A stretch of DNA of 24,000 nucleotides from an archaeon (GTDB lineage: Archaea; AGJL01; Methanococci; Methanococcales; Methanocaldococcaceae). The notes beneath the pieces were generated by a model. The model saw nothing but the letters and a program-made list of their open reading frames with translations. It ran no database searches and had not been told where the DNA came from. The position numbers were made by a program, and so were the translations under genes. The stretch lies in contig JAJRSC010000005.1 in the NCBI GenBank assembly GCA_024278985.1, positions 40,188-64,187 on the forward strand. The letters run 5' to 3'. Numbering within the stretch: the stretch's first letter is position 1; each line of letters opens with the position of its first letter. Shown piece after piece: positions 1-24,000 of this stretch.

Positions 1-458
1 AAAATTGTTTCTCTTGTTGCTCCTCTATTTTTAAATTTTTCTATTACTTTATCAATTTCAACTCTTTTATTACCAAAAATTAAATTATCTGCATGAGCAA
101 CTATTTTTTCCTCTAATGTTATAGGAATATAATCCTTATAGGGTAATCCAAAATTTAAAGCCTCCTTCTTAGTTAATCCTGCTCCTATATGTCTCTCTGC
201 TATTAAAACAATCTCCTTAGGAAATCCATATTCTTCTAAAATTATTCCTCCTATGATACCATGCTCTATAGTATGGGTTTTACTCCTTCCAATATCATGT
301 AATAAAGCTCCAACTTTAACAAGTTTAGTATCTACATCATAACCATTATTTTTTATTATTAATGATAACTCATAGGCATATTCAGAAACTGCTAAACAGT
401 GTTTTACAACTTCTTCATCACATAATTCTTTTAATAGTTTTAGAGCCCTAAAAAACAT
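1..458 (-). CDS. HD/HDIG-domain metal-dependent phosphohydrolase (5' complete, 3' end runs off the window; absent from ORF track)
   Basis: Manual reverse translation from ATG at 458-456 gives MFFRALKLLKELCDEEVVKHCLAVSEYAYELS...KVGALLHDIGRSKTHTIEHGIIGG...ERHIGAG...AHADNLIFG. This shows an H..HD..H..D pattern. The frame stays open to position 1. The start lies 4 nt after the tfe stop. Confidence 0.8.
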   Translation of the reverse strand, partial: MFFRALKLLKELCDEEVVKHCLAVSEYAYELSLIIKNNGYDVDTKLVKVGALLHDIGRSKTHTIEHGIIGGIILEEYGFPKEIVLIAERHIGAGLTKKEALNFGLPYKDYIPITLEEKIVAHADNLIFGNKRVEIDKVIEKFKNRGATRETI

Positions 459-462
459 AATC

Positions 463-1017
463 TCATTGATTTAAGAATTTGTTTTTTTTTAATTCTTCTT
501 CTAAAAATTTTATATATTCCTCTAACTCTTTGATTATTGAAGAGTTATCAAACTCCTTTAACATAGCCCCACAGCTTGGACAAATAAAGTTATAATCCAT
601 AGCCTCATCAAATGTAAATCTTATATTACATTTATCACAATAGAAAAATATGTTATTTTTTTCAAATTCTAATTTTTCTTTTAGAGATTTTAAAAGTTCA
701 TTTATTTTTTTTCTTGCTGTGTAAGGTAATTTTTCTAATGTTGGTTTCCATGTGTAGTAAAACCAATTTCTATCTTCTTCTTTCCATTTTTTATAATCAA
801 CTAATCTTGCCTCATACAACTTATATAATAATTTCCTCAGAGTATTTAATTTTATATTCAACTCTTTGGCAAGTTCATCCTCAGTAGTTTCTCCTTTTCT
901 AAGCATAACTTCAATTAACTCATATCCTTTTTCATCTCCTTCAAATATATTATATAAAACCTCCTGAATTAATGGGTCTGAAAGCATTTCATATATTTTT
1001 TCTTTATTTAACTTCAT
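463..1017 (-). CDS. tfe: Transcription factor E (TFE alpha, TFIIE-alpha homologue)
   Basis: 184 aa. N-terminal winged helix (TTEDELAKELNIKLNTLRKLLYKLYEARLV) followed by a CxxC...CxxC zinc ribbon (CDKC...CPSC). The start overlaps the upstream gene stop by 4 nt. Confidence 0.85.
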   Translation of the reverse strand: MKLNKEKIYEMLSDPLIQEVLYNIFEGDEKGYELIEVMLRKGETTEDELAKELNIKLNTLRKLLYKLYEARLVDYKKWKEEDRNWFYYTWKPTLEKLPYTARKKINELLKSLKEKLEFEKNNIFFYCDKCNIRFTFDEAMDYNFICPSCGAMLKEFDNSSIIKELEEYIKFLEEELKKNKFLNQ

Positions 1018-2054
1018 ATTATCTCCATTTTTATTTTTTCTTTTAGAAGTTTATGTTTATTTTCTGTAATTATTGTTGTAATTGGATTATTTTTTCTTAT
1101 TATTGCTCCATTTTTTGGTAAATCATAAAAATATTTCATTCTTGGGACATAATATTTTCCACTACTTTTTGCAAAGATTACCCTCTTTATAATTCTTTTT
1201 TTAGGTTTAACAGGATGATTTTTTAAGATTGACAAGGCAATATTTTGATTAGAACATATTTCAATTGAGTCATAAGTTCCTAAAATTCTTGGATTTATAT
1301 CTATAATATATGGATTATTATCCTTAATTAAGAAATCAAAACCATTCATTCCTCTTAAATCAAATATGTTTATTAAATCTTCAAATATTTTAATAAATTC
1401 CTTTTTGAGAGAATAAGGGACAATATTCCCAGCATAGATTCCATTAAATAATATTTGTTTATTAAATGTTATAAAACTATTGTTAATAAAGTTAATACTA
1501 AAACTGCCTCCTGGAATATACTCCTGAGCTAATATTGGAAAAGAAATATTTTTTTTTAAAGTATTTAGCTCATCATTTAAAGATATCTTAATAACACCCT
1601 TACCATTTAATGGCTTTAAAACAATCTTTTTATGCTCATCTAAGAATTTTATAAGTTGTTTAAAACTATTTATTTTTTTATATGTGGGAACAAAATAACC
1701 AAGATTATAGAGTTTTTTATAAATATATAATTTATTACTAAGGTTATATATAGTTTTTGGAGAATTTCCAACTATATTCCAATTAACTTTTTTATAGTAA
1801 TTTTCAAAAACTCCTGAAGTTATAAATACATAATCAACATCATCAGCTAATTCATCAGCTTTATTAATTAAATCCTTCTCATTAAAATTTTCCCAAAAAT
1901 TACCATGATTATCTTTATTAATAAAATAATATTTTTCATCAGCTTTTAAATCCTCTGGACAGTAATAGGAAACTGATATAACATAATATCCTAATTCCTT
2001 TAATGAATTTACTACTGCTCTTGTATTTATTCCAACTACTAAAACTTTCTTCAT
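1014..2054 (-). CDS. ATP-grasp family ligase, specific substrate unknown
   Basis: 346 aa. A Rossmann-like N-terminus (KVLVVGINTRAVVNSLKELGY) is followed by an ATP-grasp-like core (KIVLKPLNGKG, AQEYIPG, FDFLIKDNNPYIIDINPR). 4-nt ATGA-type overlaps with both mptA and tfe. Confidence 0.7.
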   Translation of the reverse strand: MKKVLVVGINTRAVVNSLKELGYYVISVSYYCPEDLKADEKYYFINKDNHGNFWENFNEKDLINKADELADDVDYVFITSGVFENYYKKVNWNIVGNSPKTIYNLSNKLYIYKKLYNLGYFVPTYKKINSFKQLIKFLDEHKKIVLKPLNGKGVIKISLNDELNTLKKNISFPILAQEYIPGGSFSINFINNSFITFNKQILFNGIYAGNIVPYSLKKEFIKIFEDLINIFDLRGMNGFDFLIKDNNPYIIDINPRILGTYDSIEICSNQNIALSILKNHPVKPKKRIIKRVIFAKSSGKYYVPRMKYFYDLPKNGAIIRKNNPITTIITENKHKLLKEKIKMEII

Positions 2055-2983
2055 AATAGTTCCTTTCTAAGTTCTCCTAAGGTAGTATTTATTTCAGCAA
2101 AAGCATTATGCCTATGAATACTCTCAAAATTTATCTGTTTTATATGAACTTTTGTTTCATCTGGTAGATGGTTGAATTTTTTAACAATTCTGTTTGCCAT
2201 TTCCCTAACACAATCCTCTACAAATTTAGGGTTAGTATGGCTTTTTTTAACAACATATGCCTCATCTACTCTCTTCAATATTCCATAAATTTCTGCACTC
2301 ATTGAATTTTTTATTATATTAATAATATCTAAAATCTCAACATAATAATCTTCTGGAATTTCAAGAATTATTTTTCCAATTCCTCTTTGGTTGTGGGTTG
2401 CAAAAATAACACTATCCAATATTTTTAAAATATCCTCATCACTAAATCCTTTATTTTTTAAATTTTCAATACATATTTCTTTTATTAAGTTCTGAGCACA
2501 TGGGCATGCAGTTATTCCAACAACTTCTGCTCCTACTATTTTAGTAATCTTTAAATTATCATTTTCTTTAATTCCTTTAGCCCCTCCAATTATTTTATGA
2601 ACTTCTTGAGAGATTTTTTTTGAGATTGGACTCTTTTCTTCTAACATAAAATCACTAATCATTAACACCTCAGCCCTATTTGCATATTCATGTTTCTTAA
2701 ACAATCTTTTAACAATTTCCTCACATATTGTTTCCATTTCATAACTCTCCATTTTTAATGCTTCATCAATTATTTCCTCTATAACTTCTGGATGCCTTGA
2801 CATATGTATTCCTTTTTGGGAACTTGGTAAATTAACAGAAACATCAAAGGTTGGAAGTAATATTATAGGTCTTTTTCCATTTCTTTTTATTCTAACAAGT
2901 TTTTTTAAATTAGATATACCAACCTTTGTTAAGGATATTTTTATATCTGGTTCTATATTTTGTATATCACATTTCCAATTCAT
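2051..2983 (-). CDS. mptA: GTP cyclohydrolase MptA (FolE2/MptA family, methanopterin biosynthesis)
   Basis: 310 aa with the family hallmarks QKGIHMSR and ITACPCAQ. Methanogen genomic context. Confidence 0.85.
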   Translation of the reverse strand: MNWKCDIQNIEPDIKISLTKVGISNLKKLVRIKRNGKRPIILLPTFDVSVNLPSSQKGIHMSRHPEVIEEIIDEALKMESYEMETICEEIVKRLFKKHEYANRAEVLMISDFMLEEKSPISKKISQEVHKIIGGAKGIKENDNLKITKIVGAEVVGITACPCAQNLIKEICIENLKNKGFSDEDILKILDSVIFATHNQRGIGKIILEIPEDYYVEILDIINIIKNSMSAEIYGILKRVDEAYVVKKSHTNPKFVEDCVREMANRIVKKFNHLPDETKVHIKQINFESIHRHNAFAEINTTLGELRKELL

Positions 2984-4196
2984 TTTTATCCCCTAATAAA
3001 ACATCAATTAACTCTCTTGATAGTCTATAATAAACATTGTTTCCTTTTCTTTCTTTATAAATATATCCCATTTCATAAATATCTGAAAGATGTGTTCCAA
3101 TAGTTCCAGGAGATTTTTTTAAATATTCTGAAAGTTGTGTTACTGTTGTACTACCTCCAAGTTTTGCCATAGCCTTAACAATTTCAGATTGAGCAGGAGT
3201 TAAATGGTTTAAAATCTGATGTCCAATACTTATTCCCAAAGAATGTATTGCTTCACTAACAATTTTCTCATCTATTTTATTTAAGTTCTTTTTTATAGCT
3301 ATTGATATAGATTCTGAACATGTCATTATTATTTTTCTTGGTATCCCATCACATAATTCAACAATTTTATCAATTGCCTCTCTAGTAAATGGTTCAAATT
3401 CTTCAGCCCCTTCTATATGAGCATCTTCTAATCTTCTCCTAATTAAGTCATATGATTCTTCTGTTGAAAGAGGAGGCATATTTATAATCTTTGGAATTCT
3501 ATCCTTTATAGGTGGAGATATTTTAGTTAGGTCTTCCATCAATGTTGGAGAACCTGCTAAGAATGTTAATATTCCTTCTTCATATAAAAAAGAATGGAAA
3601 AATTGTAAGAGTGATAAACAACTTTTCTTAGCAAATTGGTCAGCTTCATCTATTAAGATTATACATAATTTATTCCTATCTTTAACTTCATTAATTAAAA
3701 ATTCTAAATCCCTCTCTATTCTCTCTCTTGGATAATGTATAGGAACTTTATCTCCATAGTTGTTTAATTTTTTGTACATATCAATTATTTTAGAGGAATA
3801 CTCCAAATAATCAGATTTTATTGTTCCATTTATTGTAAATAAATTTTCTGTTAAAATATTGTATAGTAATTGGATTAAAAACTGTCTTGGAGTTATTTGT
3901 GATGCTGTAAGTTCTACGACCCAATGACCTTGTTTTTTTGTAGCATAGTATATAATATTAAGCATTGAACTTTTACCAATTCCTTTAGTTCCTACAATTG
4001 CTGCATTGGCAACACTACCATGCATTGCTGACCCTAAAATTTCTCCAATTTCTCTTAACTCACTAACCCTTCCAACAAAAAATTTTGTGTTTCCTCTAAT
4101 AGGCTTTTCTGAAAATGGATTATACTTTAATTTAAGTTTATGCATAGTGTTTGTTATCGACCTTGCCGATTCTTGTATAAATTCAATTGGGTCCAT
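2967..4196 (-). CDS. Highly divergent Orc1/Cdc6-like AAA+ ATPase with C-terminal winged helix
   Basis: 409 aa. Canonical Walker A GTKGIGKSS and Walker B CIILIDEADQF. Lid-like GIPRKIIMTCSESISIAI in the position of GDAR-AIDLL. C-terminal wHTH (TVTQLSEYLKKSPGTIGTHLSDIYEMGYIYKERKGNNVYYRLS). GGTGAG Shine-Dalgarno 4 nt before the ATG. Faces a 620-bp AT-rich gap. Confidence 0.6.
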   Translation of the reverse strand: MDPIEFIQESARSITNTMHKLKLKYNPFSEKPIRGNTKFFVGRVSELREIGEILGSAMHGSVANAAIVGTKGIGKSSMLNIIYYATKKQGHWVVELTASQITPRQFLIQLLYNILTENLFTINGTIKSDYLEYSSKIIDMYKKLNNYGDKVPIHYPRERIERDLEFLINEVKDRNKLCIILIDEADQFAKKSCLSLLQFFHSFLYEEGILTFLAGSPTLMEDLTKISPPIKDRIPKIINMPPLSTEESYDLIRRRLEDAHIEGAEEFEPFTREAIDKIVELCDGIPRKIIMTCSESISIAIKKNLNKIDEKIVSEAIHSLGISIGHQILNHLTPAQSEIVKAMAKLGGSTTVTQLSEYLKKSPGTIGTHLSDIYEMGYIYKERKGNNVYYRLSRELIDVLLGDKNELEM

Positions 4197-4230
4197 AAAC
4201 TCACCACTAAATTACTATCGTAATTAGAAT

Positions 4231-4254
4231 ATATGCACTTCGAAAATTAGAAAC
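4231..4254. repeat. Diverged copy of the ATGCA-TTCGAAAA-type element, about 35 nt upstream of the Orc-like start
   Basis: atatgcacttcgaaaattagaaac aligns with catacatgcaattcgaaaactcgaaaac at 5711-5738. It sits beside a probable TATA (rc gcatatattc). Confidence 0.5.
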
Positions 4255-4325
4255 TTTCTATTTTAGAATTTCGTCAATTAACTAAATTTAAATCTATAAA
4301 ATAATTTTTTATTTCTTTTAAAAAC

Positions 4326-4373
4326 GTGAATATAATTTTATTACATTAAAAATATTGTGAATATAATTTTATT
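4326..4373 (+). repeat. Two perfect 17-bp direct repeats GTGAATATAATTTTATT (4326-4342, 4357-4373), 31-bp period
   Basis: Read directly from the sequence; both copies are identical. Confidence 0.9.
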
Positions 4374-4471
4374 TTTTTGTATTTTATATTAATAATCCCT
4401 CAGAAATAAACTTTAATAATTTTACAATAAATATATAAACTATTCTTATGAAATAAAGTTTTTTTTAATTC

Positions 4472-4483
4472 TTCTCATGAGAA
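4472..4483. repeat. Perfect 12-bp palindrome TTCTCATGAGAA
   Basis: Self-complementary on inspection. Confidence 0.85.
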
Positions 4484-4661
4484 TAAAAAATACATAAGTA
4501 AATATAAATTATCATGAATCTAACATTTTTATAATATATAAACTATGAATCAAATTTTATTATAGTTATAACAAGTATAAAATATCTGAGATAAAAATAA
4601 AATAAAAAAAGAAATCATTTTATATTAGAAATTATGTTGAGTTTTATCAAATCTATAAAAA

Positions 4662-4680
4662 ATTGAAAATTATTTTCAAT
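4662..4680. repeat. 9-1-9 palindrome ATTGAAAAT-T-ATTTTCAAT
   Basis: The two arms are exact reverse complements. Confidence 0.85.
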
Positions 4681-4829
4681 ATTAACATAGTAATAAAAAT
4701 CCATAAATTTATGATAGTAAATTATAATATGAATCTAAAGGTATTTATATGATAAAAAGAAAAAATAATTGAGCAACTGTAAAGATAAAATATAAAATTT
4801 TATTAAAAAAATAAAAATTGGTGATTAAT

Positions 4830-5357
4830 ATGGAAAGATTGCCATATGAGGTCGTATCAACTATATTCAGAAAAGCCATTTTACACTATTTAGTAATAAC
4901 CGGACAAGTATTTCCTACAAAATTATCCAAAGATTTGGGTATATCAAAAGGACTCTCATCAGGGTTTTTAAGACTATGTAACGCTTTAGGTGTAGTAAAA
5001 AGAGAAAGAAACAAACATAAAGTTTTATATTCACTAACGGGTAAAGGAGTGGCAGTTTTAAAAAGATTAGCGCCCGAAATATTTGATTTAAGTTTTAGTG
5101 AGGTTTTCGAAACACTTTCGAAAAGTAAGTTTTCTACTAAACATTACCCATTAGCCAAGTTAGGATTTAGAATAGAGTATGAAGAAGATAACTTCAAGGG
5201 AGTGACTTTTTACTTTTATGACTATGATAACAACCTTTTAGGAACGGTATATAGGAATTCTCAGAATATTTGGTGGTGTAGTATATGTAAAAAAGAGGCA
5301 TGTAAGCATATCGATTACGCCAAAAAGCTATATAATAAATTGAAAAATATAAATTAA
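4830..5357 (+). CDS. Winged-helix DNA-binding protein with C-terminal SWIM-like zinc finger, function unknown
   Basis: GGTGAT Shine-Dalgarno 4 nt before ATG 4830 (the track's TTG at 4818 is less likely). wHTH-like segment PTKLSKDLGISKGLSSGFLRLCNALGVVKRERNKHKVLYSLTGKG. C-terminal WWCSICKKEACKHIDYAKKLY shows a CxxC-x4-CxH pattern. 175 codons without a stop in very AT-rich DNA. Confidence 0.6.
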   Translation: MERLPYEVVSTIFRKAILHYLVITGQVFPTKLSKDLGISKGLSSGFLRLCNALGVVKRERNKHKVLYSLTGKGVAVLKRLAPEIFDLSFSEVFETLSKSKFSTKHYPLAKLGFRIEYEEDNFKGVTFYFYDYDNNLLGTVYRNSQNIWWCSICKKEACKHIDYAKKLYNKLKNIN

Positions 5358-5360
5358 TAA

Positions 5361-5393
5361 TTTTCGAGTTTTCGAGTTGCATGTATGTATATG
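5361..5393. repeat. Left arm of a 33-bp inverted repeat (TTTTCGAGTTTTCGAGTTGCATGTATGTATATG)
   Basis: Its reverse complement matches 5705-5737 at 32 of 33 positions. Begins 3 nt after the stop of the wHTH-SWIM gene. Confidence 0.9.
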
Positions 5394-5704
5394 CCACGGT
5401 TGTGTATATAGAAAATTTTTAGAAAAAAATTATCACAAAAATTTTAGGCAGTAGTATGCTCTTTTTTAGTTTAGATAATACAGTATTTTAGAGATTTTAT
5501 AAAAATGTCAACAAATATTTTTTTGTTTTTGTGAAAAATAATAATTTGACATTATTATATTTTATAATTTTTATTTTATTTTATTTTTTTAATTTAACAA
5601 ATAAATTTTTTATAAAATTCTTTTATTGTACAAAAACAAAAATTAATAAAAAATTTTTGTTGTGATAATTTTGGTTTATGTGTTTTGTATATCTTTCCCT
5701 TAAC
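5394..5704. other. 311-bp ultra-AT-rich core between the inverted repeats (DUE-like)
   Basis: I count 10 G/C in 5521-5640 (120 nt). There is an uninterrupted 47-nt A/T tract at 5551-5597. Inner imperfect inverted repeat aaattatcacaaaaatttt / aaaatttttgttgtgataattt. 8-bp inverted repeat AATGTCAA/TTGACATT. No ORF. Confidence 0.6.
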
Positions 5705-5737
5705 CATATACATACATGCAATTCGAAAACTCGAAAA
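5705..5737. repeat. Right arm of the 33-bp inverted repeat (CATATACATACATGCAATTCGAAAACTCGAAAA)
   Basis: One mismatch to the left arm, at 5722 (T versus C). Contains a tandem TCGAAAAC x2. Confidence 0.9.
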
Positions 5738-5840
5738 CCTTATTTAAAAAGTGATTATATTTATGTATCAACAATACACAAGTGTTTTTAAATTTCAAAA
5801 AAATAGTAATAAAACATTTACCTTAAAATAGAAATATTTC

Positions 5841-6197
5841 CTATATATCACTCGAAAACTCGAAAATACAGCAGTCTAACAGAAATAGTGATATAAAAGA
5901 ATTGTATTTATTTTTTTTGTATTTCCTCAATAATTCTATAAACTTAGGAGTATTTTTTTTCTTTAATTTAAACCTAATCTTACCTCTAACTTTGTATTTT
6001 GCTAAAATACCCATATTACATAAATCATTTAAGTATTTATATAGTGTTATATATTTAAAATCTACTTTGTTATAAATATCTTCAATTTTAAAACTTTTTA
6101 GTTTAATAACTATTTCAACAAGCTTTTTATATTTTCTATCAACTATGTAGGGAAGTATTTTAAGCCATGGAATTTTTAATTCTCTAATTGTTTTTAA
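5841..6197 (-). other. In-frame continuation after the TAG stop of the upstream ORF, encoding a winged-helix domain (split gene, pseudogene or readthrough)
   Basis: My reverse translation directly after TAG 6200-6198 gives LKTIRELKIPWLKILPYIVDRKYKKLVEIVIKLKSFKIEDIYNKVDFKYITLYKYLNDLCNMGILAKYKVRGKIRFKLKKKNTPKFIELLRKYKK...SSDI*. That is 118 sense codons with no stop in DNA that appears very A/T-rich by eye. There is no ATG/GTG/TTG before residue 62. Confidence 0.55.
5849..5868. repeat. Additional direct copy of the CTCGAAAACTCGAAAA core
   Basis: cactcgaaaactcgaaaata. The core at 5851-5866 is identical to 5730-5737 plus the preceding unit. It is enclosed by a perfect 9-bp inverted repeat, TATATCACT (5844-5852) and AGTGATATA (5887-5895). 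Confidence 0.8.
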
Positions 6198-6878
6198 CTA
6201 CCTTTTACAGTGTTTTAATATTATTTCAATTACTTCTAAATTACCATTTGTTATATTATAAAGATGTTCTGCTACTTTTCTACTAATACAATAGCCAAGT
6301 TTTTTAGCAAAGTATCTAATAACTCCAATAATATTTATTATTCCTTCAGGAAAATGTTTTAAAACTTCTTTATGGCACTCTATAGGATACCTTAGAACAA
6401 CACTTATATTATTTTTTCTTAGTTCTTTAACAAATCTTATAAAACTCTTTTTATAGTTCCATTTTCTAATGTCATGAATATCCAAAACAATAATTGGATT
6501 TATTGATTTTAATATAGCTAATAACTTACCTCTAACTTTATAAAAATCCCAATTTTTGATATTGATAAAAAACTCCTTTATAGCCTTAAACCATGCCTTT
6601 TTAGCTCTATAATGTTTTTTAAAATATTTTTTTTCTACAATATAATTAAATAAATTTTCAAACCATCCAGAATTTTTATTAACTAAATAATATTTATCTT
6701 TTAATAAAAATGCTAATCTTAAAATTATCTTTTTAATGTTTGGAGTTCCCAATACTCTAAATATTGGAAATTTGTTAAAATAAAATTCACCACCCTCCTC
6801 TAAAATATTCTCTCTATGAGTTGGAAATAAATATAATCCATTAAAAAATTCTTCAGGTATATCTTTAATTATCATCAT
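6198..6878 (-). CDS. Degenerate AAA+ (Orc1/Cdc6-like fold) protein lacking intact ATPase motifs; ends at a TAG followed by an in-frame WH domain
   Basis: 226 aa. P-loop position reads VLGTPNIKK (lysine kept, glycines lost). Walker-B position reads PIIVLDIHD (no DE). Lid or sensor-2 position reads NITNGNLEVIEIIL (compare GDAR-AIDLL; arginine lost). The ATGATG start overlaps the cbiL stop by 14 nt. Confidence 0.5.
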   Translation of the reverse strand: MMIIKDIPEEFFNGLYLFPTHRENILEEGGEFYFNKFPIFRVLGTPNIKKIILRLAFLLKDKYYLVNKNSGWFENLFNYIVEKKYFKKHYRAKKAWFKAIKEFFINIKNWDFYKVRGKLLAILKSINPIIVLDIHDIRKWNYKKSFIRFVKELRKNNISVVLRYPIECHKEVLKHFPEGIINIIGVIRYFAKKLGYCISRKVAEHLYNITNGNLEVIEIILKHCKR

Positions 6879-7548
6879 CTTTAATCCTTTTAATTATTGC
6901 TATAGAGAGATAGTCAGAAAATTCATCAAAATTTATATTGTCTATGTTCCCAATAGCTATTTTTTCATCTTCAAATGTAGCCCTTTTAACTAATCCAACA
7001 ATTATATTTTTATTATTGATTTTTTTTAATACATCTTTTAAGTTTTTTGTTTTCATTACTATTATAGTATCAAAATCATTAATATACTTTTCAATATCTT
7101 TACCATGTGGTAAAATACATAATTTTTCATTACCCTCTACTAATGGCATATTTAATGCTTTAGCAGCTGAAAATATGGATGAGATTCCATTTATTATTTC
7201 AACTTTAACCCCTTTTTTTGCTAAAATTTTCCAAATATATGAGAAAGTACTATATAAAGTAGGGTCTCCAAGAGTTAGAACAGCAACATCTTTATTTTCT
7301 TTTAAAATTTTTTCAGCTGCTTTTTCCCTATAATATTTTAATTTTTCTTTATATTTAATCATAGGAAATAGAAGTGTTTCAACTTCTTTATCTTTAATAT
7401 AATCCTTAACAATTTCATAGGCAACTGATGGTTTTCCTTCTTTTGATATTGGAACAAATATTTTATCAACTTTTTTTAATATATTTAAAGATTTTAGGGT
7501 TATTAATTCTTTATCTCCTGGTCCTACTCCAATACCATAAACAATCAT
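6865..7548 (-). CDS. cbiL: Cobalt-factor II / precorrin-2 C20-methyltransferase
   Basis: 227 aa. MIVYGIGVGPGDKELITLKS is the tetrapyrrole methylase N-terminal motif, followed by VLTLGDPTLYSTF. AGGGAT Shine-Dalgarno. Confidence 0.8.
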   Translation of the reverse strand: MIVYGIGVGPGDKELITLKSLNILKKVDKIFVPISKEGKPSVAYEIVKDYIKDKEVETLLFPMIKYKEKLKYYREKAAEKILKENKDVAVLTLGDPTLYSTFSYIWKILAKKGVKVEIINGISSIFSAAKALNMPLVEGNEKLCILPHGKDIEKYINDFDTIIVMKTKNLKDVLKKINNKNIIVGLVKRATFEDEKIAIGNIDNINFDEFSDYLSIAIIKRIKDDDN

Positions 7549-7558
7549 TTTAATCCCT

Positions 7559-7741
7559 TTATTCTTTTACAGTTATAGCAAATTTCCCTTTAAAATCTAT
7601 ATTTATTTTTTTGGCAATTTCTGATTTTTTAGGGTCAATAATAATTAATAAACCTGTCCAGTTTTCACTTGTTGGAGAACCACATATAGGACATTCATCT
7701 TCTTCAGTAAGATATTTACATTTTAAACATGCCTTTAACAT
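7559..7741 (-). CDS. spt4: Transcription elongation factor Spt4 (formerly RNAP subunit E'')
   Basis: 60 aa. Zinc ribbon CLKC...CPIC followed by WTGLLIIIDP. Lies directly downstream of rpo7. Confidence 0.85.
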   Translation of the reverse strand: MLKACLKCKYLTEEDECPICGSPTSENWTGLLIIIDPKKSEIAKKINIDFKGKFAITVKE

Positions 7742-7742
7742 A

Positions 7743-8315
7743 TTATTTCACCATCATATTCTTCTCTTTCTTCTTTTTCTCTTCTTCAATCCATTCAATT
7801 TTTCCTAAATATGGCTGTCTCATGGTTAAAGCTATTTTACTACCTCTCTTTCTTTCTGGTCTTAAACTTACTGCAACAATTCTTGCTCTAACTATGTCTC
7901 CAATTTCTATAACCTTCCCACTCTCTTTTCCTATTATTGCCTCTCTTTTTGGGTCATAAACCACATAATCATCCATTATTTGAGAAACATGGACTAAACC
8001 ATCTAATGGTCCTAACCTTACAAAAGCTCCAAATTCAACAACATCAACAACCTCTCCCTCAACAACTTCATATAACTCTGGTTTATAAACTAAGACTTCA
8101 AATTCTACAGGATGATAAGCTGACCCATCTCCATGAACAACTAATCCAGTCCCTACTTTATTAACATCAACAATTGATAAAACAAACCCAATATCTTTGT
8201 CTAATCTACTCTCATATTTATCTATTAAAATCTTTTTTATAGTTTCTTTTAAATCATTCCCAAATTCATCTGGAGGAACTTTAACAATATCTAAAACCTT
8301 CAATATTTTATACAC
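7743..8315 (-). CDS. rpoE: DNA-directed RNA polymerase subunit Rpo7 (E')
   Basis: 190 aa. N-terminal Rpb7-like domain plus S1 fold ([27 protein letters not shown]). GTG start at 8315-8313 preceded by GGGTGGGA. Confidence 0.9.
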
Positions 8316-8390
8316 TATCCCACCCTAAATTTTTGAAATATAAAAAAATAAAAAATAAGATTGAGATGAATAAAAAAATCTAATAAAAAA

Positions 8391-8406
8391 TTGTTAAAAT
8401 AAAAAA
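8391..8406 (-). terminator. Oligo-T tract directly after the tRNA 3' end
   Basis: The minus strand reads TTTTTTATTTTAACAA immediately after ...ACCA. Archaeal termination uses T-runs. Confidence 0.5.
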
Positions 8407-8485
8407 TGGTAGCGGGGGGAGGATTTGAACCTCCGATCTCCGGGTTATGAGCCCGGCGGGATGGACCTGGCTACCCCACCCCGCT
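8407..8485 (-). tRNA. tRNA-iMet: tRNA-Met (CAU), initiator type, genomically encoded CCA
   Basis: Minus strand: AGCGGGGTGGGGTAGCCAGGTCCATCCCGCCGGGCTCATAACCCGGAGATCGGAGGTTCAAATCCTCCCCCCGCTACCA. 7-bp acceptor stem with A1:U72. Anticodon loop CTCATAA. Three G:C pairs at the base of the anticodon stem. T arm GGAGG-TTCAAAT-CCTCC. It is the only GC-rich island in the window. Confidence 0.9.
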
Positions 8486-8505
8486 ACATAAATCCAAAAA
8501 AGAGC

Positions 8506-8516
8506 AATATATTTTT
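8506..8516 (-). promoter_or_regulatory. Probable TATA box for the tRNA gene
   Basis: The minus strand reads AAAAATATATT about 25-30 nt upstream of tRNA position 1. Confidence 0.4.
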
Positions 8517-8569
8517 AATAAGAAAATAATATATAAAATTTTTGTTGTTGTGCTATTTTCCTTCACAAC

Positions 8570-10180
8570 TTATAACATGTATCTTTTTCTTTTTTCAACA
8601 TCATCCATTAATGATAGGATTAATTTCCAATTTTTAAATTCTTTTTTATATCCCTCTAAGAACTTTTCCCAAATATTATTATATGTTGAGTAATGTGTTG
8701 ATTGTATTGCCTTTTTAAAAACTATTAAATCAACAGCTTTATCTTCATCTAAGTTAGAATATTTTGATAATCCAAAGTCAATTATATATAAATCATTATC
8801 AGCATAAATAAAGTTAGATGTAGTTAAATCATTATGAATAATGTTATTTTTATGTAATTTCCCAACAATTTCTCCAACTTTAATAGCCAAATCTATATTG
8901 TTATCAATAATATCCTTTAATTTTGACCCCTTTATATAGGATAACGTTATTTTTTTATTTTTTAAATCTACATCAAACACATAGGGGGCTTTAATGTTAA
9001 AATCTTTAATATATGATAAAAATTTAGCTTCTTTATTTGTTCTCTCTTTTCTAATTCTTTCATCTAATTCTAAATTCCTATAATTTTTTTTCATTCTTTC
9101 TTTAATAACAACATCATAATCTAAATATTTAGATTTTTTTATACTTGCTTCAGCTCCTTTTCCTATAAGGTCTTTAGGGAGTTTTCTTTTCCTTCCTTTA
9201 ACTTCTTTAATCCAACTAACCTCTACCATATCAGTCCTATAGTAGGGAATAATTTTAGTATCTTCAATGTTCATCCTTTTTCCACTTTTATACTCTAAAA
9301 TACCAAGCCATGCAATCATTGCTCCATTATCTCCACAGACATCTTTAGGTGGAATATAAAAATCTGCTCCTTGTTCTTTACTCATTTCCTTTAACATTTC
9401 TTGTAATCTTTTATTTACTGCAACACCTCCAACTAATAAAACTTCTCCTTTTTCTGTATGTGCTAATGCCCTCTCAGTTATTTCTGTTAGCATAGCAAAA
9501 GCATACTCCTGTAAAGAGAAGCAAACATCTTCTTTACTTTCTCCACCATCATATGCCCTCATACATGCAGTTAATAAACCTGAAAAGGCAACATCCATTC
9601 CTTTAACAGTGTAAGGAAGATTTAATAATTTTTTTCCTTTCTTTGCAAGTTCTTCAATATATGGCCCTCCTGGATGAGGTAGAGATAGATATCTTGCAAG
9701 TTGGTCTAAACAATTTCCAACAGCAATATCTAATGTTTCCCCAAAAACTCTATATTTTTTAGCAATATATGCAATAACTTGAGTATTTCCACCACTTACA
9801 TAAAGAGTTAAAGGGTCTTCAGCTTTAGTTGTTAATTTTCCTATTTCAATATGGGCAATACAGTGATTTACTCCAATTATTGGAACTCCTAAACTTAATG
9901 CTAATGCTCTTGCAGCAGTAGCTGTAACTCTTAAACTTGGTCCTAATCCAGGACCCTGAGAAAAAGCAACTAAGTCGATATCTTTTTTATCAACGACATT
10001 AAAAGCTTCTTTTATTAATTTTGGAAATGTTTCTGCATGATGGTCTGCAGCTTCTCTTGGATTTATTCCCTGTTTAGGAGGGGTGTAAATAACTGACTTA
10101 TTAAAAAGAATCTCTCCATCATCTGTAACTATACCAACTCCTGTTTTTTCAGCAGTACCTTCAAGTCCTATACATATCAT
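8570..10180 (-). CDS. kae1: Kae1-Bud32 fusion protein (tRNA t6A threonylcarbamoyltransferase fused to Bud32 kinase/ATPase)
   Basis: The Kae1 part has [31 protein letters not shown] and CGDNGAMIA. The Bud32 part has [10 protein letters not shown] and IIDFGLS. I place the start at ATG 10180. The track's TTG at 10228 adds 16 non-conserved residues. Confidence 0.9.
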
Positions 10181-10273
10181 AATTTTCCCTAATGATGTAG
10201 TTTTAAAGTAAAATATATTATATACCAAATACCTTAATTTAATTTTTGATAAAACTATCTAAAGGTTTTTGAA

Positions 10274-11176
10274 ATGCTTGAAATAGAAATAAAAAATATT
10301 AAGTTTAAAAATCCAGTATTTTTGGCAAGTGGAATAATGGGCTCTACTGGAAAAAGTTTGATTAGAATAGCTAAAAATGGAGCAGGGGCAGTTACTACTA
10401 AATCAATAGGTTATTATCCAAACAAAGGACATAAAAATCCAACTATTGTGGAGCTTGGAGATAGTATATTAAATGCTATTGGCTTATCAAATCCTGGAAT
10501 AGAGGAGTATGAAGAAGAACTTAAAAAAGCAAAACCTATTTTAGAAAAGATGAATACTAAAATAATTGGTTCTATATATGGAAAAGATGAAGAGGAATTT
10601 ATAAAAGTTGCTAAAGTTATGGAAAAATATGTTGATATTATTGAACTAAATATATCCTGTCCTCATGCTAAGGGATATGGTGCAACAATAGGACAAAATC
10701 CTGAATTAACATATAATGTATGTAGAGCAGTTAAAAAATCTGTTTCAGTTCCAGTTTTTGCTAAATTAACACCAAATGTTACAGATATTATTGAAATTGC
10801 AGAATCAGCATACAATGCTAAAATTGATGGATTTGTGGCTATAAATACAGTTAGAGGTATGAAAATAGATATTAAAGCTAAAAAACCAATTTTATATAAT
10901 AAATTTGGAGGTTTAAGTGGTAGAGCAATAAAACCTATTGGGGTTAAAATTGTTTATGATTTATATGAAAACTTTAATCTTCCTATTATTGGAGTTGGAG
11001 GAATTTTTAATGGAGAGGATGCAATTGAGTATTTTTTAGCAGGAGCTTCAGCTGTACAAGTTGGAACTGCTGTAATGAAAGATTATAACATATTCAAAAA
11101 AATATGTGAAGAGATAAAAAAATATCTAATTGAAGAAGATTTAAAATTAAAGGAAATAATTGGAATGGCTCATTAA
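10274..11176 (+). CDS. pyrD: Dihydroorotate dehydrogenase, class 1 catalytic subunit
   Basis: 300 aa. FKNPVFLASG, GAVTTKSI, NISCPHAKG, NTVRG and GVGGI are class-1 DHOD TIM-barrel motifs. Confidence 0.85.
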   Translation: MLEIEIKNIKFKNPVFLASGIMGSTGKSLIRIAKNGAGAVTTKSIGYYPNKGHKNPTIVELGDSILNAIGLSNPGIEEYEEELKKAKPILEKMNTKIIGSIYGKDEEEFIKVAKVMEKYVDIIELNISCPHAKGYGATIGQNPELTYNVCRAVKKSVSVPVFAKLTPNVTDIIEIAESAYNAKIDGFVAINTVRGMKIDIKAKKPILYNKFGGLSGRAIKPIGVKIVYDLYENFNLPIIGVGGIFNGEDAIEYFLAGASAVQVGTAVMKDYNIFKKICEEIKKYLIEEDLKLKEIIGMAH

Positions 11177-11736
11177 TCTTTATTATACTCATCTAAGCAA
11201 TCTTCACAGAGATATCTACCATTATAATATCTTAAAATTCCATAGTTTCCACAAGATTCACATATTCCTTCTATAACCTCTTCTTTTTCTGATTCTATAT
11301 TTGATGATGAATATTTAGAATACTCTAAAATGATATCTATTATTCTTGGAGCAATTCTAACAATATCACTTTGAGTTACTATTCCTATTACACTTCCATC
11401 TTTTACTACTGGAAGACGTTTTATATTGTATTTTGCCATTAGTTCAGCAGCTTCTTTTATAGGTTTATTATATTCAATAGTTATTACTTTTTTTCTCATT
11501 ACTTCCTCAACTTTTACATCTTTAGGCTTTAAATTTTTTGCAACTACTTTTTTAATAATATCTCTCTCAGTAATTATACCAATTGGTTTATTGTTTTCAT
11601 CAACAACAATAACTGCCCCTATATTTTTATCTTTTAATATATTTGCAACTTCATATATAGTAGTGTCTTTATTTACACTATTTACTGGAAAACTCATTAT
11701 TTCTGAGACTGGAATATTTAAAGTTTCTTCAATCAT
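11173..11736 (-). CDS. CBS-domain pair protein with C-terminal zinc ribbon
   Basis: 187 aa. Two CBS repeats (GAVIVVDENNKPIGIITERDI and KRLPVVKDGSVIGIVTQSDI) followed by CESCG...CEDC. AGGTGAG Shine-Dalgarno. Confidence 0.8.
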   Translation of the reverse strand: MIEETLNIPVSEIMSFPVNSVNKDTTIYEVANILKDKNIGAVIVVDENNKPIGIITERDIIKKVVAKNLKPKDVKVEEVMRKKVITIEYNKPIKEAAELMAKYNIKRLPVVKDGSVIGIVTQSDIVRIAPRIIDIILEYSKYSSSNIESEKEEVIEGICESCGNYGILRYYNGRYLCEDCLDEYNKD

Positions 11737-12092
11737 AACATCTCACCTAAATAACCTCTAAACTAATTAACTTAAGTTAATTTTTATTTATATTTTATTT
11801 TATCCTAATAAATTTATATATGTTAATATTCTGCTAATATATTATTATGTATATTAAAATATATATTACTTTGTTAGTAATAATAAAGAAAATAAAGAAA
11901 CAACTAACAGTATGATTATGGATAAACTATTCTTTATTAATTCTTAACTACACTTTTTGACAACTTCATAAAATGATATCCCATTTTTGTGGCTTAAATA
12001 TTCGATACAATTAAATAGCATCCCTATTTGTTTTAAAAATTCGATATTATAATAAATAATTTCCCTTAACGTCTAAAATCGATTTATCTCGT

Positions 12093-13178
12093 TTATGTTT
12101 TTCCTCTACTTCTATATTTATAAAATATTCTACACGTTCCTTCTTCTGAGACCATACAACTACCAACTGGATTTAATGGATTACAAACTTTTCCAAATAA
12201 CTTACAGTCAGTTGGAAGTTTTTCTCCTCTTAAAATTTTATCGCATATACAACCTTTAGGGATTTTTTCTTTAATTTCTGGGATATATTCATGTTCATAA
12301 ATATCAAATCTTTTATATTCCTCTTTTAAGCCAAAACCACCATTTTTAATAACTGGAAATCCTCTCCATCTACATGAAATACTTTCAAAAACCTCATTTA
12401 TTATTTTTTGAGCTAAAACATTTCCTTCAGGTTTTACAGCTCTTATATATTCATTCTCAACTTTTGCCTCTCCATTAATTACTTGCTTTAATATCATAAT
12501 TATAGCCATTAATACATCAATTGGCTCAAATCCAGCAACAACCATTGGAGCTTTGTATTTTTCACATAACTTATAATATGGTTTTAAGCCAGTTATTGTT
12601 GAAACATGTCCAGGGCAGATAAAAGCGTCTAAATAAACACCCTCACTCAGTAAAAACTCCATAACTGGAGGTGTTTGTCTATGACAATTTAAAATAAAAA
12701 AGTTGTCAATATCTTTATTTTTTAAATTTATAAGTTCTGCTCCAGTTGTTGGAGCAGTTGTCTCAAATCCAATAGCTACAAAAATAAATTTTTTATCTCT
12801 CTCTTTTTTAGCCATCTTTACAGCATCACTTATACTATAAACAATTCTGACATCACAACCCTCAGATTGCTTTTCCATTAATGATTTTTCACTTCCTGGC
12901 ACTCTATATATATCTCCAAGGGTTGTTATAACATATCCATTATCTGCTAAATATATGGCTGTATCAATCTCTTTTTGTGTTGTTACACATACAGGACACC
13001 CAGGGCCTGGAACAACAGTTATATTTTTGGGTAATATTTCTCTAATACCATATTTACAAATTGTATGTTCATGACTACCACATACATGCATAATTTTTAA
13101 TTTATCAACTTTATTAGAAAGTTCATTTATTTTGTCAATTGCCTTTTTTATGAGAGTTTTGTCATTTAAATTAATCAT
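12093..13178 (-). CDS. hypD: [NiFe]-hydrogenase maturation factor HypD
   Basis: 361 aa with MHVCGSHEHT, GPGCPVCVT, GFETTAPT and CPGHVS. The start overlaps the hemD stop by 8 nt. Confidence 0.9.
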   Translation of the reverse strand: MINLNDKTLIKKAIDKINELSNKVDKLKIMHVCGSHEHTICKYGIREILPKNITVVPGPGCPVCVTTQKEIDTAIYLADNGYVITTLGDIYRVPGSEKSLMEKQSEGCDVRIVYSISDAVKMAKKERDKKFIFVAIGFETTAPTTGAELINLKNKDIDNFFILNCHRQTPPVMEFLLSEGVYLDAFICPGHVSTITGLKPYYKLCEKYKAPMVVAGFEPIDVLMAIIMILKQVINGEAKVENEYIRAVKPEGNVLAQKIINEVFESISCRWRGFPVIKNGGFGLKEEYKRFDIYEHEYIPEIKEKIPKGCICDKILRGEKLPTDCKLFGKVCNPLNPVGSCMVSEEGTCRIFYKYRSRGKT

Positions 13179-13920
13179 CGTTTCCCTCTAATTTTCTTAG
13201 ATTTTTAATAACCTCTAAAATTCCCTCAATAGTGTATTTCTTAGGAATCAGTGGTTTAAAGCCAAAATCTTTAATAACTTTGGCAGTTATTGGACCAATA
13301 GCAACAATATAATTATTCTTTATAATATTGGTAAAATCCTCATCAACATATTTAAAAAAGTTTTTTGCAGTTAATCCACTTGTAAAAGTTAAAATAAATC
13401 TTTTATCTTTTAATTCTTCTTTTAATTTGTTAATTTTTTCCTTTAAATTTTCTGGCTCAACAGATTTATATACAAACACCAAATCAGCATTTAAGTTATT
13501 TTTTAAAATATCCCTTGTTGATGGTGTTGTAGGAATTAAAAATTTTTCATTACTTTTAGCAACTTTTTTAATCTCCTCTAAGAGAGAGTCAGCAGTGTAT
13601 TCTTTTGGAATTATATCTGGTTCTCTACCAAAATATTTTTTAAAAGTTTTTGCTGTTTTTTCTCCAATAACTGCAATTTTTTTATTTTTTATTATTTCTT
13701 TTTGATTCTTATTTATTATGTTATATAATCCAATAACTCCACTTGGTGATGTAAAAACTACCCAATCATAGTTATTTAAACTAACTTCTACATTTTTGTT
13801 ATAAATAAGTTTTAAAGTTGGAAATATTACTGGCTCAAAGTTCTCTTTTTTTAATAACTCTGCAAATGTTTTAGCTCTCTCTATAGGTCTTGTTATAATA
13901 ACTTTCATAATATATCCCAT
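13171..13920 (-). CDS. hemD: Uroporphyrinogen-III synthase
   Basis: 249 aa. KVIITRP...FPTLKL...WVVFTSPSGV is the two-lobed HemD pattern. An alternative start at ATG 13908 (MKVIITRP) is equally plausible. Confidence 0.75.
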   Translation of the reverse strand: MGYIMKVIITRPIERAKTFAELLKKENFEPVIFPTLKLIYNKNVEVSLNNYDWVVFTSPSGVIGLYNIINKNQKEIIKNKKIAVIGEKTAKTFKKYFGREPDIIPKEYTADSLLEEIKKVAKSNEKFLIPTTPSTRDILKNNLNADLVFVYKSVEPENLKEKINKLKEELKDKRFILTFTSGLTAKNFFKYVDEDFTNIIKNNYIVAIGPITAKVIKDFGFKPLIPKKYTIEGILEVIKNLRKLEGNDD

Positions 13921-14578
13921 TATTAATTAAATCTAATTTTATTCCATTGAATTCTTGATAAATATAAATCTTATTTCCCATATCAATTACTTTGCAATTA
14001 ACTGCATTTGTTTTTTGTTTTAAATAGTTTTCAAGTTTTTCAGTGTCTATTTTTATATTGTTTAATTTTTTAGATACATAAACAAGATATGTTTTATTTG
14101 AATTTAAATCATAGTATATGCCAATTACATAATATTTTTTATATATAAGAATGTCTTTATAATTTGATGGAACTGTGTTAATTAAATTATTTATCTCAGC
14201 TTTACCTAAATCTAATTTATTTGGATTTTTTATAATAACTCCATTATAGTATTTAAAACCATTAATTGGAAAATACTTAAACAAAAATCCAAGTGGCATT
14301 TTAATGCCAATACTTCCATGAGTTCCTATATAAATACCATTAATAGAAATTAGAATTTCCTTATACATCCCTGAAATATTTTGATTTTTGTCTTTAATTA
14401 TCATAAGTGTCTTATGGTCTATATAGGTAAATTCCTTAAATGGAGAATTTTCAACAACCTCCTTAACATTCTTTGCACCTCCCATATGGGTATATAGATA
14501 AATCCCAAAAATAGGAATTGGAAGAATATTTATTATTAAAAATATTAATAGCATTATCTTAATTTTTTTATAACTCAT
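13871..14578 (-). CDS. Hypothetical membrane-anchored (N-terminal TM/signal anchor) protein
   Basis: 235 aa. The N-terminus KIKIMLLIFLIINILPIPIFGIYLY is hydrophobic. The rest is Asn/Lys/Tyr-rich with no motif I recognise. The 3' end overlaps hemD by 38-50 nt. Confidence 0.55.
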   Translation of the reverse strand: MSYKKIKIMLLIFLIINILPIPIFGIYLYTHMGGAKNVKEVVENSPFKEFTYIDHKTLMIIKDKNQNISGMYKEILISINGIYIGTHGSIGIKMPLGFLFKYFPINGFKYYNGVIIKNPNKLDLGKAEINNLINTVPSNYKDILIYKKYYVIGIYYDLNSNKTYLVYVSKKLNNIKIDTEKLENYLKQKTNAVNCKVIDMGNKIYIYQEFNGIKLDLINNGIYYESYYNKTYRES

Positions 14579-14877
14579 CTTCTCACATGATACTTAGATA
14601 TTAAATTTATTGTTATAATAATTATAAAAAGAATTTTATTAGGAGGAAATATTTTCTTAATTTTTTTTCTTAATATAAAAGTAACCAAAAATAATATAAA
14701 GTAAAAAACTAAGTAATAATTTATTATATATTGGTAATATTTATTCATTAAGTTTAATAGTGCTATATTAATTAATGTGAAATTATGAGTAAGTTATTTG
14801 ATTAAACTATAAAACACATAATAGAGTTTTTAAATGAAAGTATTTTTTATGAAAAATATACAAGAGTTCAGGGACTT

Positions 14878-15615
14878 TTGCAAAATATAGAAAGTAGAAT
14901 TAAAATTATTTCTTTAGTAATATTACTTATAGGAGCTGTTATGTCAAAAAACATTATTACTCTTATTATTTTTAATATCATTGCTTTGTTACTTGCATAT
15001 TTATCAAATATTCCAATTAAATACTATTTAAAAAGAGTGTATATTTTTATCCCTATTTTTGCAGGAATTATTTCTATTCCAGTTATATTTAATTTTGTAA
15101 CTCCTGGCCATGATATCCTTGTTATTCTTAACAATCCACATATATCAATAACTTATGAAGGAGTTATTTATGCCATAACATTTACTTTAAGAGTTGCTAC
15201 ATGTGTATCATATGCAATTTTAATTCCTATGACTACACAATGGAATAAAGTAACCTATGCTATTGGTAAATTAGGAGTTCCTGACATTGTCATTACAATA
15301 ACAAACCTTGCTTATAGATATATATTTTTACTTTTAAATTTTGTTTTAGATATGATGTCTTCAAGAAAATCAAGGTCTATTCGTAAGTTAGGAATGTTAG
15401 AAAGTTGGATTTTAGGAGGAAAGGCAATTGGAGCTCTATTTATAAAAACTTATGAAATGGGTGAAGATACATACTATGCAATGTTATCAAGAGGTTATAC
15501 TGGAGAAATAAAATATATCTATAATGAAAAAATCACAATAAAAGATATTTTATTCCTTATCTTTTCAATAATATTAGTTGTTTTATTGTTATTATTTGAT
15601 AGAGGGATACTATGA
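14878..15615 (+). CDS. cbiQ: ECF transporter transmembrane (T) component CbiQ
   Basis: 245 aa, multi-TM. N-terminal ESRIKIISLVILL resembles the EcfT DPRTKLL segment. Contains a SSRKSRS loop. The TTG start is the first canonical start after an in-frame stop at 14803. ATGA overlap with cbiO. Confidence 0.75.
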   Translation: MQNIESRIKIISLVILLIGAVMSKNIITLIIFNIIALLLAYLSNIPIKYYLKRVYIFIPIFAGIISIPVIFNFVTPGHDILVILNNPHISITYEGVIYAITFTLRVATCVSYAILIPMTTQWNKVTYAIGKLGVPDIVITITNLAYRYIFLLLNFVLDMMSSRKSRSIRKLGMLESWILGGKAIGALFIKTYEMGEDTYYAMLSRGYTGEIKYIYNEKITIKDILFLIFSIILVVLLLLFDRGIL

Positions 15616-16445
15616 AAGAAGTGTATAAGTTAATAGATGTCTCATACAAATACCCTAATGGAGTTGTAGCATTAGAAAATGTAAATTTAACTATATATAA
15701 AAATGAAATTGTAACTATTTTAGGTCCTAATGGTGCAGGAAAGACAACACTTCTAAAAATTTTAGATGGTCTTATATTTCCAAGCAAAGGAGAGGTTTAT
15801 TTTGAAGGTAAATTATTAACTGAGAAGTTATTAACAGATAAAAAATTAATGGCAGATTTTAGAAAAAAGGTTGGATTTGTTTTTCAAAACCCTGATGTTA
15901 TGTTATTTAATCCAACTGTTTGGGATGAAGTTGCTTATTCTCCACTACATCTTTATTCTAAAGAAAAGGCACTTGAAGTTACTGATAAAGTATTAAAAGA
16001 TATGAAAATTTACCATCTAAAAGATAGACATCCATATAATTTAAGTGGAGGAGAAAAAAAGAAGGTTTCAATAGCATGTATATTGTCTATTGAACCTGAA
16101 GTTATTTTAATGGATGAACCTACAGCATCCTTAGACCCTAAAAGTAGAAATGAAGTTATTAACCTTATAAAATCATTTAAAGAAAAAGGAAAAACAGTTA
16201 TTTTAATAACTCATGATGTAAATATTGCTTCTTTAGCTGATAGATGTTATGTATTAAATAAAAAAATAATATTTGAAGGAACTCCAAAAGAATTATTTTC
16301 ATTAGATTTAGATGAGTTAAATCTAGATGTGCCTGATGTATCAAAACTATTTATTAAATTAAAAAATATGGGATATAACATAAATGAAATTCCATTAACA
16401 GTTGATGAAGCTGTTAATTTACTAACTAAAAAATTTAAAATTTAG
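15612..16445 (+). CDS. cbiO: ECF transporter ATPase component CbiO
   Basis: 277 aa. Walker A GPNGAGKTT, Q-loop, signature LSGGEKKKV, Walker B ILMDEPTASLD, H-loop THD. Confidence 0.9.
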   Translation: MKEVYKLIDVSYKYPNGVVALENVNLTIYKNEIVTILGPNGAGKTTLLKILDGLIFPSKGEVYFEGKLLTEKLLTDKKLMADFRKKVGFVFQNPDVMLFNPTVWDEVAYSPLHLYSKEKALEVTDKVLKDMKIYHLKDRHPYNLSGGEKKKVSIACILSIEPEVILMDEPTASLDPKSRNEVINLIKSFKEKGKTVILITHDVNIASLADRCYVLNKKIIFEGTPKELFSLDLDELNLDVPDVSKLFIKLKNMGYNINEIPLTVDEAVNLLTKKFKI

Positions 16446-16508
16446 AAATAAAAATTTAAATATATTATTTAAAAAATAAAATTAAAAAAATAAAAAAATA
16501 TAATATTA
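16446..16508. terminator. 63-nt spacer of 100% A/T between the convergent cbiO and cbiN-position genes
   Basis: No G or C between the two stop codons. The minus strand carries several T7 runs just after its stop. The plus strand has only short T-runs. Confidence 0.4.
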
Positions 16509-16850
16509 TTACATAGGTTTTGGATTAACTATTTTAACAAGTATGTAATAAGCTCCAACACATAATGCAACTCCAACTATTGCAGATATAATATAACCAA
16601 TTGATGCATGAAGAGGGTCATCCCATCCAGGGATATCATAGTCTGGAAGAGGTGCATAACTCCAAATATCAGCTAAATGTAGCATTCCACTAACTTTTTG
16701 TGCTCCTACTTCTTTAGCAAGTTCTGAAGGGTCCCATTCTCCCCATGCATCTCCATAGTTCCAAACAAGAAGTATCCCTAAAGGACATAAAATTATCATA
16801 GCAACAATTAAATAAACAAATTTTTTAACTAAAGGGTCCTGCCAGTTCAT
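16509..16850 (-). CDS. Small two-TM partner of CbiM/NikM (PDGLE-like, CbiN/NikN position)
   Basis: 113 aa with TM segments at both ends. The central WGEWD...APLPDYDIPGWDDPL recalls my memory of the PDGLE domain rather than a classical CbiN. 4-nt overlap with the M component. Confidence 0.6.
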   Translation of the reverse strand: MNWQDPLVKKFVYLIVAMIILCPLGILLVWNYGDAWGEWDPSELAKEVGAQKVSGMLHLADIWSYAPLPDYDIPGWDDPLHASIGYIISAIVGVALCVGAYYILVKIVNPKPM

Positions 16851-17521
16851 GCAGTCACCCCACTAACATGTTGTTGTTTATCTTCTGATCCAAATAAGTC
16901 TGGTCTTACTTTTTTTACATACCAAACGACTACAGCAGTAACAACAGCTGCTGCAGGACCTGCAGTTACTAAATGAGCAAACGCCATTGCAGGTACTGAA
17001 ACGGTAAATGGATATGGACAGTAACCTGGTTCTATAAATGGTTGTAATCCAAATTCAAATCCTGCACATATAGCCGCTGTAACGATACCAACATAAGCCC
17101 CAATACCACTTGCAATAATATCTCCAACATATTTTCTTAAAAACTTATAAACATAATAACCAACAAATGGTAAAACAACTCCCATATTGAAACAGTTAGC
17201 TCCAATACAGGTAATTCCTCCATCTCCAAAGAATATTGCTTGTATAACTAAAACAATAGATATGGCAATAGTTGCAATCCATGGATTGTCCATTAATATT
17301 GCTATTAAAGTTCCACCAACCATATGTGCAGTAGTTCCATCTGGAACTGGAAGGTTAAACATCATAACTAAGAAAGCAAATGCTGTTAAAACTCCAAGTA
17401 ATGGTAATTTTCTTGGATCTAATTTTTTGAGTTCTAATATACTTTTATACCATATTGGTATCATTATTAAATAGAAAAAAGCACAGGTTATAGGCCCAAG
17501 ATAGCCATCTGGTATGTGCAT
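16847..17521 (-). CDS. cbiM: ECF substrate-capture component, CbiM/NikM family (Co or Ni)
   Basis: 224 aa. N-terminal MHIPDGYL, with the essential Met1-His2 metal-binding N-terminus. His66 lies in TTAHMVGG. GAGGTGA Shine-Dalgarno 7 nt upstream. Confidence 0.85.
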   Translation of the reverse strand: MHIPDGYLGPITCAFFYLIMIPIWYKSILELKKLDPRKLPLLGVLTAFAFLVMMFNLPVPDGTTAHMVGGTLIAILMDNPWIATIAISIVLVIQAIFFGDGGITCIGANCFNMGVVLPFVGYYVYKFLRKYVGDIIASGIGAYVGIVTAAICAGFEFGLQPFIEPGYCPYPFTVSVPAMAFAHLVTAGPAAAVVTAVVVWYVKKVRPDLFGSEDKQQHVSGVTA

Positions 17522-17699
17522 TTTTTCACCTCATATAATAATTATATATTATTACTAAATAAATTATTTGTATTACTATATAAGTTTTTTTATAATTATA
17601 GTATTAACATATTTTATCTTAAGATTTAAATTTATCTTTATATGTGTTCATAATATATTTAATTAATATATATAAAAATAATAAATCTTAGGAATTTAT

Positions 17700-18111
17700 A
17701 GCTTTTAATAAATAAAAATTAGTTCTATTAAATACTTAGATAATATTTATCACGCTAAAAACTTTTTATTTTTAGTTTAGAGGATTTTAATCGGTTATTT
17801 TTCGATTTTAAGGATTTTTATCAATTTTCTAAGGGTCGCGTATTTTAATTATTTTAAATATTTGGATGTAGTGAATTATCGAGATTTTTAAAAGATTTTA
17901 GACAATTATTTTAAAATTAAAATTTTCCCAATAAACAAAACTTATTTTCAAAATTAAAAAGTTTTTAGATTAAAAAATTAGAAAAGAAAGATAAATTAAA
18001 AACTTCAGGAGTTTATAAATAAAAGCTATTGCCTACCCCTTGACAAATTACATAATAGAAAAAGTTATATATTAGAAGAGATATTATACTAAATACGTAA
18101 AATTGCCTCTT
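17700..18111 (+). promoter_or_regulatory. CRISPR leader (left boundary approximate)
   Basis: Long AT-rich non-coding block upstream of repeat 1. It contains five GATTTT(T)A motifs (17783-17900). A TTATATAT box lies at 18065-18072, about 40 nt before repeat 1. Confidence 0.6.
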
Positions 18112-19208
18112 GTTAAAATCAGACCGTTACGGTATGGAAACCTGATTACTTTAATTTTTTTAACTTCTTTTTTGTCTTGTTAAAATCAGACCGTTACGGT
18201 ATGGAAACTTATTGATGAATTTGAATATTTTGATTGATGTATTGAGTTAAAATCAGACCGTTACGGTATGGAAACTATCTCTTTATTCTCATGCCTCTAT
18301 CCCTCCATATTTGTTAAAATCAGACCGTTACGGTATGGAAACTTTAAATTTAAGAAAAACCCTGAATTATGGAAAAAAAGTTAAAATCAGACCGTTACGG
18401 TATGGAAACAAATCAATTAATATATTTTTCTCACCATCAATTTCAGTTAAAATCAGACTGTTACGGTATGGAAACGACAATTAATCCTGAAGCCCCAGTA
18501 ACAGTAATACTGTTAAAATCAGACCGTTACGGTATGGAAACCAATAAAAGATAAGAAAATATCAAAGCCATATTATTAGTTAAAATCAGACCGTTACGGT
18601 ATGGAAACGCAACTGCTATTAATATCCCTGCTCCAAGCAATATTGTTAAAATCAGACCGTTACGGTATGGAAACATCAAAATATTCAAATTCACCAATAA
18701 TAAAAATCAAAAGTTAAAATCAGACCGTTACGGTATGGAAACTTAACAAGTTTTTTAGTTTTTGATATTAAATTATCTGTTAAAATCAGACCGTTACGGT
18801 ATGGAAACAATATTTTTTTTAGATATATAATATATGATGGGGTAGTTAAAATCAGACCGTTACGGTATGGAAACATCAAAATATTCAAATTCACCAATAA
18901 TAAAAATCAAAAGTTAAAATCAGACCGTTACGGTATGGAAACATTACATTATCATAATGAGAATATAAAAGAGGTGAGGTTAAAATCAGACCGTTACGGT
19001 ATGGAAACCAGTTTTTTGTATGTTCTTCATATTGTCTTTCTTTTAGTTAAAATCAGACCGTTACGGTATGGAAACATAAAATTACAGCATTACAACTCTT
19101 GCTGTAATAAAGGTTAAAATCAGACCGTTACGGTATGGAAACTTTTTTATTGTTGAGGTTAGCATATCCTCATTTGGCGTTAAAATCAGACCGTTACGGT
19201 ATGGAAAC
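18112..19208 (+). CRISPR. CRISPR array: 17 x 30-nt repeats GTTAAAATCAGACCGTTACGGTATGGAAAC, 16 spacers of 36-38 nt
   Basis: Repeat starts: 18112, 18179, 18246, 18313, 18380, 18446, 18512, 18579, 18645, 18713, 18779, 18845, 18913, 18979, 19046, 19113, 19179. Plus orientation follows from the GAAAC 3' end, the leader on the left and a degenerate repeat on the right. Repeat 6 has C>T at 18459. Confidence 0.97.
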
Positions 19209-19241
19209 AATAAAAAAGCACTACCTACGTGGAATTAAATT

Positions 19242-19271
19242 TTTAAAATCTGAAAGTGTCTAAAAAAATAT
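19242..19271 (+). repeat. Degenerate terminal CRISPR repeat
   Basis: tttaaaatctgaaagtgtctaaaaaaatat matches the consensus at 16 of 30 positions, 10 of them in the first 12. It lies 33 nt after repeat 17. Confidence 0.5.
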
Positions 19272-19300
19272 TATAATTATAAAAAAAGATTATTTTAAAT

Positions 19301-20044
19301 TTATCTAAAAACATCCTCTTCTTTTTTTCTTATTAAGTCTTTACCACTTCCATTACCAAATGGAACATTTACACCTCTAATTATAACTACTGGAATTCCC
19401 TCATTTGCCTCTCCCATAACAGCGTTTGCCATACTTGCAAGTTCATCAGCAATAGCTACTTCAGTACTTTTTAATTCTCTTCCAAATAAATCCTTTTCTC
19501 CCTTTCTATCCCATAATGCCAATATTCCACTAACTCCAAGAGCTATTCCAACTGCTCCCTTTCTGAATGGTCTTCCAACACTATCAGATATTATAACTCC
19601 TATTTTTTTCCCTGTTAATTCCTCTAATCTTTTTCTTAATTTTTCAGCAGATAAATCAGGATTTTTTGGAAGTGTTTTTATACCTAAAACATTACTTTCA
19701 TCTACTCCACTGTTTGCCATAACATAGCCATGTTTTGTTTCAGTAATTATAAAGTTTTTTCCTATTTTAACAATTTCCCTTGCCTCATCTAATATAACCT
19801 GAACTACTTTTTCATCTTTATTTGTTATCTTAGCTAACTCTTTAGCTTTTTTAGATGGGATTATTTTATTTTTATCAACAATACAGCCCTCAAGTTTTGC
19901 TATTAATGTTTCAGCAACTACAACAATATCATAATCTTGAAGAGGAAATTTAGATATAATCTCAGCTAAATCTACCTTCTCATTACCTTTAAATATTGGG
20001 AGTTCTAAACCAAAAATTTCAACTTTCTTTTTTATCTTTATCAT
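19301..20044 (-). CDS. cofE: Coenzyme F420-0:L-glutamate ligase
   Basis: 247 aa with VVVAETLIAKLEG, MANSGVDESN and GRPFRKGAVGIALG. GAGGAA Shine-Dalgarno. Confidence 0.85.
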   Translation of the reverse strand: MIKIKKKVEIFGLELPIFKGNEKVDLAEIISKFPLQDYDIVVVAETLIAKLEGCIVDKNKIIPSKKAKELAKITNKDEKVVQVILDEAREIVKIGKNFIITETKHGYVMANSGVDESNVLGIKTLPKNPDLSAEKLRKRLEELTGKKIGVIISDSVGRPFRKGAVGIALGVSGILALWDRKGEKDLFGRELKSTEVAIADELASMANAVMGEANEGIPVVIIRGVNVPFGNGSGKDLIRKKEEDVFR

Positions 20045-20056
20045 AATATAATTCCT

Positions 20057-20683
<627 letters not shown>

Positions 20684-20724
20684 TTAATAAATTATTTTAA
20701 AAAATATATAATTTGGGATATAAT

Positions 20725-21597
20725 ATGTATATTATAGCTATATGTGCCTTTATATTATCTGTTTTATTTACCTACTATATTATAAAAAGAAGTAAAAAAT
20801 TTGGATATGACTTACATAAGAGAGAAAAGATAAAAGTCCCTGAAATGGGAGGATTGGCAATATTGTTATCATTGTTTTTAACTATTCCATTTATAAATAT
20901 TAAATTTATTTATTCTATCTTATTATCTGGATTTATTGGAATTATGGATGATTTATTTTCTTTATCACCAAAGGAAAAATTTTTATTCTTGTTTATATCT
21001 GGATTTTTCACTGGGTTATTGTTTAACAACATTTATTTAGCTATAATTTTAGGAGTTGGATTTATGATATTTTCTAATTTAACCAACATGTTAGCAGGAT
21101 TCAATGGGTTGGAGATAGGTTTAGGAGTTTTAGTAGGAATATTTATGTCAATTTTATTTTACTTAGATAATAATATGGTAGGTTTTTATTCAGCCTTAAC
21201 TTTTTCATTGTCCTATCTTGGATTTCTTATATTTAATAAGTATCCAGCAAAAATTTTTCCTGGAGATTGTGGGACTCTACCAATAGGAGCATTTTTAAGT
21301 TTTTTAGCTATATTTTATAAAGAATATTTATTCTTAATTTTAATGATTCCCTACTTTTTAGATGCTACATTAAAATTTTTATCTGCTGGAGTAATGAGTA
21401 GAGATAAGCATAAACCAACAGTTATAGGAGAAGACGGTAAATTATATTACACCTCTGGATATTTATCATTACCAAGATTAATACTAAAGTTTAAACCATT
21501 AAAGGAGTATATGTTAGTTTTATACATATGGATTTTTGAAATTGTTTGTGGATTATTAGCTATATTTATAAAGGTGAATTTATGGATTATTCAATAA
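20725..21597 (+). CDS. Glycosyltransferase family 4 (polyprenyl/dolichyl-phosphate HexNAc-1-phosphate transferase, MraY/WecA/AglH-like)
   Basis: Multi-TM protein with GIMDD, NLTNMLAGFNGLEIG and IFPGDCGTLPIGAF. I prefer ATG 20725 to the track's TTG at 20713. Confidence 0.8.
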   Translation: MYIIAICAFILSVLFTYYIIKRSKKFGYDLHKREKIKVPEMGGLAILLSLFLTIPFINIKFIYSILLSGFIGIMDDLFSLSPKEKFLFLFISGFFTGLLFNNIYLAIILGVGFMIFSNLTNMLAGFNGLEIGLGVLVGIFMSILFYLDNNMVGFYSALTFSLSYLGFLIFNKYPAKIFPGDCGTLPIGAFLSFLAIFYKEYLFLILMIPYFLDATLKFLSAGVMSRDKHKPTVIGEDGKLYYTSGYLSLPRLILKFKPLKEYMLVLYIWIFEIVCGLLAIFIKVNLWIIQ

Positions 21598-21821
21598 TAA
21601 AACCAAAAGTTAAAAAAGAGGTTATAAAAATAGATATTGGTTCTTTAAAAACTAAAAGAAAATTTGCATTTCTCTTAGAAGAGGGAGATATTATATTAGA
21701 AAACAGAGAATATTATGCAAATGATGATGTAGAGGTTGTTATTAGTTATTCATTAACAGAAAGCAAAAGACCAAAAGAAGAGATAACAATATATAAAATT
21801 GAAAAAATTGAGAGGTTTTAA
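21582..21821 (+). CDS. Small hypothetical soluble protein (79 aa)
   Basis: AGGTGA Shine-Dalgarno 4 nt before ATG 21582, which lies inside the GT4 3' end. MDYSIIKPKVKKEV... carries no motif I recognise. Confidence 0.5.
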   Translation: MDYSIIKPKVKKEVIKIDIGSLKTKRKFAFLLEEGDIILENREYYANDDVEVVISYSLTESKRPKEEITIYKIEKIERF

Positions 21822-21824
21822 ATT

Positions 21825-22100
21825 ATGGATTCTGAAGGAAAATGTTGCTTAATACACTCTATTGGAGGAATTATATTTGGATACTTTGCTAACTATATTT
21901 ATACTTTAGGATTAGGTATATTTAGTGGGATAGTAACCTTAATATATTTATTTATTGGAGCAGTTATTTTTGGGCATATAACTGCCAAGATTTTAGGAGA
22001 AAAAAGTTTAGGACAAAAACAATGGTTAGCTTCTGGAGTATTTCCCTTTTATTTAGTTTCTATAATTGTATGGATTTTAAAATATAATGGTGTCATCTAA
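21825..22100 (+). CDS. Small hypothetical membrane protein (91 aa, about 3 TM)
   Basis: Hydrophobic stretches IGGIIFGYFANYIYTLGLGIF, IVTLIYLFIGAVIFG and VFPFYLVSIIVWIL. GAGG lies upstream. Starts 3 nt after the previous stop. Confidence 0.55.
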   Translation: MDSEGKCCLIHSIGGIIFGYFANYIYTLGLGIFSGIVTLIYLFIGAVIFGHITAKILGEKSLGQKQWLASGVFPFYLVSIIVWILKYNGVI

Positions 22101-22155
22101 TCTATATATAAAATTTAATAATATTTAATTAATAAAAAATTCTTTTGGTGATAAC

Positions 22156-23148
22156 ATGCATAAGATATGTGTTATTGAGGGTGATGGAATAGGTAAAGAA
22201 GTTATTCCTGCAACAATTAAAGTTTTAGAGGCAACAGGAATACCTTTTGAATTTGTTTATGCTGAGGCAGGAGATGAGGTATATAAAAGAACAGGAAAAG
22301 CTCTTCCAGAGGAAACTATAGAAACAGCTTTAGAGTGTGATGCTGTTTTATTTGGGGCTGCTGGGGAAACAGCTGCAGATGTTATTGTTAAATTAAGACA
22401 TATTTTAGATACCTATGCAAATGTTAGACCAGTAAAGGCATATAAAGGAGTTCCTTGTTTAAGGGATGATATAGATTATATTATAGTAAGAGAAAATACA
22501 GAAGGGTTATATAAGGGAATAGAAGCAGAAATTGATGAAGGAATAACAACAGCTACAAGAGTTATAACTGAAAAAGCATATGAAAGAATATTTAAATTTG
22601 CCTTTGAATTGGCAAGAGAAAGAAAAAAAGAAGGGAAAGAAGGAAAAGTTACCTGTGCTCATAAGGCAAATGTCTTAAAAATAACTGATGGATTATTTAA
22701 AAGAGTATTTTATAAAGTAGCAGAAAATTATAATGACATTAAGGCAGAGGATGTATATATTGATGCTATGAATATGTATATAATAACTAAACCTCAAACT
22801 TTTGATATTGTTGTTACATCCAATTTATTTGGAGATATTCTATCTGATGGAGCTGCTGGGACTGTTGGAGGGTTAGGATTGGCTCCTTCTGCAAATATTG
22901 GAGATGAACATGGATTATTTGAACCAGTTCATGGTTCTGCACCTGACATAGCAGGAAAAGGTATTGCAAATCCAACAGCAACAATTTTATCTGCTGTTTT
23001 AATGTTAAAATATCTTGGAGAGGTTGAAACTGCTAAAAGAATAGAGAAGGCCTTAGAAGAGGTTTTATCTTTAGGATTAACAACTCCTGATTTAGGAGGA
23101 AATTTAAAAACTATGGAAATGGCTGAAGAAATTATAAAAAGGTTATAA
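22156..23148 (+). CDS. leuB: 3-isopropylmalate dehydrogenase family (beta-decarboxylating dehydrogenase; LeuB-like rather than AksF-like by recollection)
   Basis: 330 aa with VIEGDGIGKEV, VRENTEGLY, NLFGDILSD, GLAPSANIG and HGSAPDIAGKGIANP. GGTGAT Shine-Dalgarno. Confidence 0.75.
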   Translation: MHKICVIEGDGIGKEVIPATIKVLEATGIPFEFVYAEAGDEVYKRTGKALPEETIETALECDAVLFGAAGETAADVIVKLRHILDTYANVRPVKAYKGVPCLRDDIDYIIVRENTEGLYKGIEAEIDEGITTATRVITEKAYERIFKFAFELARERKKEGKEGKVTCAHKANVLKITDGLFKRVFYKVAENYNDIKAEDVYIDAMNMYIITKPQTFDIVVTSNLFGDILSDGAAGTVGGLGLAPSANIGDEHGLFEPVHGSAPDIAGKGIANPTATILSAVLMLKYLGEVETAKRIEKALEEVLSLGLTTPDLGGNLKTMEMAEEIIKRL

Positions 23149-24000
23149 TTCTTTAAGAATATAAACTCTATCTCCTTCTCTAACTTTTTCATCTATTTTT
23201 ATTCCAACCTTCTCCCCTTTTCTTGCAACATCTACAAATTTATGATTAATTTGCATTTCCTTTATTTTCTTTTCAATACATCCAGTTGTCTTTCCTATTA
23301 TTAATATTGTATCTCCAACTCTAATATCTTTATATAACTCAACTTCAGCAACTCCAACCTTTTTATAGTAATTAACAACTCTACCAACTTCAACCTTTCT
23401 ATATTTAGAAGCATTTCCTTCAATATTATATTGAAAATCATGTTCTTTATCTTTATCTCTAAAATAAAATCCAGTATCATATTCCCTATTGTATATTTTA
23501 GACAACTCTTTTTTAAAGTATGGTAGTTTTTCAAAATAGTCTCCATTATAATAACTATCTATAGCCTCTCTATAAATTTTAACAACTCTCATAACATAGT
23601 CAGCATTTTTAGCCCTTCCCTCTATTTTAAATGAATCAAAGACATCAATAATTTGGGGGATATGTTCAATCATACATAAATCTTTTAGAGAGAGTAAATA
23701 TTTACCTTCACAAATTAATTCATAAGTTCCATCAAAATGTTCATTTATTAGTTTCCATTTTCTTCTACATGGTTGTAAGCATTCTCCACAGTTTGCATGT
23801 TTATTAAATAGATATGCACTTAAAAAGCATCTTCCACTTATAGCCACACATAGAGCTCCATGGACAAATCCTTCCAATTCTAAATTAATATTTTCTTTTT
23901 TAAGATTATCTCTTATAGCTTTAATTTGTCTAAGTGTTAATTCTCTACTTAAAATTGCTCTATCTGCAAATTTTGAGTAAAATTTAGCTAAAATAGAGTT
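23143..24000 (-). CDS. Peptidase U32 family protein (5' end beyond the window)
   Basis: The frame stays open to position 24000 (NSILAKFYSKFADRAILSRELTLRQIKAIRDNLKKENINLELEGFVHG...). It matches the U32 signature E-x-F-x2-G-[SA]-[LIVM]-C-x4-G-x-C-x-[LIVM]-S as EGFVHGALCVAISGRCFLS, followed by CGECLQPCR. The track's M at 23877 is an internal TTG. Confidence 0.8.
   Translation of the reverse strand, partial: NSILAKFYSKFADRAILSRELTLRQIKAIRDNLKKENINLELEGFVHGALCVAISGRCFLSAYLFNKHANCGECLQPCRRKWKLINEHFDGTYELICEGKYLLSLKDLCMIEHIPQIIDVFDSFKIEGRAKNADYVMRVVKIYREAIDSYYNGDYFEKLPYFKKELSKIYNREYDTGFYFRDKDKEHDFQYNIEGNASKYRKVEVGRVVNYYKKVGVAEVELYKDIRVGDTILIIGKTTGCIEKKIKEMQINHKFVDVARKGEKVGIKIDEKVREGDRVYILKEL

Follow-up and report, generated by a model that had tools for sequence, protein, structure and literature searches.

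A conserved five-box array in the predicted replication origin region of Methanococcales

The window analyzed here is a 24,000-nucleotide stretch of DNA from a Methanocaldococcus species. It contains a non-coding gap of 633 bp, IGR-A, which extends from the start codon of a gene coding for an Orc1/Cdc6-like protein (ATG at 4196, minus strand) to the start codon of a gene coding for a winged-helix protein (ATG at 4830, preceded by GGTGA). A second non-coding gap, IGR-B, lies outside the block that was reported in the preliminary description of this DNA, between the winged-helix gene and a convergent gene coding for a protein of about 350 aa. The main features of the locus are the following:

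2967-4196, minus strand: Orc1/Cdc6-like gene (409 aa; "Mc-pRIP", orthologue of MJ0774) with an AAA+ domain plus an ArsR-type winged helix.
4197-4829, no strand: IGR-A, a non-coding gap orthologous, by synteny and by the published prediction, to the in-silico predicted oriC of Methanococcales.
4830-5357, plus strand: winged-helix plus zinc-finger gene (175 aa), to whose ATG the array of A-boxes is position-locked.
5358-5843, no strand: IGR-B, non-coding.
5844-6878, minus strand: conserved neighbor gene with a C-terminal winged helix (343-356 aa in relatives) and an in-frame TAG at 6198-6200.

The gene order shared by the orthologous loci is methylase, ~350-aa gene, gap B, winged-helix gene, gap A, Orc-like gene, MptA, ATP-grasp gene, and TFE. 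The methylase gene is replaced by an MCM gene in Methanotorris igneus, M. maripaludis, M. aeolicus, and M. voltae; in Methanotorris and Methanococcus, MCM is 2.7 kb away. The ~350-aa gene adjoins MCM in four species. In a contig of the M. jannaschii type (locus L016, 3050-4223), integrase-like and HTH_7 genes adjoin the methylase gene, two genes from the island.

IGR-A has a GC content of 14.7%, whereas the Orc-like gene has 29% and the window as a whole 26%, in line with the earlier statement that it is more A/T-rich than its coding flanks. The repeats, palindromes, and base counts given in the preliminary description were all found where it had placed them. They include GTGAATATAATTTTATT at 4326 and 4357 (31 bp from start to start), ATGAATCTAA at 4514 and 4729, ATGAATCAAA at 4545, the palindrome TTCTCATGAGAA at 4472, a 9-1-9 palindrome (ATTGAAAAT-T-ATTTTCAAT, 4662-4680), and TTCGAAAA at 4239, adjoining the TATA-like GCATATATTCT (4226-4236, minus strand). 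There are 8 G/C among the 60 positions of 4381-4440 and again 8 among the 60 of 4561-4620. No conserved small ORF was found within 4197-4829, since the small ORFs present there are not kept in relatives.

Some of these features lost their significance on comparison. Neither TTCTCATGAGAA nor the 9-1-9 palindrome is kept in the aligned relatives, and both were dropped as functional parts, although they had been counted as part of an origin pattern. The A/T-richness, also put forward as a sign of an origin, is not diagnostic. Duplex stability calculated along the 24-kb window showed that several other intergenic stretches, including the CRISPR leader, are as A/T-rich and as easy to melt as the block, or more so. 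The block is thus not uniquely unstable. The claim that the block is the largest gap besides the CRISPR leader depends on how the gene at 5844-6878 is treated: it stands (633 bp, against 590 bp for the leader itself) when this gene is read through its TAG, but under strict ORF calls the gap at 5358-6197 is larger. GC and AT skew within the window track gene orientation and are uninformative on replication. No known RNA families were detected in 4100-6000 with Rfam at gathering or permissive thresholds, and a scan for bacterial-type promoters and terminators, a type of scan irrelevant to an archaeon, gave no enrichment.

IGR-A contains an array of five boxes. Using a weight matrix trained on other species only, with the window left out, we found that the five boxes of IGR-A score between 14.7 and 15.2 bits, and that the next best site on either strand of the 24 kb reaches 8.9 bits. 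With the threshold set to 12 bits, the block yields five matches and the remaining window none, against 0.03 expected from shuffled sequences (maximum 2). The array and the core that it encloses are composed as follows:

4320-4338, minus strand: A-box 5, AAATTATATTCACGTTTTT, 15.0 bits; nearest to the Orc-like gene, 31 bp from box 4, in an aligned position kept throughout the order.
4351-4369, minus strand: A-box 4, AAATTATATTCACAATATT, 14.7 bits; kept at about 464 bp from the ATG of the winged-helix gene.
4403-4469, no strand: central core between the box pairs, 66 bp; the direct repeats GAAATAAACTTT (4403) and GAAATAAAGTTT (4450) surround a TATA-like AAATATATAAAC (4429-4440).
4508-4526, minus strand: A-box 3, ATGTTAGATTCATGATAAT, 15.2 bits; kept at about 308 bp.
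4539-4557, minus strand: A-box 2, AAATTTGATTCATAGTTTA, 14.8 bits; kept at about 277 bp, 31 bp from box 3.
4723-4741, minus strand: A-box 1, CCTTTAGATTCATATTATA, 14.7 bits; kept at about 93 bp, abutting the upstream (BRE) side of the TATA box of the winged-helix gene.

The boxes conform to the consensus TTwKATTCAYrAT (13-19 bp; core KATTCAY), and in every species examined all five lie in a single orientation on the same strand. They are arranged as one solo box and two pairs, about 187 bp from each other, and the array spans more than 400 bp. The 30-31 bp that separate the boxes of a pair correspond to about three helical turns, which places them on the same face of the helix. Downstream of A-box 1 there is a TATA-like TATTTATATGA (4742-4752), followed by a conserved AATAATTGAGCAAC (4764-4777). 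A paired-box scan of viral contigs returned more than 119 scattered single matches, which we attribute to chance and regard as uninformative.

Alignment across the Methanococcales, which the preliminary description had suggested as a check, revealed that the GTGAAT/ATGAAT boxes are strongly conserved in both sequence and position. In Methanocaldococcus, they start at about 93, 277, 308, 464, and 495 bp from the ATG of the winged-helix gene. Methanotorris, Methanothermococcus, M. aeolicus, and M. maripaludis deviate from these positions by no more than about 12 bp; in M. voltae the boxes are shifted further and box 3 is missing. The majority-base fraction is 0.91 in the box cores and 0.64 in the surrounding gap. 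It reaches 0.84 in the central core, where the direct repeat (consensus GAAATAAAsTTT) occurs on either side of the TATA-like center. Judging from these alignments, the near-constant positions of the boxes throughout the order indicate that the DNA of the block is clearly functional. The M. jannaschii-type locus L016 has a gap of 687 bp with the same five boxes; this is reportedly also the length of the M. jannaschii oriC interval in print. The distance between box 5 and the ATG of the Orc-like gene ranges from 123 to 363 bp among loci. In M. aeolicus (L012, approximately 3700-3960), an extra ~240 bp separates box 5 from the Orc-like gene and includes three tandem copies of AATATTCAAT.

The opposite edge of IGR-A bears a different type of box. 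Its arrangement suggests a putative promoter of the Orc-like gene:

4226-4253, minus strand: putative promoter of the Orc-like gene, in which the TATA-like sequence at 4226-4236 is immediately preceded by a degenerate B-motif, TTTCTAATTTTCGAAG (4238-4253).

In those loci where the Orc-like gene is adjacent, TTTCGAnTTTTCGAAA followed by a TATA sequence is kept (alignment A2, columns 673-700). The two putative edge promoters of IGR-A are marked by A-box 1 and by TTTCGAnTTTTCGAAA, respectively.

The preliminary description had counted the adjacency of an initiator gene as part of the classical layout. This adjacency exists in the window and in most loci examined, but two species, M. indicus and M. 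infernus, do not show it. The Orc-like gene of M. indicus lies 24 bp behind the gene of a hydrogenase large subunit (L008, 3977-4000) with no boxes nearby, about 450 kb from the array. The boxes stay beside the winged-helix gene, at 94, 279, 310, 467, and 498 bp (L014, 3916-5000), and the array faces and abuts the GINS gene of a GINS-L44E-S27E cluster. The Orc-like gene and the array of M. infernus are likewise far apart, and the array faces an F420 ligase gene (L015, 4439-5000). On the M. indicus chromosome CP186926.1, the array maps near 864 kb and the Orc-like gene near 1,311 kb; on that of M. infernus, CP002009.1, the array maps near 106 kb. It is thus the winged-helix gene, and not the Orc-like gene, to which the array is anchored. 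Because it remains intact where the Orc-like gene has moved away, we consider it a self-standing cis element and not merely the promoter of that gene. It also follows that an initiator gene beside the origin is not a universal arrangement in this order. These two species offer an opportunity in this sense, as skew or read-depth analysis of their genomes can tell whether the array or the Orc-like gene marks the origin.

The description of the Orc-like protein as a very divergent member of the Orc1/Cdc6 group is a fair one. Its translation contains a Walker A motif (GTKGIGKS), a Walker B motif (ILIDEAD), and a C-terminal winged helix, and it matches the Pfam families AAA, AAA_22, and HTH_5, a domain layout with which the predicted model agrees. 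However, the protein fails the cut-offs of the curated Orc1/Cdc6 families, with weak matches to TIGR02928 (38.6 bits versus a cut-off of 181) and PF24389 (20.5 versus 27), and 20.7 versus 501 for NF001625. Foldseek searches placed 7jgr_A, 1w5s_A, 2qby_A, 7jk6_A, and 2v1u_A at the top (E-values from 1e-10 to 5e-9), the structures being Drosophila Orc1, A. pernix ORC2 and ORC1, and S. solfataricus Orc1. RuvB chains follow close behind, one of them in fifth place, and the AlphaFold model used has a pLDDT of only 72.8, with TM-scores of 0.3-0.5. Searches of PDB with the sequence and with profiles gave weak Cdc6 and ArsR matches only, the best sequence match being Drosophila Cdc6 (E = 0.0019). In the model, two long helices (103-119 and 128-144) follow a strand at 92-97; they are candidates for the initiator-specific helical insertion in the AAA+ domain. 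Across the Methanococcales, the protein retains 68-92% identity and its winged helix is nearly invariant.

The 175-aa protein, which is kept throughout the order, combines an N-terminal winged helix with an invariant W-C-x2-C-x4-C-x-H, a SWIM-like zinc motif, and matches no Pfam family. For the ~350-aa protein, the Hda AAA+ lid domain is weakly matched by 4 of 11 orthologues, and the predicted model shows a faint likeness to ORC subunits, Apaf-1, and RuvB (best E = 2e-3), with nothing at E ≤ 0.001 in the fold search. A degenerate AAA+ protein of the initiator type is one possible reading of it. Sequence and profile searches of PDB gave nothing useful for either neighbor, and when their profiles were compared with that of the Orc-like protein, the match was confined to the winged helices. 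Orthologues of the gene at 5844-6878 (L010, 1272-2342; L011, 1166-2248; L014, 6036-7067) have a C-terminal winged helix and no P-loop. In the window, a single in-frame TAG follows codon 226 of this gene, for which the public record gives a 225-aa product, and the orthologue of M. villosus is also short (244 aa). For the interrupted gene of the window, a sequencing error, a split gene, and a pseudogene are all conceivable.

A second conserved element occupies IGR-B. Two 33-bp inverted arms (TTTTCGAGTTTTCGAGTTGCATGTATGTATATG; 5361-5393 on the plus strand and 5705-5737 on the minus strand), 362 bp from start to start, enclose an inner inverted pair of TTATCACAA (5430, plus strand, and 5660, minus strand) and a core with a GC content of 2-8% that ranks with the least stable DNA in the window. 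A third B-motif with TATATA is found at 5840-5866 on the minus strand. IGR-B was seen in every Methanococcales locus examined, and its layout and the 362-bp spacing are kept across most of the order, with some left arms diverged in Methanothermococcus and Methanococcus. Moreover, the arms co-vary between lineages, with compensatory changes at 14 of 38 arm positions. The tandem B-motif TTTCGAnTTTTCGA, of the TTTCGA type, is usually followed by a TATA-like sequence, and its four matches in the 24 kb (4240, 5362, 5723, and 5852) all fall within 4240-5865, one of them directly upstream of the TATA sequence of the Orc-like gene. In L016, the motif occurs at 5758, 6038, 6205, 6568, 7675, and 10252. 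In the window, one copy extends into the final codons of the ~350-aa gene, a possible reason for the conserved FEFS / FRVFE C-terminus of its product.

For the Methanococcales and Methanopyrus, reviews either find no recognizable Orc1/Cdc6 or mention an in-silico origin only. The proposal that the preliminary description mentioned for this locus does exist. MJ0774 of M. jannaschii, named Mc-pRIP, was put forward as a distant Cdc6, and the adjacent gap was assigned as oriC by Z-curve analysis, with the extreme of the curve at the orthologous locus (Zhang & Zhang 2004). DoriC (5.0) extends the oriC prediction to 11-14 Methanococcales genomes, and Ori-Finder 2 lists a "Methanococcaceae ORB", TT[TA][GT]ATTCA[TC][GA]AT[AT]T[AT]T[AT]. 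This motif is the same box that we derived independently from the alignments. The interpretation of the block as an origin is therefore a rediscovery of a published in-silico prediction, and as such already known. The prediction is described as unvalidated in a review, and other authors treat the initiator as missing. In agreement with the preliminary description, the literature searched contained no experimental origin mapping in Methanococcales by marker frequency, ChIP, autonomous replication, or initiator binding. The published reports, as far as consulted, do not include the fixed five-box architecture, its anchoring to the winged-helix gene, the rearrangement in M. indicus and M. infernus, or IGR-B.

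With the evidence from sequence comparison leaning slightly in its favor, we read IGR-A as the chromosomal origin region of Methanococcales, or a large part of it, and its boxes as predicted initiator sites. Five high-scoring boxes are confined to the block within 24 kb, and they are conserved in position and sequence among Methanocaldococcus, Methanotorris, Methanothermococcus, and three Methanococcus species. Typical archaeal promoters are compact, and the array, with more than 400 bp, far exceeds their size. In addition, replication genes are found nearby, namely the Orc-like gene in most genomes examined, MCM, and GINS; the Orc-like protein has an Orc1/Cdc6-like fold; and the array behaves as an independent cis element that persists without its Orc-like neighbor. 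The Z-curve and DoriC predictions point to the same locus, and the motif is that given as the ORB of the family.

If IGR-A is an origin, an initiator would bind the box pairs cooperatively, the two pairs bracketing the conserved 66-bp core. The likeliest candidate is the Orc1/Cdc6-like protein, acting through its nearly invariant winged helix and its AAA+ domain, and the adjacent winged-helix/zinc protein may assist it or substitute for it; we infer these assignments from adjacency, conservation, and analogy. Occupation of the boxes would distort the A/T-rich DNA and permit MCM loading and firing. Since A-box 1 lies at the predicted TFB contact site of the winged-helix gene promoter, box occupancy would also set the expression of this gene.

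Several observations argue against an origin in IGR-A. The boxes are non-canonical and unidirectional, and the A/T-richness is no greater than that of other gaps. The array keeps a fixed position relative to the winged-helix gene, and box 1 extends into the promoter of this gene, which also fits an operator array. Moreover, IGR-B has the more classical layout of inverted repeats and an A/T core. Finally, marker-frequency work on M. jannaschii reportedly revealed no discrete origin, and replication can proceed independently of oriC in polyploid euryarchaea, an example being Thermococcus kodakarensis.

Among known systems, the predicted oriC of M. jannaschii shares the gene neighborhood and the box; the window is the copy of another Methanocaldococcus species and differs in nothing essential. 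The mapped origins of Pyrococcus abyssi (oriC), Sulfolobus (oriC1), and Aeropyrum pernix (oriC1) are likewise intergenic, A/T-rich, and beside an initiator gene, and like IGR-A they combine repeated boxes with a nearby promoter of the initiator gene. However, the block does not have the classical archaeal oriC layout that had been attributed to it. The canonical ORB core listed for other families, TCCA-n-TGGAAA and often a G-string, is absent from the A-box consensus, which offers at most a GTGAA/TGGAA-like half-site. Mapped archaeal origins usually contain inverted ORBs flanking an unwinding element, whereas all five boxes of IGR-A are direct in every species. The Orc-like protein also falls well short of the family cut-off, with 38.6 bits against 181. 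Among class I methanogens, the predicted origins of Methanobacteriaceae (TT[TA]CACTTGAAAT...) resemble IGR-A in having multiple short boxes, but box number and spacing differ, and the apparent partial likeness of CTTGAAAT to the reverse complement of the A-box, CGTGAATC, amounts to about 5 of 10 positions. IGR-A also recalls iteron-type plasmid origins, in which several repeats of the same orientation and helical phase adjoin a gene for a DNA-binding protein, one of the repeats coinciding with part of the promoter of this gene. This likeness is in working principle only, as IGR-A is chromosomal, syntenic throughout the order, and devoid of a Rep-type protein.

A less probable alternative, although one to be taken seriously, is that initiation and unwinding take place in IGR-B and that IGR-A is an accessory array involved in regulation, initiator storage, or chromosome segregation. 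The 33-bp arms would then be the initiator sites, TTTCGAnTTTTCGA at the promoter of the Orc-like gene an autoregulatory site, and the A-boxes would be read by the winged-helix/zinc protein. The conserved inverted arms with their inner pair, the compensatory changes between lineages, the unstable core, the clustering of all B-motif matches of the window around IGR-B and the Orc-like promoter, and the different box types at the edge promoters of IGR-A are consistent with this arrangement. By analogy, the layout of IGR-B resembles that of a classical mapped archaeal origin more than IGR-A does. The orc7-linked origin of Halobacterium NRC-1 has inverted repeats of about 30 bp flanking an A/T-rich stretch, and both elements share long inverted repeats, highly A/T-rich DNA, and a close initiator gene; however, the repeat sequence is another one, and IGR-B lies between convergent genes and has TATA-like elements in its arms. 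Two functions are conceivable for IGR-B, unwinding at an origin or transcription from two convergent promoters; a TATA-like sequence always follows the B-motif, so that the arms could direct short RNAs that end at conserved T-runs. In addition, the published prediction and motif concern IGR-A, and assigning one box type to each protein is pure inference.

It is also conceivable, if speculative, that both gaps belong to a single origin. In such a composite of about 1.7 kb, two unrelated repeat systems and three lineage-specific winged-helix proteins would jointly replace the canonical Orc1/ORB system. The direct five-box array would be locked to the winged-helix/zinc gene instead of an initiator gene, and unwinding would occur in a separate element, where 33-bp inverted repeats surround an almost pure A/T core of about 310 bp. 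The proteins would be the Orc-like protein, the 175-aa winged-helix/zinc protein, and the ~350-aa protein, which may join a P-loop-less AAA+-like fold to a winged helix.

We find it improbable that IGR-A serves transcription control only, the boxes being operators for the winged-helix/zinc or the Orc-like protein at two divergent genes, and replication starting elsewhere or by recombination. Such a role would suit the position of box 1, which abuts the TATA box of the winged-helix gene as a BRE would, and the fixed distance of the array to the ATG of this gene, compared with the variable distance to that of the Orc-like gene. Public annotation, moreover, lists the Orc-like protein and both neighbors as transcriptional regulators. 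Nevertheless, one promoter box would suffice, and four more boxes with a core, strictly spaced over 500 bp, are hard to explain in this manner. The recurrence of the Orc-like gene, MCM, and GINS beside the array and the published Z-curve extreme at the orthologous locus also speak against it. That the boxes are chance patterns has a negligible probability: low-complexity A/T DNA does yield many short repeats and palindromes, as the two non-conserved palindromes illustrate, but the matrix scores, the shuffles, and the box positions kept in six genera refute it.

The reading of IGR-A as an origin region gains from our comparison an order-wide five-box architecture, the separation of array and initiator gene in two genomes, and a second element. 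The prediction is thereby sharpened and can be tested cheaply, since the boxes to mutate are fixed and the neighborhood supplies another candidate element along with two further candidate DNA-binding proteins.

Elsewhere in the window, no cas genes were recognized in the parts examined. In a CRISPR array at 18112-19208, a 30-nt repeat (Rfam CRISPR-DR13) occurs at least 16 times, and the array is preceded by the 590-bp A/T-rich leader at 17522-18111.

Follow-up and report, generated by a model that had tools for sequence, protein, structure and literature searches.

Where does the chromosome of Methanococcales begin to replicate? Reviews treat replication initiation in this order as an open problem (PMC3984812; PMC5333045), no origin having been demonstrated so far (PMC3984812; PMC5333045, table note), and its presumed initiator has diverged so far that it was for long taken to be missing (PMC3914693; PMC3984812). 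Mc-pRIP, of the MJ0774 family, is described as a divergent Orc1/Cdc6 protein (PMC4009838; PMC3531139) and origins have been predicted beside its gene (PMC3531139; PMC4009838), while Z-curve analysis gave a signal for M. jannaschii and was inconclusive for M. maripaludis (PMC3984812). The window analysed here, a 24-kb stretch of DNA from a Methanocaldococcus-like archaeon, carries an Mc-pRIP gene and, about 1.2 kb from the start of that gene with one small gene in between, a 377-bp inverted-repeat element. This element occupies the spacer (IGR2) between the convergent genes ORF175 and X340, between their stop codons (Table 1). The question is whether it belongs to the place where replication starts or has another role altogether. 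On the sequence evidence we lean towards the first answer: the 377-bp unit probably forms the symmetric core of this archaeon's chromosomal origin region, which would be of the ORB-DUE-ORB type with a non-canonical box.

Anatomy of the element and of its neighbourhood

A repeat search recovered the two arms of the original prediction, 33 nt long, 97% complementary and 311 nt apart, with T instead of C at their lone mismatch. In 60 dinucleotide-preserving shuffles of the whole window, allowing at most one mismatch and a loop of at most 1 kb, the longest inverted repeat averaged 17.2 nt and reached a maximum of 20 nt. The left arm is built as a dyad, TTCGA-N4-TCGAG, followed toward the core by 17 nt in which purines and pyrimidines alternate perfectly, TGCATGTATGTATATGC; the right arm bears the second-longest run of this kind in the window (16 nt). 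The imperfect similarity said to continue inward from the arms takes the form of two further inverted pairs, including a perfect 10-bp pair, the inner boxes, each 35 nt away from its own arm and sharing with the outer arms a symmetry centre at 5549. There is no target-site duplication, as had been noted: the flanks read TAATAA, which includes the upstream gene's stop codon, and CCTTAT, and none was seen in any aligned orthologue either.

Table 1. Features of the locus, in coordinates of the 24-kb window
Feature	Position	Strand	Description
Mc-pRIP (MJ0774 family)	2967..4196	-	divergent Orc1/Cdc6-like AAA+ ATPase, C-terminal winged helix
IGR1	4197-4829		GC 14.7%
d-element	4229..4254	-	degenerate box GTTTCTAATTTTCGAAGTGCATATAT; the Mc-pRIP start codon follows after about 33 nt
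IGR1 repeats	4325-4335, 4356-4366, 4513-4523, 4544-4554, 4728-4738	+	five repeats (C/T)(G/A)TGAAT(A/C)(T/A)AA, one orientation
ORF175	4830..5357	+	N-terminal ArsR-like winged helix and C-terminal WWCxxC-x4-CxH zinc-finger-like motif
e-element	5103..5124	.	tandem TTTTCGAAA-N3-TTTCGAAAA within the ORF175 coding sequence (..VFETLSK..)
Left outer arm	5361..5393	+	full ORB-like box
Left inner box	5429..5438	+	ATTATCACAA, 35 nt inside the left arm
A/T-rich core	5439..5659	.	candidate unwinding element, GC 12%
Right inner box	5660..5669	-	TTGTGATAAT, reverse complement of its left counterpart; 35 nt from the right arm, on the core side
Right outer arm	5705..5737	-	inverted copy of the left box, one mismatch (5722)
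X340	5841..6878	-	Methanococcales-only; C-terminal winged helix; in-frame TAG at 6198-6200 interrupts the window copy
c-element	5850..5867	-	third copy of the arm's dyad half ATTTTCGAGTTTTCGAGT, then GATATATAG; overlaps the last codons and stop of X340

Over the 311 nt between the outer arms the GC content is 16%, and from one inner box to the other it is 12%. The figures first given for this core are right, both for the 10 G/C in 120 nt (5521-5640, GC 0.083) and for the 47-nt run of A and T only (5551-5597), the second longest in the window. To call the core extreme was nevertheless mistaken, as it is ordinary for intergenic DNA of this 26%-GC genome: by nearest-neighbour energy over 100-bp stretches, 17534-17634, 16415-16515 and 11768-11868 melt at least as easily. 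Since other intergenic regions are equally A/T-rich, this composition is weak evidence for a DNA unwinding element.

The genes around the element belong to a replication island, with Mc-pRIP, an MCM gene directly upstream of X340 in three genera (Methanotorris, Methanothermococcus and, for Methanococcus, M. maripaludis) and GINS23, which adjoins IGR1 in M. indicus. Mc-pRIP, 87-92% identical to its Methanocaldococcus orthologues, matches domains PF01637, PF13191 and PF01022 and, weakly, the orc1/cdc6 family TIGR02928. ORF175 is divergent from Mc-pRIP, convergent with X340, and directly abuts the left arm; a homologue search found relatives in Methanococcales only, domain searches detected no homology to WhiP or Cdt1, and its AlphaFold model has a pLDDT of 57. 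X340 is predicted to adopt an ORC/Cdc6-like AAA+ fold with a degenerate P-loop. At the sequence level, its profile gave winged-helix traces only against PDB sequences and Pfam, hhalign with Mc-pRIP aligned the winged helix alone (probability 14%), and a profile search among 1.84 billion representatives returned 8 proteins only, with no sequence-level link to Orc1/Cdc6.

Conservation across the order and satellite sites

In all, 11 genomes from four genera of Methanococcales share this architecture, at one and the same locus. On the chromosomes the element lies at about 864.9 kb in M. indicus (CP186926), about 40 kb in M. vulcanius (CP001787) and about 106 kb in M. infernus (CP002009). Their 22 arms yield a 32-nt consensus, TTTCGAGTTTTCGAGTTGCATGTATGTATATG, to which the left arm of the window is identical from 5362 on. 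Pairwise identity reaches 0.85-0.86 in the arms and about 0.8 in the inner boxes, as against 0.35-0.38 in the spacers and 0.50 in the core, which is near the expectation from composition. Despite this freedom of the core, where indels are unconstrained, the length of the element stays between 360 and 378 bp. A TATA-like block, CTTTTATTGT / CTTATATTGTG, is conserved in the right half of the core. The inner box, ATTATC(A/G)CAA, is kept in all nine Methanocaldococcus and Methanotorris sequences and absent from the Methanococcus and Methanothermococcus loci. Within one genome the two arms differ by a mean of 2.6 mismatches, against 4.6-4.8 between genomes. This likeness fits two sites that would follow one binding specificity, while gene conversion between the arms could be another source of their concerted evolution.

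In all genomes examined the spacer between ORF175 and X340 measures 480-620 bp; with convergent stops no promoter is required there, yet the spacer has been retained. The layout Mc-pRIP, ORF175, element is common to villosus, vulcanius, jannaschii, Methanotorris, Methanothermococcus and M. maripaludis. Mc-pRIP is no part of this locus in M. indicus, where it sits about 446 kb off, nor in M. infernus, and in both IGR2 stays with ORF175 and X340, so that adjacency to Mc-pRIP is not obligatory.

Shorter relatives of the arms are scattered nearby. Sequences related to the c-element occupy the corresponding position in indicus, infernus, villosus and Methanotorris. The d-element, the 3' part of which resembles a BRE/TATA promoter, precedes Mc-pRIP in every genome that has this gene at the locus (villosus, vulcanius, jannaschii, Methanotorris, Methanothermococcus and M. 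maripaludis), and it is absent from the indicus locus, from which Mc-pRIP has moved away. The e-element has an equivalent, TTTTTCGAGTGTTTTCGAAA, in vulcanius, Methanotorris, Methanothermococcus and jannaschii; it is an uncertain site, the conservation of which could come from protein-coding constraint. In the 24-kb window, all 13 matches to TTCGAR (9 sites) fall inside 4239-5864, a region of 1.6 kb, when shuffles lead one to expect 5.3 matches placed anywhere. That TTCGAA might be the generic BRE of this organism is rejected on account of this confinement of TTCGAR to a single region of the 24 kb.

Rival accounts of the locus

In shape, with 33-bp inverted repeats at the ends of a non-coding 311-bp core, the element resembles a non-autonomous transposon, and the original prediction had kept a MITE as its alternative. 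It does share with MITEs such termini, an A/T-rich non-coding interior and a size near 380 bp, but it is single-copy, syntenic in four genera and devoid of target-site duplication, and its conservation is confined to boxes. A genome scan returned M. indicus and three MAGs; its collection is incomplete, since four genomes with matching arms (M. jannaschii, M. infernus, M. vulcanius and Methanotorris igneus) did not come up. Metagenome and viral scans were added, and orthologous loci were reached through homologues. On the complete M. indicus chromosome the element occurs at a single locus, and in species-representative genomes, 241 million metagenome records and viral contigs all genuine arms sit between ORF175 and X340. 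The count of copies proposed with the prediction gave a single syntenic one, conserved in 11 of 11 genomes, as expected of an origin or a regulatory element. Because every genuine arm of these collections lies at this locus, the MITE account is refuted and we give it practically no credence; dyad-only copies moreover belong to neighbouring genes and promoters, and an orthologous site in four genera, with a diverged core, argues for an ancient and vertically inherited element. A quite different proposal is that the arms and the c-element are paired promoters or operators for short non-coding transcripts into the core, or part of a structured or antisense RNA; the symmetry would then come from convergent transcription units or from an RNA hairpin. 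The c- and d-elements do end in a BRE/TATA-like manner (CGAG-TGATATATAG and CGAAG-TGCATATAT), so that part of the motif could be promoter- rather than initiator-related, and to this may be added the conserved TATA-like block of the core and the long hairpin predicted for a single strand of the element (z = -10.65). Yet in the full arms the TATA-like part lies 12-14 nt from CGAG, when the two are adjacent in archaeal promoters, and TTCGAR is at no other promoter in the 24 kb. An RNA would also sit badly with a core in which sequence and indels are free and length is fixed. Between 4150 and 5900 no Rfam match came up at E<=1, save a chance snoRNA match inside ORF175. The region has only 12-19% GC, when Klein, Misulovin and Eddy are said to have found in 2002 that stable RNAs of A/T-rich hyperthermophiles are G+C-rich. 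All in all we hold the promoter or RNA account to be very unlikely. A sigma-70 promoter scan (23 sites for 18 expected, no intrinsic terminators) is uninformative for an archaeon.

There remains the neighbouring spacer. The origin would then be IGR1, with its five TGAAT repeats, and the IGR2 element an accessory site bound by ORF175 and/or X340, which could be a regulatory or architectural platform, a loading or centromere-like segregation site, or a fork barrier. IGR1 measures 687 bp in the locus of the M. jannaschii type, which equals the length of the oriC interval reportedly given by Zhang & Zhang 2004 (694,540-695,226). The published in-silico oriC adjacent to Mc-pRIP (Zhang & Zhang 2004; DoriC 5.0; Ori-Finder 2) shares with our candidate its locus, to which the window is orthologous, and the MJ0774 initiator family (PMC3531139; PMC4009838), but the motif it uses is that of the five direct repeats in IGR1 and not that of the IGR2 arms. 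Indeed, the Methanococcaceae ORB motif of Ori-Finder 2, TT[TA][GT]ATTCA[TC][GA]AT[AT]T[AT]T[AT] (PMC4164010, Table 1), has all five of its matches in this region, with 0-2 mismatches, within IGR1 (4318-4738), whereas the arms show none at up to 3 mismatches. IGR1 is even more A/T-rich than IGR2 and is conserved order-wide; winged-helix proteins, ORF175 and X340, always flank IGR2, and it is with them that IGR2 remained after relocation of Mc-pRIP. Against this, the IGR1 repeats all point in the same direction, hence lack the inverted-box geometry of IGR2, the two divergent promoters housed in IGR1 may account for much of its conservation, and the proximal promoter of Mc-pRIP bears a dyad of the IGR2 type and no TGAAT repeat. 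An origin in IGR1 is, besides, itself a prediction only, and we rate it as rather unlikely. We found no description of the IGR2 inverted repeat in the accessible part of the literature on Methanococcales origins. A 2026 preprint on Ori-Finder-Arch describes the oriC of M. jannaschii as following an ORB(-)/DUE/ORB(+) pattern (bioRxiv 10.64898/2026.08.15.744077), and the motif set of that tool (Table S4) may already use the IGR2 element.

A candidate origin compared with known archaeal origins

Several observations lead us to prefer an origin at the 377-bp element: the repeat is non-random and syntenic in four genera, its boxes and length are conserved while the core is free, the neighbourhood is a replication island with Mc-pRIP, MCM and GINS23, dyad copies stand at the Mc-pRIP promoter and TTCGAR is confined to the region. 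This preference is weakened by the presence of the published motif in IGR1. Cumulative GC skew, taken over the 24 kb, a span too short for this measure, had no turning point at 5.4-5.7 kb. The accepted minimal archaeal origin is an inverted ORB pair with a DUE between (bioRxiv 10.64898/2026.08.15.744077, Fig. 1 legend; PMC4010727). The ORB-DUE-ORB geometry initially proposed for this DNA is borne out by the inverted boxes and the A/T stretch between them, and the synteny and the proximity of Mc-pRIP add to it. The boxes do not match the canonical ORB consensus and the core is ordinary for this genome, which are among the reasons why origin function stays inferred.

How could such an origin work? 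The two inverted 32-33-bp boxes would be recognition sites for a winged-helix initiator, each combining a dyad, TTCGA-N4-TCGAR, with an alternating purine/pyrimidine tract that points inward. The likeliest initiator would be the adjacent Orc1/Cdc6-like Mc-pRIP, possibly assisted by ORF175 and the ORC-like X340, lineage-specific winged-helix proteins; alternatively, ORF175 or X340 may bind the ATTATCRCAA pair further in. With proteins seated on the two sides as mirror images, MCM would be loaded on the A/T core of about 220-310 bp, and this core would melt after loading. Dyad-only copies, at the Mc-pRIP promoter, within ORF175 and at the end of X340, might be auxiliary or autoregulatory sites akin to mini-ORBs. 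Both the pairing of proteins with boxes and initiation in IGR2 rather than in IGR1 are what we infer from this arrangement. A bolder version, which we consider doubtful, holds that the IGR2 element, not the published IGR1 interval, is the actual start, bound through its non-canonical box by a heteromeric ORC-like assembly of Mc-pRIP, X340 and ORF175. If true, it would reveal an archaeal origin-recognition system of several distinct subunits, encoded around the origin beside the MCM gene.

The element supplies the order with conserved candidate sites (two 32-bp boxes, two 10-bp inner boxes and dyad-only satellites), around which three candidate binding proteins, Mc-pRIP, ORF175 and X340, are encoded. 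The consequence is that the question of the Methanococcales origin becomes directly testable, including in the genetically tractable M. maripaludis. Automated origin annotation for the order apparently relies on a motif of the neighbouring region and may lie about 1 kb off the unwinding site. Should Mc-pRIP bind the boxes, the Orc1/Cdc6 superfamily would have a second, very different type of ORB.

The likeness to archaeal Orc1/Cdc6 origins (Sulfolobus oriC1, Pyrococcus abyssi oriC, Methanothermobacter oriC) is in the overall plan. They too are intergenic, near the initiator gene and in a replication gene island, with two long inverted boxes that enclose some hundreds of bp of A/T-rich DNA. According to PMC1904270 and bioRxiv 10.64898/2026.08.15.744077, they also have in common with our element that each box consists of a short dyad with an asymmetric extension, and that shorter dyad-only copies lie nearby (compare mini-ORBs), including in the initiator's own promoter. 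The box itself, by contrast, is unrelated to the common ORB consensus TCCA[CG]T[TG]GAAA..GGGGT (PMC4164010, Table 1), and the arm consensus is matched by none of the consensus expressions of that table. Its dyad spacer is 4 bp, and its extension alternates purines and pyrimidines where the canonical ORB has a G-string. The element further differs in possessing a second, inner pair of inverted boxes and in having one more gene between itself and the gene of the presumed initiator, from which it is unlinked in two species. As for the Sulfolobus WhiP-type oriC3 (IR/ucm/IR, with a winged-helix Cdt1-like binder), it likewise places inverted repeats beside the gene of a small winged-helix non-AAA+ protein (bioRxiv 10.64898/2026.08.15.744077, Fig. 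1 legend). Its motif, 5'-TACTACTACTAC-3', has no similarity to the motifs found here, and ORF175 differs from WhiP in combining one winged helix with a zinc-finger-like domain.

A large inverted repeat at a single locus

The spacer IGR2 carries a 377-bp element whose outer arms, in a repeat search of the window, are 97% complementary over 33 nt and 311 nt apart, with the sole mismatch at 5722, as the original prediction had it. When the window was shuffled 60 times with dinucleotides preserved, the longest inverted repeat (at most one mismatch, loop of at most 1 kb) averaged 17.2 nt, with a maximum of 20. The imperfect inward continuation of arm similarity is likewise real and includes a perfect 10-bp inverted pair, ATTATCACAA and TTGTGATAAT, each of these inner boxes standing 35 nt from its arm and the pair sharing its centre with the outer arms. 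The outer part of the arm is a dyad, TTCGA-N4-TCGAR, which makes a small hairpin when folded in isolation; in its inner half purines and pyrimidines alternate perfectly (tracts of 17 and 16 nt, the longest such runs in the window). As a single strand, a 389-nt stretch folds with z = -10.65 relative to shuffles. In the core, 10 G/C in 120 nt and one 47-nt A/T run were counted correctly, but the core is not extreme, as had been claimed: its A/T-richness is ordinary for a genome of 26% GC, and three other 100-bp stretches of the window melt at least as easily. A very A/T-rich, leader-like stretch that precedes a CRISPR array (17 repeats of 30 nt, Rfam CRISPR-DR13) is among the easiest-melting DNA there.

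An A/T-rich core between terminal inverted repeats would equally suit a non-autonomous transposon (MITE), and copy number was a check proposed at the outset. Species-representative genomes, viral contigs and metagenomes were scanned with the degenerate 20-mer TTCGARTTTTCGARNTGCAT. Paired inverted matches about 355 bp apart occur, among the genomes, in Methanocaldococcus/Methanococci records only, the complete M. indicus chromosome having a single arm locus, and the 17 single matches in unrelated bacteria do not continue into the remainder of the arm. The two single matches in viral contigs, of identical context, do not extend past the 20-mer. Among 64 metagenome loci, arm extension is confined to five low-GC contigs, on each of which tblastn places ORF175 and/or X340-CbiL beside the arms. 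The genome collection or its index is incomplete for the clade: the genome scan missed M. jannaschii, M. infernus, M. vulcanius and Methanotorris igneus, whose sequences contain exact matches to the pattern. Since all genuine arms found in these collections share one syntenic locus, and since there is no target-site duplication at the element, as first noted, the MITE reading is refuted.

Features of the origin-like locus and of the CRISPR region (window positions unless a relative's locus is named)
Feature	Position	Strand	Remark
Mc-pRIP	2967-4196	-	MJ0774 orthologue; AAA+ ATPase, C-terminal winged helix
IGR1	4197-4829		between Mc-pRIP and ORF175; GC 15%
Dyad-only copy (d-element)	4229-4254		about 33 nt upstream of Mc-pRIP start; runs on into TATA-like element
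Methanococcaceae ORB matches	4318-4738		five, same orientation, 0-2 mismatches
IGR1 repeats	4325-4738		five of (C/T)(G/A)TGAAT(A/C)(T/A)AA, same orientation; conserved across genera
IGR1 conserved block	~4431-4477		ATATATAAACTATTCTTATGAAATAAAGTT...AATTCTTCTC
ORF175	4830-5357	+	ArsR-like winged helix and WWCxxC-x4-CxH motif
Dyad-only copy	5103-5124		inside ORF175; tandem TTTTCGAAA-N3-TTTCGAAAA; encodes ..VFETLSK..
IGR2	5358-5840		between ORF175 and X340; contains element
Outer arms	5361-5393, 5705-5737		
Inner boxes	5429-5438, 5660-5669		
Conserved core block	5618-5640		CTT(T/A)TAT(T/A)GTG/A-AAAAA
X340	5841-6878	-	next gene CbiL (-); X340/X360 also at L026 3272-4342, L030 3166-4248, L031 3191-4297
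Dyad-only copy	5850-5867		overlaps last codons of X340
In-frame TAG of X340	6198-6200		
Leader-like stretch	17534-17690		
CRISPR array	18112-19208		

A module kept across Methanococcales

The window, with genes such as MptA, TFE, RpoE', Spt4 and CbiL, belongs to a Methanocaldococcus-like methanogen, and its best protein matches are in M. indicus, M. infernus and M. villosus. Orthologous loci were compared in these three species, M. vulcanius, a M. jannaschii-type assembly, Methanotorris igneus, a Methanothermococcus and M. maripaludis, joined by several MAG and metagenome contigs. The module IGR1-ORF175-IGR2-X340 is present in all of them, with the same two inverted boxes in every IGR2. Arm start and arm end are 360-378 bp apart in 11 genomes of four genera, and the consensus of 22 arms, TTTCGAGTTTTCGAGTTGCATGTATGTATATG, is identical to the window's left arm from 5362. 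Mean pairwise identity across genomes is 0.85-0.86 in the outer arms and about 0.8 in the inner boxes, these being found only in Methanocaldococcus and Methanotorris; it is 0.35-0.38 in the 35-nt spacers and 0.50, near expectation for its composition, in the core. Arms differ at a mean of 2.6 positions within a genome as against 4.6-4.8 between genomes, and in M. villosus both read TTCGAATTTTCGAAGTGCATATATG. This pattern of conservation fits two putative protein-binding sites kept at a constant spacing, the intervening DNA being constrained only in composition and length. Inside the otherwise unconserved core, one block is conserved in the orthologues some 25-40 bp left of the right inner box, with no equally strong mirror copy on the left in their alignment; its role may be that of an initiation site or of a promoter-like element.

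Mc-pRIP, which resembles Orc1/Cdc6 models only weakly, is a putative replication initiator of Methanococcales used for origin prediction (PMC3531139; PMC4009838; bioRxiv 10.64898/2026.08.15.744077). Its gene adjoins the module, divergent from ORF175, in most genomes compared. In M. indicus (CP186926; L003 6001-7215, L027) some 446 kb separate it from the origin-like module, and it sits tightly between a NiFe-hydrogenase gene and CdhD, with no more than 25 bp upstream of it. In M. infernus (L029) it is not adjacent either; despite this, IGR1, ORF175, IGR2 and X340 remain together in both. A GINS23-L44e-S27e cluster now borders IGR1 in M. indicus, GINS23 being the bordering gene. The breakpoint of the rearrangement falls at the d-element, the degenerate dyad box upstream of the Mc-pRIP start, an equivalent of which exists in every genome with adjacent Mc-pRIP.

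Where initiation may take place

According to reviews (PMC3984812; PMC5333045), no origin has been demonstrated experimentally in Methanococcales and initiation in the order is open, a long-standing question that the element makes directly testable. We consider it fairly probable that the element forms the symmetric core of the chromosomal origin region. By analogy with the classical archaeal ORB-DUE-ORB origin, its two inverted boxes would be candidate initiator-binding sites around an unwinding region, and the satellite sites, including that in the initiator's own promoter, would belong to the same origin core. The likeness drawn in the original prediction stands for the inverted boxes around an A/T-rich core; in sequence the boxes differ from canonical ORBs. 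Full arms accompanied by dyad-only copies recall the full ORB/mini-ORB organisation described in Pyrococcus (PMC1904270). DNA similar to the tandem within ORF175 is seen in other genera; selection may act on the DNA motif or on the peptide.

The main rival would place initiation in IGR1, leaving IGR2 as an accessory platform to which the flanking winged-helix proteins bind. The 'Methanococcaceae ORB' of Ori-Finder 2, TT[TA][GT]ATTCA[TC][GA]AT[AT]T[AT]T[AT] (PMC4164010, Table 1), matches five IGR1 repeats in the window and neither element arm. In the M. jannaschii-type locus IGR1 measures 687 bp. The oriC interval of Zhang and Zhang, from 2004, is reportedly also 687 bp long, and from this equality and the motif matches the published prediction appears to be IGR1 rather than IGR2. 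Yet the IGR1 repeats, two pairs of which (4325/4356 and 4513/4544) are spaced by exactly 31 bp, all point one way and so look more like iterons than like a pair of inverted ORBs; the ORB(-)/DUE/ORB(+) geometry is that of the IGR2 element, and we hold the rival to be rather unlikely. According to the 2026 Ori-Finder-Arch preprint, M. jannaschii oriC fits this very geometry (bioRxiv 10.64898/2026.08.15.744077), so that an earlier description of the IGR2 element is possible; none was found in the literature covered. A promoter or non-coding RNA role for the element is conceivable and, in our view, quite improbable. ORF175 and X340 converge, which puts IGR2 between two stop codons, where no promoter is needed. 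TTCGAR has 13 matches (9 sites) in the 24-kb window, all within 4239-5864 (shuffles average 5.3 and never reach 13), and a hexamer so confined is not a general promoter element of the organism. Midway in IGR1, a TATA-like block is strongly conserved in the six genomes of its alignment; it may serve as a further binding site or as the promoter of a transcript missing from the annotation.

The proteins flanking the element

The structural model of ORF175 was of too poor a quality for use. The X340 family, with 8 proteins in a profile search of 1.84 billion representatives, was found only in Methanococcales, and has a winged helix at its C-terminus. The M. indicus orthologue was modelled with AlphaFold (pLDDT 74, pTM 0.69). 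Most Foldseek matches of the model are to ORC/Cdc6 subunits, which fit best (human ORC5, ORC4 and ORC1; Aeropyrum ORC1 and ORC2), to PABY2304, an archaeal Walker-type ATPase, and to STAND and clamp-loader AAA+ proteins, with marginal E-values (5e-4 to 1e-2) and low TM-scores (0.2-0.27). TPNLKKT occupies the P-loop position, after strand 38-45, and strand 130-135 ends in D-x-H-D. On this model X340 can reasonably, if weakly, be read as a degenerate ORC-like AAA+ protein. The gene immediately upstream of X340 is that of MCM in Methanotorris, Methanothermococcus and M. maripaludis, and CbiL in Methanocaldococcus; directly downstream of MCM in three genera, X340/X360 may be an unrecognised ORC-like paralogue. 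In the window its frame is interrupted by a TAG at a position that is Glu or Asn in orthologues, and the protein annotated publicly for this contig (P0036, 225 aa) also ends there. Past the TAG the frame is intact and conserved to its normal stop, and the codon could be an error of sequencing or assembly or a nonsense mutation of recent date, or it could be read through.

Follow-up and report, generated by a model that had tools for sequence, protein, structure and literature searches.

The MJ0772-family gene and its locus

The window analysed here, a stretch of 24,000 nt, carries a reverse-strand gene that is split by an in-frame TAG into an N-terminal ORF and a continuation in the same frame (Table 1). 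On its 5′ side the gene overlaps with cbiL. On its 3′ side it faces a convergent MJ0773-like gene, and an inverted repeat sits between the 3′ ends of the two. The gene for Mc-pRIP lies further on. There are three matches to the TTTTCGAG box in the window, where 0.01 would be expected. Such boxes also form conserved pairs at orthologous loci, and the placement of the third box inside the gene end is also found in genomes G001 and G013.

Table 1. Features of the MJ0772-family locus (positions refer to the window).
Feature	Position	Strand	Remarks
Mc-pRIP (MJ0774 orthologue)	2967..4196	-	divergent Orc1/Cdc6-like AAA+ protein with ArsR HTH; Pfam ATPase_2, AAA_16, HTH_5; TIGR02928 E 6e-10
MJ0773-like gene	4818..5357	+	179-aa winged-helix protein, convergent with the MJ0772-family gene; weak winged-helix Pfam matches
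33-nt inverted repeat	5361..5737 (5361-5393 and 5705-5737)		flanks 311 nt with a G+C content of about 18%
True stop of the full-length gene (second TAG)	5841..5843	-	position matches the C-termini of Methanocaldococcus orthologues (...FEFSxxI)
Continuation	5844..6197	-	118 sense codons; linker LKTIRELKIPWLKILP, predicted ArsR-type winged helix (about residues 238-305), low-confidence tail
Third tandem TTTTCGAG box	5850..5867	-	within the final codons (I-F-E-F-S-S) of the gene
In-frame TAG	6198..6200	-	codon 227; border between lid-like bundle and conserved basic linker
N-terminal ORF of the MJ0772-family gene	6198..6878	-	226 codons, ATG at 6878, closed by TAG
cbiL	6865..7548	-	upstream gene, overlaps the start of the MJ0772-family gene by 14 nt (6865-6878)

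An earlier note, made from the letters of the window, had described the 226-aa ORF and the open frame of 118 further codons behind it, and had argued that no usable start codon precedes residue 62 of the continuation and that the two pieces were once, or still are, one gene. All of this was borne out. The earliest ATG, GTG or TTG in frame is codon 62 (the M in CNMGIL). The 354-nt continuation has 21% G+C, and an in-frame stop was absent in just 1 of 200,000 shuffles; the other five frames carry 2-21 stops each. The read-through product matches MJ0772 (Q58182) and its orthologues with 56-67% identity over 97-100% of the length (E 1e-113 to 1e-139). On this sequence evidence the ORF and the continuation belong to a single gene, orthologous to M. 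jannaschii MJ0772, because all 29 Methanococcales orthologues are unbroken (341-374 aa), the continuation is open, and it retains 24 of the 26 family columns conserved in at least 80% of the members, including the invariant residues T278, Y280, Y282, L286 and K294. A sense codon stands at the column of the TAG in each of the 29 orthologues, namely Glu (GAG or GAA) in 18 cases, Asp in 6, Asn in 3, and Thr and Ile in one each. Only one G>T step separates GAG from TAG, but the ancestral codon is not certain, given that the closest relatives carry Asn (AAT).

Origin of the in-frame TAG

The window comes from a draft assembly of 30 contigs that is 86% complete. We scanned the genome for other stop-interrupted ORFs, requiring a continuation without an early start codon as a safeguard against adjacent genes in the same frame. 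At least five further genes with an in-frame stop were found, coding for class I LysRS (TAA), IlvD (TAG), topoisomerase I (TAA), prefoldin alpha (TAA) and a Csm3-like protein (TAA). The five stop sites lie in contigs C18 (near 54385), C14 (near 6860), C10 (near 3199), C6 (near 13566) and C12 (near 17406) of the assembly. LysRS, IlvD, TopA and PfdA are each present as a single copy in the assembly (Csm3 was left out of this count), and in the first three of these one Pfam domain spans the stop. The relatives of all five genes are unbroken at the respective positions, and most of them have Glu (GAA or GAG) there. Under uniform mutation Glu would account for 15% of stop-creating substitutions, and 6 of 6 cases, the MJ0772-family gene included, corresponds to p ~1e-5. 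Radical G>T changes are not obviously overrepresented among the missense changes of the six genes; this comparison has low power, with about 0.6 extra errors expected.

A different kind of interruption occurs in the same family. The M. villosus entry P0015 has only 244 aa and is a draft record that ends early in the same linker (...IPWLKILHI), while the protein of genome G002, identical to P0015 over the shared N-terminal part, has the full 341 aa. The truncation of P0015 is a frameshift, whereas that in our assembly is a substitution to a stop. The 225-aa product of the source gene forms a cluster of one member. An exact pattern spanning the TAG, in which the first base of this codon was left as N, gave no match among metagenome contigs, and a search for other contigs encoding the product returned none.

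Unique changes were compared between the window and its sister lineage. The C-terminal part has 15 window-unique and 5 sister-unique changes, the N-terminal part 13 and 22 (Fisher p 0.011). The ratio of C-terminal to N-terminal identity is 1.05, as compared to 1.19 +/- 0.09 in comparable pairs. Such a mild lineage-specific speed-up of the C-terminal part would be in keeping with somewhat relaxed constraint following a real truncation.

We conclude that the TAG is most probably a G>T consensus error of the draft (GAG for Glu read as TAG) or at the most a lesion of very recent date, as judged from sequence comparison, and that programmed readthrough does not take place here. A nonsense mutation that is real and recent, leaving a 226-aa protein without winged helix or an early pseudogene, is a minority possibility. 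It would explain why the C-terminal part, but not the N-terminal part, has changed faster than in the sister lineage, and also the low identity ratio. However, the continuation has acquired neither a further stop nor an indel, 24 of the 26 conserved columns are kept, as is every invariant residue for DNA binding, 9 of the 15 window-unique C-terminal changes are conservative, and identical Glu-to-stop lesions affect indispensable genes such as that for the sole LysRS. Very improbable is a decoding of this TAG and of the TAA and TAG codons in the other genes, be it by readthrough, by pyrrolysine or by a Glu-inserting suppressor, with short and long isoforms as the outcome. A Glu suppressor would predict just what was seen, a stop at a mostly-Glu position in every interrupted gene, but this bias follows more simply from G>T substitution. 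Both TAA and TAG would have to be decoded, and yet they terminate 65% and 13%, respectively, of the long ORFs of the assembly. None of the 23 tRNAs found by Aragorn in the 86%-complete assembly has a CUA or UUA anticodon, and PylS (TIGR02367) gave no match above the cut-off in the same incomplete assembly. The stop is shared by 0 of the 29 orthologues, and those of the other genes by none of their relatives.

Among the three explanations offered in the earlier note, a sequencing or assembly error thus fares best and readthrough worst. The in-frame stops of this assembly are unreliable as biology because Glu-to-stop lesions occur also in indispensable genes, the single LysRS gene being the clearest example. 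The TAG is mainly a caution: this draft contains several Glu-to-stop substitutions, and therefore split genes need read support before they are interpreted as recoded genes or pseudogenes.

Protein architecture and the Orc1/Cdc6 question

The full-length protein of about 345 aa is predicted to consist of an orphan alpha/beta domain, a lid-like bundle of three helices, a strongly conserved basic linker and an ArsR-type winged helix. The N-terminal part alone was modelled by AlphaFold2 with a pLDDT of 89.7. All strings singled out in the earlier note (VLGTPNIKK, IVLDIHD, NGNLEVIEIIL and the winged-helix stretch) are present and take the claimed places in the model. A degenerate P-loop-like motif (G44-T-P-N-I-K-K-I51) falls in a unit of strand 38-44, loop and helix 48-59, a Walker-B-like strand (129-134, IIVLDIHD) is followed by HD, and NGNLEVIEIIL starts the last helix of the lid-like bundle (183-223). 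The family consensus is [AG][TS]P[NS][LIV][KS]K[TM] for the P-loop-like motif and hhhh[DE]xH[DN] for the Walker-B-like one, and there is no Arg at the start of the NGNL helix. The Orc1/Cdc6 motifs, that is Walker A GxxGxGK[ST], Walker B hhhhDE and the sensor-2 Arg, are lacking in the family.

The classification as an Orc-like member of the AAA+ proteins did not hold at the level of sequence. The N-terminal domain has no match in Pfam or NCBIfam (E up to 1-10) or in a profile search of the PDB, and a member-by-member Pfam scan gave weak Hda_lid matches in 2 of 30 proteins and no more. When the family was compared to 30 true Orc1/Cdc6 proteins by hhalign, the probability was 0.3-0.5%, while the positive control, Mc-pRIP, reached 94% in the same test. 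Against Mc-pRIP itself only the winged helices align (E 6e-4, probability 29%). The best PDB matches of the whole model in Foldseek are ORC5, ORC4, A. pernix ORC1 and the clamp-loader delta subunit, none of them significant (E 0.008-0.03, with 0.008-0.016 for the three ORC proteins; TM at most 0.25). The N-terminal domain alone retrieves P-loop NTPases (ABC ATPases, RdrA, DnaA), with E of at least 0.04, TM of at most 0.3 and probability of at most 0.4, and a viral fold library gave no significant match. The likeness to Orc/Cdc6 thus appears to be one of domain order only, and the family is not a demonstrable member.

The winged helix, which the earlier note had recognized in the continuation, is well supported. 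Foldseek assigns it a probability of 1.0, with TMt 0.5-0.65 to the DNA-binding domains of SrnR, AntR, TFE-alpha and Fur, and with matches among ArsR, TFE and MarR domains. By sequence the matches are weak (TrmB, SoFic_C; E 0.004-0.02). In the recognition helix, T278, Y280 and Y282 do not vary across the family.

Linkage to Mc-pRIP and MCM, and a possible function

The MJ0772 family is confined to Methanococcales, with matches in 30 of 41 genomes, the source assembly counted. A search of 1.84 billion representatives returned its Methanococcales members and generic winged helices, and nothing else. The family evolves much faster than Mc-pRIP, identities across the order being 37-67% versus 68-92%. 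Public annotation assigns it to the transcriptional regulators or to the ArsR family, and our literature search found no mention of MJ0772 or MMP0031.

The gene order is conserved: cbiL or the MCM gene is followed by the MJ0772-family gene, the inverted-repeat module, the convergent MJ0773 gene and Mc-pRIP. The upstream gene is cbiL at 16 of 16 Methanocaldococcus loci and MCM at 13 of 14 loci of other genera. The translational coupling to cbiL that the earlier note had proposed is therefore real as far as the 14-nt overlap is concerned but specific to Methanocaldococcus. The grouping of the gene with the Orc-like gene and the repeat-rich A/T blocks, in turn, reflects a conserved block. The MJ0772-family gene and Mc-pRIP lie on the same strand, 1.6-2.1 kb apart, in 27 genomes, the MJ0773-like gene occupies the same place at 26 of 29 orthologous loci, and the linkage to MCM, inverted-repeat module and Mc-pRIP is kept across four genera. 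In genomes G008 and G013, where Mc-pRIP has moved away, cbiL, the MJ0772-family gene, the inverted repeat and the MJ0773 gene are still together. Where an MJ0772 homolog is missing from a genome, so are Mc-pRIP and the box motif, and no canonical Orc1/Cdc6 was found in such genomes. In M. maripaludis, MMP0030 has been reported as the sole essential MCM (PMC3984812), and it appears to be the MCM that neighbours the MJ0772 orthologue. The accessions of this orthologue are CAF29587 and Q6M186, and its locus is probably MMP0031.

Methanococcales have no recognisable Orc1/Cdc6, their origin is unmapped by experiment, and Mc-pRIP is the sole proposed initiator (PMC3984812, PMC5333045, PMC4009838; see also PMC3531139 and bioRxiv 10.64898/2026.08.15.744077). 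No experiment has so far demonstrated that the predicted origin region is active (PMC5333045). How replication starts in this order is thus a long-standing gap, and the MJ0772 family, an unstudied gene beside the predicted origin, is a concrete second candidate for initiation, because it is order-wide, is found in an apparent operon with an MCM of the essential type and is tied to the inverted-repeat module. It can be tested in M. maripaludis, which is genetically tractable.

To the joint reading we assign a probability of roughly 0.6: the gene is the MJ0772 orthologue and most likely yields a full-length protein in the organism, the TAG is probably an error, and the family, as inferred from genomic context, would be an origin-associated DNA-binding factor. 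At the origin predicted for Methanococcales it may cooperate with the MCM helicase and with Mc-pRIP, the initiator that resembles Orc1/Cdc6, as a non-catalytic partner which would either recognise the TTTTCGAG repeat module or help to recruit MCM. The TTTTCGAGTTTTCGAG repeats are a candidate DNA target of its winged helix. More tentatively, the family might be a second initiation component proper. As a winged-helix pseudo-ATPase in partnership with Mc-pRIP, it would recognise the inverted-repeat module with the TTTTCGAG box, and it would load or position the essential MCM that is co-transcribed with it. If so, initiation in Methanococcales would rely on an ORC-like assembly of two proteins, with an evolutionary origin separate from that of the canonical Orc1/Cdc6 paralogue pairs.

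A less likely alternative is that the family regulates transcription in the ordinary way, with a ligand-sensing N-terminal domain and the winged helix controlling neighbouring genes such as mcm, cbiL or Mc-pRIP, and has no direct role in origin firing. The public annotation points to a regulator, the winged helix belongs to the generic ArsR/MarR type, and the N-terminal domain shows neither an ATPase signature nor Orc homology. However, the repeat module lies with the gene between convergent 3′ ends and away from a promoter, the linkage to MCM, the repeat module and Mc-pRIP has persisted in four genera, and a genome has either all three of the MJ0772-family gene, Mc-pRIP and the box motif or none of them.

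As an origin-associated factor, the MJ0772-family protein would resemble several known systems. With Mc-pRIP and archaeal Orc1/Cdc6 it shares the succession of alpha/beta domain, helical lid and C-terminal winged helix as well as a gene position beside the predicted origin, and the winged helix of Mc-pRIP is also ArsR-like. Unlike Orc1/Cdc6, it has ATPNLKKT or GTPNIKKI in place of Walker A and lacks both hhhhDE and the sensor-2 Arg. The top whole-model Foldseek matches include subunits that do not hydrolyse ATP, namely human ORC5 and ORC4 of eukaryotic ORC and the E. coli clamp-loader delta subunit (1jqj). The shared concept with such non-catalytic AAA+-like subunits, homology being unproven, is an ATPase-shaped structural partner that has lost catalysis. 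Another parallel is the Cdt1-like WhiP at Sulfolobus oriC3 (PMC3607249, PMC5333045). WhiP consists of Cdt1-related winged-helix domains, whereas the MJ0772 family combines one winged helix with an orphan alpha/beta domain; both are lineage-restricted non-Orc winged-helix proteins encoded beside the origin which they are thought to serve.

A single gene behind an in-frame stop

The target gene, an orthologue of Methanocaldococcus jannaschii MJ0772 by sequence comparison, consists of a 226-codon frame whose start overlaps cbiL by 14 nt, a TAG, and 118 further sense codons in the same frame, within which the earliest canonical start is codon 62; all of these features are found where the earlier note had described them. 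The continuation has a G+C content of 21%. In-frame stops were absent in just 1 of 200,000 shuffles, and the remaining five frames have 2-21 stops each, so its openness is not due to chance.

Full-length proteins of Methanocaldococcus and Methanotorris, 343-356 aa long and including MJ0772 itself (Q58182), align with the read-through product at E-values from 1e-85 to 1e-139. A six-frame search detected the gene in 29 of 40 related genomes. All 29 copies are a single uninterrupted frame and the stop is confined to the window's copy. In the 30-sequence family alignment, the TAG column holds a sense codon in every orthologue: Glu (GAG/GAA) in 18, Asp in 6, Asn in 3, and Thr and Ile in one each. 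The region downstream of the TAG is among the best-conserved parts of the family, with the conserved linker KRxLKxLRELKIPWLKILP and five invariant winged-helix residues (T278, Y280, Y282, L286, K294). The window's copy retains 24 of the 26 columns with at least 80% conservation. The two pieces are thus one gene, as the earlier note had supposed.

A frameshift appears to have shortened the M. villosus draft record of the family (P0015, 244 aa), which likewise ends early within this linker (…IPWLKILHI). A full gene (341 aa) is carried by genome G002 (L016:1501-2523), and its protein is identical to P0015 over the shared N-terminal part.

Interrupted genes elsewhere in the assembly

The window comes from a draft assembly of 1.1 Mb in 30 contigs, with a completeness of 86%. 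This assembly was scanned for long ORFs with a single stop followed by a long open continuation without an early start codon. Besides the target gene, five clearly coding interrupted genes were found, while two further loci have candidate status only (see table). Copy number was checked for four of the five (LysRS, IlvD, TopA, PfdA), and none of these has a second copy in the assembly; in LysRS, IlvD and TopA, one continuous Pfam domain extends across the stop. None of the relatives examined for the five genes is interrupted at these positions. Most or all relatives have Glu (GAA/GAG) at the stop codon in all five cases, and in six of six when the target gene is included. Given uniform mutation and the codon usage of this genome, Glu codons would account for only 15% of the single substitutions that create a stop (p ~1e-5); with mutation limited to G>T and C>A, arithmetic from the substitution-path shares gives an expected Glu share of ~58%.

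Coordinates of the target gene, interrupted genes and neighbourhood features
Feature	Location	Strand	Remark
Target gene, N-terminal ORF	window, ATG at 6878 to TAG 6200-6198	-	226 codons
Target gene, continuation	window, to second TAG 5843-5841	-	118 sense codons, same frame
Third copy of TTTTCGAG tandem box	window, 5850-5867		inside last codons of target gene
Mc-pRIP	window, 2967-4196	-	
Class I lysyl-tRNA synthetase (LysRS)	C18:53987-55582	+	in-frame TAA
Dihydroxy-acid dehydratase IlvD	C14:6434-8107	-	in-frame TAG
Topoisomerase I (TopA)	C10:2464-4506	+	in-frame TAA
Prefoldin alpha (PfdA)	C6:13488-13904	+	in-frame TAA
Csm3-like RAMP protein	C12:17097-17834	+	in-frame TAA
Further candidate	C18:57523-58410	-	TGA
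Further candidate	C23:40367-41557	-	TAA
MCM upstream of MJ0772 orthologue	L094 9997-12087	-	
MCM upstream of MJ0772 orthologue	L095 9421-11469	-	
MCM upstream of MJ0772 orthologue	L096 4527-6539	+	
MCM upstream of MJ0772 orthologue	L097 4195-6201	+	
Split island, G008 (Methanocaldococcus)	L090 (G008:C1:860000-869000), L091		
Split island, G013 (Methanocaldococcus)	L092 (G013:C1:101000-110000), L093		

G>T changes are a classic damage or low-coverage artefact. A cell with a truncated sole LysRS is not viable. The simplest reading of the in-frame stops is that the consensus would carry scattered G>T substitution errors, the TAG of the target gene among them. We assign a probability of about 0.6-0.65 to the TAG being an error or the gene being effectively intact; the most likely explanation of the split is an artefact, nothing out of the ordinary. 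A real and recent nonsense mutation is rather unlikely. When unique changes are polarised with other Methanocaldococcus as outgroup, the C-terminal part has 15 in the window's copy and 5 in its sister G008, as compared to 13 and 22 in the N-terminal part (Fisher p 0.011), which would fit such a mutation. However, 9 of the 15 are conservative and the continuation has neither a second stop nor an indel, so any relaxation of the C-terminal part is slight. Recoding of the TAG by readthrough is highly improbable and has nothing in its favour: among the 23 tRNAs detected in the 86% complete assembly none with a CUA or UUA anticodon was found, PylS had no match above cut-off there, and TAA and TAG are normal terminators, ending 65% and 13% of its long ORFs.

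Gene order around the predicted origin

In 27 genomes from Methanocaldococcus, Methanotorris, Methanothermococcus and Methanococcus, the target gene and Mc-pRIP, the MJ0774 orthologue, share a strand and are separated by 1.6-2.1 kb. Between them are an inverted-repeat module (33-nt arms enclosing 311 nt, 18% G+C), a convergent MJ0773-like winged-helix gene and a repeat-rich gap upstream of Mc-pRIP. In silico predictions place oriC in this region (PMC3531139, PMC4009838, bioRxiv 10.64898/2026.08.15.744077). A TTTTCGAGTTTTCGAG box inside the last MJ0772 codons, also present at L004 1502-1515 and L012 2518-2531, encodes the conserved C-terminal F-E-F-S, and this conservation may reflect a DNA-level constraint on an origin box.

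The gene upstream of MJ0772 is cbiL in 16 of 16 Methanocaldococcus loci, while in other genera it is MCM, on the same strand with a gap of 6-130 nt (13 of 14 loci). The ancestral order looks like mcm-MJ0772-repeats-MJ0773-repeats-Mc-pRIP-mptA-ATP-grasp-tfe-HD, with cbiL replacing MCM in Methanocaldococcus. The M. maripaludis orthologue CAF29587 is, from its numbering, probably MMP0031; its MCM neighbour would therefore be MMP0030, which according to a review is the sole essential MCM of that species (PMC3984812). An MCM near a Cdc6-like gene in M. maripaludis was noted by Berthon et al. (PMC2643942); our literature search found no mention of MJ0772. In G008 and G013, the island is broken between MJ0773 and Mc-pRIP with the cbiL-MJ0772-inverted repeat-MJ0773 block intact. 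The two rearrangements are not the same, since in G008 Mc-pRIP has also lost the mptA operon downstream of it.

Four small, nearly complete Methanococcales genomes of one genus, g2 (G017, G020, G031, G033), are devoid not only of the MJ0772 family but also of Mc-pRIP, the box motif and canonical Orc1/Cdc6. This co-occurrence is supportive evidence at most, because related genomes are not independent of one another and it is inflated by the genes being neighbours. The four genomes have a single MCM, ~50% identical. In G017 its gene (L105 10706-12730) is followed by ~2 kb without an ORF of at least 150 aa.

The N-terminal domain and its relation to Orc proteins

The earlier note had considered the protein to be Orc-like with degenerate catalytic motifs, which sequence comparison does not bear out. 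The N-terminal 226 residues had no match in Pfam, NCBIfam or PDB profile searches, and profile searching against 1.84 billion representatives returned Methanococcales members and generic winged helices, nothing else. The hhalign alignment between the MJ0772 and Mc-pRIP families is confined to the winged helix. Against 30 bona fide Orc1/Cdc6 proteins, Mc-pRIP, the decisive control, reached a probability of 94% (E 1e-7, 274 columns, Walker A aligned), whereas the MJ0772 family reached 0.5% (full length) and 0.3% (N-terminal part); its membership in Orc1/Cdc6 is not supported by sequence. The neighbours also differ strongly in rate, with 68-92% identity across the order for Mc-pRIP and 37-67% for MJ0772.

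The AlphaFold2 models are confident (full-length pLDDT 86; N-terminal part, 90). The full-length one begins with a hairpin, a strand-loop-helix where the earlier note had placed a P-loop, three helices and a strand ending in D-x-H-D, followed by a helix, a strand, a helix, a three-helix bundle, a linker and the anticipated C-terminal winged helix. Top Foldseek matches of the whole model are human ORC5 and ORC4, A. pernix ORC1, clamp-loader delta and Apaf-1, though none of them is significant (E 0.008-0.03, TM at most 0.25). The N-domain alone has non-significant matches (E 0.04 or worse, probability <0.4), which are P-loop NTPases throughout (ECF/ABC ATPases, RdrA, DnaA, RFC, delta, ORC2), and in a viral library weak matches to an AAA ATPase and a haloviral plasmid-replication protein. 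It is probably a non-catalytic, P-loop-NTPase-like alpha/beta domain in Orc-like domain order. At best, the protein would work like an Orc-shaped one.

Beyond the gene continuity in relatives, winged-helix fold, conserved synteny and co-occurrence established here, we propose from its genomic context that the full-length protein of ~40 kDa would use its winged helix to bind DNA in or close to the TTTTCGAG repeats, and that its ATPase-shaped, inactive domain would mediate protein-protein contacts with Mc-pRIP, MCM or both. That the family represents an ordinary transcriptional regulator is a serious rival, if a doubtful one. The uncharacterised family is central to the question of how initiation proceeds in Methanococcales; should it prove to be a second initiation component, it would be of increased interest. 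Compared to Orc proteins, the Walker A glycines are missing from its motif [AG][TS]P[NS][LIV][KS]K[TM], in which the Lys is near-invariant, and the family alignment has neither hhhhDE nor the sensor-2 Arg, whereas the order of the domains is alike.
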